A stretch of 64,000 nt of DNA from Acidimicrobiia bacterium (GTDB lineage: Bacteria; Actinomycetota; Acidimicrobiia; Spongiisociales; UBA11373). Below, piece after piece: positions 1 to 64,000 of this stretch. The DNA lies in assembly GCA_040878325.1 (NCBI GenBank), contig JBBDMM010000012.1, positions 1 through 64,000 on the forward strand, written 5' to 3'. The first letter of the stretch is position 1, and every line of letters begins with the position of its first letter. Made by a program: the position numbers and the translations under genes. The notes beneath the pieces were generated by a model that was given only the letters and a program-made list of their open reading frames with translations, was not told the DNA's origin and ran no database searches.

Positions 1-63
<63 letters not shown>

Positions 64-784
64 AGATCACACTGCGTCCCCTGAGAGCAATCTCAGGGTG
101 TTTATCGGCTCATATCGGGGAAATCCTGTCACTGGCACGAACTACGGTGTCAGGACAATCCCGAGGGAAGTTCAGAGCCATGGAGTCATTCCTTCCATAC
201 CTTGCAGGATTCTTCGACGGAGACGGAAGCTTATGCTTTCAGATCGTTCGTCAACGCGAGTACCGGTTCGGGTTCTACATCCGAGCCTCCTTCTCGCTCC
301 ATCAGGCCACCACGGCCGAGGATGGGCTCGCGCTCATCCGGAGGGAGCTGGGAGGACCGGGCTACATGCGCCGCCGGCAAGGCGGTATGTCAGACCTGGT
401 CATCACGCAACGACCAACGATCTCCGAGATCCTTGACCAGGTCCGACCGTACGTCGTGTTCAAGCGACGTCAGGTCGAAGCTGGTCTGGCTCTTCTCGAG
501 AGGCTGCCGCCTCCTCGAGACCCCGTCGGATTCCTGGAGCTATGTGAATCGGTTGATGACTTCGCATCCCTAAACGCTTCGAAGTCGAGAACGGTCACGT
601 CCGTGATCGTCCGAGACGAATTCGAGCGCACGGGTGCTCTGAACCCCGTAACGACTGATCCTTGATGGAGAGACGGAGTACTCACCGGTGGTCATCCACC
701 AAATATATGAGTTCCGTAATACGCCGACCCCCCGAAAGGGGGTGGAGGGATAGTCTGCACCCTCAGTAATGAGGGATCAATGTG
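64..784 (+). mobile_element. Group I intron (IA3-like) at 23S position L2593
   Basis: Splits the conserved AGAACGT|CGTGAGACAG. P1 has U63.G74 wobble; P2 79-98 has GCAA loop; P3 105-109/723-727; P4 115-119/160-164; P7 653-657/751-755; P8 GAAA loop; P9 GTAA loop; terminal G784; extra helices between P7 and P3'. Confidence 0.95.
180..665 (+). CDS. Intron-encoded single-motif LAGLIDADG homing endonuclease, I-CreI/I-MsoI-like
   Basis: YLAGFFDGDGS motif; C-terminal FLELCESVDDFASLNASKSRTVTS resembles the I-CreI C-terminus; 161 aa from ATG180. Confidence 0.95.
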   Translation: MESFLPYLAGFFDGDGSLCFQIVRQREYRFGFYIRASFSLHQATTAEDGLALIRRELGGPGYMRRRQGGMSDLVITQRPTISEILDQVRPYVVFKRRQVEAGLALLERLPPPRDPVGFLELCESVDDFASLNASKSRTVTSVIVRDEFERTGALNPVTTDP

Positions 785-1087
785 CGTGAGACAGTTCGGT
801 CCCTATCCGTCGCAGGCGCAGGAGGTTTGAGGGGAGCTATCCCTAGTACGAGAGGACCGGGATGGACGTACCTCTGGTGTGCCAGTTGTCTTGCCAAGGG
901 CACGGCTGGTTAGCTACGTACGGCACGGATAAGCGCTGAAGGCATCTAAGTGCGAAGCCGGCCCCAAGATGAGACCTCCCACCGTTCGCGGTTAAGACCC
1001 CTGACAGAACATCAGGTTGATAGGCCGGAGGTGTAAGCGCAGCAATGCGTTCAGCCGACCGGTACTAATCGGTCGAGGGCTTGAGTC
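785..1087 (+). rRNA. rrl: 23S rRNA, 3' exon
   Basis: CGTGAGACAGTTCGGTCCCTATC; sarcin-ricin loop AGTACGAGAGGACC; GCTGAAGGCATCTAAG; 3' end approximate. Confidence 0.96.
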
Positions 1088-1145
1088 GAATACAAGATGT
1101 GCGTGCTCGCTATGGAGTGCTCAGGGTGCTGAGCATTCGAAGGTT

Positions 1146-1261
<116 letters not shown>

Positions 1262-1269
1262 TTATTCAA

Positions 1270-1303
1270 AGAGAAGGCCGTCCCCTCGGGGGCGGCCTTC
1301 TCT
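1270..1303 (+). terminator. rrn operon terminator hairpin
   Basis: AGAGAAGGCCGTCCC-loop-GGGGCGGCCTTCTCT directly after 5S. Confidence 0.75.
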
Positions 1304-1341
1304 CGTCTGGGGACCTCCGGGCAGGTCGTTACGATGAACCA

Positions 1342-2346
1342 ATGAGTTCTTCGAGCGATCGCGGCGGCGGAGAGGGCGGCCGGCGTCACTCAGGAAAGCC
1401 GTCAGGATCGGATCCCCGCCGCAGCGGATCTGACCCCTCGCGGAGCAGCCGCACCGGTTCTGGTGCGGGTACGGGCCGATCGGGTACCGGCCGGGGCGGT
1501 TCCAGCGATCGTCGTACTGGCTCGGCCGCCGGTTCTGGGTCGGGCCGGTCGGGGAGCGGCCGAGGGGACGCCGCAGCAGGCGGGGCGAGGTCGAGTTCCG
1601 ATCGCCGGACCGGGTCGGGGACCGGCCGGGACTCAGGAAACGGTCGCACCCGGTCGTCGAGCCGGGATGACTCGCCCAAGTCGACCCTTCCCAAGCGGCG
1701 ACCATGGTCGCCCGAGGGCGAGTTGCCCAAGTGGATATCCGAGGAGCTGGCGCGGGTCACGCCGAAGAAGAACCTCCTGACGGCCACCGAACTTCTTCAA
1801 TCGTCGGCGAGAGCCTTCGCGAGCAGCAAGTACGGGCGGGCGCTTTCTGCGGCCGAGGAGGCCAAGGAGCTGTCGCCGCGCGACCCGACGATTCGTGAGC
1901 TGATCGGGCTCTCGGCCTACCGCATGGGTCGATGGGAACAGGCGCTTCGCGAGCTGCGGACTTTCCGGCGACTCACCGGGGACCCGACCCATCTGCCGGT
2001 GGAGATGGACGTGCTGCGTGCCCTGGAGCGCCCTGAGGATGTCGAGAGCGCGTGGAAGATGATGCGCGAAATGCGATCGGATCGGGAGACCCAGGATGAG
2101 GCGCGGGTCGTCTACGGATCCTTCCTGCTCGATCGGGGCGAGGACCACAAGGCATGGCAGATCACGAGTCCCCGCAGCCTTTCGGCCGAGCCCCGTGAGA
2201 GCGAACTCCGGGTGTGGTACGTGGCCGCCCGCGCCTCGGCGCGCCTCGGCGACCTACCCACTGCACATCAGCTCCTCGACGCGATCCGGGGCACCGACCC
2301 GGGTTTCCCGGGACTCGACGAGTTGGAGCGCGCGGTCGAGGGCTGA
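1342..2346 (+). CDS. Tetratricopeptide-repeat protein with R/G/S-rich disordered N-terminus
   Basis: TPR-like helices (IRELIGLSAYRMGRWEQALRELRTFRRLTG); type of gene typically found downstream of actinobacterial rrn; TACGAT -10 six nt before ATG. Confidence 0.8.
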   Translation: MSSSSDRGGGEGGRRHSGKPSGSDPRRSGSDPSRSSRTGSGAGTGRSGTGRGGSSDRRTGSAAGSGSGRSGSGRGDAAAGGARSSSDRRTGSGTGRDSGNGRTRSSSRDDSPKSTLPKRRPWSPEGELPKWISEELARVTPKKNLLTATELLQSSARAFASSKYGRALSAAEEAKELSPRDPTIRELIGLSAYRMGRWEQALRELRTFRRLTGDPTHLPVEMDVLRALERPEDVESAWKMMREMRSDRETQDEARVVYGSFLLDRGEDHKAWQITSPRSLSAEPRESELRVWYVAARASARLGDLPTAHQLLDAIRGTDPGFPGLDELERAVEG

Positions 2347-2358
2347 ACCCGGTCCGAA

Positions 2359-3273
2359 TCAATCCCGGAGTTCGAGCCAGCGCCTGATCCCGGCGGCCTG
2401 CATCGGCCAGAAGGTGTTCTTGTCGTATCGGGCGATCGTCGCCTCGTCATGGCCCTCGCCGCGGTAGCCGTCGAGCACCCACTGGCGCATCCGCTGGCTG
2501 AGATCGTCGTCGTCGCCGGCCGACTCCACCCACCGAACCCAGTCCCAGAGTCGCTCGATCGCCTGGTCGAGGGACGCCTGGGGGTCGCGGTCCGGCCCGA
2601 AGTGGGCGAAGCCGAGGAATGAGGGGCCACGCGCGGCGAGGCGGCGGAGGTGGGTTTCGACCAGGTGCGGGTCGAAGTCGGGTGGGGGGGTGACCGGCTG
2701 CACCATGTGCCCATGGGGGAATGCCAACCCGACGGCATCACCGACGAACGCACCCCCGGTCTCGTCTTCGACGAACACCAACTCGTGTTTGGCATGCCCG
2801 GGGGTGTACATGACCTCGATCGCCCTCGGGCCACCGAGGGGGATACGGCTGCCCTCATCGAGAACCAGGAGGCGAGCCGGGTCGATCGGCTCCATCGGGC
2901 CCCATAGGGCATCCATCCCCTCCTCCCCGTATATCCGGGTGGCGGAGGCGATCAGGCGTTCTGGTGACTCGAGGTGCCTCGCTCCGGCGGTGTGCACGCC
3001 GATCGCCGCGTTGGGGAAACGGGTGGCGAAATGACCGGCGCCGCCGGCATGGTCGAGGTGGATGTGGGTGACGACCATCGCCGCCACATCGTCCACCCCG
3101 ATCGACTCGAGCGCGTCGTAGAGGTGGTGGATCGACCGGGAGGGGCCACACTCGATCAGGACCCGATTGGGCGTGTCGAACAGGTAACACGCCAATCGCT
3201 CGGTGTCGTCGTGCATGAGCGCATCGATGAGGTAGAGATCGTGCCCCAGGGGCGTCACCGTCGGCGTCAGCAT
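2359..3273 (-). CDS. MBL-fold metallo-hydrolase
   Basis: THIHLDHAGG, TPGHAKH and GDA motifs; TAGGTT -10 seven nt before ATG. Confidence 0.88.
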   Translation of the reverse strand: MLTPTVTPLGHDLYLIDALMHDDTERLACYLFDTPNRVLIECGPSRSIHHLYDALESIGVDDVAAMVVTHIHLDHAGGAGHFATRFPNAAIGVHTAGARHLESPERLIASATRIYGEEGMDALWGPMEPIDPARLLVLDEGSRIPLGGPRAIEVMYTPGHAKHELVFVEDETGGAFVGDAVGLAFPHGHMVQPVTPPPDFDPHLVETHLRRLAARGPSFLGFAHFGPDRDPQASLDQAIERLWDWVRWVESAGDDDDLSQRMRQWVLDGYRGEGHDEATIARYDKNTFWPMQAAGIRRWLELRD

Positions 3274-3291
3274 CGGCCGCAACCTAGTGCC

Positions 3292-3313
3292 TGTCACATG
3301 CGGTCGATACGTT
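3292..3313 (+). promoter_or_regulatory. PafBC/RecA-NDp-type promoter upstream of ssb
   Basis: TGTCAC-N10-TACGTT versus consensus TGTCRG-N10-TANNNT. Confidence 0.6.
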
Positions 3314-3345
3314 GCCTGCCCGCACTTCCCCGGTAAGGAAGCCCC

Positions 3346-3663
3346 ATGGACCTCAATCTCGTGGTCGTCTCCGGACGCCTGGCGGCGCCCCCCGAGGTGC
3401 GTCAGTTCGAGAGCGGTGCTCGACTCGCCCGCTACCTCGTCACCGTCCGTTCGGAGGAACCGACCCGCCGTGTCGACGTGCTGCCGGTGACGATGTGGGA
3501 TCCCTCGGACGCGCTCTTGGACGCCCAGCCGGCGCCGGGGGTGCGGGTCTGGGTGGTCGGCTCGGTACAGCGCCGTTTCTGGAGCGGCGAGGAGGGCCGG
3601 CGCAGCCGGCTCGAGCTGATCGCAGACCAGGTCTGCATTCGCGACCCGAACGAGGAAGGCTGA
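3346..3663 (+). CDS. ssb: Short single-stranded DNA-binding protein (SsbB-like, no DDIPF tail)
   Basis: NLVVVSGRLAAPPEVR...V.GSVQRRFW...SRLELIAD OB-fold pattern. Confidence 0.85.
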   Translation: MDLNLVVVSGRLAAPPEVRQFESGARLARYLVTVRSEEPTRRVDVLPVTMWDPSDALLDAQPAPGVRVWVVGSVQRRFWSGEEGRRSRLELIADQVCIRDPNEEG

Positions 3664-3722
3664 TCGTCGGGAGAAATGGGGGCGAAATCGGTGAGATCGA
3701 TGCCCGCGGTACCCTTGTGATC

Positions 3723-4252
3723 GTGCTCGATACCCCTGATTTCCTGCGCCTGGTGGTCGATCGGGTCCGCCTGGCCATCCTCGGTCATGCGGCCATCGGC
3801 CCCATCGACGTCGCCGGGCTGGCCAAGGCGCTCGGGGTCGACCAGCGTCGGGTACTGAAAGAGCTGGCCAGCCTCGAGGCCGCCGGGTTGATGGTCGACG
3901 GTGTCTTGATCGAAGAGGCACTGTGGGAGATCGCCGCGGCCGCCCCCAGGCTCGCCGAGGCCTCGCCTGAGGTGGTGGAGGGCTCCTGGTCCGCCGACGA
4001 AGTCAAGACTCTGCAGACCTTCTTCTCGGGTAGTCGTCTGTCGCGAATTCCGGAGAAGCGAGCAAAGCGGCTGGTCGTACTGGAGCGGCTCTCCCAGGAG
4101 TTCGAACCCGGGGCCAAGTACCCCGAGCGCCAGGTCAGCTTCATGTTGCAGCTCTTCCATCCGACTTTGCGGCACTGCGGCGCTATCTAGTGGATGAGGG
4201 GTTCCTGACCAGAGAAGACGGGGTCTACTGGCGATCGGGTGGCCGAACATGA
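3723..4252 (+). pseudogene. DUF2087 / winged-helix protein with 1-nt frameshift near 4161-4163
   Basis: IPEKRAKRLVVLERL..EFEPG..YPE...FHP, then the expected tail DFAALRRYLVDEGFLTREDGVYWR continues in another frame; may be a sequencing indel. Confidence 0.8.
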
Positions 4253-4294
4253 TGGGGTCCAGGGCTTGGCAGGGGACCGAGATAGGGAGGGGAC

Positions 4295-4567
4295 ATGTGT
4301 AGGAGCATCGTGCAACTGCGAAAGCCGGAGGGAGTGACCGAGGACGAGCTCACGGCCGCGGCCCGGCAATTCGTGAGGAAGATCAGCGGCTTTCGCACGC
4401 CCTCGAAGGACAACGAAGAGGTCTTTGAGCGAGCGATCGGCGAGATCGCCGGCTCTAGCCGTCATCTCCTCGAGCATCTGATCGTCAGGGCTCCAGTTCG
4501 AGTCGAGGGCGGGGGTCAAGCCGAGATAGAGAGTTCGGAGGAGGCCTCGAGACTGGGTGAAGGGTGA
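4295..4567 (+). CDS. DUF2277 family protein
   Basis: MCRSI..LR...T.DE..AAARQFVRKISG signature; GGAGG RBS. Confidence 0.85.
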   Translation: MCRSIVQLRKPEGVTEDELTAAARQFVRKISGFRTPSKDNEEVFERAIGEIAGSSRHLLEHLIVRAPVRVEGGGQAEIESSEEASRLGEG

Positions 4568-5092
4568 CCTTCGAGGGTGACTCGGCCCTCATCGTGCCGA
4601 TCCCTGCAGCAGATCCAGTTATCCACAGGTGGCGGGTGCTCCACGACTCGGCAGCAGCCGCCGGCGTGCTGGCCCACGTCACGGTGCTGTTTCCATTCGT
4701 TCCCCGGGCGGAGATCGATGGGGAGGTGGAGGCGACCGTCACGAGGGTGCTGGCGCCGTTCCCCGCTTTCGTTTGCCGACTTGCCGAGGTCAGGTGGTTT
4801 GGGGACGAGGTGGCCTATCTGGCCCCCGAGCCCGATGTGACCTTTCGCCGCGTCCTCACGGCGATGTGGGCCGCCTTTCCGGATCATCCTCCCTACGAAG
4901 GAGTCCACGCGGCTCCCACGCCTCATGTCACCATCGGCCACCAGGGACCAGGGCTCGACGAGGCGGTTCGGGCGGTGGAGGAAACAACTGCCGATCGAAT
5001 CGGTGGCCGATCGGGTGGAGTTGATCACCCTGACGGAGGGATGGTGGTCCACCACCGCAACCTTCCTGCTGCCGGGCGGGTCAGCCGGGTAG
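4564..5092 (+). pseudogene. 2H phosphoesterase (2'-5' RNA ligase family) with 1-nt frameshift near 4978-4982
   Basis: Two HxT motifs (AHVTVL, PHVTIG); family-like tail QLPIESVADRVELITL...WWSTTATFLL lies in the +1 frame and ends at TAG 5092. Confidence 0.75.
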
Positions 5093-5995
5093 CGCTTCGA
5101 GCAGTCGCCTGGCTTCATCCGCCGAAGGGAAGGAGGTCTGAGTGCCGGGCCGGGTGACGCTGGCGGCGGCACTCCGGTTGGCGAGCAATGCGGCGGCATG
5201 GTCGTCCAGCCCAATACCGAGCCCGAAGGCGAACGTGCCGACAAAGGCGTCACCGGCTCCGGTCGTGTCGATTGCGACGACCTCTGGCGCCGCGATCCGA
5301 TAGACCCGTCCGTCTTCGACCAGGGCGCATCCGGCTGCTCCCAGGGTCACGACGAGGCGACATCCGAGGGTGGTGGCCACCTCGAGGAGGCTCTGATCGC
5401 TCTCGGCACGATCGAACATCAGCGCGAACTCGACCTCGTTCGGCGCCACCCAGTCACACGCCTCGAGAAGTGCCGGGTCGATCGGCGCGGCCGGGGCCGG
5501 GTTGAGAATCGTGGTCGCCCCGCCGGCTCGTGCCGCGGCGAATGCGGCCGCAGTGACTTCCTGGGGAATCTCGAACTGGCCGATAACCACGTTCGGTCGG
5601 ATCGCCTCGACCGCTTCCACCGCCTGCTCCGCGGTGAGGGCATGATTTGCTCCAGGCACGATGATGATGCGATTGGTGCCGTCCGGTTCCACCCAGATGG
5701 GGGCGACGCCACTCGAGCCCGGCACCTGATGGACAAACGTGGTGTCGACGCCGCGCTTCGCCAAGTTGTCGCGCGCCATGGTTCCGTAGGCGTCGTCGCC
5801 GACGCAGTTCACCATCCACACTTCGGCGCCGAAGTTGCGGGCCATCACGGCCTGATTTGCCCCTTTGCCCCCGAATCCCATCTGGAAGCGATCACCGACG
5901 ATGGTTTCACCAGGGCCCGGTATGCGAGGCGCGTAGGCGACCAGGTCGATCATGGTCGACCCGACGACTGCGATGCGTATTGGGGAATCGGTCAT
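5081..5995 (-). CDS. rbsK: Ribokinase
   Basis: VVGSTMIDL, GGKGANQA, NRIIIVPGAN, LNPAPA, DTTGAGD. Confidence 0.9.
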   Translation of the reverse strand: MTDSPIRIAVVGSTMIDLVAYAPRIPGPGETIVGDRFQMGFGGKGANQAVMARNFGAEVWMVNCVGDDAYGTMARDNLAKRGVDTTFVHQVPGSSGVAPIWVEPDGTNRIIIVPGANHALTAEQAVEAVEAIRPNVVIGQFEIPQEVTAAAFAAARAGGATTILNPAPAAPIDPALLEACDWVAPNEVEFALMFDRAESDQSLLEVATTLGCRLVVTLGAAGCALVEDGRVYRIAAPEVVAIDTTGAGDAFVGTFAFGLGIGLDDHAAALLANRSAAASVTRPGTQTSFPSADEARRLLEALPG

Positions 5996-6042
5996 CTCGC
6001 GGCTGGATAGTCTGGCATGCGCTCGCCGACGGAGGTTTGTCG

Positions 6043-7053
6043 ATGATTCCCCGAACACTGCCTGCATGGGAGCGCCCGGTGCTCGCGTCGGTCGCCGAGG
6101 TAGTGGGAGAGACGGAACATGTCCGCACCTCTTCGGCTGCCATCGAGACGGTCGCCGACTGGATGGCTTTCGAAACAACATTCGAGCCGCCGAGCGGCGG
6201 ACCCGCCGGCCCCTTCGATTGGGGCGACGACACCAACGACTTGATCGACGCCACGATGCTGAAGGCGTCGCTGGACTTCGCCTTCACTGACTTCGACACG
6301 AGCACCAAGTACGAGGTCGACTACCAGGGCCGCCACTGGTCGGACAGCGAGGCGATGTTCGCCAGCATCCATCAGGCCCTGGCCGCCGGGGTGCCGATGT
6401 TGGAGGGGGACTACCAGGCGAGCGTGCGCCGCGCTGACCTAGCCCAGATCTTCCGGGGAAACATCGAAATGCCGATGCTCGAAGAACGGGTCGAGATCCT
6501 CAACGAGGTGGGGGCGAGGCTCGTGGCCAATCACGGGGGCCGGTTCCACCGGTTCATCCAGTCGTGCCCGCAGGTCATGTATGCCGAAGGTGATGGGGTG
6601 CTGGAGCGCCTGATTGCGGAGTTCCCCCGCTTCGACGACGTAAGCGCCTACAAGGGCCGCGAAGTGGTGATATACAAACTGGCCCAACTCGCTCTCTGGT
6701 CCCTGCATCTCGCCGTCGGGCCCGGCAAAGGCTTCAGTCTGGGGGATCTCGACAACATGACGGCCTTCGCCGATTACATCGTTCCGGTGGGGCTGCGGGT
6801 GATGGGCATTCTCGAGTACTCCGAGGATCTCGAGCGCCGCATTCTGGAGGGCGACCTGATCCCGCGCGACTCCGACGAGGAGATCGAGATTCGCGCTCAC
6901 ACGGTCTACGCCACCGCCCTGCTCACCGAAGCGATCAACCAGCGTCGCGGGGAGGGCCGGCGCCTGGTGATCCCCCAGATCGACTACCGACTGTGGAGTG
7001 CCTATCACGCCACCACCTGGCCGCACCATCTGACGCGTACGGTGATGTACTGA
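6043..7053 (+). CDS. Queuosine salvage family protein (DUF2419/QNG1-like)
   Basis: FPRFDD...YKLAQL, MTAFADYIVP, EEIEIRA, IDYRLW, PHHLTRTVMY C-terminus; GGAGG RBS. Confidence 0.85.
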   Translation: MIPRTLPAWERPVLASVAEVVGETEHVRTSSAAIETVADWMAFETTFEPPSGGPAGPFDWGDDTNDLIDATMLKASLDFAFTDFDTSTKYEVDYQGRHWSDSEAMFASIHQALAAGVPMLEGDYQASVRRADLAQIFRGNIEMPMLEERVEILNEVGARLVANHGGRFHRFIQSCPQVMYAEGDGVLERLIAEFPRFDDVSAYKGREVVIYKLAQLALWSLHLAVGPGKGFSLGDLDNMTAFADYIVPVGLRVMGILEYSEDLERRILEGDLIPRDSDEEIEIRAHTVYATALLTEAINQRRGEGRRLVIPQIDYRLWSAYHATTWPHHLTRTVMY

Positions 7054-7056
7054 CGG

Positions 7057-7146
7057 GCCTCGCTTCGCTTCGGCGGCTCCGGCTCCGGCTCCGGCCACAG
7101 CCCCAGCCAGAGAAGACCGACGTCTGGCCGGGGCTGGGGCTGTAGC
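7057..7146. repeat. Hexamer-repeat hairpin between convergent genes
   Basis: (GGCTCC)3-GGCCAC-AGCCCC-AGCCAG; ACAGCCCCAGCC pairs with GGCTGGGGCTGT. Confidence 0.7.
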
Positions 7147-7152
7147 GGGGGC

Positions 7153-7704
7153 TCATTCCTGCGGCGGTCTGTCCCAGTCCTGAACGTCCGTGCCCGCCTC
7201 GCGCGCGAGGATGTCGAGGGCGGCGGCTGCCCCGGCGCCGGCGGAGATGATGGCCTGGCTGCGGGTGGGCCTCGTGGCGCGGCCCACCGCGTAGACCCGG
7301 TCGAGCGACGTTCGTTGGTCCCGGTCGATCACGATCGCGGCCCCGTCGAACTCGAGGCCCAGCGCCTTGGCGAGCTCAGGGTTCTTCCCTTCGCTGAGGA
7401 TCAGGTACGAGGAGCGATGGGTCTCCCCGTCGTCGGTGGTGAGGGTGATCCCGTCGGGTGCCGCGGCTACGGACGCCACCCGGCGCGCATCCATGGTCGC
7501 CCCGTAGGCTTCTGCCTGCCCGCGGGCGATCCGCTGCAGGTCGGTGCCTGAGATTTCGGGAATACCGAGGTAGTTGTGGAGGTATGCGTATTGCATGGCG
7601 GAGGAATCGTCACCGAACACGGTCACCTGTTGACCGTTCTTGGCGAGGAAGAGGGCGGCACTGAGGCCGCCGGGTCCATCTCCGACTATCGAAACGGCAA
7701 CCAT
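7153..7704 (-). CDS. Short NAD(P)/FAD-dependent oxidoreductase (thioredoxin-reductase-like)
   Basis: [37 protein letters not shown]. Confidence 0.85.
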
Positions 7705-7745
7705 TGGATCCCCTTCGCGTGACTACCGAGAGGAACACAGAAGCC

Positions 7746-8138
7746 ATGAAAGACCTTCCCACCACCGACGACCAGTGGCGCATGCGCCTCGCGCCGGAGC
7801 AGTTCCACATCTTGCGAGAAGCCGGCACTGAGCCGCCCTTCAGTGGGGCGTATTGGGACAGCCATGACCCGGGCACCTACAAGTGCGCCGGGTGCGGATC
7901 GGTGCTGTTCCGCTCCGATGCCAAGTTCGATAGCGGGAGCGGGTGGCCGTCGTTCGTCGATCCGGCCGAATCTGATGCAGTCACGACCCACGAGGACCGC
8001 GCTCACGGAATGGTTCGCACGGAGGTGCGCTGTGCCCGGTGCGGCGGCCACCTCGGTCATGTGTTCCCCGACGGTCCTGGACCCGGTGGGCTGCGGTACT
8101 GCATCAACTCGGCCGCACTCGATCTCGAGGCCGATTGA
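7746..8138 (+). CDS. msrB: Peptide-methionine (R)-S-oxide reductase
   Basis: [35 protein letters not shown]. Confidence 0.95.
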
Positions 8139-8758
8139 GCGACGTCGTCGTGGCCGCCGACGGCCGCCCCAAATGTCGGTGGCCGCTCGGTGACGAGCTG
8201 TACGAGCAGTACCACGATATGGAGTGGGGGAGGGGATGGGAGGACGATGTCGTCCTCTACGAGAAGATCGTTCTCGAGGGATTCCAGGCCGGCCTCTCCT
8301 GGATCACCGTTCTGCGCAAGCGAGAGGCCTTCCGAGAGGCGTTCGACCGGTTCGATCCCGTCGTCGTGGCGGCGTTCGGTGCTGCCGAGGTCGAACGACT
8401 CGTGGGGAATGCGGCGATCATCCGGCATCGGGGGAAAATCGCGTCGGCCATCAACAATGCGGCACGTGCGATCGAGACGATCGAGGAGTATGGCTCCCTG
8501 GCGACCTACCTCTGGGGATTCACCCCTAAGGCGCCGCCGAAGTCACCGCGGAGCTTCGAAGATCTCGCCGCGGTGACACCGGCGTCGACGGCGCTTAGCA
8601 AGGACCTGAAGCGACGGGGTTGGTCATTCGTCGGGCCGACGACGATGCACGCGTTCATGCAGGCCGCCGGGATGGTCAACGATCACCTGGAGGGTTGCTG
8701 GGCCCGGAATGAATGTGAGGCACGGCGATCCGAGCTGGTGGCCCGGCTCGGCCGATGA
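8135..8758 (+). CDS. tag: DNA-3-methyladenine glycosylase I
   Basis: [42 protein letters not shown] overlap with msrB. Confidence 0.93.
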
Positions 8759-9148
8759 TCAACCGGTCTCGGACTGGTCCTCGTGGCCGGCGTGCTGCTC
8801 GGCGATCTGGCGATGGACGTCGACCATGTCGACCTCGCGCACATTGGTGATGAGATCCTCGAGGACATGCTCGGGCAGGGCGCCTGCCTGGCTGTGGAGG
8901 ACGACGTTCTCGCGGAACACCATCAGCGTCGGGATCGAGCGGATGTTGAAGAACTCGGCGAGCTCGGCCTGGGCCTCGGTGTCGACCTTGCCGAAGACGA
9001 TGTCGGAGTGCTCGGTCGACGCCTTCTCGAAGGTGGGGGCGAATTGCCGGCACGGGCCGCACCACGCGGCCCAGAAGTCGACGATCACGGTGTCGGTGCC
9101 GGCAATCGTCGACTCGAAGTTGTCCTTGGTCAGTTCAATCGTCGCCAT
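8759..9148 (-). CDS. trxA: Thioredoxin
   Basis: DFWAAWCGPC; IRSIPTL. Confidence 0.92.
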   Translation of the reverse strand: MATIELTKDNFESTIAGTDTVIVDFWAAWCGPCRQFAPTFEKASTEHSDIVFGKVDTEAQAELAEFFNIRSIPTLMVFRENVVLHSQAGALPEHVLEDLITNVREVDMVDVHRQIAEQHAGHEDQSETG

Positions 9149-9228
9149 CGAGCACGCCTTTCTCGGATCCCGAGAGCCAACCGTAGACGAAGGCCCGGCA
9201 TTCCCTGACTCCGGGGGGACTGGGGGCG

Positions 9229-9248
9229 TATAATACGTCACTGTGACG
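9229..9248 (+). promoter_or_regulatory. TATAAT -10 box plus palindrome CGTCAC-T-GTGACG over the start codon
   Basis: TATAAT 9229-9234; palindrome 9236-9248; inverted copy at 9628-9642. Confidence 0.6.
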
Positions 9249-9599
9249 AATATCACTCACTGTTCGTGGTGCGGGCGGGGGATGGCCCAGGGGGAGCAGG
9301 GGCGACCGCGCAAGTACTGCCGGCGCAGCCATCGTCAGCGGGCCTACGAAGCCCGCCTGCTCGCCGAGCGGATGGGGCTCGACCGGGGGGAGGCCCTGGT
9401 CTCCGCCGACGCCCTGCGGGCGCTCAACGATCGGATCTACATCCTCGAGTCGGCGCTGACCGACGTCGAGCGTGACCTCCGGGTGGAGGGCGATCACCGA
9501 GCGGCGTTCACCCACCTCTACGCCGCCGCGGCGACATTACGGGGGGCGACTCTCGAACCGTCTGCCCTGTTGGATCCATCCGCCCTCTTGGAGGGGTAG
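9243..9599 (+). CDS. Small Cys/His (putative Zn-binding) protein with GRPR motif
   Basis: CSWCGR...GRPRKYCRRSHRQRAYEAR followed by a helical segment. Confidence 0.75.
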   Translation: MTNITHCSWCGRGMAQGEQGRPRKYCRRSHRQRAYEARLLAERMGLDRGEALVSADALRALNDRIYILESALTDVERDLRVEGDHRAAFTHLYAAAATLRGATLEPSALLDPSALLEG

Positions 9600-9627
9600 G
9601 TTTCCGGGTACGGGCATGCGCCTATTG

Positions 9628-9642
9628 CGTCACAGTGACGTA
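9628..9642. promoter_or_regulatory. Second copy of the palindrome (CGTCAC-A-GTGACGTA)
   Basis: Exact reverse complement of 9234-9248. Confidence 0.55.
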
Positions 9643-9683
9643 ATTGGATTGTCGGAGACGCGCCGAGGGTATGGAGCCGTTGG

Positions 9684-10007
9684 ATGACACGGAACCGCCA
9701 CCACATCTACGAGGCGATCGTTCTCCGCCTGCGCAACGTCGACCCGAGGGTGTCGACTACCACCACCGAAGGTCTGCCCGGGCTCGCCGTTCAGGGGGCG
9801 TTCTTCGCCGGGTTCGATCCGGAGGATGGCTCGCTGGTCGTCAAGCTGCCAGAGCAGCGGGTGGCGTCACTGGTCGTCGCCGGCGTGGGGCACGAGGTCG
9901 CCCCTGGTGGCCGGATACACGGGGACTGGGTGGGTATCGACGATCCGGTTCGCTGGGACGGGTTCGCCGATGAGGCCCTGTCATTCGTGGCCAACACCGC
10001 CGCCTGA
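9684..10007 (+). CDS. Hypothetical protein, TfoX/YjbR-like fold suspected
   Basis: GLAVQGAFFA...LVVKLP..RV..LV..GVG...W....EAL.FV pattern. Confidence 0.6.
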   Translation: MTRNRHHIYEAIVLRLRNVDPRVSTTTTEGLPGLAVQGAFFAGFDPEDGSLVVKLPEQRVASLVVAGVGHEVAPGGRIHGDWVGIDDPVRWDGFADEALSFVANTAA

Positions 10008-10009
10008 TG

Positions 10010-10037
10010 CAGTCACCGGTCTCCAGTCACCAGCAGG
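10010..10037. repeat. Heptamer tandem array
   Basis: CAGTCAC CGGTCTC CAGTCAC CAGCAGG; near reverse complement of 11023-11050. Confidence 0.6.
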
Positions 10038-10047
10038 ACAATCAACC

Positions 10048-10075
10048 CACGCCCATAATCCACGTTATGTAAAGT
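10048..10075 (+). other. dif: dif site (XerCD chromosome dimer resolution)
   Basis: CACGCCCATAA-TCCACG-TTATGTAAAGT has the 11-6-11 layout, intergenic and AT-rich; gene orientation flips around it; xerD lies in the window. Confidence 0.85.
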
Positions 10076-10120
10076 TGGGCTGAATACTCGGATTGAGTCC
10101 CACAACGGGTCGGCCTGCCC

Positions 10121-10483
10121 CTATCCCCCGGGAGAGAGGAACTCGAGGCGGTTCCCGAAGGGGTCGTATGCATAGAAGCGGTCGAATCCCGGAAGCGGCT
10201 GGTCCTCCACCGTGTCGACGCCATTATCGGCGAGATGCCTGCGTACCCGGGCTAGGTCGCTTACCACGAAGGCAGGGTGGGCCTTCTTGGCTGGCCTGAA
10301 GTCCGGTTCCACTCCGAGGTGAATCCTCACCGTGGCCGTCTCGAACCAGCACCCGCCCCGCCCTGCCAGGTTCGCCGGCTTCGGCACCTGCGGGATCCCC
10401 AGAACCCCTTCATAGAACGCAACGGCCTCAGCCTCCCCACCGGCCGGCATCGCCAACTGAACATGGTGGAGACCCTCGATCAT
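10121..10483 (-). CDS. VOC/glyoxalase family protein
   Basis: LHHVQL...FYEGVLG...AHPAF...DPFGNRLEF. Confidence 0.88.
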   Translation of the reverse strand: MIEGLHHVQLAMPAGGEAEAVAFYEGVLGIPQVPKPANLAGRGGCWFETATVRIHLGVEPDFRPAKKAHPAFVVSDLARVRRHLADNGVDTVEDQPLPGFDRFYAYDPFGNRLEFLSPGG

Positions 10484-10528
10484 CTCCGAAGTATCACGGA
10501 GGCCAAGTCGTCGTGCGCCACGGCCGCC

Positions 10529-10897
10529 TCAGTTGCCCGGCTCGAAGAGCTCGATCACGTTCCCGGCCGGGTCCTCCACCAGGATCTGGCGACCACCGCC
10601 CCCCACCACGAGGTCCCCGCGAAATGTCACGCCCTGGTCGCGCAACATGGACACCAGGCCGTCGAGATCGGCCGTCTGGATCTGGAAGCGGTTCCAGCCG
10701 CCCGGAGCGGGTTTGCCGCCAGCTGTGCCGGCTCCGCCGGCTCCGGGGGCGTTGAGAAGCAGGACCAAGTCGTCACGACGGAGGGCTGCGAACCCGGGGG
10801 CGGGATGCATGGTCACTGCGAAGCCGAGTCGATCCCGGTAGAACTCGATCGCCTCGTCGACGTCATCGACGATGTAGCGGATGCTTGTACTCATCAT
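10529..10897 (-). CDS. VOC/glyoxalase family protein
   Basis: IRYIVDDVDEAIEFY...PGGWNRFQI...EDPAGNVIELF. Confidence 0.88.
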   Translation of the reverse strand: MMSTSIRYIVDDVDEAIEFYRDRLGFAVTMHPAPGFAALRRDDLVLLLNAPGAGGAGTAGGKPAPGGWNRFQIQTADLDGLVSMLRDQGVTFRGDLVVGGGGRQILVEDPAGNVIELFEPGN

Positions 10898-10985
10898 GTC
10901 CCCCCTCATGGGTGCTGGGTAGTCCAGGATTCTGGCCCCAGACGCTGATGTTCGCACTCGGCCACGCCCGAAGCGGAGGGCGAGC

Positions 10986-11050
10986 GGTCGGGAGGTCGGG
11001 AGGTCGGGAGGCGGGAGGCCTTCCTGCTGGAGGCTGGTGACTGGGGACTG
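10986..11050. repeat. Octamer plus heptamer tandem arrays
   Basis: (GGTCGGGA)3 then CCTGCTG GAGGCTG GTGACTG GGGACTG. Confidence 0.6.
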
Positions 11051-11057
11051 GTCCCGC

Positions 11058-12284
11058 CTACTCCCCCATCGCATCGGTAGGCGACCGCTCCTCCGGCGAG
11101 TCCTTGAGTAGCGATCCCCGGGTGACCGCCGGCCGGCCGAAGCGCTCCCGGGCGCGGTCGATCGCCGCGTCGAGGTCCCGGGCGCGGAGGTGGGCAGTGG
11201 ATCCCGAGGTGGTGACTTGCTCCTCTCCCAGCGGAAGCACGAGCTGGAGGTGGGGCGCCTCCTCGAGGTGCGAGACGGAGAGTCCCACCAGGGTGATCCG
11301 ACGTGACGGGGCCCGCTCGGCGATCAGCGTGTCGACCAGTTCCACCGCACAGTGGAATATGGCGGAGGTCTCGGCGATCGGACCGGGGAGGACCCTCGCC
11401 CGGGTGAGAGCGGTCATGTCGTCGAGGCGCACCCGCACCGTCACCCGCCTCCCGGCCGTTTGCTTGCGGCGCAGGCGGGCGCCGACCCGGTCGGCGAGCG
11501 CCAGCAGGGTGGTGTGCCGCCGGTCGGGCTCGGTGGAGTCCCCGGCGCTCTGTGCCCCCACCGACCCGGCCTGGCGGTCGGTCTCGACCCGACGGCCGTC
11601 GTCGTTGCGGGAGCGGCGCCACAGGTCGTCGCCCCACGCCTCCCCGAACCACTCGATCACGGAGCCTCGCGGCATGGCCCGCAGCTCTCCGATGGTGCGG
11701 ACCCCGTAGCGGGCGAGACGCTCCTCCCCCACCGGGCCGACCCCCCAGATCATCGCGACCGGCAGCGGGTCGAGGAATCGCTCCTCATCGCCGGCGGGCA
11801 CCACCACCAAGCCGTCGGGCTTGGCCACCCGGCTGGCGATCTTGGCCAGGTGCTTGGTGGTGGCCACTCCCACCGATATGGGCAGGCTGACTTCGGCACG
11901 CACCCGGGCGCGGAGTTGGCGTCCGATCTCGTCGGGCGGGCCGAACAGGTGGACGCTGCCGGCGACGTCGAGGAACGCCTCGTCGATCGAGATCGGCTCG
12001 ACCAGCGGGGTGAACGCGTCGAAGATCTCCCGCACTGCCTTGCTTGCCTCGACGTAGGCCTCGAAGCGGGGCGGGACCACGATCAGGCCGGGGCACCGCC
12101 GTTTCGCCTCGACTCCGCCGATCGGGGTGGAAACCCCCTGCCGCTTCGCCTCGTAGGTGGCGGCGAGGATCACTCCCCCGCCTACCGCCACCGGCTTCCC
12201 CTTCAGTGTCGGGTCGTCCCGCACCTCGACCGAGGCGTAGAAGGAGTCGAGGTCGGCATGAAGGATGGTGGCCACGCTGCGCAC
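11058..12284 (-). CDS. dinB: DNA polymerase IV
   Basis: ILHADLDSFYASVE, ATYEAK, SIDEAFLD, KPDG, WGVG. Confidence 0.95.
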   Translation of the reverse strand: MRSVATILHADLDSFYASVEVRDDPTLKGKPVAVGGGVILAATYEAKRQGVSTPIGGVEAKRRCPGLIVVPPRFEAYVEASKAVREIFDAFTPLVEPISIDEAFLDVAGSVHLFGPPDEIGRQLRARVRAEVSLPISVGVATTKHLAKIASRVAKPDGLVVVPAGDEERFLDPLPVAMIWGVGPVGEERLARYGVRTIGELRAMPRGSVIEWFGEAWGDDLWRRSRNDDGRRVETDRQAGSVGAQSAGDSTEPDRRHTTLLALADRVGARLRRKQTAGRRVTVRVRLDDMTALTRARVLPGPIAETSAIFHCAVELVDTLIAERAPSRRITLVGLSVSHLEEAPHLQLVLPLGEEQVTTSGSTAHLRARDLDAAIDRARERFGRPAVTRGSLLKDSPEERSPTDAMGE

Positions 12285-12290
12285 TCTTCC

Positions 12291-12312
12291 ATTGTGTCAA
12301 CCATCAGCGACA
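12291..12312 (-). promoter_or_regulatory. PafBC/RecA-NDp-type leaderless promoter of dinB
   Basis: TGTCGC-N10-CACAAT, then 6 nt to GTG; lies within inverted repeat TTGTGTC-N10-GACACAA. Confidence 0.55.
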
Positions 12313-12329
12313 CAAATGGCGCTAAAGGG

Positions 12330-12818
12330 TCAGACCTTTTTCATCTTCCCGGCGGCGCGACCCCACTCCCACCCGGACATCTCGGGCGGCTCGATGCCCA
12401 GGGTGGTGAGGATCGTGGCCACCTGGCTGCGGTGCTCGGTGCCGTGGTTGAACATCTGGGCGAGGATGACCACCGGCTCGACGTCGTACTGCTGCTGGGT
12501 GCCCACCCGGATGGGGTCGTCGCTGACCGACCCGGCGACCCCGACGAAGGTGGCGCCGGTCGCCTGTGCCAGTTCGGCGAGGCGGTCGAATCCCGGCCAT
12601 GGGTCGTCCCATTTGAGCTTGTCGACCGAATCCGGCGCCAGCCGGTTGGCGTAGCTGGTCTCTGACGAGACGATGTGCTGCAGCGTCGACCGGATCGAGC
12701 CGTAGACCCCCTCGACGGTGGCATCGAGGTGCTCGTCCGGGAGTCCGCGACATGCGTCGATGAGCGTCGTGTTGGCCCACTGGTTCTGGCGGAAGAATTC
12801 TGCGATGGGTTCAGGCAT
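12330..12818 (-). CDS. DinB/YfiT superfamily protein
   Basis: N.WAN..L, GSIRSTLQHI, QMFNHGTEHRSQ. Confidence 0.85.
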   Translation of the reverse strand: MPEPIAEFFRQNQWANTTLIDACRGLPDEHLDATVEGVYGSIRSTLQHIVSSETSYANRLAPDSVDKLKWDDPWPGFDRLAELAQATGATFVGVAGSVSDDPIRVGTQQQYDVEPVVILAQMFNHGTEHRSQVATILTTLGIEPPEMSGWEWGRAAGKMKKV

Positions 12819-12905
12819 GGGATGAGGATACGGGTTTGGCTCTGATTCGGCGTCTGCGTTTGTCAGGGGTCGGCTAGGGAACCAGAAGGGATCAGTCCGA
12901 TTCGC

Positions 12906-13424
12906 CTAATCGAGCCCGATCTCGAGGGTCATGGGAACGGCTCGCTGCACGGCGTCCGATACGGGGCAGTGGAGAAACGCCCACTTGACGATCCCGTCGA
13001 GTTCCTCCGGCGAGGTGCCCACGGACGAGATCCGCACATGGACGCGAACGCTCAACGGGCCCGCCGGCACGGCGTCCTCGAGTCCGAGAATGCCGCGATC
13101 GTCCGACTCCGAGTCCACGGTCACTTCCAACGTCGAGAGGTCGATCTCCTTCACCGCTGCCCGCATCGCGATGAGAGTTGCCACACAACTAGAGATCGCG
13201 GCCCTGAGCATCCACCCCGGAGATGGGGCGGCGTCTCCACCTCCAACGCTTCGGGGCATGTCGGTGACCAATGTTTCCCCAGCGGCACCAGTCACGGTGG
13301 TACGGAGGCCGTCGGCGACTGCCCTCGCAACACTGTCCGTGTACCGGGCCTCATCGGGATGGGCAGATAGGTACTCGCTTGCAGCGGCTATCGAATCCCG
13401 AATGCTCTCGTCCACCAGCCTCAC
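12906..13424 (-). CDS. OsmC family protein
   Basis: TDMPRSVGG..APSPG...AISSC and HCPVSD. Confidence 0.85.
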   Translation of the reverse strand: MRLVDESIRDSIAAASEYLSAHPDEARYTDSVARAVADGLRTTVTGAAGETLVTDMPRSVGGGDAAPSPGWMLRAAISSCVATLIAMRAAVKEIDLSTLEVTVDSESDDRGILGLEDAVPAGPLSVRVHVRISSVGTSPEELDGIVKWAFLHCPVSDAVQRAVPMTLEIGLD

Positions 13425-13522
13425 TCCCCTTCCCGAAGATCAGGAGGTTGGACCCTAGGCGCGAAACTGTTGAGTGTCCGACTCTGTGTACCGAGGTCGA
13501 GGAGCGCTCCGCGTTGGGACGT

Positions 13523-14305
13523 CTACCGGTGTTCGCCAACGAGGCGATCGATCTCGTACCGCATCGCGGTGACGGTCCTCCTGGCTGCCTGACGGTCATC
13601 CCAGCTACCTAACCCGCCCCCGACGTACAGGTCACGGGCCCGGGCGAGTGGCTCGCTCACCTCGGGCGCAAGTCGGCCGATCGCCCATTCAGCCGCGTCG
13701 GTCTTCGACATGATGCGACCAGTCACCGTCGTTACCCAGACGCGCGCAAACGTGAGAGTGACGTTCCTGGTGTCCTGCTCCAGGTCGTCGAGGAGTGCAG
13801 GCAACTCATCGGTCATAGCCCTGATGAGATCGCCACTGGGCACCGGATCGAGGAGTTCTCGGGGAGGCGGACCCTCGATTGCCCTCCCCGATTCACGCAC
13901 CATGGTCACCACGACCGCGAGGTCGGGAGATGCCGACGGAGCGAGACTCACATCGTCCGCAAGGAATCGTTCGCGCAACCATTCACCGTATTGAAGATCC
14001 ATGAGTGGTGGGTACTTCCACGGCCGGATATCGCTTTGCGCTACGACCGTCACCTCGAGTGGCCGCCAATCGGGCGAACGTGTTGCGCGCCCCGATATCG
14101 GCATCAGGCGATCGATCAAGCCGCGCTTCTCGTCCCGAGTGAGCCGTCGGCTTGTCACGACCAGTAGGTCGAGGTCGCTGTCGGGCTTCAGACCGCCGGC
14201 CACCGCCGAGCCGTAGAGGTAGATCCCGAGATTGTCGGCAACCGGGATGGACGCGCGCACCGCTTCGACAGCCGCAGCGATCTGGTCGTCGACGGGATCG
14301 TTCAT
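13523..14305 (-). CDS. Aminoglycoside adenylyltransferase family (AadA/ANT(9)-like)
   Basis: YLYGSAVAGGLKPDSDLDLLV, RPLEVTVV, PWKYP, QYGEWLR, DTRNVTLTFARVW. Confidence 0.85.
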   Translation of the reverse strand: MNDPVDDQIAAAVEAVRASIPVADNLGIYLYGSAVAGGLKPDSDLDLLVVTSRRLTRDEKRGLIDRLMPISGRATRSPDWRPLEVTVVAQSDIRPWKYPPLMDLQYGEWLRERFLADDVSLAPSASPDLAVVVTMVRESGRAIEGPPPRELLDPVPSGDLIRAMTDELPALLDDLEQDTRNVTLTFARVWVTTVTGRIMSKTDAAEWAIGRLAPEVSEPLARARDLYVGGGLGSWDDRQAARRTVTAMRYEIDRLVGEHR

Positions 14306-14384
14306 CCCGGCGATCCTAGGAAACTCCAGTTCGGAGCCCCCGCCGGGCGCTACCGATTCGCCGATGTGCCGACGTGTGAATTGG

Positions 14385-15374
14385 TCAGGGGTCGCAGAGC
14401 GAACTGAAAGGGGTCAGTTGGATCGCGTCCTCGACGCCGGTGAGGGCACCCTGTTCGATGGACAGGCGGAGGGAGGTCGGGCCATCGATCGGGCCATCAC
14501 ATCTCCGGATGGCCTCCAGGATCTCTTGGAACGCCTCGGGCCAGTGGAGTTCGTACCTCGCCTTCTCTTCACCCCCCGTCTCGATCCCGATCTCGAGCCC
14601 TGGACTCGATGCGGGGACCCGCATCGGCACCGATATGAGTTCGCCCTCCACGGCTGCGCTCCCGCTGATTCCGAGATCCCCCAGTCCGGCGTCGACGATC
14701 ACGGTGACGTCGTCGCGACGTAGGCCCGCGTCCATCTCAACCCGTAGCGTGACTTGATACTCGGCCTCGGGCGTCCCCCATGGCGCTTCGGCCTCGCACA
14801 GCCGGTAGATAGCCCCCGAAGGCTCGTCGAGCGGCGCCTGACCGTATCGAAGCCCGCCACTGGTGAACACGTGCGGCACCGCCACCTCGTTGGGGAGCGC
14901 CGCGCTAAGGATGAAGCCCGACGGATCGACGGGAACAAACCTCGCCGAAACGGCTGTGGAGTCCTCCCCCTGCTCCTCGATCGTCCCGACGCACACATGA
15001 CGAATCGCCGGTTCGCGAACCTGGCCGAACAAGACCCTCGTAAGCCTCAAATCGCATCCCGGGTTCTGCTCAGTCGGGGGCCGAGCCAGCCACCCGCACT
15101 CGGTCGTCGCAGCCAGGACCCTCTCCCCGTCGAAGCAACTCCGCTCGACCGTGCTTTGGAGGCCAGCCTGGTGGATGGCGACCGCCAGACAGCCACCTCC
15201 TTCGTCGTGCAGTTCAAACGTTGTCTCGCCAACATCCATTGCCAGTACGACGGGATCAGTGGTGGGCTCAGCAGGTTCCGGCCGCCCCATGAGCTGGTCC
15301 GCATGCCCGCGGCCGCACGCCACGAGCAGCAGTCCGGCGGCGAGGATCAAGACAATGGGAGTTCGGACACTCAT
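14385..15374 (-). CDS. Cys-rich hypothetical lipoprotein
   Basis: Signal peptide with LVAC lipobox. Confidence 0.65.
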   Translation of the reverse strand: MSVRTPIVLILAAGLLLVACGRGHADQLMGRPEPAEPTTDPVVLAMDVGETTFELHDEGGGCLAVAIHQAGLQSTVERSCFDGERVLAATTECGWLARPPTEQNPGCDLRLTRVLFGQVREPAIRHVCVGTIEEQGEDSTAVSARFVPVDPSGFILSAALPNEVAVPHVFTSGGLRYGQAPLDEPSGAIYRLCEAEAPWGTPEAEYQVTLRVEMDAGLRRDDVTVIVDAGLGDLGISGSAAVEGELISVPMRVPASSPGLEIGIETGGEEKARYELHWPEAFQEILEAIRRCDGPIDGPTSLRLSIEQGALTGVEDAIQLTPFSSLCDP

Positions 15375-15516
15375 CAGTCAGGAGTTTGCCATCGGAACGC
15401 CCGTGGCGAGGGTCGTGCCATCCCTTGGGCCCGACGACGGCCCTGGGTCGCCGTCGCCATGACAACCGACGGGTCCTCGGCCGTCTTGGGCAGGGCGTTG
15501 CCTACCCTATCTATCA

Positions 15517-17253
15517 GTGGAAGCGCCGCGTATCCTCTCGGATCGTTACGCCCTCATCTCTCATCTCGCTCGTGGCGGGATGGCCGACGTGTGGATTGCC
15601 GAGGACCGCGTCCTGGAACGCCGGGTCGCGGTCAAGATCCTGCATCGGCAGTTCGCCGAGGATCCGGGGTTTGTGGAACGTTTTCGGCGCGAGGCGCAAG
15701 CCGCTGCTGCCCTGTCCCACCCCAACATCGTCGCTGTCCACGACTGGGGTCAGGACGGTGACACCTACTTCATGGTCATGGAATTCGTCGAGGGCCGGGA
15801 CTTGCGCACCGTCATTGGTAGCGAAGGCGCCCTCGCGTCGCAACGCGTGGCCGAGATCGGATCTGCCGTCGGCATGGCGTTGTCGGTGGCCCACAACCAG
15901 GGGCTGGTGCACCGTGACATCAAGCCGGCCAATGTGCTGCTCACCCCCGAGGGTGCGGTCAAGGTGGCCGATTTCGGCATCGCCCGGGCCCTGGATGACT
16001 CCGACCAGCTGACCCAGGCCGGAGCGGTCATCGGCACCGCCGCCTACTTCTCTCCCGAGCAGGCCCAGGGACATCCGGCAGATCTTCGCAGCGACGTCTA
16101 CTCACTGGGCGTCGTCCTGTACGAGCTGGTCACCGGTTCACCCCCTTTCTCCGGCGAGACCCCCCTCGCCACCGCCATCCAGCACATACAGCGGCTCCCC
16201 GAACGACCCTCGCGGCTCAAGCCGGACGTCCCGCCGGGGCTCGAGGCCATCGTCCTCAAGGCGATGGCTAAGGCCCCCGCCGACCGCTACCAGAGCGCCG
16301 CCGAGATGGTGGAGGACCTCGACCGGCTGCGAGCCGGCGAGACACCCCAGGCTGCTCTCCTCAACGAGGCACCCACTGAGGCGATGTCGCCGGTGCTCGG
16401 CCTCCCCTCCATGCCGACCGAGGCTCAGGAATCGCACGATCCTCCGCCGCCAGCCCACCGAGCGGTGGTGGGTGCTGCGCCGCGTACCTTCAAGCGCACC
16501 AACGCCCGCACCGTCGGGATGATCGCCGCCGCGGCGCTAGTGCTCATCGGGATCTTCCTCGCGGTGCGCGCTGACAAACCCGGGGGCGAAGGGGCACTGG
16601 TCCCGGAACAGGGTGCGGTGGCGACCACCGGCGCCCCCGATCCGGGGGTCTCGACCGTGCCGAACGTGGCGGACACGACCATCGCCTCCTCGGGTCGGAT
16701 GACCCTGTACCTGCATCACGACCCGACGCCGCCCATCGGGAGTACCGACGCTGAGCAGCGGCTGCCCATGGACAGCACGTCGCCCACTGCCACCACCCTG
16801 CACAACTACGACGCCGACCGGGACGACTTACCCGGGCTATTGATCAAGAAGGGCGGGAGCGAAGACCGCTACAGCTTCCCCGGCGGGAACTTCCAGAACT
16901 GGCGGTATACGGTTCCGCCGGGAGGGCTGGTGCTGGCGGGCAACGTCGAGGTGACGCTCTTCTCGGCCATGAAGGACTTCACGACTGACAAGCGCGGGCA
17001 CATCCAGGTATTCCTGCGGGACTGCACGGGCAACTCCTGCACGACCATCGTCTCGGGTTCCCTGGACCGGGGCCAGTGGAACGACGCTTCAGGGTGGAGC
17101 GAGGACACGATCGTCCTGTCGGACGTGAACTACACAGTCGCCGCCGGACGACAACTGGAGTTGAAGATCTTTGTGGACGACGACTCCGACGACGACATGT
17201 GGTTCGCCTACGACACCACCACCCACCAGGCCCGGCTGGCCTGGACTGACTGA
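15517..17253 (+). CDS. Membrane Ser/Thr protein kinase (PknB-like kinase domain, non-PASTA ectodomain)
   Basis: GGMADV, VAVK, HRDIKPAN, DFGIAR, SPEQ; one TM segment; beta-rich C-terminal domain. Confidence 0.92.
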   Translation: MEAPRILSDRYALISHLARGGMADVWIAEDRVLERRVAVKILHRQFAEDPGFVERFRREAQAAAALSHPNIVAVHDWGQDGDTYFMVMEFVEGRDLRTVIGSEGALASQRVAEIGSAVGMALSVAHNQGLVHRDIKPANVLLTPEGAVKVADFGIARALDDSDQLTQAGAVIGTAAYFSPEQAQGHPADLRSDVYSLGVVLYELVTGSPPFSGETPLATAIQHIQRLPERPSRLKPDVPPGLEAIVLKAMAKAPADRYQSAAEMVEDLDRLRAGETPQAALLNEAPTEAMSPVLGLPSMPTEAQESHDPPPPAHRAVVGAAPRTFKRTNARTVGMIAAAALVLIGIFLAVRADKPGGEGALVPEQGAVATTGAPDPGVSTVPNVADTTIASSGRMTLYLHHDPTPPIGSTDAEQRLPMDSTSPTATTLHNYDADRDDLPGLLIKKGGSEDRYSFPGGNFQNWRYTVPPGGLVLAGNVEVTLFSAMKDFTTDKRGHIQVFLRDCTGNSCTTIVSGSLDRGQWNDASGWSEDTIVLSDVNYTVAAGRQLELKIFVDDDSDDDMWFAYDTTTHQARLAWTD

Positions 17254-17319
17254 CAGCGCGCCTTCAGGAGATAGACCGCTGGCGAGGTAAGAGGCACTTC
17301 GGCACCCCTGACTTCGCCG

Positions 17320-18102
17320 CTACTCCACCAGGTCGATCGTGCCGTCTCGGCGGCCGGATTCGGCGAAGGTCTTGAATGCCACCAGGGCGGCCAGGAACCA
17401 TCCTGCGCCGATCGCCAACTCGAGGCCGAACTGGCGCATTGCCTCCACTGACGGGCCGCTCTCGAGCACAGAGCGCACCCCGAGCAGGCCGTGGTGGAGG
17501 GGAAGGAAGTCGGCCAGGGTCTGCACCCACTGCGGGAACACCTCGCTGGGCACGTTGACACCGCCGATGGCGACGATTCCCCAGAAGACGATGTTGAACA
17601 GGATGTTGCCGATGCGGGGGCGACGGATGGCACACGCCGCCAGGAAGAGGCCGAGCCCGTACGAGCCCAGGGAGACCACCAGCAACGCGGGTGGCAGCCA
17701 CCACCACTGGCCGTCGAATCCGAGGAACGGTGCGAGCAGGGCGAAGATCAGCGTCCCCTCCCCCACTCCCTGGGCGATGTAGAACGACGACCTTCCGGCG
17801 AACACCGGCAGCATCGACCGGGGCGCCGCCACCAGCAACGGGAGGGTCCCCAGGCCGCGTTCCCAGGCGGTGTCGGGGCCGACCGCCATCCCGTGGAGCG
17901 CCGGCATCGCCGCCACGTTGCCGATGAAGGCGAACATGATCAGCGCGGGGCTGTCGAGCAGCAGGCCCATCGCTGCGAAGAAGAGCACCTGGGCGGTGGC
18001 CCGCACCATCCAGCCGAACATCCACGACGCCCAGGTGTACTGGGCTTTGGTGTCCTCGAACCCCACCAGGGCGGCATGAGCGGTGACGCGGAGTGCGCTC
18101 AT
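17320..18102 (-). CDS. ABC-2 type permease
   Basis: Hydrophobic; ERGLGTLPLLVAAP; LPLHHG. Confidence 0.85.
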   Translation of the reverse strand: MSALRVTAHAALVGFEDTKAQYTWASWMFGWMVRATAQVLFFAAMGLLLDSPALIMFAFIGNVAAMPALHGMAVGPDTAWERGLGTLPLLVAAPRSMLPVFAGRSSFYIAQGVGEGTLIFALLAPFLGFDGQWWWLPPALLVVSLGSYGLGLFLAACAIRRPRIGNILFNIVFWGIVAIGGVNVPSEVFPQWVQTLADFLPLHHGLLGVRSVLESGPSVEAMRQFGLELAIGAGWFLAALVAFKTFAESGRRDGTIDLVE

Positions 18103-18866
18103 TGGACCGAGATCTCCCCGGTGATCCGCACCCGGCGCATCACCACCCGGATCAGCCGATTCGCCACCACGAAGCCGGCGAGTCCCAGTCCGGCGAGGAT
18201 CACCAGCCGGCCGGGGACTCCCTCGATCGTCGGTTGGGTGATCCCGTCGCGGACCAGGTCGCTCCCCCACGACAGGAACACCGCCCGGCCCAGCGGTTGC
18301 ACCCACACCGGGAGCAGCGCCAGTGGCACGAAGACCCCGCCCAGCAGCAGGAACGGATATGACGCCGAGCTCTGCAGGGTGTTGGCCGCCCGGCTGAGGA
18401 TCGTCATAGAGGTGATGATCGCCGCGGTGCCGGTGGTGCCGACCACGATGAGGACCATCGTCACCGCCAGCAGCCACGGGTGCTGCACATCGATCTGAAT
18501 CCCGTAGGTGAGCCAGGCGGTGGCCAGAGCGATCGGGATCACGCTCAGGGCCAGAGTCATCACCGCCGCCACCCGGGCGGGCACCACGATCCCGTATGGG
18601 GTGGGGGCGGCGGCGTGGAGCTCGAGGCGCCCTTGCCACCGATCGTCGCGCACCACCGAGCCGCCGGTCCACACCCCGGTGTTCCACATGGTGATGAGCG
18701 TCGGGGCGATGATGGCGTAGGCGACCAGGTCGGGGCGGTCGAAGGCGTTCACCACCGAGAGGAAGAGGATGGTCTGGGCCGGGGTGGTCAGCTGGGCCAT
18801 CCAGAAGTTAGGGGTGCGGAACGCCAGGCCCAACTGCATCCGAAAGGCGGCGATCGCCGCTCTCAC
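18099..18866 (-). CDS. ABC-2 type permease
   Basis: DRWQGRLEL; GGVFVPLALLPVW. Confidence 0.85.
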   Translation of the reverse strand: MRAAIAAFRMQLGLAFRTPNFWMAQLTTPAQTILFLSVVNAFDRPDLVAYAIIAPTLITMWNTGVWTGGSVVRDDRWQGRLELHAAAPTPYGIVVPARVAAVMTLALSVIPIALATAWLTYGIQIDVQHPWLLAVTMVLIVVGTTGTAAIITSMTILSRAANTLQSSASYPFLLLGGVFVPLALLPVWVQPLGRAVFLSWGSDLVRDGITQPTIEGVPGRLVILAGLGLAGFVVANRLIRVVMRRVRITGEISVQ

Positions 18867-19816
18867 AGCTCCATCCCTCTTCCCCCCATCACATGGAGGT
18901 AGACCTCCTCGAGCGAGGGCGAACCGGTGCGCACCGAGGTGATTCCGGCGCCCACCACCACCTCCAGGACGGCGTGGGCGACGCCGTCGGCTTCGGGTTG
19001 AATCCGGGTCCAGCCGTCCGCCCGGGTCTCCACCGAGGCGACCCCGTTCGTGGTCCGGAACCGGTCGACGAGTCCGGCGGGCAGCTCATGGACCTCAACC
19101 CATTCGAACCGGTTGAGCCAGCGGCCGAGCACGGCGGGCCGTTCGGTGGTGAGGAGCTTCCCCCGGTCGATCAGTGACACCCGGTCGCACACCGCCTCCG
19201 CTTCGGCCATGTCGTGGGTGGTGAGAAACACCGTCTTGCCCTCCGCCCGGATCTCCCCCACCAGCTCCCGAAACCGCAGCGAGGCCATCGGGTCGAGGCC
19301 CACCGTGGGCTCGTCGAGGAAGAGCACCTCCGGGTCGCCCACCAGCCCGCGCGCCAGGTGGAGGCGCTGCCGCATCCCCCGGGAGAACTCCTCCACCCGA
19401 TCGTCAGCGCGCTCGGCGAGCCCGACCCGCTCCAGCAACGAGCCGATCCGGGTGCGAGCGGTGGTCGTCGGCACGTCGTAGAGGGCGGCCCAGTAGTCGA
19501 GGTTCTGACGGGCGGTGAGCCGGGTGTAGAGGCCCCGGTCGCCGCCGAACACCAGGCCGATCCGCCGGCGCACCTGCTCCACCTGATCGACGACGTCGAA
19601 GCCGAGGACCGTGGCGGTGCCATCGGTCGGGATCAGGATGGTGGTGAGGATCTTCACCAGAGTGGTCTTGCCGGCGCCATTCGGTCCGAGCAGGCCGTGG
19701 ATCTCGCCCTTCTCCACCTTCAGGTCGATTCCGTCGAGCGCCATCACCGGGCCCGACTTGGATCGGCGGGCGCGGAACTCCCGCCGCAGTGCTTTGGTCA
19801 CGACAACGGCGCTCAT
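18863..19816 (-). CDS. ABC transporter ATP-binding protein
   Basis: GPNGAGKT, FSRGMRQR, LFLDEPT, TTH. Confidence 0.93.
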   Translation of the reverse strand: MSAVVVTKALRREFRARRSKSGPVMALDGIDLKVEKGEIHGLLGPNGAGKTTLVKILTTILIPTDGTATVLGFDVVDQVEQVRRRIGLVFGGDRGLYTRLTARQNLDYWAALYDVPTTTARTRIGSLLERVGLAERADDRVEEFSRGMRQRLHLARGLVGDPEVLFLDEPTVGLDPMASLRFRELVGEIRAEGKTVFLTTHDMAEAEAVCDRVSLIDRGKLLTTERPAVLGRWLNRFEWVEVHELPAGLVDRFRTTNGVASVETRADGWTRIQPEADGVAHAVLEVVVGAGITSVRTGSPSLEEVYLHVMGGRGMEL

Positions 19817-21087
19817 GATCGGGGATTCTTGCTCAATCGGCGGGCGACGGCATGCCAGACGAGCCCGATCACGATCACCGCCAGCCCCGCCATCCAGGCG
19901 ACGGTGTCGACCCAGAAGGCGAGGCCAAGGCACCCGCCCAGGCCCAGCCAGGGCACCGCCACCGGGTAGCGGCGGGACTCTGCGGGCAGGCGGATGGCGG
20001 CCAGGTTGGTGATCGCGTAGTAGACGAGCACCGTGAACGCGCTGAAGGCCCAGGTGCTTCGGACCGTACCGAACCCGGCAAGCAGGGCGATGATCACCCC
20101 CACCAGGGGCACCGCCACTATCGGGGTCCTTCCGGTGGAATCGATGCGGGCCACGGCCCCGGGGAGGTCACGGCGCCGGCCCATCGCCAGGGCCACCCGG
20201 GACAGGCCCAGAACCAGGTTGAGGAGCACCGCGAGCATGGCGGTGATCGCCGCCACCCCGACTATCCGGGCGCTTCCGGGGGCACCAAAGCCCCGGGCGA
20301 CCACCTCGAGCGGGGCGGCGGTTCCTCCGGTGGCATCGGCCAGGCTGTCTGCGCCGGCCGCACCGACCCCGACGGTGGTGACCGCCCCGTAGAGGAGCAC
20401 GGTGGCGATCAGCGCAATGATGATCGCCCGCGGAATGGTCCGGGAAGGATCACGCACCTCCTCACCGAGGGTGGCGATGCGGCCGTACCCGGTGTACGCC
20501 ACGAACATCAGCGCGGTGGCCTCCAGAACGCCGGCCGCTCCCCCACTCATGAAGGGCGAGAAGTTGTCCAAGTCGAACTCCATGGCCCCGGCGATGGTGA
20601 ACCAACCCAATCCGAAGAGGGTCACCGCCACGATCACCGCATTCGCCAACGCCGACCGGCGCACTCCGAGAGTGACCAAGCCGGTTACGACCAGCACGGT
20701 CGTCACCGCCACCACCGGCCCCCCGTCGCCGATGCCGGTCAGCCGGTTCAGGTATCCGGCGAATCCCAGGGCCGCTGCTGCGGCCGATGCCGACTTGGCG
20801 GCGAGGAACATCCAGCCGGCGGTGAAGCCCAGGGCCGGCGAGAGATAGCGGTAGCCGTACTCGTAGGTGCCGCCACTGGTCGGGTGTGAGGCCGCCAACT
20901 GGGCGCTGCTCAGGCCGTTGAACGTCGCCAGCAGGCCGGCGAGGGCAATTGCCACGACCACCGCCGGACCTGCAGCCTCGGCGGCGAGCCCGGTGCCCAC
21001 GAACACCCCGGTACCGACGATGGACCCGAGTCCGAGGAGCACGGCCGCACCCACTCCGAGTTCACGATTGAGGGTGTCGGTGGGCAC
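19813..21087 (-). CDS. APC family amino acid permease
   Basis: GSIVGTGVF, PTSGGTYEY, FVAYTGYGRIATLGEEVRDP. Confidence 0.9.
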   Translation of the reverse strand: MPTDTLNRELGVGAAVLLGLGSIVGTGVFVGTGLAAEAAGPAVVVAIALAGLLATFNGLSSAQLAASHPTSGGTYEYGYRYLSPALGFTAGWMFLAAKSASAAAAALGFAGYLNRLTGIGDGGPVVAVTTVLVVTGLVTLGVRRSALANAVIVAVTLFGLGWFTIAGAMEFDLDNFSPFMSGGAAGVLEATALMFVAYTGYGRIATLGEEVRDPSRTIPRAIIIALIATVLLYGAVTTVGVGAAGADSLADATGGTAAPLEVVARGFGAPGSARIVGVAAITAMLAVLLNLVLGLSRVALAMGRRRDLPGAVARIDSTGRTPIVAVPLVGVIIALLAGFGTVRSTWAFSAFTVLVYYAITNLAAIRLPAESRRYPVAVPWLGLGGCLGLAFWVDTVAWMAGLAVIVIGLVWHAVARRLSKNPRS

Positions 21088-21202
21088 CCGGCGAGGGTAG
21101 CGAGGAGGGCTCCACGGCATCGTGGCGACGAGCAGGGCCCTTTTCCTGTGACCCGGTGCCACCGGGAGGCGATACCGTGACACCGACTCAGGAGGTCAAT
21201 CG

Positions 21203-21874
21203 ATGTTCCGGCGTCTCGTCCTCCCCTTCGTGCTTCTGCTGGTGGTGGCTGCGTGCGGTGACGATGAGGCCGTGATCTCGACCACCACTTCGCCGCCTGG
21301 GGCGACCACTACCCATCCGCCCCCCACCACGACCGCTCCTGCCACCACGACGGTTCCGCCCCAGACCACCACCGCAGTTCCGGTGACCACGACCGCACCG
21401 TTCACGGAGGGTCCGTACGTGCTCGAGGACGCCGGCCTCTTCCCGCCGCCGGTGCTCGCCCAGAGTGAGGGTCCCAGCGGTTCGGGGTGCGTCCCGGGCA
21501 GCAACACCGTGATCCCCGACGGCATCTGGTACGGGTATGTGCTCGCCACCACCGGAAGCGTGATCACCTTCGACATGGCCTGCTGGTTCTGGGGCGAAAT
21601 CGCCTACACCGAGGGCGCTAAGGATGGCGAGGAAGTCAACAACGACTACTACGTCCGGAACCAGAACCCTTTGACCTTCCAGGTCCCGATCGGGCCGAGC
21701 GCAACCATGTACTGGCTGGACAGCAGTTCGGGGAACTTCGTGCCCGAGCCGATGCCGATGGCCGATTGGCCGGGACCGGACGAGGACTGGCCATGCCCCG
21801 GCGAGGACTGCGGGGTCTGGCTCTACATCAACGACGGCGTCATCACCGAGGCGATCGAGCAGTATCGGCCTTGA
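21203..21874 (+). CDS. Lipoprotein with Thr/Pro linker
   Basis: VAACGDD lipobox; TTT-rich linker; GGAGG RBS. Confidence 0.75.
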   Translation: MFRRLVLPFVLLLVVAACGDDEAVISTTTSPPGATTTHPPPTTTAPATTTVPPQTTTAVPVTTTAPFTEGPYVLEDAGLFPPPVLAQSEGPSGSGCVPGSNTVIPDGIWYGYVLATTGSVITFDMACWFWGEIAYTEGAKDGEEVNNDYYVRNQNPLTFQVPIGPSATMYWLDSSSGNFVPEPMPMADWPGPDEDWPCPGEDCGVWLYINDGVITEAIEQYRP

Positions 21875-21875
21875 T

Positions 21876-22706
21876 TCAGGCGATCAGCGAGGGACGGGTT
21901 ATCCGGTGCACCGCCGCGGCGTACTCCAGCACCTGATCTGCCCACTGCGGGTCGCCGACCAGGGGGGCGGTCGGTAGTTCGGTGCCTTGCCACCCATCGG
22001 TGTGCCACCGGGCGTGACCCGGCAAGGGAGTGTCGGTGAGGTGGTCGGTGAACGGCCAGGGGTTCGAGTAGAAGTAGGGCTGGTCGGCCGGGTCGTAGCC
22101 CAGATTCAGCTGGGCGGGAGCGAGCTCGCCGTCCTCGCCCTCGACCATCCTCGACCCGAACCACTCGAAAGACATGTCGAGGTGGTGAGACCAGAGCAGG
22201 ATCGGGCCGGGTTGTCCCTCCAGCGTCGCCCTATGCCGTTCGAACACCGGATGAATCGCCTGGAGAGTGTCCAGCAGCCATCCGGCAGCCGCAGGGTCGT
22301 ATTCGATGGATTCGTCGGACGCAAACTTCTCGCGGTCGAAGTTGTCGGCGAGCCCGAGCCCGACCATCTCGGCGAGGAGCCGGTCACCGAACTCGGTGGC
22401 GGTTCCGGAGCCGATGGGGAGCCCGCCGCGGGTACCTCCGATGGTCTCCCACCAGACCGTGTGTTGCGCCAGATCCGCTCCCAGCGTGAGCATCTCGCCC
22501 GAGGGCAGAGCCACCGGCGCAGTGGTCAGCCCGGTGGGCACCATACGGAGCCCGATGTGCCACCAGTGTGGCTGCGGCTCGGCATGCGCCCGGGGCACGG
22601 AGGCGATCGCCAGGAGGCGCCCATGCAGGGCACTCCGGGTCGAGGGCCAGGATTCGGGGGCTTCGGCGAGAGCCTGATGGCGCTCCCGGTCGGCGGCGTC
22701 CTGCAT
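21876..22706 (-). CDS. DUF5996-like protein
   Basis: W.STR.ALH, HWWH.GL...PTGLTT, LWSHHLD, PYFYS. Confidence 0.65.
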   Translation of the reverse strand: MQDAADRERHQALAEAPESWPSTRSALHGRLLAIASVPRAHAEPQPHWWHIGLRMVPTGLTTAPVALPSGEMLTLGADLAQHTVWWETIGGTRGGLPIGSGTATEFGDRLLAEMVGLGLADNFDREKFASDESIEYDPAAAGWLLDTLQAIHPVFERHRATLEGQPGPILLWSHHLDMSFEWFGSRMVEGEDGELAPAQLNLGYDPADQPYFYSNPWPFTDHLTDTPLPGHARWHTDGWQGTELPTAPLVGDPQWADQVLEYAAAVHRITRPSLIA

Positions 22707-22776
22707 CCGGCGACTGTACCCATGGCGTCCGAGGGGGTCGCTCCCCTATCGTCCCGTCAGGCGAAGGGAGGTCTGG

Positions 22777-23277
22777 ATGTCACCGGAGGTGTTCAACACC
22801 GCGATGGCCGTGCTGCGCGGTGTCGTGGGAGTCGTGTTCCTGGCTCACGGAGCCAAACACTTCAAGAGCCGCGAAAAGACGATGCGCTGGGTGGAGTCGA
22901 TCGGGCTGAAGAGCCCGGGGATCCAGTGGGCGTTCATGACCTTCGCCGAGATCGGGATCGGCCTGGGCTTCCTCGCCGGGTTCCTCACCTCATTTGCCGC
23001 CGCCGGCCTGGTGGCGATGATGTTCGTGGCCTACTGGACCGTGCACCGGTTCGCAGGTTTCTGGGTCACCGCCCGACCTGACGAGGGCTGGGAGTACGTG
23101 TTCGTCCTGGTTGGAGCGGCGATCGCGGTCGCCCTGCTCGGCCCCGGCGAATGGTCGCTGGACCATGCCATCGAAATCGCCGACGACTTCGACGGGGTCA
23201 CCGGAGCCGTGATCGTGACCGGGGGCTTCCTCGCCGCCATCGGCCAGCTGGCGATGTTCTACCGGAGGAAGAGGTAG
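22777..23277 (+). CDS. DoxX family membrane protein
   Basis: LRGVVGVVFLAHG, GWEY, GPGEWSLD. Confidence 0.88.
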   Translation: MSPEVFNTAMAVLRGVVGVVFLAHGAKHFKSREKTMRWVESIGLKSPGIQWAFMTFAEIGIGLGFLAGFLTSFAAAGLVAMMFVAYWTVHRFAGFWVTARPDEGWEYVFVLVGAAIAVALLGPGEWSLDHAIEIADDFDGVTGAVIVTGGFLAAIGQLAMFYRRKR

Positions 23278-23279
23278 CC

Positions 23280-23339
23280 GGCCGACCGAAGGTCGGCCCA
23301 AGGCGGCCGGAGGCCGCCCAAGAGCCAAGTAGCAAGACC
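23280..23339. repeat. Twin hairpins plus heptamer array between convergent genes
   Basis: GGCCGACC-GAA-GGTCGGCC; GGCGGCC-GGA-GGCCGCC; CAAGAGC CAAGTAG CAAGACC. Confidence 0.6.
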
Positions 23340-23345
23340 CGAGGC

Positions 23346-23879
23346 TCAGTTGAGGGCGGGGTCCTCTGGGTATTGGAGGTAGGCGGGGAAGAGGCCTCCC
23401 TTGCGGTGGAGGGCGCTAGCGCGGATCTGGCTGGGGTCGGCGGCGAAGGCGTCGTCGGGATGAGCCGGGACGACGATCCAGTCGAGGGATGCGATCTCAC
23501 TCTCGAGCTGACCTGCGGCCCACCCCGAGTAGCCGGCGAAGACCCGCACCCGACCGATGGAGTCGGGATCTGACCCTTCCAGGTCGATAAGCCCGGCGGT
23601 CCCCACCACCGGCGTCCAGCCGCTGACCGTCGTATCCCCTTCCGCGACCACGATTGCCACCTCCACCTGCACCGGTCCCCCGAGGAAGACCATCGCGGGG
23701 TCGGCGGCGTTGCCCGACCAGTCGGGCAGATGATCTTCGACGGCGATCCCCGTGGGTCGATCCAGCACCACGCCGACCGCACCAGCTTCGTCGTGGGCGC
23801 ATACGAGCACCACGGTGTCGACGAAGTTGGGGTCTCCCATGACCGGCGTGGCGATCAGCAGGTTCCCGACGAGGGACAT
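23346..23879 (-). CDS. YqgE/AlgH (DUF179) family protein
   Basis: LLIATP..DPNF, GGPV, FAGYSGWAAGQLESEI, P.LN end. Confidence 0.9.
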   Translation of the reverse strand: MSLVGNLLIATPVMGDPNFVDTVVLVCAHDEAGAVGVVLDRPTGIAVEDHLPDWSGNAADPAMVFLGGPVQVEVAIVVAEGDTTVSGWTPVVGTAGLIDLEGSDPDSIGRVRVFAGYSGWAAGQLESEIASLDWIVVPAHPDDAFAADPSQIRASALHRKGGLFPAYLQYPEDPALN

Positions 23880-23901
23880 CCCCTGATCATTGCAGCCAGC
23901 G

Positions 23902-24387
23902 CTATCGGCCGTTGGACGGCGACTGAATGCCGTCGACCGGCACCACTTCGGATCGACGATGGGCCGAAGGGTCGGGGCATCGCAGCGACTCGAGGGTGGC
24001 CAGCTCGGATTCGAGTGTCTCGAGTCGGCGCGCCAGGTTGCCTCCGGCGGGGGTTCGGTCGACTCCCAGCACCTGCAGGCGGGTGAGCTCGTCTTCGGCT
24101 TCGGCGAGCTCCTCGGTCAATGCCTCGATTCGGGCGGCGCTGTCGGAGGCGCCTGCGGGTGTAGCCGTTGGCTGCTCCATCGAGGCCTGGTAGGCCATCT
24201 CAGCCTCGACCAGGCGATCCATCGCGTTGAAGAGGTCATGGTCACGCGCGGCCAGCCGGAGCTTCCAGTCCGACGCATTTTCCGGGCCGGGCCGCCGCCG
24301 CCGACGCCCCAGCAGGAATCCGCCGGCAAGGCCAAGAACGCCGGCACCCGCGCCGATCCCGATCTGAATGATGAGTGCCTCTTCCAC
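23902..24387 (-). CDS. Membrane-anchored short coiled-coil protein
   Basis: N-terminal TM followed by RRRRR, then heptad-rich segments. Confidence 0.65.
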   Translation of the reverse strand: MEEALIIQIGIGAGAGVLGLAGGFLLGRRRRRPGPENASDWKLRLAARDHDLFNAMDRLVEAEMAYQASMEQPTATPAGASDSAARIEALTEELAEAEDELTRLQVLGVDRTPAGGNLARRLETLESELATLESLRCPDPSAHRRSEVVPVDGIQSPSNGR

Positions 24388-24445
24388 CGGTCACAGCCTC
24401 CAATTGGGATGTCACAGGTACCGGGTCGATGACGAGCCGCTCGCC

Positions 24446-26206
24446 TTATCCGGCGAGCTCTCGCGCCTGCTCGATCCAGCGGTCGTCGAGGATGCGCCTG
24501 CCGTATACGGGAAGAACAGCACCCACCAGCTCCACATCTTGGTCGGTGAACTGCGCTATTCGGCGGAATTCGGTGATTCCCATCCCGTGGAGGATGTCCC
24601 GGATCTTCGGGCCGATTCCCCGGATGAGGGTCAGGTCGTCCGGGCCGGTCCTCTCCGGAGGACTCGTAATCCGGGCGATCAGAAGTTCCTTCTCCTCGAC
24701 CACCACTCGCAGCCGGCCGATCCGCTCGAGTAGCGGTGCCGTCGCAGAATCCACCGCCCTCGCCACTCGCTCGCGCAGCAGCCGATCCCATTCTGCGTAG
24801 GTGCGGGTTGTCGCCTCGATCTTGGGCTGCTCGGAGGCTTCGAGGGAGATCCGGCGCTGCATCCGGGCCGACCGCTCCCGTTCGGTGGCCAGAGTCCCCT
24901 TCACTCGCTCGAGCTCTCCCCGCAGCGCGGCCGCCTCGTCATGTCGCTCCAGTTCGACGATCCTCGTGCGGGCCTCGGTGAGGTCGGACTGGAGCCCCCC
25001 TAGATGCTCGAGGACGGCGAGGGCCTCGCCGTGCGCACCCTGAACCCCTATCAGATCTCGCTCGGCGCGGGCGAGCGCGAAAGCGGCATCGTCCCTGGCC
25101 TCGGCAACCGCCTTCACCTCTTCCTCCAGCTGCACGATCCGCCGCTCTCGAGCTTCGACCTCGACATAGAGGCGCTCCATCGAGCCGATCTTGTCATTGA
25201 GTCGGCGGAGCTCGGAGTCGCGGGCCGCCGACAGCGCGGCCAGTCGAGCCTCGAGGTCGGCGATCTGCGCGTCGCGAACCACCAGGCGGGCGGCACCCCG
25301 ATCGGTTTCACGGGCCGCCCGTTCGAACTCGGATGCCCGACCCGTCTGGCGAGCCACTTCCGCGGCGGCGGCGGCGACGCGGCGATCGGCCTCCTCCCGG
25401 ATCTCCTCGATGGACAGCCGCATCCGATCGGCTTCGCTGCGGGCCGTCGCCAACTCCGCGCGGAGGCTCGCCTGCGAACGCTCGTCGACGCCGAGGCGAA
25501 GGGTGAGCTCGGCGATCTGATGGCGCAAGTGCGCTGCCTCCACATCCGGCTCGGGTACGGGGATGGCGGCAAGGGCGGTCTCGAGCTCGGTGATGCGAGC
25601 CGTGGCCGTCGCCAACTCGTCCTCGAGGAGAAGGTGATCGGAGCGAGAGCCGAGGCTTTGGGCCACTTCGAGACGGTGGCGAAGATCCCGCTCGGCGGCA
25701 GCGTGAGTGGCGACCGCATTGCGCATATCGGCCAGTTCGGCGTCGAGGTGCCCGATGCGGTCATCATCGAGCGGTGGCGGCGGAGTCGCCCTGGCCGACG
25801 CGGCGCGTTCGGTCTCGAGGTGGGCGAGCTGTTGCTCTGCGGCCTCGAGCAGGGAGCGGACGGCGGAGATCTCCGCGTCGGCGCTGGCGAGGGCGTCGCG
25901 GACGTCGTCGGCGCCGGCTTCGAGGAGCAGTGCTTCTCGTTCAGAAGCATCGAGGCGGCGCCTCAGCGCGTCGGCGTCAGCCCTCACCTGGGCGAGGAGC
26001 GCAGCCGCAGCCCCCGCCGACCAGGCAGCCTCGCGCTCGCCTGCGGACACGATTTGAATTGGTGGAGGCACTCGAGGCTCGCCGGGCGGGATCGGCGGCG
26101 GGCCGGCGCCATCCCTTTTCCGGCGCGACCGCAGGTAGAGGATCGAGAACCCGCCGAGGAGCACGACTACGGCGACTGCAACGGCGATCGAAACGTCCAC
26201 GGGCAC
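24446..26206 (-). CDS. Membrane-anchored long coiled-coil protein with C-terminal HhH domain
   Basis: TM plus RSRRKR; long coiled coil; DDLTLIRGIGPK...WIEQAREL. Confidence 0.75.
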   Translation of the reverse strand: MPVDVSIAVAVAVVVLLGGFSILYLRSRRKRDGAGPPPIPPGEPRVPPPIQIVSAGEREAAWSAGAAAALLAQVRADADALRRRLDASEREALLLEAGADDVRDALASADAEISAVRSLLEAAEQQLAHLETERAASARATPPPPLDDDRIGHLDAELADMRNAVATHAAAERDLRHRLEVAQSLGSRSDHLLLEDELATATARITELETALAAIPVPEPDVEAAHLRHQIAELTLRLGVDERSQASLRAELATARSEADRMRLSIEEIREEADRRVAAAAAEVARQTGRASEFERAARETDRGAARLVVRDAQIADLEARLAALSAARDSELRRLNDKIGSMERLYVEVEARERRIVQLEEEVKAVAEARDDAAFALARAERDLIGVQGAHGEALAVLEHLGGLQSDLTEARTRIVELERHDEAAALRGELERVKGTLATERERSARMQRRISLEASEQPKIEATTRTYAEWDRLLRERVARAVDSATAPLLERIGRLRVVVEEKELLIARITSPPERTGPDDLTLIRGIGPKIRDILHGMGITEFRRIAQFTDQDVELVGAVLPVYGRRILDDRWIEQARELAG

Positions 26207-26262
26207 GGGCCGAGTGTACGGAACCCGCCCGCCGCCGGGGTGGGCGGAGTAGCTTCGGACGG

Positions 26263-26757
26263 ATGCGGGTGCGCCTGGCGACGCGGTCTGACCTTCTGGC
26301 GATAGGGAGGGTCGCCGATGCGGCGGCGTGGGAGACCTACTCCGGCCTGCTCAAGCCCGATACGATCGCCCGCCTGCTGTCTCTCCAGTATTCGCCCGCC
26401 GCGGTGCGGCGTCGTCTTCTCCGAGGCGGGATACGAGTGGCAGATGCGGGCCGAGCGGGAGTACTTGGCTTCGCCGACGCCGATGTCGACTCAGGGCAGA
26501 TTCGCCTCGGCGCGATGTCCACCGAGCCCGCCTACCGGCGGAGCGGGGTCGCCAAAGCGTTGCTGGCGTCGGTACGGGCGTCCCACCCGTGGCATCCGGT
26601 TTGCGCCGACGTCCTGCTCGGGAATCTCGATGGCGAGCGCTTCTACGAGTCGCAGGGCTTCGCGCCCGGCGAGGTGATCGAGGGGCGTCTGTTCGACGAG
26701 GAGGTCGTCGAGAGACGATGGTGGCTTGCTCCCCCGATCAGGGGAGCCTCGATTTGA
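26263..26757 (+). CDS. GNAT N-acetyltransferase
   Basis: PAYRRSGVAKALL; N..GERFYESQGF. Confidence 0.85.
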   Translation: MRVRLATRSDLLAIGRVADAAAWETYSGLLKPDTIARLLSLQYSPAAVRRRLLRGGIRVADAGRAGVLGFADADVDSGQIRLGAMSTEPAYRRSGVAKALLASVRASHPWHPVCADVLLGNLDGERFYESQGFAPGEVIEGRLFDEEVVERRWWLAPPIRGASI

Positions 26758-26788
26758 TGGTCCCAATACCTGGCTAGATTCCCGCCCG

Positions 26789-27823
26789 ATGTCAGATCTA
26801 CGCAAGTGGCCCAAGGTCGTGCTCCACGACCATCTCGATGGCGGGGTCAGGCCGCAGACCATGATCGACCTGGCGCCCACCGTCGGCTACCGCGACCTCC
26901 CGTCCACCGATCCGGATCTCCTGAAGCAGGCTCTGTATCAGGGCGACGCCACGTCGCTCGAGGAGTACCTCGCCGCCTTCCGGTTCACCTTTGGGGTCAT
27001 GCAGACCCCCGAGGCGATGCGCCGCGTGGCATTCGAGTCGGTCGAAGACCTGGCAGCAGAAGGAGTGGTCTACGCCGAGATCAGGTTTGCACCCAGCCTC
27101 CATCTGCGGGGGGGCATGACGCGGGGCGAAGCGATTGCCGCAGTGCTGGAGGGTTTCGCCGACGCCGAAGAGGCGTTCGGCGTGCCGGCGCGGGCGATCA
27201 TCGACGTGATGAGACAGGATTCCGACTCGATGGACGTGGCGGCGGCGGCAGTGGAGTTCGTTGGACGCGGTGTCGTTGCGATCGACCTGGCCGGGCCCGA
27301 GGAAGGGAATCCGGCGGCTGCCCATGCGAGGGCGATCGAATTGGGGCGATCCGCCGGGCTGCACGTCACGATCCATGCCGGGGAAGGGGCCGGGGTCGAT
27401 TCGATCGCCGGAGCGCTGGCCGTCGGCGCCGAGCGGATCGGCCACGGAGCTCGGATCATCGAAGACACCGAGTGCGTCTCCGGAGAGATCGTCGCCATGG
27501 GAGACGTGGCGATAGAGGTGCACGATCGTCGCATCCCCCTGGAGCTGTGCCCGACATCCAACCTTCACACCAAGATGTACCCGACGGCAGCCGATCATCC
27601 ATTCGGGGCGCTATATCGCGCCGGATTCGTGACGACCCTCAACACCGACAATCGGTTGATGAGCGGGATCGACATGACCCACGAGTTCGAGGTGATCGAA
27701 CAGGACCATGGGTTCGTGGAGGAGGACTTTCGCAGGGTGACCCTGGCCGCCGTCGACGCAGCGTTCTGCGATGAAGCGACCCGGGAGCGGGCACGGGCTC
27801 GGGTCGAATCCGGCTACCAGTAA
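26789..27823 (+). CDS. add: Adenosine deaminase
   Basis: LHDHLDGG, TIHAGE, ERIGHG, ELCPTSN, NTDN. Confidence 0.92.
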   Translation: MSDLRKWPKVVLHDHLDGGVRPQTMIDLAPTVGYRDLPSTDPDLLKQALYQGDATSLEEYLAAFRFTFGVMQTPEAMRRVAFESVEDLAAEGVVYAEIRFAPSLHLRGGMTRGEAIAAVLEGFADAEEAFGVPARAIIDVMRQDSDSMDVAAAAVEFVGRGVVAIDLAGPEEGNPAAAHARAIELGRSAGLHVTIHAGEGAGVDSIAGALAVGAERIGHGARIIEDTECVSGEIVAMGDVAIEVHDRRIPLELCPTSNLHTKMYPTAADHPFGALYRAGFVTTLNTDNRLMSGIDMTHEFEVIEQDHGFVEEDFRRVTLAAVDAAFCDEATRERARARVESGYQ

Positions 27824-27832
27824 CCCATCGAC

Positions 27833-28636
27833 CTACTGGGCCTCGATCCAGGCGGCCACGGTGTCGATGGCGGTCACGCCGCCCTCCTCGTTGAAGCTCT
27901 CATGTCGGAAGGATGGGAAGAGCACCCTGTTCACTCCCGGCAGAGCGACGAGAGGGGCGCTGATCGGTGGAGGGATGATGGAATCGGCGCCGCCGTGGAT
28001 CACCAGCGTCGGGATCCTCAACTCGGCCACCTGACTTCGTACCCGGCCGGCAGCCAGGAGTGCTTCCCGCCCCAGCCCGAGGGTGGTGCTGTGGTGGTTG
28101 AGCGGGTCGGCGAAGTACCGCTCCCCCACGGTCGCATCTCGGGACAGGCGAGAACCATCGAGGCCGTTCGGAATCTCCTTGTGGGGAACCAGTTGGCCGA
28201 GAATCCGCGCCGCGACCTTCTTGTAGAGCGGCATGGCCGAATCGATGGCCGGCGCCGAGAGCACCAGCAGGTCGGGCTGAGGCCGTTCCGAGAGCGCATA
28301 CGAGGCGGCGATCAGACCACCGAGTGAGTGACCCATCAGCACCACTGGAACGCCCAGGAGCCGAGCGGCATCGAGGTCGCCGACCAGGTCGTCGAGGTAG
28401 TCGTCCCATCGATCGAGGGCGGCGCGCCGCCCGCCGGACCGGCCGAAGCCTCGCAGATCGGTCGCCCGCACATCGTGCCCCCGGGCCGCCAAACCTGCGC
28501 CCACGTGCTCGTAGCGACCTGAATGCTCGGCGAGTCCGTGGACGAGCACAACGGCGGATCGAGGCTCGGGAACGGCCGCCCAATGCCTGGTGAACAGCTC
28601 GAGGCCGTCGTGCCCGGCTCGCGAACCGGTCGTCAT
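27833..28636 (-). CDS. Lysophospholipase-like alpha/beta hydrolase
   Basis: HGLAEHSGRY, GHSLGG, HGGAD, RHESFNE. Confidence 0.88.
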   Translation of the reverse strand: MTTGSRAGHDGLELFTRHWAAVPEPRSAVVLVHGLAEHSGRYEHVGAGLAARGHDVRATDLRGFGRSGGRRAALDRWDDYLDDLVGDLDAARLLGVPVVLMGHSLGGLIAASYALSERPQPDLLVLSAPAIDSAMPLYKKVAARILGQLVPHKEIPNGLDGSRLSRDATVGERYFADPLNHHSTTLGLGREALLAAGRVRSQVAELRIPTLVIHGGADSIIPPPISAPLVALPGVNRVLFPSFRHESFNEEGGVTAIDTVAAWIEAQ

Positions 28637-30126
28637 GATTCGCGCTCCATGTCCCAGGTGAGAACCGGCTTGCGGGCTGCGAGCGCGTCGTCGGGTCGTG
28701 ACACCGGCGTCTGGTGCGGGGCATGGTGGAGGGATTCCGCATCGGTGACGGCGAGGCGGACGATCGCGAGCAACGCCTCGCCAATGGCCTCGACCGTCTC
28801 CGGGGACTCGGTCTCGGTCGGTTCGATCATCAACGCTTCCTCGACGATCAGGGGGAAGTAGACCGTCGGGGCATGGATCCCGTAGTCGAGGAGGGCCTTG
28901 GCGACGTCCATCGCCCGCACCCCGGTGCGTCTCTTGAGATCGGCCGCCGAGGCGACGAACTCATGCATGCAGGGTGCCGGATAGGGAATCTCGTACGGCC
29001 CGGACACGAGACTGGCGAGATACCGGGCATTGAGCACCGATCGCTCGGCGACCCGCCGCAGACCCGGCCCACCCAGTGCTCGCATGTAGGTCAGCGCCCG
29101 CAGCACGACGAGGAAGTTGCCGTGGTGGCCATGAACCCGTCCGATCGAGGCTGCCGGCATCTCCCATTCCAGCCGGTCGGCGCCTCGCCGGGGCAGCGGC
29201 CCGGGGAGGAACTGAACCAACCGATCGACCACGGCCACCGGCCCTGCCCCGGGCCCGCCTCCGCCGTGCGGAGTGGCGAACGTCTTGTGGAGATTGGAGT
29301 GGACGATGTCGAAGCCCATGTCCCCGGGTCGGGCCACCCCGAGAATGGCGTTGAGGTTGGCGCCGTCGTAGTAGACCAGCCCGTCGACTTCGTGGATGAG
29401 GCGGGCCATCTCGACGATGTCCTCCTCGAAGAGGCCCAAAGTGTTGGGGTTGGTGAGCATCAGGCCGGCGACGTCATCGGTCACCGCGGCTCGAAAGGCC
29501 TCCAGGTCGACCATGCCCCGCTCGTCACTGGGAAGGTGGGTCACCTGGTACCCGGCCAGGGTCACCGACGCCGGGTTGGTGCCGTGAGCCGAATCCGGGA
29601 TGAGGATGGCTCCTGGTCGCCGACCCTGGGCGCGGTGGTAGGCGCGCATGATCAGCAGGCCGGTCAACTCGCCGGCGGCGCCGGCCGGGGGCTGGAAGGT
29701 GGCCCGGGACATCCCGGTGAGCCGGCACAGGATCTCCTCGGCCTCGAGCAGCACCGCCAGGGCACCCTGTGCCGTGTGGGCCGGCTGCGACGGATGGAGG
29801 TTGCGAAAGGCGGGATGCTCCGCCGCCCAGTCGCACACCTTCGGGTTGTATTTCATGGTGCACGAGCCAAGCGGGTACGCCCCGAGATCCACCGCAAAGT
29901 TGCGGTGCGCCAGCCGCGTGAAATGCGCCACCAGGTCCCGCTCCGCCACCTCGGGCAGCGGCGGGGGCGCCGACGCCATTTCGGGGTGATCGATGATCGA
30001 GTCGGGCACATCGAGTGCCGGCAGCGACCACGCTCGCCGGCCCGGGGAGGACAGGTCCCGCAGGGTCGGCTCGGCGCCGCCGCCCATCAGCGGAATCGAC
30101 GTGGCCCGACCGCCGGCTTCAGCCAT
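28633..30126 (-). CDS. gcvPB: Glycine dehydrogenase subunit 2
   Basis: PLGSCTMKYNP, SAHGTNPAS, NLHKTFATPHGGGGPG. Confidence 0.96.
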   Translation of the reverse strand: MAEAGGRATSIPLMGGGAEPTLRDLSSPGRRAWSLPALDVPDSIIDHPEMASAPPPLPEVAERDLVAHFTRLAHRNFAVDLGAYPLGSCTMKYNPKVCDWAAEHPAFRNLHPSQPAHTAQGALAVLLEAEEILCRLTGMSRATFQPPAGAAGELTGLLIMRAYHRAQGRRPGAILIPDSAHGTNPASVTLAGYQVTHLPSDERGMVDLEAFRAAVTDDVAGLMLTNPNTLGLFEEDIVEMARLIHEVDGLVYYDGANLNAILGVARPGDMGFDIVHSNLHKTFATPHGGGGPGAGPVAVVDRLVQFLPGPLPRRGADRLEWEMPAASIGRVHGHHGNFLVVLRALTYMRALGGPGLRRVAERSVLNARYLASLVSGPYEIPYPAPCMHEFVASAADLKRRTGVRAMDVAKALLDYGIHAPTVYFPLIVEEALMIEPTETESPETVEAIGEALLAIVRLAVTDAESLHHAPHQTPVSRPDDALAARKPVLTWDMERES

Positions 30127-31453
30127 CGGCGATCACCTCCCCCAGTGCCTCGGCATACCCGTCGAGTTCGGCGCGGGTGCGCTTCTCGGTGACGGCGACC
30201 AGCAGCCCTCCCGGGAACTCGGGATAGTGGTCGGACAGGGGGATTCCGGCGAGGAAGCCCCGCTCCGCCATCGCGGCGATGGCGTCTTGCGGATCGATGG
30301 GCAGCAGCACAGGGAACTCTCGGCCGAAGGGAGCGTCGACCGCAAGGTGAATCCCGCGGATGTCGGCCAGACGGTCCGCCAGGTATCGCGCTTTCAGCAT
30401 CGACTGTCGGCCGACCTCGGCGAGCCCGTGCGGCCCGAGCCAGGCGAGGTGGATCGCGGCGGCGATCGCGTTGAGGGTTTGGTTCGTGCAGATGTTCGAC
30501 GACGCCTTCTCGCGGCGAATGTCCTGCTCGCGGGTCCGGAGCGTCAGTGTGTAGGCGTGCCGCCCCTCCTGGTCGACGGTGGCGCCGACCAGGCGCCCGG
30601 GGATGCGGCGGATCAGGTCCATCGTGGTGGCGAAGATGCCGACGACGGGACCCCCAAAGGACATCGGATTGCCGAGCGGTTGCCCCTCGGCAAAGGCGAT
30701 GTCACAGCCGGCCGCGCCCGGGGTTCGGAGCACACCGAGCAGCATGGGATCGACCTCGGCGATGGCGAGGGCACCGGTGGCCCCGGCGACCTTCACCGCC
30801 GCGTCGTAGTCCTCGATCACTCCGAGACTGTTTGGCTGCGAGAACACCACCGCCGCAGGCTCCGGAGCGGCATCCGACGCCCACGCGGTGCGGCCACCGA
30901 CCATCGGATGTTCCACGACTTCCAACTCTCGTGCCCGGGCGAACGTCGCGATCATCTCGCGGGTCTGCGGATGTACTCCTCGCGAAACCCACACACCCTT
31001 ACGCCCGGTGTGACCCACCGCCAGGTTCACCGCCTCGAGGCCCGCGGATGCGCCGTCGTAGAGGGATGCGTTGGCGGCGGGCAGGCCGGTGAGGTTGGCG
31101 ATCATCGACTGATACTCGAACAGCGCCTGGAGGACACCCTGGGCCACCTCGGGCTGATAGGGGGTGTAGGAGGTGACGAACTCAGGGCGCATGGTGAGCG
31201 CCCTGACCACCGGGGGGAGGTGATGGTCGTAGATTCCCCCGCCGGCGAAGCAGATCAGCCCCGGCGTGTTCATGGCACCGAGGGCGTCGACGTGGCGCAT
31301 CACCTCCAACTCGGAGAGAGGCTCGGGAAGCCCCAGGTCGCCGTCGACAAGGACATCACCCGGCAGGTGGGCGAACAGGTCGGAAGGTTGGTCGAACCCG
31401 AGCGCGGACAGCATCCGGGAGACATCGGCCTCGGTATGCGGCGTGAAGTCCAT
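30119..31453 (-). CDS. gcvPA: Glycine dehydrogenase subunit 1
   Basis: TSYTPYQPEVAQG, ANASLYDG, TREQDIRREKASSNICTNQ. Confidence 0.96.
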   Translation of the reverse strand: MDFTPHTEADVSRMLSALGFDQPSDLFAHLPGDVLVDGDLGLPEPLSELEVMRHVDALGAMNTPGLICFAGGGIYDHHLPPVVRALTMRPEFVTSYTPYQPEVAQGVLQALFEYQSMIANLTGLPAANASLYDGASAGLEAVNLAVGHTGRKGVWVSRGVHPQTREMIATFARARELEVVEHPMVGGRTAWASDAAPEPAAVVFSQPNSLGVIEDYDAAVKVAGATGALAIAEVDPMLLGVLRTPGAAGCDIAFAEGQPLGNPMSFGGPVVGIFATTMDLIRRIPGRLVGATVDQEGRHAYTLTLRTREQDIRREKASSNICTNQTLNAIAAAIHLAWLGPHGLAEVGRQSMLKARYLADRLADIRGIHLAVDAPFGREFPVLLPIDPQDAIAAMAERGFLAGIPLSDHYPEFPGGLLVAVTEKRTRAELDGYAEALGEVIADG

Positions 31454-32496
31454 CAGGTCACCAGGAACGGAGGATCGACCCTCGACGCCTCGACCCATTC
31501 GCCCCGGATCTCGACCTCGACCGGTGCATCTCCGTCACCCGGGTCGGGGCTGAGGAACCCCATCCCGATGCCGACCTCGAGGGTGGGGCTGAAGTTGCCG
31601 CTGCTGACCGTGCCTGCGGACCCACCCGACCGCAGGAGGTACCCATGGCGCGGCACCCGCCGATCGCCGAGGGCGAATCCCACCAGCCGCTTGGGCAGGC
31701 CCTCCTCTCGTTGGCGGAGGAGGGCGTCTCTCCCGATGAAGTCGTGGTCCCAACCGACGACCCACTCGAGGTCTGCCTCGAGTGGAGTGGTTTCCCGGTC
31801 CAGGTCCTGACCCCAGAGCGGGTACCCCATTTCGAGGCGCAGCGTGTCCCGAGCCCCCAGGCCGCACGGCTCGGCTCCGGCGGCGATGAGCCGTTCGAGC
31901 ACTCCGGTGGCTTCCGAGGCCGCGACGAGGATCTCGGCCCCCTTCTCTCCTGTGTATCCGGTGCCTGCAGCGATGATGGCCCCCGGCTGGATCACCCGGA
32001 AGCGCACGGGATGCGCGCCGATCGCCTGGTCGAGGACGCCGGCGCTGAGGGGGCCCTGCACGGCAAGCAGGGCGGTGCCCTCCCTGATGTCCTCCACGGT
32101 GGTGGCATTGTCGGTTTCGGCGACGAATCGGGCGATCACCTCGTCGGCGTTGCCGGCGTTGGGCAGCACGATGAAGTCGTCCGGAGCCAGCCACCACACG
32201 ATGATGTCGTCCACCACTCCCCCGGCCTTCTCGAGGAGCATCGTGTATTGGGCTCGCCCGGGCTCGACCCGGTCGATGTCGTTGCAGAGCAGCGCGGAGA
32301 CCAGGTCCCGCGCCCGAGGGCCTTGCAACCGGAATCGGCCGAGGTGGGACACATCGAACACCCCACAGCTGCTGCGCACCGCCCGATGCTCGGCGAGGGT
32401 TCCCTGGTACTGCAGCGGCATCAACCATCCGCCAAAGTCGGTGAAACGGGCTCCGAGGCGCTCGTGAGCCTGGTGCAGCGATGATCGGGCGGGCAC
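31453..32496 (-). CDS. gcvT: Glycine cleavage aminomethyltransferase
   Basis: FGGWLMPLQY, FDVSHLG, TGYTGE, GLGARDTLRLE. Confidence 0.96.
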   Translation of the reverse strand: MPARSSLHQAHERLGARFTDFGGWLMPLQYQGTLAEHRAVRSSCGVFDVSHLGRFRLQGPRARDLVSALLCNDIDRVEPGRAQYTMLLEKAGGVVDDIIVWWLAPDDFIVLPNAGNADEVIARFVAETDNATTVEDIREGTALLAVQGPLSAGVLDQAIGAHPVRFRVIQPGAIIAAGTGYTGEKGAEILVAASEATGVLERLIAAGAEPCGLGARDTLRLEMGYPLWGQDLDRETTPLEADLEWVVGWDHDFIGRDALLRQREEGLPKRLVGFALGDRRVPRHGYLLRSGGSAGTVSSGNFSPTLEVGIGMGFLSPDPGDGDAPVEVEIRGEWVEASRVDPPFLVT

Positions 32497-32538
32497 GAAA
32501 CGCAGGTTAGAGCCAAGAGTCAAGACTCTTGAATCTTC

Positions 32539-32970
32539 CTATCCCGCTTCGCTGGCTCCCAGTTTCACCACGTCGACAGGGCCGGGAATCCTGGTGGGGG
32601 CCGGAGCCTCCTCGAGGGCGTCTGGTGGCTCGAGGTCGTACTTGATGAGAAGGTGGAGGAAGTCACGCTGGTAGAAGATCTTGCAGTTGACATGCGGGTG
32701 GTTCTCGCGCAGAAGGCGAACCTTGCGGTTCTTCTTGGTGACGAGCTTCTGATTCATCGTCGTGATCTCGATGAAAAGGTCCTCGTCGGGCAGGTAGAAG
32801 TCGGGGGTGAACCATCCGACCGCATCACCCTGGACTTCGAACTCGATCGGGAAGGACTTCGGCTCGTATTCCCAGGCGATCCCGTAGAAGTCGAGGAGTC
32901 GGGCGAACTGTCGCTCGCTGTCGTGGGCGAACTCGACCAGGTCGGCCGGGGTCTGGAAGTCGACGGTCAG
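32539..32970 (-). CDS. PD-(D/E)XK nuclease-like protein; probable CTG start
   Basis: FAHDSERQFARLLDFYGI.WEYEP...FTPDFYLP...IEITT; GGAGG six nt before CTG. Confidence 0.7.
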   Translation of the reverse strand: MTVDFQTPADLVEFAHDSERQFARLLDFYGIAWEYEPKSFPIEFEVQGDAVGWFTPDFYLPDEDLFIEITTMNQKLVTKKNRKVRLLRENHPHVNCKIFYQRDFLHLLIKYDLEPPDALEEAPAPTRIPGPVDVVKLGASEAG

Positions 32971-32971
32971 G

Positions 32972-33445
32972 TCAGGCCTCCAGGCTGGCGGGTAGCGAGG
33001 CGGCTGGTTCGACTGTCTCCGGGAACAGCCTGAGGATGTCGCCTTCGAGCTCCTGCTGGACGGGGCCAACGGCGATGCCGAACACACCCTGGCCACGGCG
33101 GAAGACGTCGACCAGCTCGTCGGCGCTGTGGGCGGCGTAGATCGTGGTGCCGTCCGACAGCAGCGTGACCCCTTCCAGCGGAGTCTGGCTTTGGAGCTGG
33201 TCGCGCAGCAGGTCCATGGCCTGGCGGATCTTCTTGAGGCTCATCCCTGCATCGAGGAGTCGCTTCACCACCCGGAGCTGAACGATGTCTCCGAAGGCGT
33301 AGAGGCGCTGGGATCCCGATCCGCTGGCGGTCTGCAGAGAGGGCTTGAGTAGGTCGGTGCGGGCCCAATAGTCGAGTTGCCGATAGGTGATCCCGACGAT
33401 CTTGCAGACCTGCGGGGCGCGGTACCCCTGTTGTACGTCAACCAC
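32972..33445 (-). CDS. MerR family regulator (Rv1830/McdR-like)
   Basis: GITYRQLDYWART...GSGSQRLY...GQGVFGIA. Confidence 0.9.
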   Translation of the reverse strand: MVDVQQGYRAPQVCKIVGITYRQLDYWARTDLLKPSLQTASGSGSQRLYAFGDIVQLRVVKRLLDAGMSLKKIRQAMDLLRDQLQSQTPLEGVTLLSDGTTIYAAHSADELVDVFRRGQGVFGIAVGPVQQELEGDILRLFPETVEPAASLPASLEA

Positions 33446-33508
33446 GACGCCTCCTGACCTTCCCAGAGCTTACACCACCGTAATTCCCGATCGGGAACTA
33501 CCGGCATG

Positions 33509-33553
33509 AAGTTAGGAAGCGCGGGGGTGGTTGTCAACAACCCCTGTGGATAA
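33509..33553 (-). promoter_or_regulatory. SigA-type promoter with adjacent perfect DnaA box
   Basis: TTATCCACA (33545-33553) just upstream of TTGACA-N17-TAACTT; 14-bp palindrome TTCCCGATCGGGAA at 33484-33497 in the leader. Confidence 0.65.
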
Positions 33554-33558
33554 GGAGA

Positions 33559-33670
33559 GCCTCGCTGGGCTCGGCCGCCACGGCTACAGCCCCAGCCACA
33601 GCCAGACCGATCGAGGCTGTCCGAGTGTCCGGAGCAATTCTGGCTGGAGCCGGAGCCGGAGCCGGAGCCG
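33559..33670. repeat. Hexamer-repeat hairpin, same family as 7057-7146
   Basis: GGCTAC AGCCCC AGCCAC AGCCAG ... CTGGCT (GGAGCC)4. Confidence 0.7.
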
Positions 33671-33680
33671 TACTTCCGAA

Positions 33681-34166
33681 CTACCCGAAATCCTCCGGCG
33701 TGACGTCCTGGAGGAACGAGCGGAAGCGGGCGACCTCGTTCTCCTCGTCCTCGTCACGAATCTCCACGCCGGCCTCGTCCAAGACCGCCGGCAGAACCGA
33801 GATCGTGGCTCCGGTGCGAGCGGCGAGGGCGATCGAGTCCGAGGGTCGGGCGGACACGACGATCTCATCGCCGTCCCGGACCAGCACGAGGTCGGCGTAA
33901 TAGATGCCGTCGCGCAGTTCGGTGACCACCACCCGGTCGACCCTGGCACCGAGCGCCGCGGTGATCTCTGCGAGCAGATCGTGAGTCATCGGGCGCTGGG
34001 GCTCCACACCCTCGATCGCGAGGGCAATTGCCGTCGCCTCGTTGGTTCCGATCCAGATGGGGAGGAACCGGGTACCGCCAATCTCCCGCAGCAGGGCGAT
34101 CGGAGTGTTGGTCGGCAGCTCGATCCGCACTCCCACCAGTTCGACGGGGATGCTCTCGTTACTCAC
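33681..34166 (-). CDS. Bifunctional nuclease family protein (DUF151)
   Basis: LPIWIG..EA.AI, RPMTHDL, ARPSDSIALA. Confidence 0.92.
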   Translation of the reverse strand: MSNESIPVELVGVRIELPTNTPIALLREIGGTRFLPIWIGTNEATAIALAIEGVEPQRPMTHDLLAEITAALGARVDRVVVTELRDGIYYADLVLVRDGDEIVVSARPSDSIALAARTGATISVLPAVLDEAGVEIRDEDEENEVARFRSFLQDVTPEDFG

Positions 34167-34170
34167 CCGA

Positions 34171-34743
34171 TCAGACTATCACTGGCCCCTCGAAGACCGC
34201 GCGGGCCAGGACCCCCGGATCGTCTCGAAACTCGGCGAGATCCAGCACCGCCCATAGGGACGGCACATTGCGGTAGCGGCCGTCCCAGTCGAGCCCGTAT
34301 CCGAGCAGGAACTCGTCTCCCACCTCGAAGCCGCGATAGGCCAGGTCCACGTCCACGATGCGCCGGGTGGTCTTGTCGAGCAGTGTGGCGGTCGCCAGCG
34401 ATGCCGGGCCCCGCGTCTCGAGCAGCCCGAGCAGGTAGCTCAGGGTGAGGCCGGTGTCGACCACGTCCTCGACGATGATCACATCGCGTCCGGCGATCGA
34501 GGTCGCAGAATCCATGGCGATGCCCACCCTCCCCTCCTCGCCGAAGCGGGTGAGGCTCAGGAAGTCGATCTCGATCTCCGGAGGCAGATGGCGCGAGAGG
34601 TCGGCGAGGAAGGGAACTGCGCCGTTGAGTATGCCGAGCAACACCGGCTCCCGGCCCCGGTAGTCGGCGCCGATCTCCTTCCCCAGCTCGGCAACGCGAT
34701 CCATCAGCGCCTGCTGGGTCACCACCTCGGTGAGAACGGTCAC
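34171..34743 (-). CDS. hpt: Hypoxanthine phosphoribosyltransferase-like protein
   Basis: VIIVEDVVDTGLTL, LLDK, FLLGYGLD...YRNVP. Confidence 0.85.
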   Translation of the reverse strand: MTVLTEVVTQQALMDRVAELGKEIGADYRGREPVLLGILNGAVPFLADLSRHLPPEIEIDFLSLTRFGEEGRVGIAMDSATSIAGRDVIIVEDVVDTGLTLSYLLGLLETRGPASLATATLLDKTTRRIVDVDLAYRGFEVGDEFLLGYGLDWDGRYRNVPSLWAVLDLAEFRDDPGVLARAVFEGPVIV

Positions 34744-35777
34744 GCGCCACCTCCCAGGACCACCGGAAGCAAGAGCCTGAAGGCGTCGTCGAGGGAATCC
34801 GTCAAAGGGGTGCTGGTCGGTGCTCCCGGGTTTCCGCCGTCGAGCGGCCCGGCCGCGGCGACTCGAGGGAGGTACCACTCGGGGAAGTCGATGGTGAGAT
34901 CGGTGCCGGACGCCGCGGCGAAGAAGCGGTCACGAGGCCCCAGAGCAGTCTGTCCCCATGCGATCAACTCGCGGGTCATCTGCCGCCGATTGCGCGAGCC
35001 GAGAACCACGACGAGGTAGCCGTCGTCCTGGCCCTCGGTGTACGACAGGAAGGTCTGTCCGGCCGCAAGGGTGTCCCCGGTCTTCAGGCCATAGAGCCCG
35101 GGGAACACACCGAGGTCGCGGTTGGTGGCGGTCAGCTCCATTGGTCGCCCGCCGGGATCGAAAGAGATCGCCTTGATCCTCGAAAGCCGCAGTATCTCCG
35201 GATAGGCCAGCCCGGCGCGGCCGAGAAAGATGAGGTCGCGCGCGGTCGACAGGTGGCCGGCGGTGTCGAGGCCATGGGGGTTGACAAACACTGTCCGGGT
35301 CATTCCCAGGGCCTCTGCCCTGTCGTTCATCAGCGCGACGAAGGCGGGGAGGTTGCCGGAGACATGCTCGGCGAGGGCCACCGCCGCGTCGTTGCCGGAC
35401 TGCACCAGAATGTTCACCATCAGGTCGCGGACGGTCCACACCTCGCCCTGTCTGACGTCGGGTTGACCGACGTAGCCGATGGGGGTGGCGTCAGCGGCGG
35501 CGCTGATCACGACCGTGTTGGTGAGGGCCGCCCGTTCGGCCACCAGGATCGCCGTCATCAGTTTGGTGATCGAGGCCGGCGCCCGTTGGGTGTCCGGGTT
35601 GAAGGAGCCGAGCTCGGCATCCTCTCCCACCGACCACACCATCCACGAGGTTGCATCCACCGTGGGCGGCGCCTCGATCGGAAAGCAAACCATCGGAGGG
35701 GTCGGCACCTGAATGGGCCGCAGGCCGTTCGATGGGCCGAGCACCGTTGCGAGGGCGATCGCGGCAAGGAACGACAT
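34740..35777 (-). CDS. D-alanyl-D-alanine carboxypeptidase (peptidase S11)
   Basis: ASITK (SxxK), SGND (SxN), NPHGLD, GLKTG. Confidence 0.9.
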   Translation of the reverse strand: MSFLAAIALATVLGPSNGLRPIQVPTPPMVCFPIEAPPTVDATSWMVWSVGEDAELGSFNPDTQRAPASITKLMTAILVAERAALTNTVVISAAADATPIGYVGQPDVRQGEVWTVRDLMVNILVQSGNDAAVALAEHVSGNLPAFVALMNDRAEALGMTRTVFVNPHGLDTAGHLSTARDLIFLGRAGLAYPEILRLSRIKAISFDPGGRPMELTATNRDLGVFPGLYGLKTGDTLAAGQTFLSYTEGQDDGYLVVVLGSRNRRQMTRELIAWGQTALGPRDRFFAAASGTDLTIDFPEWYLPRVAAAGPLDGGNPGAPTSTPLTDSLDDAFRLLLPVVLGGGA

Positions 35778-36466
35778 CAGCGGCCCAGTGTCTCGCGCAG
35801 CTCCGACCTCACCAGGGCCTCCTGCATCTCGCGGGCCGCCTGGGCGACGTCGGCGAGGACCTCAGCCGCCTGGCGGCGGCTGGCGGGGCTGGCATGGCGC
35901 AGCAAAGGGCCTACCAGCTGCCGGAAGAGATCCACTTCCCGGTTGGCGGCGAGCCGGATGCCGCGCAAGTGCCGCGCCTCGAGCCCATGGGTGATCAGGC
36001 GATGGGCCGCCTGCACCACCGCCAGATCCTCGTCGGTGAACTCGGCCGAACCAACTGACGGGACCTCGAGTACCCCGTGCTCGATCAACTCGTCGACCAG
36101 TCCAATCGGCACCCCGGCCGACCGAGCCAGTTCGTCCCGGTCGAGCTTGATCTCGGACGCGGCGAAGTAGGTTTCCGGTGGCGGACCGGCGGGAGGTGCC
36201 ATCGTCGGCTCTTCGCCCCGCTCCCAGGCGCTGAGTTTCCCCTTGATCACCCTTAGGGGGAGGAAGTGGTCCCGTTGCTGGCGGAGGATGTAGCGGACTC
36301 GCTCGACGTCGACCTCGCGGTAGGAGCGATATCCCGACGCGGTTCGCGGAGGATGAATGAGACCTTCGCTCTCGAGGAAACGGAGCTTCGAGATCGTCAC
36401 CGAGGGGAACTCGCCTCGAAGGAGATCGGCGACGTCCCCGATGGTCAACTGCTTCTGTTTGGTCAT
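35777..36466 (-). CDS. MerR family regulator (Rv1828-like)
   Basis: TIGDV...EFP.VTISKLRFLE..GL..P.RT.SGYR; RHLR...AANRE. Confidence 0.9.
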   Translation of the reverse strand: MTKQKQLTIGDVADLLRGEFPSVTISKLRFLESEGLIHPPRTASGYRSYREVDVERVRYILRQQRDHFLPLRVIKGKLSAWERGEEPTMAPPAGPPPETYFAASEIKLDRDELARSAGVPIGLVDELIEHGVLEVPSVGSAEFTDEDLAVVQAAHRLITHGLEARHLRGIRLAANREVDLFRQLVGPLLRHASPASRRQAAEVLADVAQAAREMQEALVRSELRETLGR

Positions 36467-36876
36467 GCGCCGCGAGCCACCACCAGGTGGAAGCGACCGA
36501 TGATCACTTCGTCCCCCGGTTCGAGGGCGGCCCCCTCGGTACGCCGGGCATTCACGTATGTTCCGTTCGTCGATCCGCGGTCGCGCACCCACAGGTGGCC
36601 GCCTTCGACGACGAACTCGGCGTGCTGGCGCGACACGGTGACATCGTCGAGAAAGATCGGTGCCTGCGGATCGCGTCCCGCCGCGGTCATCCCCTCGGGG
36701 AGGCTCCAATGGAGGCCACGCTGGGGGCCTGAGGCCACGATCAACGCGTAACCGGCCAGGCCGGGAATTCCGGCAGCTGCCTCGCGGTCTCGGAGCGAGT
36801 GGATCTCGGCAAAAGGATCGATCTGCTCGGTGCGATCGCGGTCGTCCTCGGGGTGCGAAGAGGGGGTTTCGGGCAC
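36463..36876 (-). CDS. garA: FHA domain protein (GarA-like)
   Basis: GRDP..IFLDDVTVSRQHAEF, GSTNGTYVN; position between gcvH and MerR. Confidence 0.8.
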   Translation of the reverse strand: MPETPSSHPEDDRDRTEQIDPFAEIHSLRDREAAAGIPGLAGYALIVASGPQRGLHWSLPEGMTAAGRDPQAPIFLDDVTVSRQHAEFVVEGGHLWVRDRGSTNGTYVNARRTEGAALEPGDEVIIGRFHLVVARGA

Positions 36877-36948
36877 GGCGCAATGGTACTGCTGTACTCT
36901 CGATTACCGGTTGAGGGTGCGAGGAGTCGTCGAGGCGATCGCCCTCTT

Positions 36949-36976
36949 GCTGTCGGCTGTGGGCTGTCGGCTGTGG
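36949..36976. repeat. Heptamer tandem array
   Basis: GCTGTCG GCTGTGG GCTGTCG GCTGTGG. Confidence 0.65.
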
Positions 36977-36982
36977 GCTCTC

Positions 36983-37360
36983 TCAGGCGATCAGCGCCCG
37001 GTAGCCGTCATGGTCGAGGAGGCCCTCGAAGGCAGAGGCGTCGTCGGGCTGGAGCACGATGAACCATCCGCCGCCGTAGGGGTCCTGGTTGATGACCTCG
37101 GGCGACGACGTGAGGGCGCTGTTGACCCGCACGATGGTGCCGGCCATCGGGGCGTAGATCTCCGCCAGGGACTTGGTCGATTCGACCTCCGCGAACCGTT
37201 CCCCGGAGCCGATCCGGTTGCCGACCGCGGGCAGGTCGACGAACACCACGTCACCAAGCGCATCCTGGGCGTAGTCGGTGATACCGACCCGCACGTTCCC
37301 CCCTTCGAGCAGCGCCCATTCGTGCTGGTCCGTATAGCGACGGTCTTCGGGAACGTTCAC
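36983..37360 (-). CDS. gcvH: Glycine cleavage H protein
   Basis: HEW, GITDYAQDALGDVVFV, VESTK lipoyl Lys, INQDPYG.GW. Confidence 0.95.
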   Translation of the reverse strand: MNVPEDRRYTDQHEWALLEGGNVRVGITDYAQDALGDVVFVDLPAVGNRIGSGERFAEVESTKSLAEIYAPMAGTIVRVNSALTSSPEVINQDPYGGGWFIVLQPDDASAFEGLLDHDGYRALIA

Positions 37361-37429
37361 CCACTTCTCCTGGCTCGATTTCCGTGTCGCAGGATACCGA
37401 CCGGTACGCGGCCGCCGGGCCGCTCACCC

Positions 37430-37978
37430 CTATCGGCCCCTGGCCCGCAGAGCCCGTCGGACGTCGCCGGCGTACTGCACGGCAACCACGTAATAGAGCA
37501 CGAGCGAGGGGATCACCACGACCCATGCAAACCAGGCCCACGGGTCGGCGCCGGTGCCCGCGTACATGTAGAAGGCCGGTATCGCAAAGTAGAGGCCGAA
37601 AGTAGCCACCTTGCCGAGCCGGCGGACGTCGATGCGGCCGCGACCAGCGATGGCAACCAGCAACGCCCCGATGGCCACTACGGCCTCGCGTGCAATGAGC
37701 AGTGCGGCGATGAGCCATGGGAGTGCCCCCGAGATCCAACCGACGATCACCGCCGCGGCCACGGCCATTCGGTCGGCGAGCGGATCGAGCACCTTGCCCA
37801 CCGCAGATACCTGATCGAGGCGGCGAGCCAGGTACCCGTCGACCCAATCGGTGGCACCGATGAAGCCGAGCAGGAGCGCGGCGCCTGTGTATTCGTCTCT
37901 GCCAAGCACCAACCACACGAAAACGGGAACCAGAAGCACCCGAACGAAGCTCACTGCGTTGGGGAGCGTGAAGATCAC
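37430..37978 (-). CDS. CDP-alcohol phosphatidyltransferase (PgsA2-like)
   Basis: TLPNAVS..R, DWVDGYLARR....S.VGK.LDPLADR. Confidence 0.9.
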   Translation of the reverse strand: MIFTLPNAVSFVRVLLVPVFVWLVLGRDEYTGAALLLGFIGATDWVDGYLARRLDQVSAVGKVLDPLADRMAVAAAVIVGWISGALPWLIAALLIAREAVVAIGALLVAIAGRGRIDVRRLGKVATFGLYFAIPAFYMYAGTGADPWAWFAWVVVIPSLVLYYVVAVQYAGDVRRALRARGR

Positions 37979-38382
37979 TGCGCCGGGCGCACCCGGAACG
38001 GGATGCGAGCCAACTCGGCGCCTTCCTGCTCCACCACGAAGACGTAGCCGCCCTCTCGCGGGAATCGCACGTTGCCGAAAGCGCCGACCAGCGGGACGAC
38101 GGTAGACGCTCCTGCCGGAAGCGACGATGGTGCTCCGACCCGCAGGTTGCCCTGCGACTCGACCCCCAATTCCGCCCCGTCCTCGTCGAGCAGGACGATC
38201 CGCAGGGGTAGGTCCCGGTTGCGATCCCCGGGGCCGACCTCTGCCACGAGCACCACTGCCAGGCTCCGGTACACGACGGGGAACGAGCGCGCGGTGATCG
38301 TGTCGAATGCTCCACCGAGGACATACAGCTTGCCCGCAGTGACCTGGGCGGCATCGGCCAGCATCGCCGACGTGAGCCTCAT
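37975..38382 (-). CDS. DUF6941-like protein
   Basis: LADAAQ...GKLYVLGG.FD...F..EG.Y. Confidence 0.7.
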   Translation of the reverse strand: MRLTSAMLADAAQVTAGKLYVLGGAFDTITARSFPVVYRSLAVVLVAEVGPGDRNRDLPLRIVLLDEDGAELGVESQGNLRVGAPSSLPAGASTVVPLVGAFGNVRFPREGGYVFVVEQEGAELARIPFRVRPAQ

Positions 38383-38507
38383 CGGGAGAACCCCTCGTAG
38401 ATGCGCCCGACCCCGAAAGCGACGCGGTCATTCCAGTCGAGCGCCTCGGCGCAATGGTGGTCGGTCCCCCGCAGCATGGCCGGACTGTAGTTAACCCGAC
38501 CGCGCCG

Positions 38508-39158
38508 CTATCCCTCGGCGGCCTCCCAGGTCGCCGACGACTTGATCGCACTCTGTGCGTGGAGGAACAATCCGGCATGCTCCTGCCGGGCGTCGAGCAG
38601 ACCGGCCAGATCGAGTGATGCCCAGTCGATCGCCTCAGCGGCCGCCCGGTCGAGATCGAGCACGGTGAGACCCGGAGGCGGAGTATCGCCCTCGAACTCG
38701 AATGGCTCCTGGCACACGTCGAACGACTCGAGTCCGGGCCAGGTCTCGAACACTGCGGGGAGAAACACCCGGGCGACGGGCACGATTTCGGCCGCGTACT
38801 CGTCTGGCGACTTGGCGGCGAGTGGCGTGAGGTAGACGGCGAGGTGGGTGGCCTCGGGCGACTCCTCATACGTCTCTAGGTCGATGAGGGCGGCTCGTCC
38901 GAGCCGATAGCCGAGAGGCTCGAGGAGGGGATCGAAGATCGCGGCGAGAGTGTCGAAATCCGTCGTCGGCAGGTCAGTGCCACCGGAGGGAAGTGTCAGG
39001 GTGACGGTGGTGGCGGTGGTGGTAACAACAGTTGATGACGTCGACGCGGGAAGCCCGGTGGTCGTCGGGGAGGCGTCGGTGGTCGATGACGGTGAGGCCG
39101 CGTCGTCTCCGCAACCGGCGAGGACAAGGAGCAGGAAAACCGCGGCAAGAATGCGCAT
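38508..39158 (-). CDS. Hypothetical lipoprotein
   Basis: LAGCGDD lipobox; Ser/Thr linker. Confidence 0.7.
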   Translation of the reverse strand: MRILAAVFLLLVLAGCGDDAASPSSTTDASPTTTGLPASTSSTVVTTTATTVTLTLPSGGTDLPTTDFDTLAAIFDPLLEPLGYRLGRAALIDLETYEESPEATHLAVYLTPLAAKSPDEYAAEIVPVARVFLPAVFETWPGLESFDVCQEPFEFEGDTPPPGLTVLDLDRAAAEAIDWASLDLAGLLDARQEHAGLFLHAQSAIKSSATWEAAEG

Positions 39159-39219
39159 CGTCGGGGATCATAACCCGGCGGTGCAATACACTCGTTGGGC
39201 CCAGGAAGTGAGCAATCCT

Positions 39220-39690
39220 ATGCGGCTGGTGAGAATTGCGATGCTGCTGACCCTCGTCGCGGCTGCGTGCGGCGACGACTCGCCGAGCCGTGACGAGTTC
39301 GGGAGAGTGGATCGCCCCCAGGAGCTCGCGGTCCCGCAGCTGCAAACCGGCGACTGCTTCAACGATCCGGAGGCCGATCAGCTGGGGGCGATGGAAGTGG
39401 TCGAGGTGGTGCCCTGCGAGCACCCCCACGACACCGAGATCTTCTACTCCTTCACGCTCACGGCAGGTCAAATGCCGGACGTCGACACGATTAGGGAACT
39501 TGCTGCCGGTCAGTGCTTCCCGGCCTTCGATGCGTTCGTCGGCATCCAATTCGAGCTGTCCGCCCTCGATGTGTTTCCTCTCACGCCCACCGCGCAGCAG
39601 TGGGACGACGGGCACCGCACTGTGCACTGCGTGCTATTCAATTACGACCTGAGCGAGCTGGTCGGCTCCGCCCGCGGCACCGCACGATGA
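39220..39690 (+). CDS. Septum-formation-domain lipoprotein
   Basis: AACGDD; GDCFND, VPCEHPH..E, C...F..FVG, PT...W..G.R...C. Confidence 0.8.
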   Translation: MRLVRIAMLLTLVAAACGDDSPSRDEFGRVDRPQELAVPQLQTGDCFNDPEADQLGAMEVVEVVPCEHPHDTEIFYSFTLTAGQMPDVDTIRELAAGQCFPAFDAFVGIQFELSALDVFPLTPTAQQWDDGHRTVHCVLFNYDLSELVGSARGTAR

Positions 39691-39716
39691 CCCGGTGCCG
39701 GTTCGCCCGGTGGGCC

Positions 39717-40907
39717 TCAGGAAACGACCCCAAGGGATCGTCCGACTAGCCCGAAAGCCTCGACGCACCGGTCTAGATCTTCATCGGTGTGTCCTGCCGA
39801 CACCATCGCCCTGATCCTCGCGGTCCCCCGCGGCACCGTCGGGTAGGCGATCGCCTGGGCGAACACCGACCGCTCCTCGAACAGCTGGCGGGAGAACCCC
39901 TGAGCCACCGCCTCGTCCCCAAGGATCACCGGGGTGATCGGCGTCTGGGTATGGCCCGTATCGAACCCGAGCGATTGCAAAGCGCTGCGGAACCGTTCGG
40001 CATTGGCCCACAGTCGGTCGACCCGCTCGGTTGATCCCTCCATCACATCGACGGCCGCGATGCACGCAGCCGCGTCGGGGGGCGTGACCGCCGAGGAGAA
40101 GAGAAATGGTCGCGCTCTCTGGCGGAGCCAGTCGACCAGCACCTGGGGACCGGCGACGTACCCCCCCATCACCCCGAACGCCTTGGACATCGTGCCCACT
40201 TCCACTTCGACCCGGCCGTGGAGGCCGAAGTGGTCGACGATGCCGCGGCCACCATTGCCGAGCACCCCCTCGCCATGGGCATCGTCGACCATCACCATGG
40301 CCTCGTGCCGATCGGCCGCAGCGACGATGTCGTCGAGCGGGGCGATGTCCCCGTCCATCGAGAACACGCCGTCGGTGATGACGAGTATCCGGTTGGCTCC
40401 AGCCTGCCGCGCCTCGGTGAGCACCCGGTCGAGATCGTGCATGTCAGTGTGCTGGTACACGAACCGCGCTGCCTTGCAGAGCCGAACTCCGTCGACGATC
40501 GAGGCGTGGTTGAGTGCGTCCGACACCACGGCATCCCCCTCGCCCACCAGAGCCGCGACCGTGCCGAGGTTCGCCACGAAGCCCGACTGCAGCGATATGG
40601 CCGCCTCGACCCCCTTGAAGCGAGCGAGCCGGTCTTCGAGCTCGGTGTGGATCGCCATCGTTCCGGCGATGCTCCTGACGGCGCCGGGGCCGATGCCGTG
40701 ACGGTCGAGCGCGGCCTTCGCCGCCGCCACCAGCCGCGGGTCGTTGGCCAGGCCCAGGTAGTTGTTGGAGCAGAAGTTGAGAACGCTGCGCCCGTCGATG
40801 TCGAGCCAGGAGCCCTGGGCGCCGTCGATCTGGCGGATGGTGTTGTAGAGGCCCTGCTGCTTCAGCGAGGCGATCTCGTCGCGCAAGAACCCGATCTTGT
40901 CGGTCAC
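39717..40907 (-). CDS. kbl: Glycine C-acetyltransferase
   Basis: [38 protein letters not shown]; coupled to tdh. Confidence 0.9.
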
Positions 40908-41968
40908 GGTGTCTCCAGCGGGCCGTCGGCATCGGCCGGGTCGACGAACATGACGACCTTGCCACACTCGCCAGAGCCCATCAGGTCGAAGGCAGCGTCG
41001 AAGTCCTCGAGCCGGAATCGGTGGGTGACCAACGGCGTGAGGTCGACTCCCCCACTGCGCAGGAGGGCGTTGCCCTCGTACCAGGTGTCCCACAGGCGTC
41101 GCCCGACGATGCCATGGACGGTCGCACCCTTGAAGACGATGGCGTCATCGAGGTCGAACTGGAACGGTTTCGAGGAGAGTCCGAGCAGGGCGGCGTGGCC
41201 CCCGGGTTTGAGCACCTCGAACCCTTCGAGGATGGCGCTCTCTGCCCCGCTCATCTCGAGGAGGACGTCGACGCCCTCGCCGTCGGTGGCGCTGAGGATT
41301 CCGGCCACGATCTGGTCGCGCCGGGGATTGAGCGTCAGGGTCGCCCCCATCTTCGCGGCGAGCGTCAGTCGGTAATCGCTCACGTCGGTCGAGATGACGC
41401 TGCGCGCCCCGAGCGCTCGTGCCACCGCCACCGCCATGATCCCCACCGGTCCCGCTCCAGTCACCAGGACCTTGCGGCCGGCGACCGGTGGTGTCGAGGC
41501 GGCGTGGACGGCGTTCCCGAAGTTCTCGAGCAGGGTGGCGATCGAATATGGCGTGCCCGGGGGGTTCGGCCAAGCGTTCACCGCGGGGATGGTCACATAT
41601 TCGGCAAAGGCACCGTCCCGGTGCACTCCGAGGATCCTGGTCTGGGGGCACAGATGGCCCCGCCCGGTGCGGCACCAGGCGCAGTCGCCGTCGACCACGT
41701 GGGATTCGAGGGAGACGAGGGTGCCGATCGCCGGAGCCGTCACGCCGGGCCCGTGGGCCTCGACGATTCCGCAGATCTCATGGCCGACGACGAGTGGTGG
41801 GAGGACGTGCTGTGCCGCCCAGGAATCCCAGGCGCGGATGTGGAGGTCGGTGCCACAGATAGAAGTTGCCTTGACCCTGACGAGCACCTCGCCCGCCGCC
41901 GGCACCGGGGTAGGTCGGTCGACCATTTCGAGGCCGGGGCCCGGACCTGCTTTGACGACGGCTCGCAT
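40904..41968 (-). CDS. tdh: L-threonine 3-dehydrogenase
   Basis: [30 protein letters not shown]. Confidence 0.92.
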
Positions 41969-42020
41969 CAACCGTGAGGGTATCGGACGGCGAAGCGGGC
42001 CGTGGCTCGAGGCCCCGCGA

Positions 42021-42227
42021 TCAGCGGGCGGCGCCGCGCATCGAGCCCGAGAGCTTGGAGAGATCGACCGCGTAGATGGCGCACAGTGCACCGCGGTCCC
42101 CCCCCGCCGCCCAGGATTCCGCGGTGGGCACGATCGAAAAGACGTCGAGGTCGATGGTAGCGAGAAGGTCCCTGCTCCCGAGTATGTGGCAGGCCGAGTG
42201 CCCCACTGAGGGCTGTTCACAGGACAC
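42021..42227 (-). pseudogene. Remnant 3' end of a septum-formation-domain gene
   Basis: LDVFSIVPTAESWAAGGDRGALCAIYAVDLSKLSGSMRGAAR aligns with the C-terminus of 39220-39690 (LDVFPLTPTAQQWDDGHRTVHCVLFNYDLSELVGSARGTAR). Confidence 0.65.
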
Positions 42228-42248
42228 GAGAGAACATATGCTCTGCGA

Positions 42249-43247
42249 GTGAGGCGCGCCACTCTTCTCGTGGTCATCTTCGTGGTCTTGGCGGGGTGCG
42301 GCGACGACTTGGCGCCGACGGGAGGTGGCGGGGTCACGACCACCCTGGAGTCACACGACAACACGATGATGCCGGCAACGACTTCCACGTTTCCCACAGT
42401 CGGCACGACCACGACCGGCGGATACACCTTGGACGAGGGGGGCAACCGGATAGTCGAGGCGAAGTCGGGTCCCGTCGGGTTCACCTGTTCGAATGCAGTC
42501 TTTCCCGGCGGCGCGGCCCCGCAACCGGTGGCGTCGGCGATCGATGTGGCTTCCTTGGTCGCCAATGCCGGCCCTCCCGGAGTCGATCAAGACGACTTCT
42601 TCGACCTCTATGCCTGGTCGATCTACTTCGAGGCCGCTGACTGGGTGTCGCTCCTCGGTGTTCCGCTGTTCCGCGACGAACACCCCGATTGGTACGTAGG
42701 CGCATACGGCAATGCCGAGTTTGTCGGTGGGCACGGGCATTGGGCACAGCTCGCTAGCGGCTGGTGCGATGTGAAGCCGCATCCCGGCACGTTGCCCGTC
42801 GGTGTCAGGTCTCTGGTCGAGTTGTGGTCTGAGGACTACCGAGAGTTCACGGTGCAGAGGACGGTCGAGGGGCCGTCGGACGGCGACTGGGAGGTGATCG
42901 AGGAGATGATGCGATCGGCGTGGGTCCATCTGGTGTACCCGCCGCTGCCGTCGGACTGGAGGCTCGCCGGCTCCCCCGATCCAGGATCGCATCGGGTATC
43001 GATCGAGGTCCAGGAGAGGAACTGCGCCAGCGGTCAACCGCCGGTGGACCGCGGCATCGAAGTGTTGTCGGTGCCCTACGGGGATGGTCTGGCGCTCGTC
43101 GTGATCATCGAGCCCGTCGAGGGTGGGGCACTATGCCCCGGGAACCCCTGGTATCCGATCGCTGTCGATCTGGGCGAGCCACTCGGCACTCGGGCTCTCT
43201 ACGAGGCCAGGACGTGGCCACCCACGATGATGTGGTCTCAGCCCTAG
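42249..43247 (+). CDS. Hypothetical lipoprotein
   Basis: LAGCGDD lipobox; C-terminal ERNCASG...CPGNP motif; TATGCT -10 six nt upstream. Confidence 0.7.
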   Translation: MRRATLLVVIFVVLAGCGDDLAPTGGGGVTTTLESHDNTMMPATTSTFPTVGTTTTGGYTLDEGGNRIVEAKSGPVGFTCSNAVFPGGAAPQPVASAIDVASLVANAGPPGVDQDDFFDLYAWSIYFEAADWVSLLGVPLFRDEHPDWYVGAYGNAEFVGGHGHWAQLASGWCDVKPHPGTLPVGVRSLVELWSEDYREFTVQRTVEGPSDGDWEVIEEMMRSAWVHLVYPPLPSDWRLAGSPDPGSHRVSIEVQERNCASGQPPVDRGIEVLSVPYGDGLALVVIIEPVEGGALCPGNPWYPIAVDLGEPLGTRALYEARTWPPTMMWSQP

Positions 43248-43420
43248 GACGCCACCCATAGGCATGCGGCATGAAGGGGACTCCCAAGCGGCTCAGCTGG
43301 ATCCGTGGCTTGGAGTTCCCTAGGGACCTCCAAGCCACCCGATAGGCGGCCGCCGTTCCTGTGTGTCACGGCCGCCATGGGGTTGGGGCCCCATCTGGTG
43401 GAGGAGGGCCGACCGGCGTC
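43248..43420. ncRNA. Candidate structured non-coding element, identity unknown
   Basis: Three consecutive hairpins closed by GACGCC/GGCGTC; no convincing ORF. Confidence 0.4.
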
Positions 43421-43430
43421 TGTTCGGCGG

Positions 43431-43451
43431 TTCGGCGGCGTAGCCGCCGAA
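43431..43451 (-). terminator. Hairpin downstream of tRNA-Pro
   Basis: TTCGGCGGC-GTA-GCCGCCGAA. Confidence 0.55.
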
Positions 43452-43470
43452 GTCGGCCCGGGCAGAGATA

Positions 43471-43547
43471 TGGTCGGGCTGGCCGGATTTGAACCGGCGA
43501 CCTCTTGGCCCCCAGCCAAGCGCGCTGCCAAGCTGCGCCACAGCCCG
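43471..43547 (-). tRNA. tRNA-Pro(GGG)
   Basis: CGGGCTG acceptor stem, CTTGG-CTGGGGG-CCAAG anticodon arm, TTCAAAT T-loop, encoded CCA. Confidence 0.96.
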
Positions 43548-43580
43548 TGTGGACGAGCATGGTACCGCCCGCCAGAGTGA

Positions 43581-43700
43581 TCAGAGTGCCCGGTCGATGA
43601 CCCAGGCGGCGATCTGGACTAGGCGCACCACCAGGTAGAGGGCGGCGGCGCCGACCAGGATCTTGAATCCCAGCGGAGTCCGTTCGGTCCCCGTCGTCAT
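43581..43700 (-). CDS. 39-aa small membrane protein (absent from the ORF track)
   Basis: MTTGTERTPLGFKILVGAAALYLVVRLVQIAAWVIDRAL; ATGA overlap with upstream gene; GC3-rich codons. Confidence 0.7.
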   Translation of the reverse strand: MTTGTERTPLGFKILVGAAALYLVVRLVQIAAWVIDRAL

Positions 43701-45223
43701 ACCGGCGGCACCCCATGGCGCCGCTCCGAGAAGGAACGATCCTTGTTCGAGGCGTAGGCAAGCCGGGTGATCAACTCGTTGCGAAGATCCTGCGGTTCGA
43801 CGATCGCATCCAGGACGAGATCGGACGCCAGGCGGAGCAAGTCGACGTCCGCCTCGTACTCTGCCCGCTTCTCGGCCACGAAGAGCTCGCGCTCCGCAGG
43901 ATCGGCGATCGCCTGGATGGCGTTGTAGTAGACCGCGTTGATCGCCGCCTCAGGGCCCATCACCGCGATCTCGGCACCAGGCAGGGCGATGGTGGCATCC
44001 GGGTGAAAGCCCGGCCCGGCGAAGGCGTAGAGGCCGGCCCCGTAGGCCTTGCGTACCACCACGGAGATCTTCGGCACGGTTGCCTCGGCGATCGCGGTCA
44101 GCATCTTGGCGCCGGCGCGAATGATCCCCTGCCGCTCCACTTCTGTGCCGATCATGAAACCCGGAACGTCGGCGAGGAACACCAGCGGGATGTTGAACGC
44201 GTCGCACAGCCAAATGAACCGGGCTGCCTTGTCGGCGGAGTCGACGAAGAGCACTCCTCCCAGGTGGTTCGGTTGAGAGGCCACCACCCCGACCGGGCGG
44301 CCTCCCAGCCGGGCGAGCACGGTGATGACCTCAGGGGCGAACAGCTCCTTCACCTCGAGCAGGCTGTCGTCGTCGAAGATGCCGGCGAGAAGCCGCTTCA
44401 TGTCGTATCCCTGGCGGGAGTCCTCTGGAAGCACCGATGCCGGGTCGACATCCCCGGGTTCATCGAAGTCGTAGAGCGGTGGGTCGGCCTTGAAGTCTGC
44501 CGGGAAGTACGAGAAGTAGGTACGGGCCCAAGAAATCGCCTCCTCGTCGCTGGACACGAGGGCGTCGCCACAACCGCTGACGGTGCAATGCATGCGGGCA
44601 CCGCCGAGTGCCTCGAGGTCGGTGATCTCGCCGATCACCATCTCCGCCATTCGGGGCGAGCCGAGGTACATCGACGCGCGCCCTTCGACCATGATCACGA
44701 CGTCGCAGAAGGAGGGGATATACGCCCCGCCGGCGGCCGACGGGCCGAACAGGCAGCAGATTTGGGGCACCCGTCCGCTGAGCCGCACCTGATTCCAGAA
44801 GATCTTGCCGGCGCCGCGCCGACCGGGGAACAGGTCGACCTGGTCGGTGATCCTCGCCCCGGCCGAATCGACCAGATAGAACACCGGGAGCCGCTCGTCA
44901 TAGGCGGACTCGAGCGCTCGAATCATCTTCTCGACCGTCCTCGCCCCCCAGGAGCCGGCCTTGACGGTGGGGTCGTTGGCGATGACCATCACGGGCCGCC
45001 CGTCCACGGTTCCCCGTCCGGTGACCACCGCATCGGCGGCTAGATCGTCGGCCAACGCGTTGGCGAGCAGGCCGTCTTCGACGAATGAGTCGGGGTCGCA
45101 CAGCAGCGACACCCGATCTCGTACGAACAGCTTGCCCTGCTCGGCAATCTTCTCGTGGTACTTCTCGGGGCCCCCGCCCAGAGCCTGCTCTGCGGCCTTC
45201 TGGAGCCGTTCCTTCTCGGTCAT
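43697..45223 (-). CDS. Acyl-CoA carboxylase carboxyltransferase (beta) subunit
   Basis: DSAGARI, GPSAAGGAY, DVPGFMIG, RKAYGAG, HGVPPV end. Confidence 0.92.
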   Translation of the reverse strand: MTEKERLQKAAEQALGGGPEKYHEKIAEQGKLFVRDRVSLLCDPDSFVEDGLLANALADDLAADAVVTGRGTVDGRPVMVIANDPTVKAGSWGARTVEKMIRALESAYDERLPVFYLVDSAGARITDQVDLFPGRRGAGKIFWNQVRLSGRVPQICCLFGPSAAGGAYIPSFCDVVIMVEGRASMYLGSPRMAEMVIGEITDLEALGGARMHCTVSGCGDALVSSDEEAISWARTYFSYFPADFKADPPLYDFDEPGDVDPASVLPEDSRQGYDMKRLLAGIFDDDSLLEVKELFAPEVITVLARLGGRPVGVVASQPNHLGGVLFVDSADKAARFIWLCDAFNIPLVFLADVPGFMIGTEVERQGIIRAGAKMLTAIAEATVPKISVVVRKAYGAGLYAFAGPGFHPDATIALPGAEIAVMGPEAAINAVYYNAIQAIADPAERELFVAEKRAEYEADVDLLRLASDLVLDAIVEPQDLRNELITRLAYASNKDRSFSERRHGVPPV

Positions 45224-46536
45224 GCGGGGTCTCTCCGGGCTCGCCTACGAGGTATCAAGCGTATCGGCGTACCCAGAAAGTCGTAGGTGTCTCGCAGCCG
45301 ACCCTCGATGAAGCGCAGGTAGTCGGGCCCGATCTCTCCGCCGCGGACAAACAGCACGATCGTGGGAGGTTCGGTGCCGGCCTGGACCGCATACATGATC
45401 CTGGCGCGTCTCCCCTTCCTGGTGGGCGGCGGGTGCGCCTCCTGCCATTCGAGGAGGAGCCGGTTGAGGTCGGGGGTCGGAATCCTCTGCGCCCTCGCCT
45501 CGAGTACTGCGGCGACGGCTTCGCCGAGGCGGTGGAGTCGGGCGCCGGTCAGGGCCGACAGTCGCAGGACCGGTGCCCAGGAAATGAACGCAAGGCGGTC
45601 GCCCACCCCGTCCTCGGTGATGGCCTTCTGCTCGGTGTCGGTGACGTCCCATTTGTTGAGGATCACCACGATGCCGGCGCCACTGGCTTCGATCTCCTCG
45701 GCGAGGCGCTGCTCCTGATGGGTCACTCCGGCCGTCCCGTCGATCACCAGGAGAGCCACGTCAGCCTGTGCCAGGGCCTCCTTGGCCCGGATCACCGAAT
45801 AGAACTCGACCGACTCATCGACCCGTGCCTGACGGCGAATCCCCGCGGTGTCGACGATCTTGTAGCGGGTGCCGTCGATTTCGGTGACCGCATCGATCGG
45901 ATCGCGGGTCGTGCCGGGAACTGCACTGACCACCACCCGTTGCTCTCCCAGCAACCTGTTGAGGAGCGTGGACTTGCCGACGTTGGGACGACCGAGGATC
46001 GCAATCGTCGGCATCCGTTCGGCCGCCGGTACTTCGACCTCCGGGAGGCGTTCGACCACCGCATCGAGCAGGTCACCGAAGTTTCTGCCATGCAGCGCAC
46101 TCACCGGGTGCGGGTCGCCCAGGCCGAGGGCCCACAGGTGGTCAAGGTCGAGCTCGCCCTTCGGGCCGTCCACTTTGTTCGCGACGAGAAGCACGGGAGT
46201 AGCCGACTTCTGCACCACCCGGGCAATTGCCAGGTCGTCATCGCCGAGGGGATTGGTGGCGTCGGCGACGAAGAGCACCAGGTCGGCGCTGCCAACCGCC
46301 GCCTCCGCCTGGGCGCGAATGTCCGCGGTCAGTTCGCCCGTGCCGGTCTCCCACCCTCCGGTGTCGATGACCAGGAACGGCACGCCATTCCAGTCGGCGG
46401 TGAATTCCCGGCGATCACGAGTCACCCCGGGAAGTTCTTGGACGACGGCGGCCCGACGGTTGAGGACGCGGTTCACCAAGGTCGACTTCCCCACATTGGG
46501 ACGACCAACCACGGCGACCACAGGCAGACGGGACAT
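45220..46536 (-). CDS. der: Ribosome biogenesis GTPase Der
   Basis: Two GRPNVGKS P-loops, DTGG/DTAG, NKVD/NKWD. Confidence 0.96.
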   Translation of the reverse strand: MSRLPVVAVVGRPNVGKSTLVNRVLNRRAAVVQELPGVTRDRREFTADWNGVPFLVIDTGGWETGTGELTADIRAQAEAAVGSADLVLFVADATNPLGDDDLAIARVVQKSATPVLLVANKVDGPKGELDLDHLWALGLGDPHPVSALHGRNFGDLLDAVVERLPEVEVPAAERMPTIAILGRPNVGKSTLLNRLLGEQRVVVSAVPGTTRDPIDAVTEIDGTRYKIVDTAGIRRQARVDESVEFYSVIRAKEALAQADVALLVIDGTAGVTHQEQRLAEEIEASGAGIVVILNKWDVTDTEQKAITEDGVGDRLAFISWAPVLRLSALTGARLHRLGEAVAAVLEARAQRIPTPDLNRLLLEWQEAHPPPTRKGRRARIMYAVQAGTEPPTIVLFVRGGEIGPDYLRFIEGRLRDTYDFLGTPIRLIPRRRARRDPA

Positions 46537-46636
46537 GGGAGCAGGATAAGGGGCCTCGCTTCGTTCGGCCCGCAATGCTCAATGCGCAATGCGCGACGGT
46601 ACGGCGTGGAGGAGGTCCCTAGCCATTCTTCTCTTG

Positions 46637-46684
46637 CGGGAGGCGGATGGCGGATGGCCCCCCCGGCGACTGGAGACTGGTGAC
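46637..46684. repeat. Heptamer tandem arrays
   Basis: CGGGAGG CGGATGG CGGATGG and CGGCGAC TGGAGAC TGGTGAC. Confidence 0.55.
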
Positions 46685-46709
46685 TCCGGAGGCGCCTTAC
46701 CATCCGCCT

Positions 46710-47756
46710 GTGGTCGAAACAGTTCTTCTTGCCGAGCCACGCGGATTCTGCGCCGGGGTGGAGATGGCCATCAAGGCCCTCACCTGGATGGTGCGCGTGT
46801 TCGATCCCCCGGTGTACTGCTATCACGAGATCGTCCACAACGCCTCGGTTGTCGAGATGTTCACCGCCGCCGGGGTGAGGTTCGTCGACTCGATCGACGA
46901 GGTCCCGTTGGGCGCTCCGATCATGCTGTCTGCCCACGGTTCGTCCCCCGAAGTCGTGGCTGCGGCAACCGGCCGCAGTGCGGTCATGGTCGATGCGGTA
47001 TGCCCGCTGGTGACCAAGGTCCACCACGAGATTCGAACCAGGGCAGAGGCCGGATACGACATCATCTATGTCGGTCACGCCGGGCACGATGAGGCGACCG
47101 GGGCGGTCGCCGAGGCCCCCCATGCTGCCACCCTCGTCGACCCCGAACAGGGCCTCGGCTCATTCGAGCCGTCCGATCCGACCAGGGTCGCCCTGGTCGC
47201 GCAGACGACCTTGGGGCTCTTCGAATGGGAGTCGGTGCTCGACGATGCCTCGGCGCGGTTCCCCGACCTGTGGACCGCCCGGCGCAGCGACCTCTGTTAC
47301 GCCACTACCAACCGACAGGCCGCCGTCAAGGAGCTGGCCCGACGCTGCGATGTCGTGCTCGTGGTCGGATCCGACAACTCTTCGAACACCCGTGCTCTGG
47401 TGAGGGTGGCTCGCTCCGAAGGGGCCTCCGCCCACCGGGTGGATGGTCCCGAATCGGTCGACCCGAGCTGGCTCGAGGGGGCGTCTGTGGTCGGAGTCAC
47501 GGCCGGGGCGTCGGCGCCGGACAAGAGCGTTCGAGACGTGATCGCGGTGATCGCGCCCTCAAAGGGTGTCCAGACGCTTCGGGTCACCGAAGAGGGCGAG
47601 TACTTCCCTCCGCCTCCCCAGCTGCGGGCGTTCCTCAAAGGGCTGCAGGGTGCGGTCGAGGCCGGCGTGACCGCCCGCTTCCCGGGGCTTCCCGGGCCGT
47701 TGGACGACGACCGGTCATGGGGCGCCACTGAGGCGTTGGAGATGCTCCGGGCCTGA
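46710..47756 (+). CDS. ispH: 4-hydroxy-3-methylbut-2-enyl diphosphate reductase
   Basis: PRGFCAGV, EIVHN, DAVCPLVTKVH, AQTT, CYATTNRQ, SSN, TAGASAP. Confidence 0.95.
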   Translation: MVETVLLAEPRGFCAGVEMAIKALTWMVRVFDPPVYCYHEIVHNASVVEMFTAAGVRFVDSIDEVPLGAPIMLSAHGSSPEVVAAATGRSAVMVDAVCPLVTKVHHEIRTRAEAGYDIIYVGHAGHDEATGAVAEAPHAATLVDPEQGLGSFEPSDPTRVALVAQTTLGLFEWESVLDDASARFPDLWTARRSDLCYATTNRQAAVKELARRCDVVLVVGSDNSSNTRALVRVARSEGASAHRVDGPESVDPSWLEGASVVGVTAGASAPDKSVRDVIAVIAPSKGVQTLRVTEEGEYFPPPPQLRAFLKGLQGAVEAGVTARFPGLPGPLDDDRSWGATEALEMLRA

Positions 47757-47762
47757 ATCGCG

Positions 47763-48407
47763 TCAGACCCGACCGACCAGATCGAGCACTTGTCCCACCA
47801 CCTGGGCGATGGTGAGGTAGGTCGTGTCGATCGTCACCGCATCATCGGCGGGCTTGAGCGGTGAAGTCACCCGGGAAGAGTCGGCTTCGTCGCGTCGCTC
47901 GATCTGTTCGAGGATCCCTTCGAAGGTGTGGCCTGCCGCCTCCGGATCGGCGGCACGCCGCCGTGCCCGGATCCCGGGATCGGCCGTCAGGAACACCTTC
48001 ACCGGGGCGTCGGGAAAGACCACGGTGCCGATGTCCCGACCCTCCACCACGGCATCTCCACCGTGGCGGGCCACCCAGGCGCGCTGAAGGTCGACCACCG
48101 CCACCCTGATCGCCGGATGTGCCGCGACCACGCTGACGACGGCGGTGATCTCGGCGCCCCGCAGGTCGGCCGACACATCGTGCCCGTCGAGAAGGAGGCG
48201 GCCGTCGGCGAAGTCGACCTCTACCGCTCGCAGCGACTCGAGGACCGCGTCGGGATCGGCGGGGTCCTTACCCGAGCGCAGCGTGACCAGCGTTGCCATC
48301 CGGTAGTAGGCGCCGGTATCGAGGTATGGAACGCCGAGGGCGGCTGCCACCGCCCGGGACACCGTGCTCTTGCCGACGCCGCTCGGCCCATCTATCGCGA
48401 CGACCAC
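47763..48407 (-). CDS. cmk: Cytidylate kinase
   Basis: AIDGPSGVGKST, LDTGAYYR, VEGRDIGTVVFP. Confidence 0.95.
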   Translation of the reverse strand: MVVAIDGPSGVGKSTVSRAVAAALGVPYLDTGAYYRMATLVTLRSGKDPADPDAVLESLRAVEVDFADGRLLLDGHDVSADLRGAEITAVVSVVAAHPAIRVAVVDLQRAWVARHGGDAVVEGRDIGTVVFPDAPVKVFLTADPGIRARRRAADPEAAGHTFEGILEQIERRDEADSSRVTSPLKPADDAVTIDTTYLTIAQVVGQVLDLVGRV

Positions 48408-49648
48408 ATGGCCTCCAGCGCGTGTTCGACTCCCGGCCACGATACGCCCGCAACTCCGAATCCATCGACCTCGACCTCGACGCCGCTGCCCGCGGCAACC
48501 GCCGCCGCCATCGCGATCCGGTGATCTCCCCGCGAATCGACGGTCCCACCGGTGAGGGGGACCGGCTCTATCTCGAAACCGTCCGAGGTGACCCGGGCGC
48601 GACCGCCGAGTCCGCGGATCATGGCCACGATGGCAGCGATCCGATCGGTCTCCTTTGCCCGGAGCTCGGCGGCATCGGCAACCACCGTGGGCCCAGCTGC
48701 GTAGGCGGCGGCCACTGCGAGTGCCGGAAGCTCGTCGATCGCCTGAACCGTCTCGACACCTCGCACCTCGACCCCGGCCAACCCCGATCCGGTCACCTCG
48801 ACGTCACCGACCGGGTCGCCCAGAACCCGTTCGGTCTCGAAGGCCGTCACCTCCGCCCCCATCCGCTTCAGGATCGCGAGGAGGCCGATCCGGCCGGGGT
48901 TCAAAGTCACTCTCTCCGTCAGCACGGTGGATCCCCGGTTGACCGCGGCCGACACCCACAGGAATGCTGCCGACGATGAATCGCCGGGCAGATCGATCTC
49001 GAGCGGGGGCACCGCTCCGGGGTTGACGACGAAGGGAGCGTCACCGGAACCGAGGCCGAGCGCCGCCAGCCACCGTTCGGTGTGATCGCGGTATCCGGGC
49101 GGCGATGAGATCGAGGTGGCTCCCGAGGCCTGCAGCGCCGCAAGCGCCGCCGCGGTTCGCAGCTGGGCGCTTGGAATGGCGATTTCTACGTGGGCCCCGT
49201 GGAGCATCGCTCCAATGACCGTGACCGGCGGCCGGCCATCGGCGCCCACCGATACCCCGGCGCCGAGCGAGCGCAGCGCGGTGGCCAACCGCTCCATCGG
49301 CCGACTCATGAGCGACCGATCGCCCTCAAAGGTGGTGGCGAACGGTCGACCGGCGACGGCGCCGGCGAGCAGCCTCATCGTGGTGCCCGAGTTCCCGGCG
49401 TCGACAGCCCCAGCGGGCTGAGTCCAGCCATCGATACCAGAGGATGCCACCTCATCCGGTCCTACGGTCACCCCGAAGAGCCGCAATGCGGCTCGGGTGG
49501 ATTCCACATCCGCTCCCCCTCCCAGGTGGAGGATCCGTGATTTGCCCCTGGCCATCGCCGCCAGGATGAGCGACCGATGAGACATCGACTTGTCGCCCGG
49601 CACCATCACCGTGGCGTGAAACGGCGCGGAGGGGCCCGAGAACCTCAC
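48392..49648 (-). CDS. aroA: EPSP synthase
   Basis: PGDKSMSHR, DAGNSGTTMRL, SAQ, RDHTER, ELRAKETDRI, DHRIAM. Confidence 0.95.
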   Translation of the reverse strand: MRFSGPSAPFHATVMVPGDKSMSHRSLILAAMARGKSRILHLGGGADVESTRAALRLFGVTVGPDEVASSGIDGWTQPAGAVDAGNSGTTMRLLAGAVAGRPFATTFEGDRSLMSRPMERLATALRSLGAGVSVGADGRPPVTVIGAMLHGAHVEIAIPSAQLRTAAALAALQASGATSISSPPGYRDHTERWLAALGLGSGDAPFVVNPGAVPPLEIDLPGDSSSAAFLWVSAAVNRGSTVLTERVTLNPGRIGLLAILKRMGAEVTAFETERVLGDPVGDVEVTGSGLAGVEVRGVETVQAIDELPALAVAAAYAAGPTVVADAAELRAKETDRIAAIVAMIRGLGGRARVTSDGFEIEPVPLTGGTVDSRGDHRIAMAAAVAAGSGVEVEVDGFGVAGVSWPGVEHALEAMWSSR

Positions 49649-50364
49649 GGCTCTCTCTCGGCCGTTCGGTAGAGGGATCGCACTTCTTCGATGGAGAGCA
49701 CTCGCCACTTCCCCGGGGGCAGCACGGGGTCGCGGATGGGTCCGATGGCGATGCGGACGAGCCCGATGACCTGATGGCCGACCGCATCCAGCATCCGCCT
49801 GATCTCGCGCTTACGGCCCTCACCCATCACCATCTCGATGAGGGTCTCGCCCCCGTGACGATCGATGACGCGGGCCTCGATCGCGGCGGCAGGACCGTCG
49901 TCGAGCTCCACTCCCTCGGTGAGAGCCCGCGCCGCGCTCTTCGCCAGGTCGCCGGCGACGCGCACCAGATAGGTCTTGGTGACGCCGTTACGTGGATGGG
50001 TGACGGCGTCGGTGAGGTCGCCGTCATTGGTGACGATGATGAGTCCCTCACTGTCGGAATCGAGCCTTCCCACCGGATAGACCCTGGTTGCGTCAGGAAC
50101 CAGATCCACGACGGTCGGTCGTCCCTGAGGGTCGGTGGTGGTGCTCACCACCCCGGTTGGCTTGTACACCAGGTAGTGGACCAAGCCCGGGCGAATCGGC
50201 AGGGGAACGCCATCGACCAGGACCCGAGCCGAGTCGGGATCGACCTTCTGGCCGAGGTGGGCAGGTTCACCATCGACCATGACCCTGCCTTGGCGGACCA
50301 GGTCCTCAGCCGCGCGGCGGGACGCGATCCCCGAGTGGGCGATCAGCTTCTGGAGTCGCTCGAT
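49645..50364 (-). CDS. rluB: rRNA pseudouridine synthase (RluB type); apparent ATC start
   Basis: (I)ERLQKLIAHSGIASRR S4 domain; VGRLD; EGRKREIRRM; GGAGG four nt before ATC. Confidence 0.88.
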   Translation of the reverse strand: MERLQKLIAHSGIASRRAAEDLVRQGRVMVDGEPAHLGQKVDPDSARVLVDGVPLPIRPGLVHYLVYKPTGVVSTTTDPQGRPTVVDLVPDATRVYPVGRLDSDSEGLIIVTNDGDLTDAVTHPRNGVTKTYLVRVAGDLAKSAARALTEGVELDDGPAAAIEARVIDRHGGETLIEMVMGEGRKREIRRMLDAVGHQVIGLVRIAIGPIRDPVLPPGKWRVLSIEEVRSLYRTAEREP

Positions 50365-50924
50365 GGATCCTCCGGTCGGAAGGGCCGTTCCAACGCCTCG
50401 ACCACCTCGGCTGGGGGTACGTGGTCGGCGAGGGGCGGGAGGTCGGAGACCGAGTTGAGTCCCAACTTCTCGAGAAAGAGGTCGGTGGTCGCGTAGAGAA
50501 AGGCTTGCCCTGAGCCGGGGGCGGTGCCGACGATCTCGACCAATCCGCGTTGCTCCAGGGTGCGGAGCGCCTGTTCGGAGTCGACGCCTCTGATCTCGCC
50601 GACCTGTCCTCGTGACACCGGCTGGCGATACGCGACGACCGCCAGAGACTCGAGTGCTGCACGCGAGATACGGGTGGCGGTGGGTGACGCCGCAAAGCGT
50701 TCCAGGTACGGACGCAGGTCCGGTCGGGTGTAGAGGCGCCACCCACCGGCCGCCTCCTTGAGCACCAGTCCGCTGCCGGATGCCGACAGTCGATCGCCAA
50801 GAGCCTTGAGGGCCTCCCGGACATCGGCTGGAGGCAGTTCGAGCACTTCGGAGAGCTCAGGCTCCGGAATCGGACTCTCCGCCACGAACAGAATCGACTC
50901 CAGGGCGGCCACCGCATCCATCAC
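50343..50924 (-). CDS. scpB: SMC-Scp subunit ScpB
   Basis: LESILF, AALESLAVVAYRQPVSR..IRGVDS, Y.TT..FLE..GL. Confidence 0.93.
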   Translation of the reverse strand: MMDAVAALESILFVAESPIPEPELSEVLELPPADVREALKALGDRLSASGSGLVLKEAAGGWRLYTRPDLRPYLERFAASPTATRISRAALESLAVVAYRQPVSRGQVGEIRGVDSEQALRTLEQRGLVEIVGTAPGSGQAFLYATTDLFLEKLGLNSVSDLPPLADHVPPAEVVEALERPFRPEDPSSDSRS

Positions 50925-51697
50925 GGCGCCTCCATCGGTCGATCCCATTCCGACACAAGATCCCCGTGGCCCGACTGCGTGCGGCGAAGGGTGATCGGAG
51001 CGGATAGGTCAGACTGCCTGGCTTCGACCAGTCCCCACCGGGCGAGTTCGAGGACCGCCAGAAAGTACGCAACGACCTCGACCGCCCGGTGAAGGTGGCT
51101 GGTGACCCTTTCGAAGTCGGTCTCCAGTTCCGCGTCGAGCCGCCGGCGGAGGTCGGCCATCGCCTCGGTGACCGAGGGCAGGTCCAGGTCGAGGTGATCC
51201 AGATCTGGCTGGGCATGAGGGCGGGCGAGGACGCGCTCGGCGAGATCGGCAAAATCCCGCGGGCTGAGCCCGATCCGCACCTGCGCCGGCGGAGGCGTGA
51301 TCGCCTCGTCGAGGCCGGCGATCCGGGGAACCAGAAGCTCGGTTGCCTCGAAGCGATGAGCGAGCACCGCCGCCACGTCCTTGAAGGTGAGGTTGGCCAG
51401 GAGTCGGGACAGCAGGCGGTCGCGCTCCTCGGCCAGGAGCAGTTCCTCGTCGAGATCCACCTCGAGATCGCCGGGGAGAAGGCTGCGGGCCTTCAACTGC
51501 ACCAGCGTCGCGGCAATCACCAGGAACTCGGAGGTGACTTCGAGGTCGAAAGTGCGCATCAGGTCGATGTACGCGAGGTAGTCGGCGACCAGGTCGCGGA
51601 GGCTCAAGTCGGTTACTTCCAGCCGATGGGAAGTGATCAGCTGGAGAAGGAGGTCGAGGGGCCCCTCGTAGATCGGCGTCCGCACTTCGAAGCTCAT
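50921..51697 (-). CDS. scpA: Segregation/condensation protein ScpA
   Basis: YEGPLDLLLQLI, EFLVIAATL...K...LLP, FLAVLEL. Confidence 0.93.
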   Translation of the reverse strand: MSFEVRTPIYEGPLDLLLQLITSHRLEVTDLSLRDLVADYLAYIDLMRTFDLEVTSEFLVIAATLVQLKARSLLPGDLEVDLDEELLLAEERDRLLSRLLANLTFKDVAAVLAHRFEATELLVPRIAGLDEAITPPPAQVRIGLSPRDFADLAERVLARPHAQPDLDHLDLDLPSVTEAMADLRRRLDAELETDFERVTSHLHRAVEVVAYFLAVLELARWGLVEARQSDLSAPITLRRTQSGHGDLVSEWDRPMEAP

Positions 51698-51767
51698 GGG
51701 GATGGCATGGTATTCGGGGTCAGCGATCGATTCGCTGACCTCCTTAGCCCGCGCTTCGACAGCCGCG

Positions 51768-52244
51768 TCATTCGTTGTCCGCTGCCACCAGCAGCTCCCA
51801 GTCGGTGGCACCGAGGCCCGGCGGCCGGTCTCCGTGATGGCTGCGGGCGAACTCGACGACATGGGGAGCGCTGCCTGCTCGGGAGAGGTCGCGCGCGCCG
51901 GCCTCGGCGTGGTCGAGATACCGCGCATATCGGCCGCGCACCGGGAGCCTCATGAGAGACAACGCCGAGGCGATCGAACGGCCCGCCACGCCCAGCGAAG
52001 CATGCCGTTTGCCCACATCGTGCAGGAGGGCGGCCGCCGCCAGGTCGGGTCGTCCGTGGTCGAGTACGACCCGTGCCGTGTCCAGCGCATGAGCCTGATC
52101 GATGACCGGCTGAGCCCAGAACAGCCGGGCTTCGCCATTCCCCAGGATCCCGGCGATCAGTGCCTGGTCTTCAGGGGACGGACGGCGTGCGCCGAGGCTG
52201 CTGATGAATCGCTTCACCAGGTGCAGGGGGTGGCCCGGCCTCAT
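51768..52244 (-). CDS. HD-domain protein
   Basis: DQAH, AALLHDVGK, H...GA, HH, L..AD. Confidence 0.8.
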   Translation of the reverse strand: MRPGHPLHLVKRFISSLGARRPSPEDQALIAGILGNGEARLFWAQPVIDQAHALDTARVVLDHGRPDLAAAALLHDVGKRHASLGVAGRSIASALSLMRLPVRGRYARYLDHAEAGARDLSRAGSAPHVVEFARSHHGDRPPGLGATDWELLVAADNE

Positions 52245-52883
52245 ATGACCAGCCGGATGATCCACTGAATGGCGGAGCCCACGAACGACAGGGAGTCCTC
52301 GAACACGAAGAGCAGCAAGATGAGGACGAGAAACCCGTATTGCGAGACCCGGTTGTACACCTCCCGGCCTCTGTGTCCGAGCACCAGGGGGAGCAGCCGG
52401 CTGCCGTCGAGAGGCGGGATCGGGAGCATGTTGAAGACGGCCAGGGCGGCGTTCACGACCAGCACGCCGATGAGAACGTCTGTCATCAATCCCTCGGTGG
52501 TGCGGAACACCCGGCCGTCGACTTCGATGAACGGCCCGAGCCGCCCGACGGCGAAGGCGATGAGCAGGTTGGTCGCCGGGCCCGCCAGCGCAGTGATCGC
52601 CATCCCCCCCCACCGGGTGCTGGAAGCGACCCGGGTTGACGGGCACTGGCTTCGCCCAGCCAAAGACGTTCTGGCGGGCGAAGGCGAGGAGGGCGGGCAG
52701 CAGGAGCGACCCGAACGGGTCGATGTGCTTCACCGGGTTGAGGGTCAGGCGTCCGGCATCCCGAGCGGTGGGGTCGCCGAGCCGATACGCCACAAAGCCA
52801 TGGGCGACCTCGTGAAGGATCACCGACGGGATGAGGATCGCGATGAAGAGCGCCGCATCGAGAAAGGCGTTCTCGTGGATCAT
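52241..52883 (-). pseudogene. Site-2 protease (M50) with +1 frameshift in a G8 tract (52604-52611)
   Basis: HEVAH, GRLTLNP and AKPVPVNP in one frame; ALAGPATN and FNMLPIPPLDG in the next; span is 3n+1. Confidence 0.85.
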
Positions 52884-52985
52884 CGGCGTCCCCGGGGCGT
52901 TTCGGCGTCGTCACCGCTGACTGCGACGACCGCCCGGGTCCTACCGCTCCCCGCGCCGGGCGGGCCAACGGCGAGCACCAGTTGT

Positions 52986-53333
52986 TCAGACCGCCTTGAG
53001 GGCGGCACAGTCGACGCAGTAGATCGATGAGGGCCTGAAGTCGAGGCGGGCGGCCCCGATCTCCTTGCCGCAGTTGGCACAGGTGCCATACGTACCCTCG
53101 GCAAGGCTGGCGAGAGCCTGGTCGATCTCGTCGACTGACCGCTTGAGGCTCTCGACCAGGCCGAGGACCTCGGTGCGCTCTGCGGTGGCGGCTCCGGCGT
53201 CGGCGAAACCTTCGCCGAAGTCCATGTCGCGGCTGAGGTCGCCGGACTCGGACGCACCGAGTTCCGAGAGCTGATGCACGATCTGCTCTCGTTCGGCTCG
53301 TAGCCGAGCCTCGATTTCGTCGTTGGAGCCCAT
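52986..53333 (-). CDS. TraR/DksA C4 zinc-finger protein
   Basis: AL..L.EGTYGTCANCGKEI...RL...P....CVDC. Confidence 0.88.
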   Translation of the reverse strand: MGSNDEIEARLRAEREQIVHQLSELGASESGDLSRDMDFGEGFADAGAATAERTEVLGLVESLKRSVDEIDQALASLAEGTYGTCANCGKEIGAARLDFRPSSIYCVDCAALKAV

Positions 53334-53343
53334 TGCCGCCCTC

Positions 53344-54233
53344 TCAGCCGCGTGGATGGGTCGTCGCATAAACCTCCAGGAGGTGGCGCGGCGACACCCG
53401 TGTGTAGATCTGAGTTGTCGAAATGCTAGCGTGCCCCAGGATCTCCTGGACGGTGCGCAGATCCGCCCCTCCCTCCACCATGTGCGTCGCCGCGCTGTGG
53501 CGCAGCACGTGGGGCGAGACGGATTCGGGCCGTAATCCGGCCCGAATCGCGTGGGTTCTGACGACATTCCACACCGCCTGCCTGCTGAGGCGATGTCCTC
53601 GCAGGCTCAGGAAGACCGCACTTCCTGCAGGCCCGGGGCGGCGCAGCCGGGCCCGATCCGGCAGCCACTCCCGGATCGCTCGCCGGGCGGCGGTGCCAAC
53701 GGGCACCATCCGTTGCTTCGAGCCCTTGCCGGTGACAACGGCCGTCCCCTCCTCCAGGTCGAGGTCGAGCTCATCGATGGCGACCGCTTCGGCGACCCGG
53801 GCTCCGGTGGCGTAGAGGAACTCGAGGAGGGCTCTGTCGCGCCTTCCCGCGGGGGTCGACTCGTCCGGGGACGTGAGCAGCCGTTCCACCTCATCGACCG
53901 TCAACGCCTTGGGCAGTGATCGCGGCCGTCGGGGAGACTCCACCAAGACCGTCGGATCCGTGTCGGCCGCCCCTTCCGCCACCAGAAACCGATGGAGTCC
54001 CCTCATGGCGGCGATTCGCCGGGCGATGGTGGTGGGCGCCAGGCCGGCTTCAGTGAGATGCTGCACGAATCCCGCGGCCAGCTCTGGGCTGGGGTCACGC
54101 CCCTTCAGAAACGCCGAGTAACGGTCGAGGTCGCGTCGATATGCGGTGATAGTTGCCGAAGCCAGCCCCCGGTCGGAGGTGAGCGACGCCAGAAAGTCTT
54201 CGATGTCGCTGGCGAGTGCCCTGTCGGGCGGCA

Positions 54234-54234
<1 letters not shown>
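53344..54234 (-). CDS. xerD: Tyrosine recombinase XerD
   Basis: LPKAL, LYATGARVAE, GKGSKQR, SPHVLRHS.ATH, LGH, TTQIY; follows pyrG. Confidence 0.9.
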
Positions 54235-55916
<1,682 letters not shown>

Positions 55917-55985
55917 TCACCCTTTGGTTCGGGATGCTCGAGACCTATCCAATCACCTTAGGTGGTGAGCGACCGAACGACGACC

Positions 55986-57596
55986 TCACCCGGGCTTGCG
56001 GGTGCCGGCCAATGCGAGCAACTCCTCTGCGTGGCCCTGGCCGCGCTCGCTGTCTTCGATGCCGCTGAGCATCCGCGCCAGCTCGGTGAGCCGCTCGGAC
56101 CCTTCGACCCTACGTACCACCGCACTGACGCCTTCCCGGTCGACGACGAAGTGGGAGTCGGCGAAGGCTGCGATCTGGGGAAGGTGGGTGACGACGAAGA
56201 CCTGGCGCCCCTGGGCGAGGTGGGCCAGCAACTCCCCCAGCGCCAGGGCGGTCGCCCCGCCCACGCCGGCGTCGATCTCGTCGAATGCCACGACATCGGC
56301 GTCCGCCACCCCTGCGGCGACCCGCACCGAGAGCACCAGTCTGCTCAGCTCTCCCCCCGACGCGACCTTGGACACCGGTCCCGGGGTGAGCCCGGAGTCG
56401 GAGGCAAACGACAAGCCGAGCCGATCGGCTCCGTTGGGGCCGGGAGCGGCAGGCTCGACGTCGATGGTGAGGACCGGGTCACGGAAGCCGAGGCGCTTCA
56501 GCAGCTCGAGTGCCCGACCCGACAGCACCCCGGCGGCACGGTTGCGGGCGGCCGCGAGCTCCTGCCCCGATTCGATCGCCGCATCGGTAGCCGCGGCGAT
56601 CTCGTCGTCGATGGTCTCGGCTCGCTCAGCGAGGGCCGCGAGGCGGGTGGCGCGATCGCGCCCGCTCGAGCCGTACGCGATCACATGCTCGACCGACGGC
56701 CCGTACTTTCGTTTCAGGTCGGACACCACCGCCGCCCGGTCCTCCATCTGCCGCAGCGCCGCCGGATCGTGCTCCACTGCCTCACCCGCCGAACGCAGTT
56801 CGAGCCCCACATCCTCGACCTCGACGATGGCGGACTCGATCCGGCGTACTAGAGCCTCCAGCCCGGGGTCGAGCTGGCTGGCAGCGCGCATTCGCTCCAA
56901 AGCCGATCGGAGCAGATCGGCGGCCTTTCCCTCGTCATCGAGCAGGTCGGATGCCTCGCCCAGCGCCTGGGTGATCTCGCCGGCATGCCGCACCCTCGAA
57001 AGGGTCGATCTGAGCTGTTCGTCCTCCCCCGGCTGGAGCCGGGCGGTCTCGATCTCGGTGGCTTCGTGCTCGGCTACCTCGCGATCGCGCACCAGGGCGC
57101 GGACGTCGCCACCCAACGCCTCCCGATCAGAACGGAGGCTCTTGAGCCGGGCCCACGCGGCGCCGTAACGGCCGGCGGCGTCCTTGGCGGCCTGGTCGAA
57201 CGAGCCATCCACCAGGCGGCGCAGCGAGGCATCGCGGCCGAGCGAAAGATGCTCGTGTTGCGCAACGATTTCGACCAGGGAATCGAGCCGCTCTCCGAGC
57301 ACCTTGGCGGGCACCATCGAACCGTCGAGGTATGCCCGGGAGGTCCCGGCGGCGACCCTGCGGGCAACGACCGTCTCGTCGCCTCCCATCGTGAATCGGC
57401 CCTCCACCCTCGTTTCGTCGCCGTGGGGGCCGATCCGGTCGCTGCTGGCCGAGTCGCCGCGCAACAGCCGCAGTGCTCCCAGCAGGAGAGTCTTCCCCGC
57501 GCCGGTCTCGCCGGTGATGGCCACCAGCCCCCCACCGGGTTCTATCCGCGAGGACGCGATGATCCCGAGGTTTTCGACAAAGAGTTCGTCAAGCAT
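55986..57596 (-). CDS. recN: DNA repair protein RecN
   Basis: TGETGAGKT, ASGGELSR, FDEIDAGVGG, VTHLPQIAA. Confidence 0.93.
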   Translation of the reverse strand: MLDELFVENLGIIASSRIEPGGGLVAITGETGAGKTLLLGALRLLRGDSASSDRIGPHGDETRVEGRFTMGGDETVVARRVAAGTSRAYLDGSMVPAKVLGERLDSLVEIVAQHEHLSLGRDASLRRLVDGSFDQAAKDAAGRYGAAWARLKSLRSDREALGGDVRALVRDREVAEHEATEIETARLQPGEDEQLRSTLSRVRHAGEITQALGEASDLLDDEGKAADLLRSALERMRAASQLDPGLEALVRRIESAIVEVEDVGLELRSAGEAVEHDPAALRQMEDRAAVVSDLKRKYGPSVEHVIAYGSSGRDRATRLAALAERAETIDDEIAAATDAAIESGQELAAARNRAAGVLSGRALELLKRLGFRDPVLTIDVEPAAPGPNGADRLGLSFASDSGLTPGPVSKVASGGELSRLVLSVRVAAGVADADVVAFDEIDAGVGGATALALGELLAHLAQGRQVFVVTHLPQIAAFADSHFVVDREGVSAVVRRVEGSERLTELARMLSGIEDSERGQGHAEELLALAGTRKPG

Positions 57597-58422
57597 CGTG
57601 GAGGTGGAACTTCTCTTTGACGGTCCTGGCGAAGTTGTTCGAGCTCAGACGCACCAGGCGCACCGGATTGGGGCCGCGCGAGACGCGAACGACCTCTCCA
57701 GGAGCCAGCTCGGTCTGTACCCTGCCGTCCACGTTCACCCGGGCGGGCCGGTCCGAGGAAACCCGCAGATCGAGGGTGGTGTCGGCCCCGAACACGATCG
57801 CGCGGCCGAAGAGGTTGTGGGGGGCAACCGCGGTCAGGACGAGCGAATCCAGTTCCGGATCTACCAGCGGCCCGCCCGCCGAGAACGTGTAGGCCGTGGA
57901 CCCGGTGGGCGTGGCCACGATGATCGCGTCGGCTCGATACTCGGCCAGGTGCTGGGGACCCACCGATACCGCGATGCCTACGACGTTCTGTGACAACACC
58001 TTCTCGACCACGACATCGTTGAGCGCGTCCACCGCATCCCCACCGGGGAGTTCGGCACGCAGGGTCATCCGGGGCGAGATGCGGTACTCCCCCGCCAGGA
58101 GGGCATCGAGGGCGGCCCCCACCCGGGTCGGGTCGACCTCGGCCAGAAAGCCCACGTTGCCGGCGTTCACCCCGAGAATCGGGAGCCCGGCATCCCGGGC
58201 GATCCGCGCCGCCTGGAGCACCGTTCCGTCACCGCCGATCGCCACGACAAAGTCGGCCGACAAGGCTTCCTTCGCGCCCCGCGGAGTGGCCACGGGGACG
58301 CGATCGGCGTCGATCTCCGAGACGGCCACCTCGATGCCGCGGTCTCTCGCGGCAGCGGCCACCCCGGCGGCGATCTCCGAGGAGGTGTCCCGCGTCGGGT
58401 GGAGGACGAGGGCGAGCTTCAT
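57589..58422 (-). CDS. nadK: NAD kinase
   Basis: GGDGT, GFLA, LND, ATPTGSTAY..SAGGP. Confidence 0.93.
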   Translation of the reverse strand: MKLALVLHPTRDTSSEIAAGVAAAARDRGIEVAVSEIDADRVPVATPRGAKEALSADFVVAIGGDGTVLQAARIARDAGLPILGVNAGNVGFLAEVDPTRVGAALDALLAGEYRISPRMTLRAELPGGDAVDALNDVVVEKVLSQNVVGIAVSVGPQHLAEYRADAIIVATPTGSTAYTFSAGGPLVDPELDSLVLTAVAPHNLFGRAIVFGADTTLDLRVSSDRPARVNVDGRVQTELAPGEVVRVSRGPNPVRLVRLSSNNFARTVKEKFHLHDA

Positions 58423-59192
58423 GCGAGTGCCGCCGCCACCAGGTTGTCTTCATCCTCGACCTGACCGCCGATTGATGCGGCGACGAGGAATTCGCGGTTC
58501 CCCTTAGCGCCGAAGACCGGCGAAGGCATCGCCGCACGGGGGGCGATGCCGGCGGCGGCGAGCGCCTGAACGACCGAACGGACGGCGGCGGAGTGTGACT
58601 CGGGGTCACGAACGATCCCCCCGCGGCCCACCAGGTCTCGCCCCACCTCGAACTGCGGCTTCACGAGGACAACGTAGTCGGTGCCGGTCGCGCCGGAGGC
58701 TCGTAGCTGGGGGGCGAGGGAGGCCGCCGAGATGAATGAGACGTCCATGGTGACGAGATCGAACGGCGCCCCCAGATCGGCCGGGTCGACGGAGCGAAAG
58801 TGCGTCCGGTCGGCCACCCGGACCCGCGAGTCGGTGGCCAGGCGGGATAGCAACTGCCCGTAGCCGACGTCGAGTGCCACCACGGATGCCGCGCCCCGCT
58901 GCAGGAGGACATCGGTGAATCCTCCAGTCGAGGCGCCGACATCGAGCGCGTGCCGCCCGGCCACCTCGATACCGAAGCCTTCGAGTGCCGCGTCCAGCTT
59001 GGCGCCGGCGCGGCTCGCCCACCGATCGCCGGGCTCGATGATGATCGGCTCGTCCTCGGCGACCATCGTCGAGGGCTTGGCCGAGGGACGACCGCCGACC
59101 ACGACCGACCCGACCTCGATCAAGCGCTGCGCCTCGGTGCGCGAGCCAGCGAACCCGCGACGGACCAACTCGGCGTCAAGCCTCCGTCGCAG
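58419..59192 (-). CDS. tlyA: TlyA rRNA 2'-O-methyltransferase; probable CTG start
   Basis: RRRLDAELVRRG, SRAGAKL, DVGASTGGFTD, DVSFIS, LVKPQFE, GNREF. Confidence 0.93.
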   Translation of the reverse strand: MRRRLDAELVRRGFAGSRTEAQRLIEVGSVVVGGRPSAKPSTMVAEDEPIIIEPGDRWASRAGAKLDAALEGFGIEVAGRHALDVGASTGGFTDVLLQRGAASVVALDVGYGQLLSRLATDSRVRVADRTHFRSVDPADLGAPFDLVTMDVSFISAASLAPQLRASGATGTDYVVLVKPQFEVGRDLVGRGGIVRDPESHSAAVRSVVQALAAAGIAPRAAMPSPVFGAKGNREFLVAASIGGQVEDEDNLVAAALA

Positions 59193-59319
59193 GGTCGTCC
59201 TCCTCGGACTCGAGGAGCGCGGACAGCTCGCCGGCGATGGTGTCGGCGAGGTCCGGAGCGTCGGCTGGATCCGTTGCCTCCAGGCTCGCGAGGTTTTCTT
59301 CGATGGGCGTATCATCCAT
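59176..59319 (-). CDS. Small acidic hypothetical protein preceding tlyA
   Basis: MDDTPIEENLASLEATDPADAPDLADTIAGELSALLESEEDDPATEA; position matches the small gene usually found before tlyA. Confidence 0.6.
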   Translation of the reverse strand: MDDTPIEENLASLEATDPADAPDLADTIAGELSALLESEEDDPATEA

Positions 59320-59326
59320 GGGGGTC

Positions 59327-59348
59327 ATTATCCCTGTGTCCCACGACA
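59327..59348 (-). promoter_or_regulatory. PafBC/RecA-NDp-like promoter of the tlyA-nadK-recN unit
   Basis: TGTCGT-N10-GATAAT, then 7 nt to ATG. Confidence 0.45.
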
Positions 59349-59358
59349 GGAACAGCCA

Positions 59359-60084
59359 TTGCTGCCGATCCGCGACGTCAACCCCACGAGGATCAGACCC
59401 CTGGTCACCTGGACGATCATCGCCGTCAACGCCATCGTGTACTTCGGATGGCAGCCCCAGGACGTCGATGCGGCCACCGAGTTCGTCTACGAACGGGCCG
59501 CGATCGCATGTGAACTGACGACTGGGGCGCCGCTGAGCCTCGACGAAATCAACACTGGACGCTGCTCCGACGGACCCGAACAGCCCTTCTTCCAAGGCAA
59601 GAACGTCTGGCTGTCTGCCCTCGTGTCGATGTTCCTTCACGGGAGCATCGCCCATATCCTGTTCAACATGTGGAGCCTGTGGATCTTCGGGAACAACGTC
59701 GAAGAGGCCTTCGGCCACTTGGGGTACTTGCTGTTCTACTTGGCGGCGGGGGTGGCGGCGACCGTGGGGTTTGTCGTTGTCAACCCGGAGTTGACGGTCC
59801 CGCTGGTGGGCGCATCAGGGGCGATCGCCGGCATGATGGGGGCGTACCTCGTGCTCTTCCCCAGTCACCAGGTGATGTCCCTGGTGCTCTTTCGGATCGT
59901 CGCAATACCGGCAATCTTGTTCCTCGGAATCTGGTTTCTCAGCCAGTTCTTCTTCAGCTCGGAGGGGGTGGCGTGGGAAGCCCATGTCGCCGGGTTCGCC
60001 TTCGGTGCCCTGCTGGCGTTGCCGTTCAGGCGGCTGCTGTTGAGACGCACCCTGGCCGGTGAGCGGCACTCCTCGGCGTGGTAG
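59359..60084 (+). CDS. Rhomboid intramembrane serine protease
   Basis: SMFLHG..HI.FNM..LWIFGNNVE, GASGAIAG, AHVAGF. Confidence 0.92.
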   Translation: MLPIRDVNPTRIRPLVTWTIIAVNAIVYFGWQPQDVDAATEFVYERAAIACELTTGAPLSLDEINTGRCSDGPEQPFFQGKNVWLSALVSMFLHGSIAHILFNMWSLWIFGNNVEEAFGHLGYLLFYLAAGVAATVGFVVVNPELTVPLVGASGAIAGMMGAYLVLFPSHQVMSLVLFRIVAIPAILFLGIWFLSQFFFSSEGVAWEAHVAGFAFGALLALPFRRLLLRRTLAGERHSSAW

Positions 60085-60088
60085 CCCG

Positions 60089-60886
60089 TCACCGCCCCAG
60101 GATGGCCGGCAGCGCTGCGACCGATGGGATCACATGATCCGGCGTCGATTCGGCAGGCAATCCATCGGCGTCGGTAACCACGCCCGTCAGCACCAGCACC
60201 GTCTTCCAACCGGCCAACCGGCCACACGCGATGTCGGTGTCGGGGCGGTCGCCCACCATCCATGTAGGTCCGCCTCCGAGGCGTCGCTCGATGGCAGCCC
60301 GCATCGGTGCAAACGGCTTCCCGGCGAACTCCGGGGGGCGGCCGCCGGCCCGCTCGACGGCGGCGATGATCGCCCCCGCTCCCGGCACCGGGACCGAGTT
60401 GGTGGGGAAGGTCGCATCGGGGTTGGTCCCGATGAATCGGGCACCGAGGATCACCGCCTGGGCTGCCCGCCGGATGCGGTCGTAAGAGATCGCCCGATCG
60501 AGGCCGACCATCACCGTTCTCGCCTCGGATGGATCCTCGGTCACCGAGACTCCGTGGGCAATGAGGGTTCCCACCAACCCCGCTTCTCCGATCGGCAGCA
60601 CCGGTTCGTCGCCTTCCTGGAGCATGGAGGCAGCGGCATCGGCCGAAGTGATCACCGCATCAGGAGAAGCGGTGAAGCCGGTGATGGCCTCGAGCCGATC
60701 GGCGACGACTTCCGCCGTCTTGGTCGAGTTGTTGGTGGCAAACAGCAACTTGAAGCCCCTGGAACGGAGCCGCTGAAGGGTCTTGCGGGCGCCCGCGACG
60801 GGCTGGTCGCCGACATACAGGCAGCCGTCGAGGTCGAAGACCACGTTGCCGGGCTCGTCCCCCCCGGCTAGAACTCGTCGGGCCAA
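60089..60886 (-). CDS. HAD-IIA hydrolase (NagD-like)
   Basis: FDLDG, TNNS, TNPD, GKP, VGDRPDTD; exact start uncertain. Confidence 0.9.
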   Translation of the reverse strand: MARRVLAGGDEPGNVVFDLDGCLYVGDQPVAGARKTLQRLRSRGFKLLFATNNSTKTAEVVADRLEAITGFTASPDAVITSADAAASMLQEGDEPVLPIGEAGLVGTLIAHGVSVTEDPSEARTVMVGLDRAISYDRIRRAAQAVILGARFIGTNPDATFPTNSVPVPGAGAIIAAVERAGGRPPEFAGKPFAPMRAAIERRLGGGPTWMVGDRPDTDIACGRLAGWKTVLVLTGVVTDADGLPAESTPDHVIPSVAALPAILGR

Positions 60887-61890
60887 TGCTCTCCCCGTTT
60901 CCAGGTTTCATACCCACCGGTCCCGGCCCTCACTCCAGCGCCGGCATGGCCGCGCTCGCCAGGAGGATTCGGGACGAGGCGGGACGGTACCAGCCCGGCT
61001 CGGCGCTCGGCCGCGCGGTGTCCCTGGGGGATCTGGAGGGCCCGATCGGCCCGGCGTTGTTTCGCTACGAGATCCATCAGCCGGGTGGAATGACCGTGGT
61101 GGGGTTGGTGGGAATCACCCGGGCGGCCGACCTGGTCCCTCACGAGGGCACCGTCTTCGGAATCTCCGACCATCCCGCTCCGGCGGTCGAGATCCGGCCG
61201 ATCCTGGCGATCGTAGATGAGCCGCTGCCTCTCGCCCCAGCGCTTGGGCCCCGGGTCGAGGTGGTCGACCCCACCGGAACCCGCCACACCCTGGCTGCGG
61301 TCGAACACGAAGGGTGGGAGCTCCATCGCCCGGTGGTGGCCGATGGCCACCACCGCCGGCGGGCGGTGATGGTGACACGGGGCGACGACACCACCGTTCT
61401 GACGATGGTCGTGGGCGACTCTGGCTCCGGTCTCCGGGCCGGCACCTTCCATCGAGTCTTTGGCGACGCAGGCGAGTTGCCCCCGACCGCCGCTGACGCC
61501 TTCGAGATCGAGCCGGTCCCGGAGCCGACGGTGACCGATGGAGCCCTGGTCTGGGTCGCAGGGCACTCGGGGCAGGTCGTCGAGCTGCGCCCCCGGGCAG
61601 ATGCGCTGGCGACGGTACCCGAGGTACTGCGGGGATCCCCGGCTGCTGTAGCCGAAGCCCTTCTCTACCCGCTACTCGGTGTGCACGAGAATGATGCGCT
61701 CCACATCGCATCCTGGGAGTTGGCTGTCGAGGGGGTTCCAGGTCGGGGAGGAGCGCTGCTTCTCCCCGACGTCGACGTGGGAACAGTGCTGAGTGCGGCG
61801 CGGGCAGGGCGGATGCTCCCCCCGAAGGCGAGTCGGTTCCATCCCAAGCCGCTGCGGGGGATGGTGCTCCGAGAGTTCGCTGGTGAGTAG
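60886..61890 (+). CDS. DUF1015-like protein (short, divergent)
   Basis: LVPHEGT, VADGHHR, MLPPKASRFHPKPLRG. Confidence 0.7.
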   Translation: MLSPFPGFIPTGPGPHSSAGMAALARRIRDEAGRYQPGSALGRAVSLGDLEGPIGPALFRYEIHQPGGMTVVGLVGITRAADLVPHEGTVFGISDHPAPAVEIRPILAIVDEPLPLAPALGPRVEVVDPTGTRHTLAAVEHEGWELHRPVVADGHHRRRAVMVTRGDDTTVLTMVVGDSGSGLRAGTFHRVFGDAGELPPTAADAFEIEPVPEPTVTDGALVWVAGHSGQVVELRPRADALATVPEVLRGSPAAVAEALLYPLLGVHENDALHIASWELAVEGVPGRGGALLLPDVDVGTVLSAARAGRMLPPKASRFHPKPLRGMVLREFAGE

Positions 61891-61904
61891 TCGATCGCTG
61901 CTGG

Positions 61905-63251
61905 CTATCGCCTGTCGACTATCTCCCCGAACCGGGCGACCGTTGTAGCCAGCAGTTGGGCCGTGAGTTCGAGCGAGTCCTCGCTGACCCTCTCGTCGTG
62001 GCCGTGGAACATCCGGAGAAAGTCACCGAAGGAGACCTTTCGGTCGAACAGTGAGACTCCGTATGCCACGGTTCCCTTGGGGCGAAAGAATCGAGCGTCG
62101 GTGCCCACCGGAATCATGGCCGGGACAAGGTGAGCCTCTGGCTGGATCCCATGCAACGCATCCGTCAGGGCTTCCCACAGCGGCCCGGCCGGCGCCGAAC
62201 CGCCTGCAAGGGTTGCCTCGATGGTTTCGATCTGGATCTCGTCGATTCCCGGGCCGATCGCCTTGCGGAAGTGGTCGTGAACGTCGACCACGTCCTGGCC
62301 GGGAAGCACTCGCACGTCGACCTCGGCGACGGCGTGGTCTGGCACCACGTTGGCCTTCACCCCCGACCGGAGTGTGTTGGGACTGATGGTCAAGTGGGTG
62401 CAGGCGTGAATCCACCTGGCGAGGCCGAGGTCGTCGATGGCAATGCGATCGATGGCACCACCGATTCGGTCGATATCGAGTAACTCCTCGGCGAGACCAT
62501 CCGGCGGAGCCCACGCCTCGACGAACCTCCGCCATTCATCGCTGATCGAGGCCGGCGGCGGAGCCGAGGCGAGCCGGGCCATCGCGTCGGCCATCGGCAC
62601 CAGCGCGTTCCGAGTGCCGTATGGCTGGCTGCCATGACCGGGGACCCCGGTGGTGTGGAGCCGGCGCCATTGAGGCCCCTTCTCGGCAACGGTGACCGGC
62701 AGCCCCGGACCGGTGGTCCCGTCCAGCAGAGGAGTCCCGATCTCGGTGAGGAGGTAGTCACACGCGACCTCGTCCCAATGATCGGACACCAAGAGGCGAG
62801 CCCCGCGGCGGCCTCCGGCCTCTTCGTCCGCCACCGCGAGGAAGAGCAGGTCGCCGGGTAGCTGCCGCGTTTCGCCGCGCCGGTGTTGCGCAAACACCGC
62901 GGCCATTGCCGCCGTCTGATTGAGCATGTCGACCGCCCCCCGCCCCCAAACGAAGCCATCGCGGCGCTCGCCACCGAAGGGATCGACACTCCATCCCTCC
63001 GCCGACACCGGTACGACGTCGGTGTGACCCATGAGCATCAAGGACGGGGCCGCGGGATCGGTCCCCGGCACTCGCCAGATCGCGCTCATGCGCCCCGGAT
63101 GCGGTTCAAAGGTCCAATCTGCCGTGCCCAAATAGGCCTCGAGGGTCGCCACGGAGCGGGCCTCGCCCCCGGAGTCCGGCGTCCCGTCGTTGACGCAGGC
63201 GTTCCGTATCAGCGCCACCAGCAACTCGACCAGGTCGCCCCGAGGAATCAT
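61905..63251 (-). CDS. M20 family metallopeptidase
   Basis: GHTDVVP, WGRGAVDM, ADEEAGG, GHGS, TDARFF, HGHDER. Confidence 0.9.
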   Translation of the reverse strand: MIPRGDLVELLVALIRNACVNDGTPDSGGEARSVATLEAYLGTADWTFEPHPGRMSAIWRVPGTDPAAPSLMLMGHTDVVPVSAEGWSVDPFGGERRDGFVWGRGAVDMLNQTAAMAAVFAQHRRGETRQLPGDLLFLAVADEEAGGRRGARLLVSDHWDEVACDYLLTEIGTPLLDGTTGPGLPVTVAEKGPQWRRLHTTGVPGHGSQPYGTRNALVPMADAMARLASAPPPASISDEWRRFVEAWAPPDGLAEELLDIDRIGGAIDRIAIDDLGLARWIHACTHLTISPNTLRSGVKANVVPDHAVAEVDVRVLPGQDVVDVHDHFRKAIGPGIDEIQIETIEATLAGGSAPAGPLWEALTDALHGIQPEAHLVPAMIPVGTDARFFRPKGTVAYGVSLFDRKVSFGDFLRMFHGHDERVSEDSLELTAQLLATTVARFGEIVDRR

Positions 63252-63306
63252 CTGCGGTCGTCCCCGGGCAGTGCCCTCCGGGCGCCAGACGGAATCGTCG
63301 CCCCGG

Positions 63307-63780
63307 TCATCCGTCGCTCCGGTGCATCACGATCGACCGGGCCTTGAAGCCATTCGACTCGAAGAAGTTCTTCGAAGCCCGGTGCCCTGGCGAAACGTGG
63401 GCGTCGAAATCATGGATTCCTCGCCCTTCTGCATCGCTCAGAAACAGGGCGATCATCGCCTCCCCTACCCCAACCCCCCGGGCCCCGGCGAGGGTGAAGA
63501 TGAGGTGTACCGCGGCGACGCGGCGGCCCCCGGCCTGCGGCAAGAGTGCTTCGTCGCGCGCCATCAAGAAGCCGACTGGAACCTGGTCGATTTCGCCGAG
63601 ATACAGGTGGGCCGTTGGATCCCCGAGCAATGATTCAAAAGACCCGATCACCGGGTGAGGCAGCCCGTCCGCCGACGACCAGATCGGCTTGATCGCATCC
63701 ATTTCGGCCGCGAGGTCGAAATAGAGATTCTCCAAGATGGGCAGGTCGTCCCGGGTGGCGGATCTGGAGGTGGGTCCCAC
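63307..63780 (-). CDS. GNAT N-acetyltransferase
   Basis: ARGVGVGEAM; KNFFESNGFKAR. Confidence 0.82.
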   Translation of the reverse strand: MGPTSRSATRDDLPILENLYFDLAAEMDAIKPIWSSADGLPHPVIGSFESLLGDPTAHLYLGEIDQVPVGFLMARDEALLPQAGGRRVAAVHLIFTLAGARGVGVGEAMIALFLSDAEGRGIHDFDAHVSPGHRASKNFFESNGFKARSIVMHRSDG

Positions 63781-63869
63781 GGGAACAAGGCTAAATCGGT
63801 CGCAGAAGAAGGTGTGTCGTGAAGCCCGGCTGGGCCAAAGGGGCGAGCCAGCGACCTATTCGCTGACCC

Positions 63870-64000
63870 CTAGGCGCAGTCGCGGCAGAGCTGCTTCCGC
63901 TTGTCGGCCAGTTGGCTGGAACGCTTCACCAGGAAGCACGAACGGCAGACGAACTCTCCCAACCCCGCGGTCTCGGCTGGGGTGTCGAGTTCGATGGCTT
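63870..64000 (-). CDS. DUF4193 family protein, 3' part
   Basis: EFVCRSCFLVKRSSQLAD....CRDCA-stop. Confidence 0.75.
   Translation of the reverse strand, partial: AIELDTPAETAGLGEFVCRSCFLVKRSSQLADKRKQLCRDCA

Follow-up and report, generated by a model that had tools for sequence, protein, structure and literature searches.

A group I intron of 721 nt, holding an open reading frame (ORF) of the I-CreI type in its P6 loop, interrupts the 23S rRNA gene of an Acidimicrobiia bacterium. It lies at the start of the window, by which we mean the whole 64,000-nt stretch of DNA that was analysed. We hold with high confidence the overall reading that this intron is likely self-splicing and likely homing, and that its circles likely close at exon base G786. 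It is genuine, and probably active and mobile. The intron itself is textbook: its site, fold and layout are those of the intron encoding I-CreI. The one surprising new point is a circle containing two exon bases, which comes from a single contig.

rRNA group I introns have been described as rare in bacteria outside the CPR. Passages of PMC1995217 describe introns at L2593 with single-motif LAGLIDADG genes in the cyanobacteria Synechococcus/Thermosynechococcus. An earlier note on this DNA had placed L2593 introns in green-algal organelles and, among bacteria, mainly in cyanobacteria. This range proved too narrow: passages of PMC11270868 document 23S site-2593 introns with LAGLIDADG genes in CPR bacteria, and passages of PMC6125680 document IA3 introns at LSU/2593 with LAGLIDADG genes in archaea. 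No report of group I introns in Acidimicrobiia or Actinomycetota was found in the literature searched, mainly open-access main texts and passages; actinobacteria are not named in PMC11270868 (main text, whose supplements contain 356 non-CPR LAGLIDADG proteins), nor in the main texts of PMC6125680 and PMC3984707, and the word "intron" is absent from bioRxiv 2022.07.19.500677. The host class seems undescribed for L2593 introns.

Position of the intron and its host gene

The insertion occupies positions 64–784 of the plus strand and is flanked by AGAACGT (57–63) and CGTGAGACAG (785–794). The earlier note had read it as a group I intron with exactly these boundaries in an actinobacterial 23S gene. 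This was confirmed by the Rfam model LSU_rRNA_bacteria, whose match to 1–1089 skips 727 letters where the model consensus has 6, and by intron-free relatives, in which both exons abut directly without an insertion. The 5′ exon piece (1–63) ends at U2593 and the 3′ exon (785–1089), delimited by the Rfam LSU match and the exons of relatives, starts at C2594; we take the insertion site to be number 2593 in E. coli numbering. A description of the site in a passage of PMC3315327 agrees with this position. The 5S rRNA gene, detected with Rfam, follows at 1146–1262, and these features are all on the plus strand. Rejoining 56–63 and 785–798 gives the 22-bp homing site, which reads as previously noted.

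Contig C12 begins with the window. The remaining part of the operon is located on contig C1 (L001, minus strand), which has a 16-nt overlap with the window start. No second LSU rRNA locus was found in the 18 contigs of the assembly, and in DNA run X1 the depth of the intron (47.8) equals that of the neighbouring single-copy DNA (47.6). It is therefore very likely that the host must splice the intron out of its 23S rRNA.

The same 23S gene contains two sister introns on the minus strand of L001: an ORF-less L1923 intron of 280 nt (RF00028, 55.2 bits; approximately L001:1381–1660) and a 758-nt L1951 intron with a LAGLIDADG ORF (approximately L001:593–1350). Three introns in one 23S gene are also present in Synechococcus sp. 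C9, as described in a passage of PMC1995217.

Secondary structure of the intron

The elements P1 to P10 were assigned by eye, and pairs were counted in a MAFFT alignment of the window intron with 50 of 67 homologous loci. These 67 loci, a lower bound, resulted from a narrow-pattern scan of 185,579 species genomes; the 17 left out of the alignment either proved impossible to parse or carry the gene at a different site. In the 51 introns, standard pairs occupy 3072 of the 3116 cells of the 62 core pairs, against 35–43% when the partners are slid by 1–3 positions, counts that are not probabilities because the sequences are related and the structure was derived from one of them. The U.G pair in P1, the full P2–P9 core and the terminal G that had been proposed from the window alone are thus borne out. 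Compensatory changes were observed in P2, P3, P4, P6a, P8, P9.0 and P9, in numbers that no column shuffle out of 500 attained. P1 and P6 are indistinguishable from column shuffles, and P7 is nearly invariant.

All elements are on the plus strand. P1 and its extension are located at 60–77; P1 is invariant (204/204 cells), the extension pairs in 102/102 cells with four compensatory changes, and the U63.G74 pair at the 5′ splice site is present in 51 of 51 introns. In the same region, positions 70–72 can alternatively form P10 with exon positions 786–788 (145/153 cells, hardly covarying). P2 (79–98) is a hairpin with a GCAA tetraloop (404/408 cells, 52 compensatory changes), and the 5′ strand of P3 (105–109) pairs with 723–727 (242/250, 16 compensatory), the P3 extension being weak (61/100). 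Positions 115–164 form P4 (115–120 with 159–164; 306/306) and P5/P5a (P5 225/248). The 5′ strand of P6/P6a (165–178) pairs with 636–647 and closes the ORF loop (P6 153/153; P6a 443/448, 35 compensatory). The catalytic core at 651–756 comprises P7 (651–656 with 752–756; 250/250), P7.1 (659–669; 144/150), P7.2 (673–717; 287/299), the 3′ strand of P3 (723–727) and P8 (728–744; 297/300), with G653–C755 as the guanosine site. The intron ends, at 757–784, with P9.0 (757–759 with 781–783; 150/150, 18 compensatory), P9 (760–775, with a GUAA loop; 296/297) and the terminal G784. A terminator-like match on P2 is at chance level and was dismissed.

An extension between P7 and P3 is therefore present in the form of P7.1 and P7.2, which we take to be the trait that defines IA introns. 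Passages of PMC6125680 list all archaeal 2593 introns as IA3, and the window intron is of IA type, probably subgroup IA3. With Rfam, at both gathering and E-value thresholds, positions 40–820 with this ORF-split intron matched no group I model, RF00028 included; five weak matches are due to chance. Likewise, a passage of PMC6125680 reports no significant RF00028 matches where subtype models succeeded. The archaeal and CPR introns described in passages of PMC6125680 and PMC11270868 share with the window intron the site, a LAGLIDADG gene in P6 and a split that defeats the generic Rfam model.

In the proposed splicing pathway, P1, with its U63.G74 pair, would mark the 5′ splice site, and a free G would attack it from the P7 pocket. 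P10 and P9.0 would then bring G784 into this pocket, after which the exons would be joined.

Probable circular intron RNA

The window stretch is contained in 21 runs, three of which are RNA (X9, X20 and X21). These three were compared with the best DNA run, X1, all as contigs. The metatranscriptome X9 contains one contig of 752 nt, with a depth of 36.5, that covers 411–786 and then 64–434. The joint from 786 to 64 has no ambiguous letters and 255 letters on its shorter side, and only positions 64–786 are covered. Presuming an assembler word length of 31, the circle is 722 nt long (752 minus 30), corresponding to the intron with one deletion (720 nt) plus two bases that match exon C785–G786. 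The X9 strain is about 96% identical to the window, and this contig, from a single RNA run, is the one piece of evidence for the +CG joint. The DNA run, X1, is linear over 26–868; X20 has a linear piece (620–788) that runs into the exon, and X21 has internal pieces alone among those listed.

The joint of 63 to 785 in the RNA runs was dismissed as evidence of splicing because the DNA run contains it too and any intron-free bacterium would match it. X9 lacks cover of the 23S–5S spacer and of 1277–1300, which fits with little DNA from the organism, although the gap proves nothing. Among the 15 joints listed, back-joints on related L1923-type introns were found in X9 and X20 but not in X1. The L1951 intron is represented in the RNA comparison by one piece of depth 2.

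In an exact full-length circle, the terminal G is joined to the first intron base. The X9 contig has two extra bases at this point, whereas L098, a metagenome stretch, has the exact joint. The circle-junction pattern was matched by 12 metagenome stretches; L098 is a real intron, the other 11 are chance matches, and viral contigs gave no match. L098 (1162 nt) consists of intron sequence only, with a period of 739–740 nt and 91–94% similarity to L037. Its two overlapping copies differ (85% identity over 281 nt), and it may be a tandem copy in DNA. Taking these contigs together, we infer that the L2593 intron forms circles as a side reaction.

Passages of PMC4167309, PMC6274462, PMC3679873 and PMC4344496 describe three types of intron circle, i.e., truncated, full-length and exoG-containing. 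The L098 junction corresponds to the exact full-length type, but the X9 junction, where C and G separate G784 from A64, agrees with none of these types, all of which are described there from nuclear introns. A passage of PMC13153191 proposes circles for a bacterial 23S intron, and no exon-containing intron circle was found in the titles and passages on circles that were covered.

Possible origin of the two extra bases

P9.0 can be drawn in an alternative, slipped register (757–786, plus strand), in which 757–760 would form four Watson-Crick pairs with 782–785. This GCAC pairing, two bases further on, would set exon G786 in the position of the terminal G. The slipped P9.0 was calculated at −10.3 kcal/mol versus −9.1 kcal/mol for the canonical one, a small gap of 1.2 (P9 alone, −9.9), and free folding of 636–790 picks the slipped register. 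Four Watson-Crick pairs in this register are possible in 5 of the 50 scorable introns and do not covary, which argues for a lineage accident rather than a conserved feature. The L098-type intron, which lacks the slipped register, shows the exact junction; L026 and L035 are further homologues without this register.

According to passages of PMC6155759, the 3′ splice site is set by P9.0 together with P10, and P10 is not formed at the same time as the P1 extension. Full-length circles are described in a passage of PMC3679873 as arising when the 3′ splice site is hydrolysed, with a subsequent attack on the 5′ splice site, and by this route the circle would be formed while the P1 extension is still in place. 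Until the first splicing step has occurred, this extension would block P10, leaving the choice of the 3′ site to P9.0 alone. With the slipped P9.0 as the more stable register, the circle in this lineage would likely close at G786 and not at G784. Use of G786 in splicing would cost the rRNA two bases near the peptidyl transferase centre, and hence P10 presumably enforces G784 when the intron is spliced. We put the probability that a slip to G786 accounts for the extra bases just short of an even chance.

It is rather unlikely that the +CG contig is instead an artefact of the library or the assembly, such as reverse-transcriptase template switching, from an intron that is itself real and spliced. 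Switching would be possible if the exon of the X9 strain read C-G-A-G-A as in G003, a genome of the same genus in which exon position 2596 is A and not T, because AGA would then be shared with the intron start. It also speaks for an artefact that the joint is seen in one assembled contig, and that the comparison with L1923 and L1951 yielded no junction letters. However, the X9 strain agrees with G001, whose exon reads CGTG, in 14 of the 18 ORF letters listed, and the X9 joints listed show the exon forms CGT and CGC and no CGA. Moreover, a switch at the CGT repeat (61–63 and 785–787) would add three nucleotides, not the two observed, and the contig closes on itself, entering neither exon.

If the +CG circle is true, a bacterial rRNA intron circularises in the environment, and the circle and splicing pathways can choose different 3′ sites in one intron. 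If the slip is also true, slip-capable introns would give +2 circles and the others exact circles. Tentatively, and with somewhat more doubt than about the slip itself, we propose that the Acidimicrobiia may be an unreported reservoir of homing introns with persisting circles, in which a slipped P9.0 would give a predictable fourth kind of junction with two added exon bases.

The encoded endonuclease

The ORF in the P6 loop (180–665, plus strand) is a single-motif LAGLIDADG homing endonuclease gene, whose product P0001 has 161 aa. It runs from ATG180 to a stop codon at 665, and its last ten codons pass through P6a, P6, P7 and P7.1. An in-frame GTG at 147 was dismissed as the principal start codon, since the ATG at the 180 position is present in most homologues. 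The nearest Shine-Dalgarno-like motif appears to be GAGG at 163–166, within P4/P6.

The protein matches PF00961 with 31.1 bits, above the cut-off, and I-CreI with an E-value of 2.6e-23; I-CvuI and I-MsoI were also matched. Its AlphaFold model (pLDDT 91.4) has TM scores of 0.82–0.86 to most I-CreI chains, at 35–38% identity. D15, Q42 and K95 align with D20, Q47 and K98 of I-CreI, its catalytic residues; D20N and Q47E mutants of I-CreI are named in PDB titles. In 78 aligned proteins, chosen from 120 listed matches, D15 is kept in 78, Q42 in 78 and K95 in 77, which upholds the earlier reading that the ORF retains the I-CreI active site. The DNA-facing residues R35, R64, R66 and D72 are invariant or nearly so in these homologues. 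The position of I-CreI R51, which we take to be an auxiliary and not a family-defining residue, is not basic; it is A46 here and A in 54 of the 78 homologues. Compared with I-CreI, the alignment shows five further changes at DNA-facing positions: K28 to V, N30 to Q, Q38 to Y, S40 to R and Q44 to S. The ORF is thus an intact I-CreI orthologue with some different DNA-facing residues; the new meganuclease scaffold that had been suspected is an I-CreI fold.

The chloroplast I-CreI, I-MsoI and I-CvuI systems and the Synechococcus/Thermosynechococcus L2593 introns have the same site, the single-motif I-CreI fold and the catalytic residues in common with the window intron. Sizes are also similar: 721 nt here versus 744–748 nt, and 161 aa versus 159–189 aa, as given in passages of PMC1995217. 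Unlike in those systems, the host is a free-living Acidimicrobiia lineage.

Probable mobility of the intron

The L2593 intron is likely mobile, judged from its intact ORF, a dN/dS well under 1 and its patchy distribution. Calculated with our own script (NG86), dN/dS is 0.10–0.32 in 12 of 13 chosen pairs, including 0.29 against G001; one pair is saturated. The endonuclease would act as a homodimer and cleave the nearly symmetric site of an intron-free gene, into which the intron would be copied during repair. Between G003 and the window, the 3′ core of the intron is 87.5% identical and the exon 99% identical.

ORFs are broken in 9 of 50 homologues, some of which may reflect sequencing errors, and that of L059 also looks frameshifted near its end. 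The unpublished genome G028 (L004/L023) has an L2593 intron of 392 nt, in which the core is intact and the endonuclease gene has lost its middle part.

It is conceivable, though improbable, that the ribozyme works while the endonuclease no longer homes, its ORF being kept for another job such as that of a maturase, or simply not yet decayed. The broken ORFs and the lost ORF middle of G028 would fit this, as would the non-basic residue at the R51 position and an intron tree that mirrors the host groupings among close relatives. In addition, a passage of PMC3984707 reports maturase-like activity for the LAGLIDADG protein of a Thermotoga 23S intron. Nevertheless, the catalytic residues and the DNA-facing residues named above are (nearly) invariant, and empty target sites are abundant in the family. 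The core is intact in copies with a broken or deleted ORF, which indicates that the protein is not required for splicing.

Distribution and sister introns

Of the 41 genomes of the family, 28 cover the insertion site. The site is empty, uninterrupted and near-identical in 25 of them, and three carry the intron (G000, G001 and G003). All three are in one genus of four, in which G002 is without the intron. A class sample of 201 genomes gave 138 matches, including G000; no further L2593 insert was present among the matches listed, of which that of G173 has a gap across this position. Compared with L2593, L2604 is the more frequent insertion site (10 of 137 in the class sample). Loci with an L2604 insert are L005/L022 (G003), L017–L019, L028, L050–L052, L060 and L135–L142, and several genomes carry both an L2604 and an L2593 intron, with an 11-nt exon left between them.

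Of the 67 loci, 48 non-CPR records have an L2593 insert, 46 of them labelled Acidimicrobiia or Actinomycetota/Actinomycetes, one Planctomycetales and one unclassified; L025, an Acidimicrobiia locus, is a 94%-identical match. The earlier note had considered rRNA group I introns rarely reported in actinobacteria. Its claim of rarity does not stand: 46 other Acidimicrobiia/actinomycete genomes possess an L2593 intron, although its occurrence is sporadic (3 of 28 covered family genomes). This sporadic occurrence differs from that of the archaeal and CPR 2593 introns, which are frequent in the passages describing them; the neighbouring sites 1923, 1931, 1951/1952 and 2604 are also occupied in both cases.

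In an unrooted tree of 29 introns with long branches, the introns largely follow host groupings, and long-range transfer is therefore not demonstrated; the Acidimicrobiia introns group apart from two CPR rows. A tree of 290 nt of exon is poorly resolved and has mis-extracted rows (L028 and L077), so that only its starred pairs were used. Among viral contigs, the 29 loci obtained are either distant or share the motif alone, so that none is a close carrier, and plasmids gave no match. L034, a Planctomycetales-labelled contig of 3.7 kb, has an intron of this group with 54% protein identity and an exon that is merely 73% like that of the window; it is possibly a cross-phylum transfer or a misbin.

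G001 carries all three introns (L1923, L1951 and L2593), with 96% identity over 5071 nt. A misassembly or misbinning, which would give the rRNA block a CPR, organellar or other origin, is already largely refuted and, in our judgement, extremely improbable: the block lies at a contig end and the GC content of the intron (57%) is below that of the genome (67%), but the depth in X1 stays even between the intron and the protein-coding DNA beyond, all three introns recur in G001, the 3′ exon is 95–100% identical to five exons of the same genus and family, and CPR homologues are merely 28–40% identical. Nor is the block chimeric, a concern of the earlier note, since X1, which may be the source sample, tiles 26–1300 at a depth of 45–51 within a 7.8-kb contig, and positions 1–1089 match an independent congeneric genome at 97% identity.

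A free-living soil/sediment class carries rRNA group I introns at five sites. Its intact, decayed and empty alleles, side by side, provide data for the cycle of gain, decay and loss, as well as a pool of natural I-CreI orthologues.

Some further features were observed. The relatives L009, L015, L018 and L019, of the same family or order, have inserts of 743 and 252 nt at L1923 and of 699 and 708 nt at L1931. L053 has a 609-nt L2593 insert without the P8–P9 part of the core and is either defective or misassembled. The central loop of the homing site is GAGA and not GTGA in L022 of G003 (U2596A), and L056 and L137–L140 have C at this position. A second partial match to the exon following site 2604 is present in G153 (G153:C1:1409516-1409554), about 1.7 kb from the intact site. 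Directly past the 5S gene, positions 1342–2346 of the window encode a TPR protein with a long, low-complexity N-terminus rich in Ser, Gly and Arg. Finally, the start of contig C2 and the end of contig C5 consist of a tandem 7-nt repeat.
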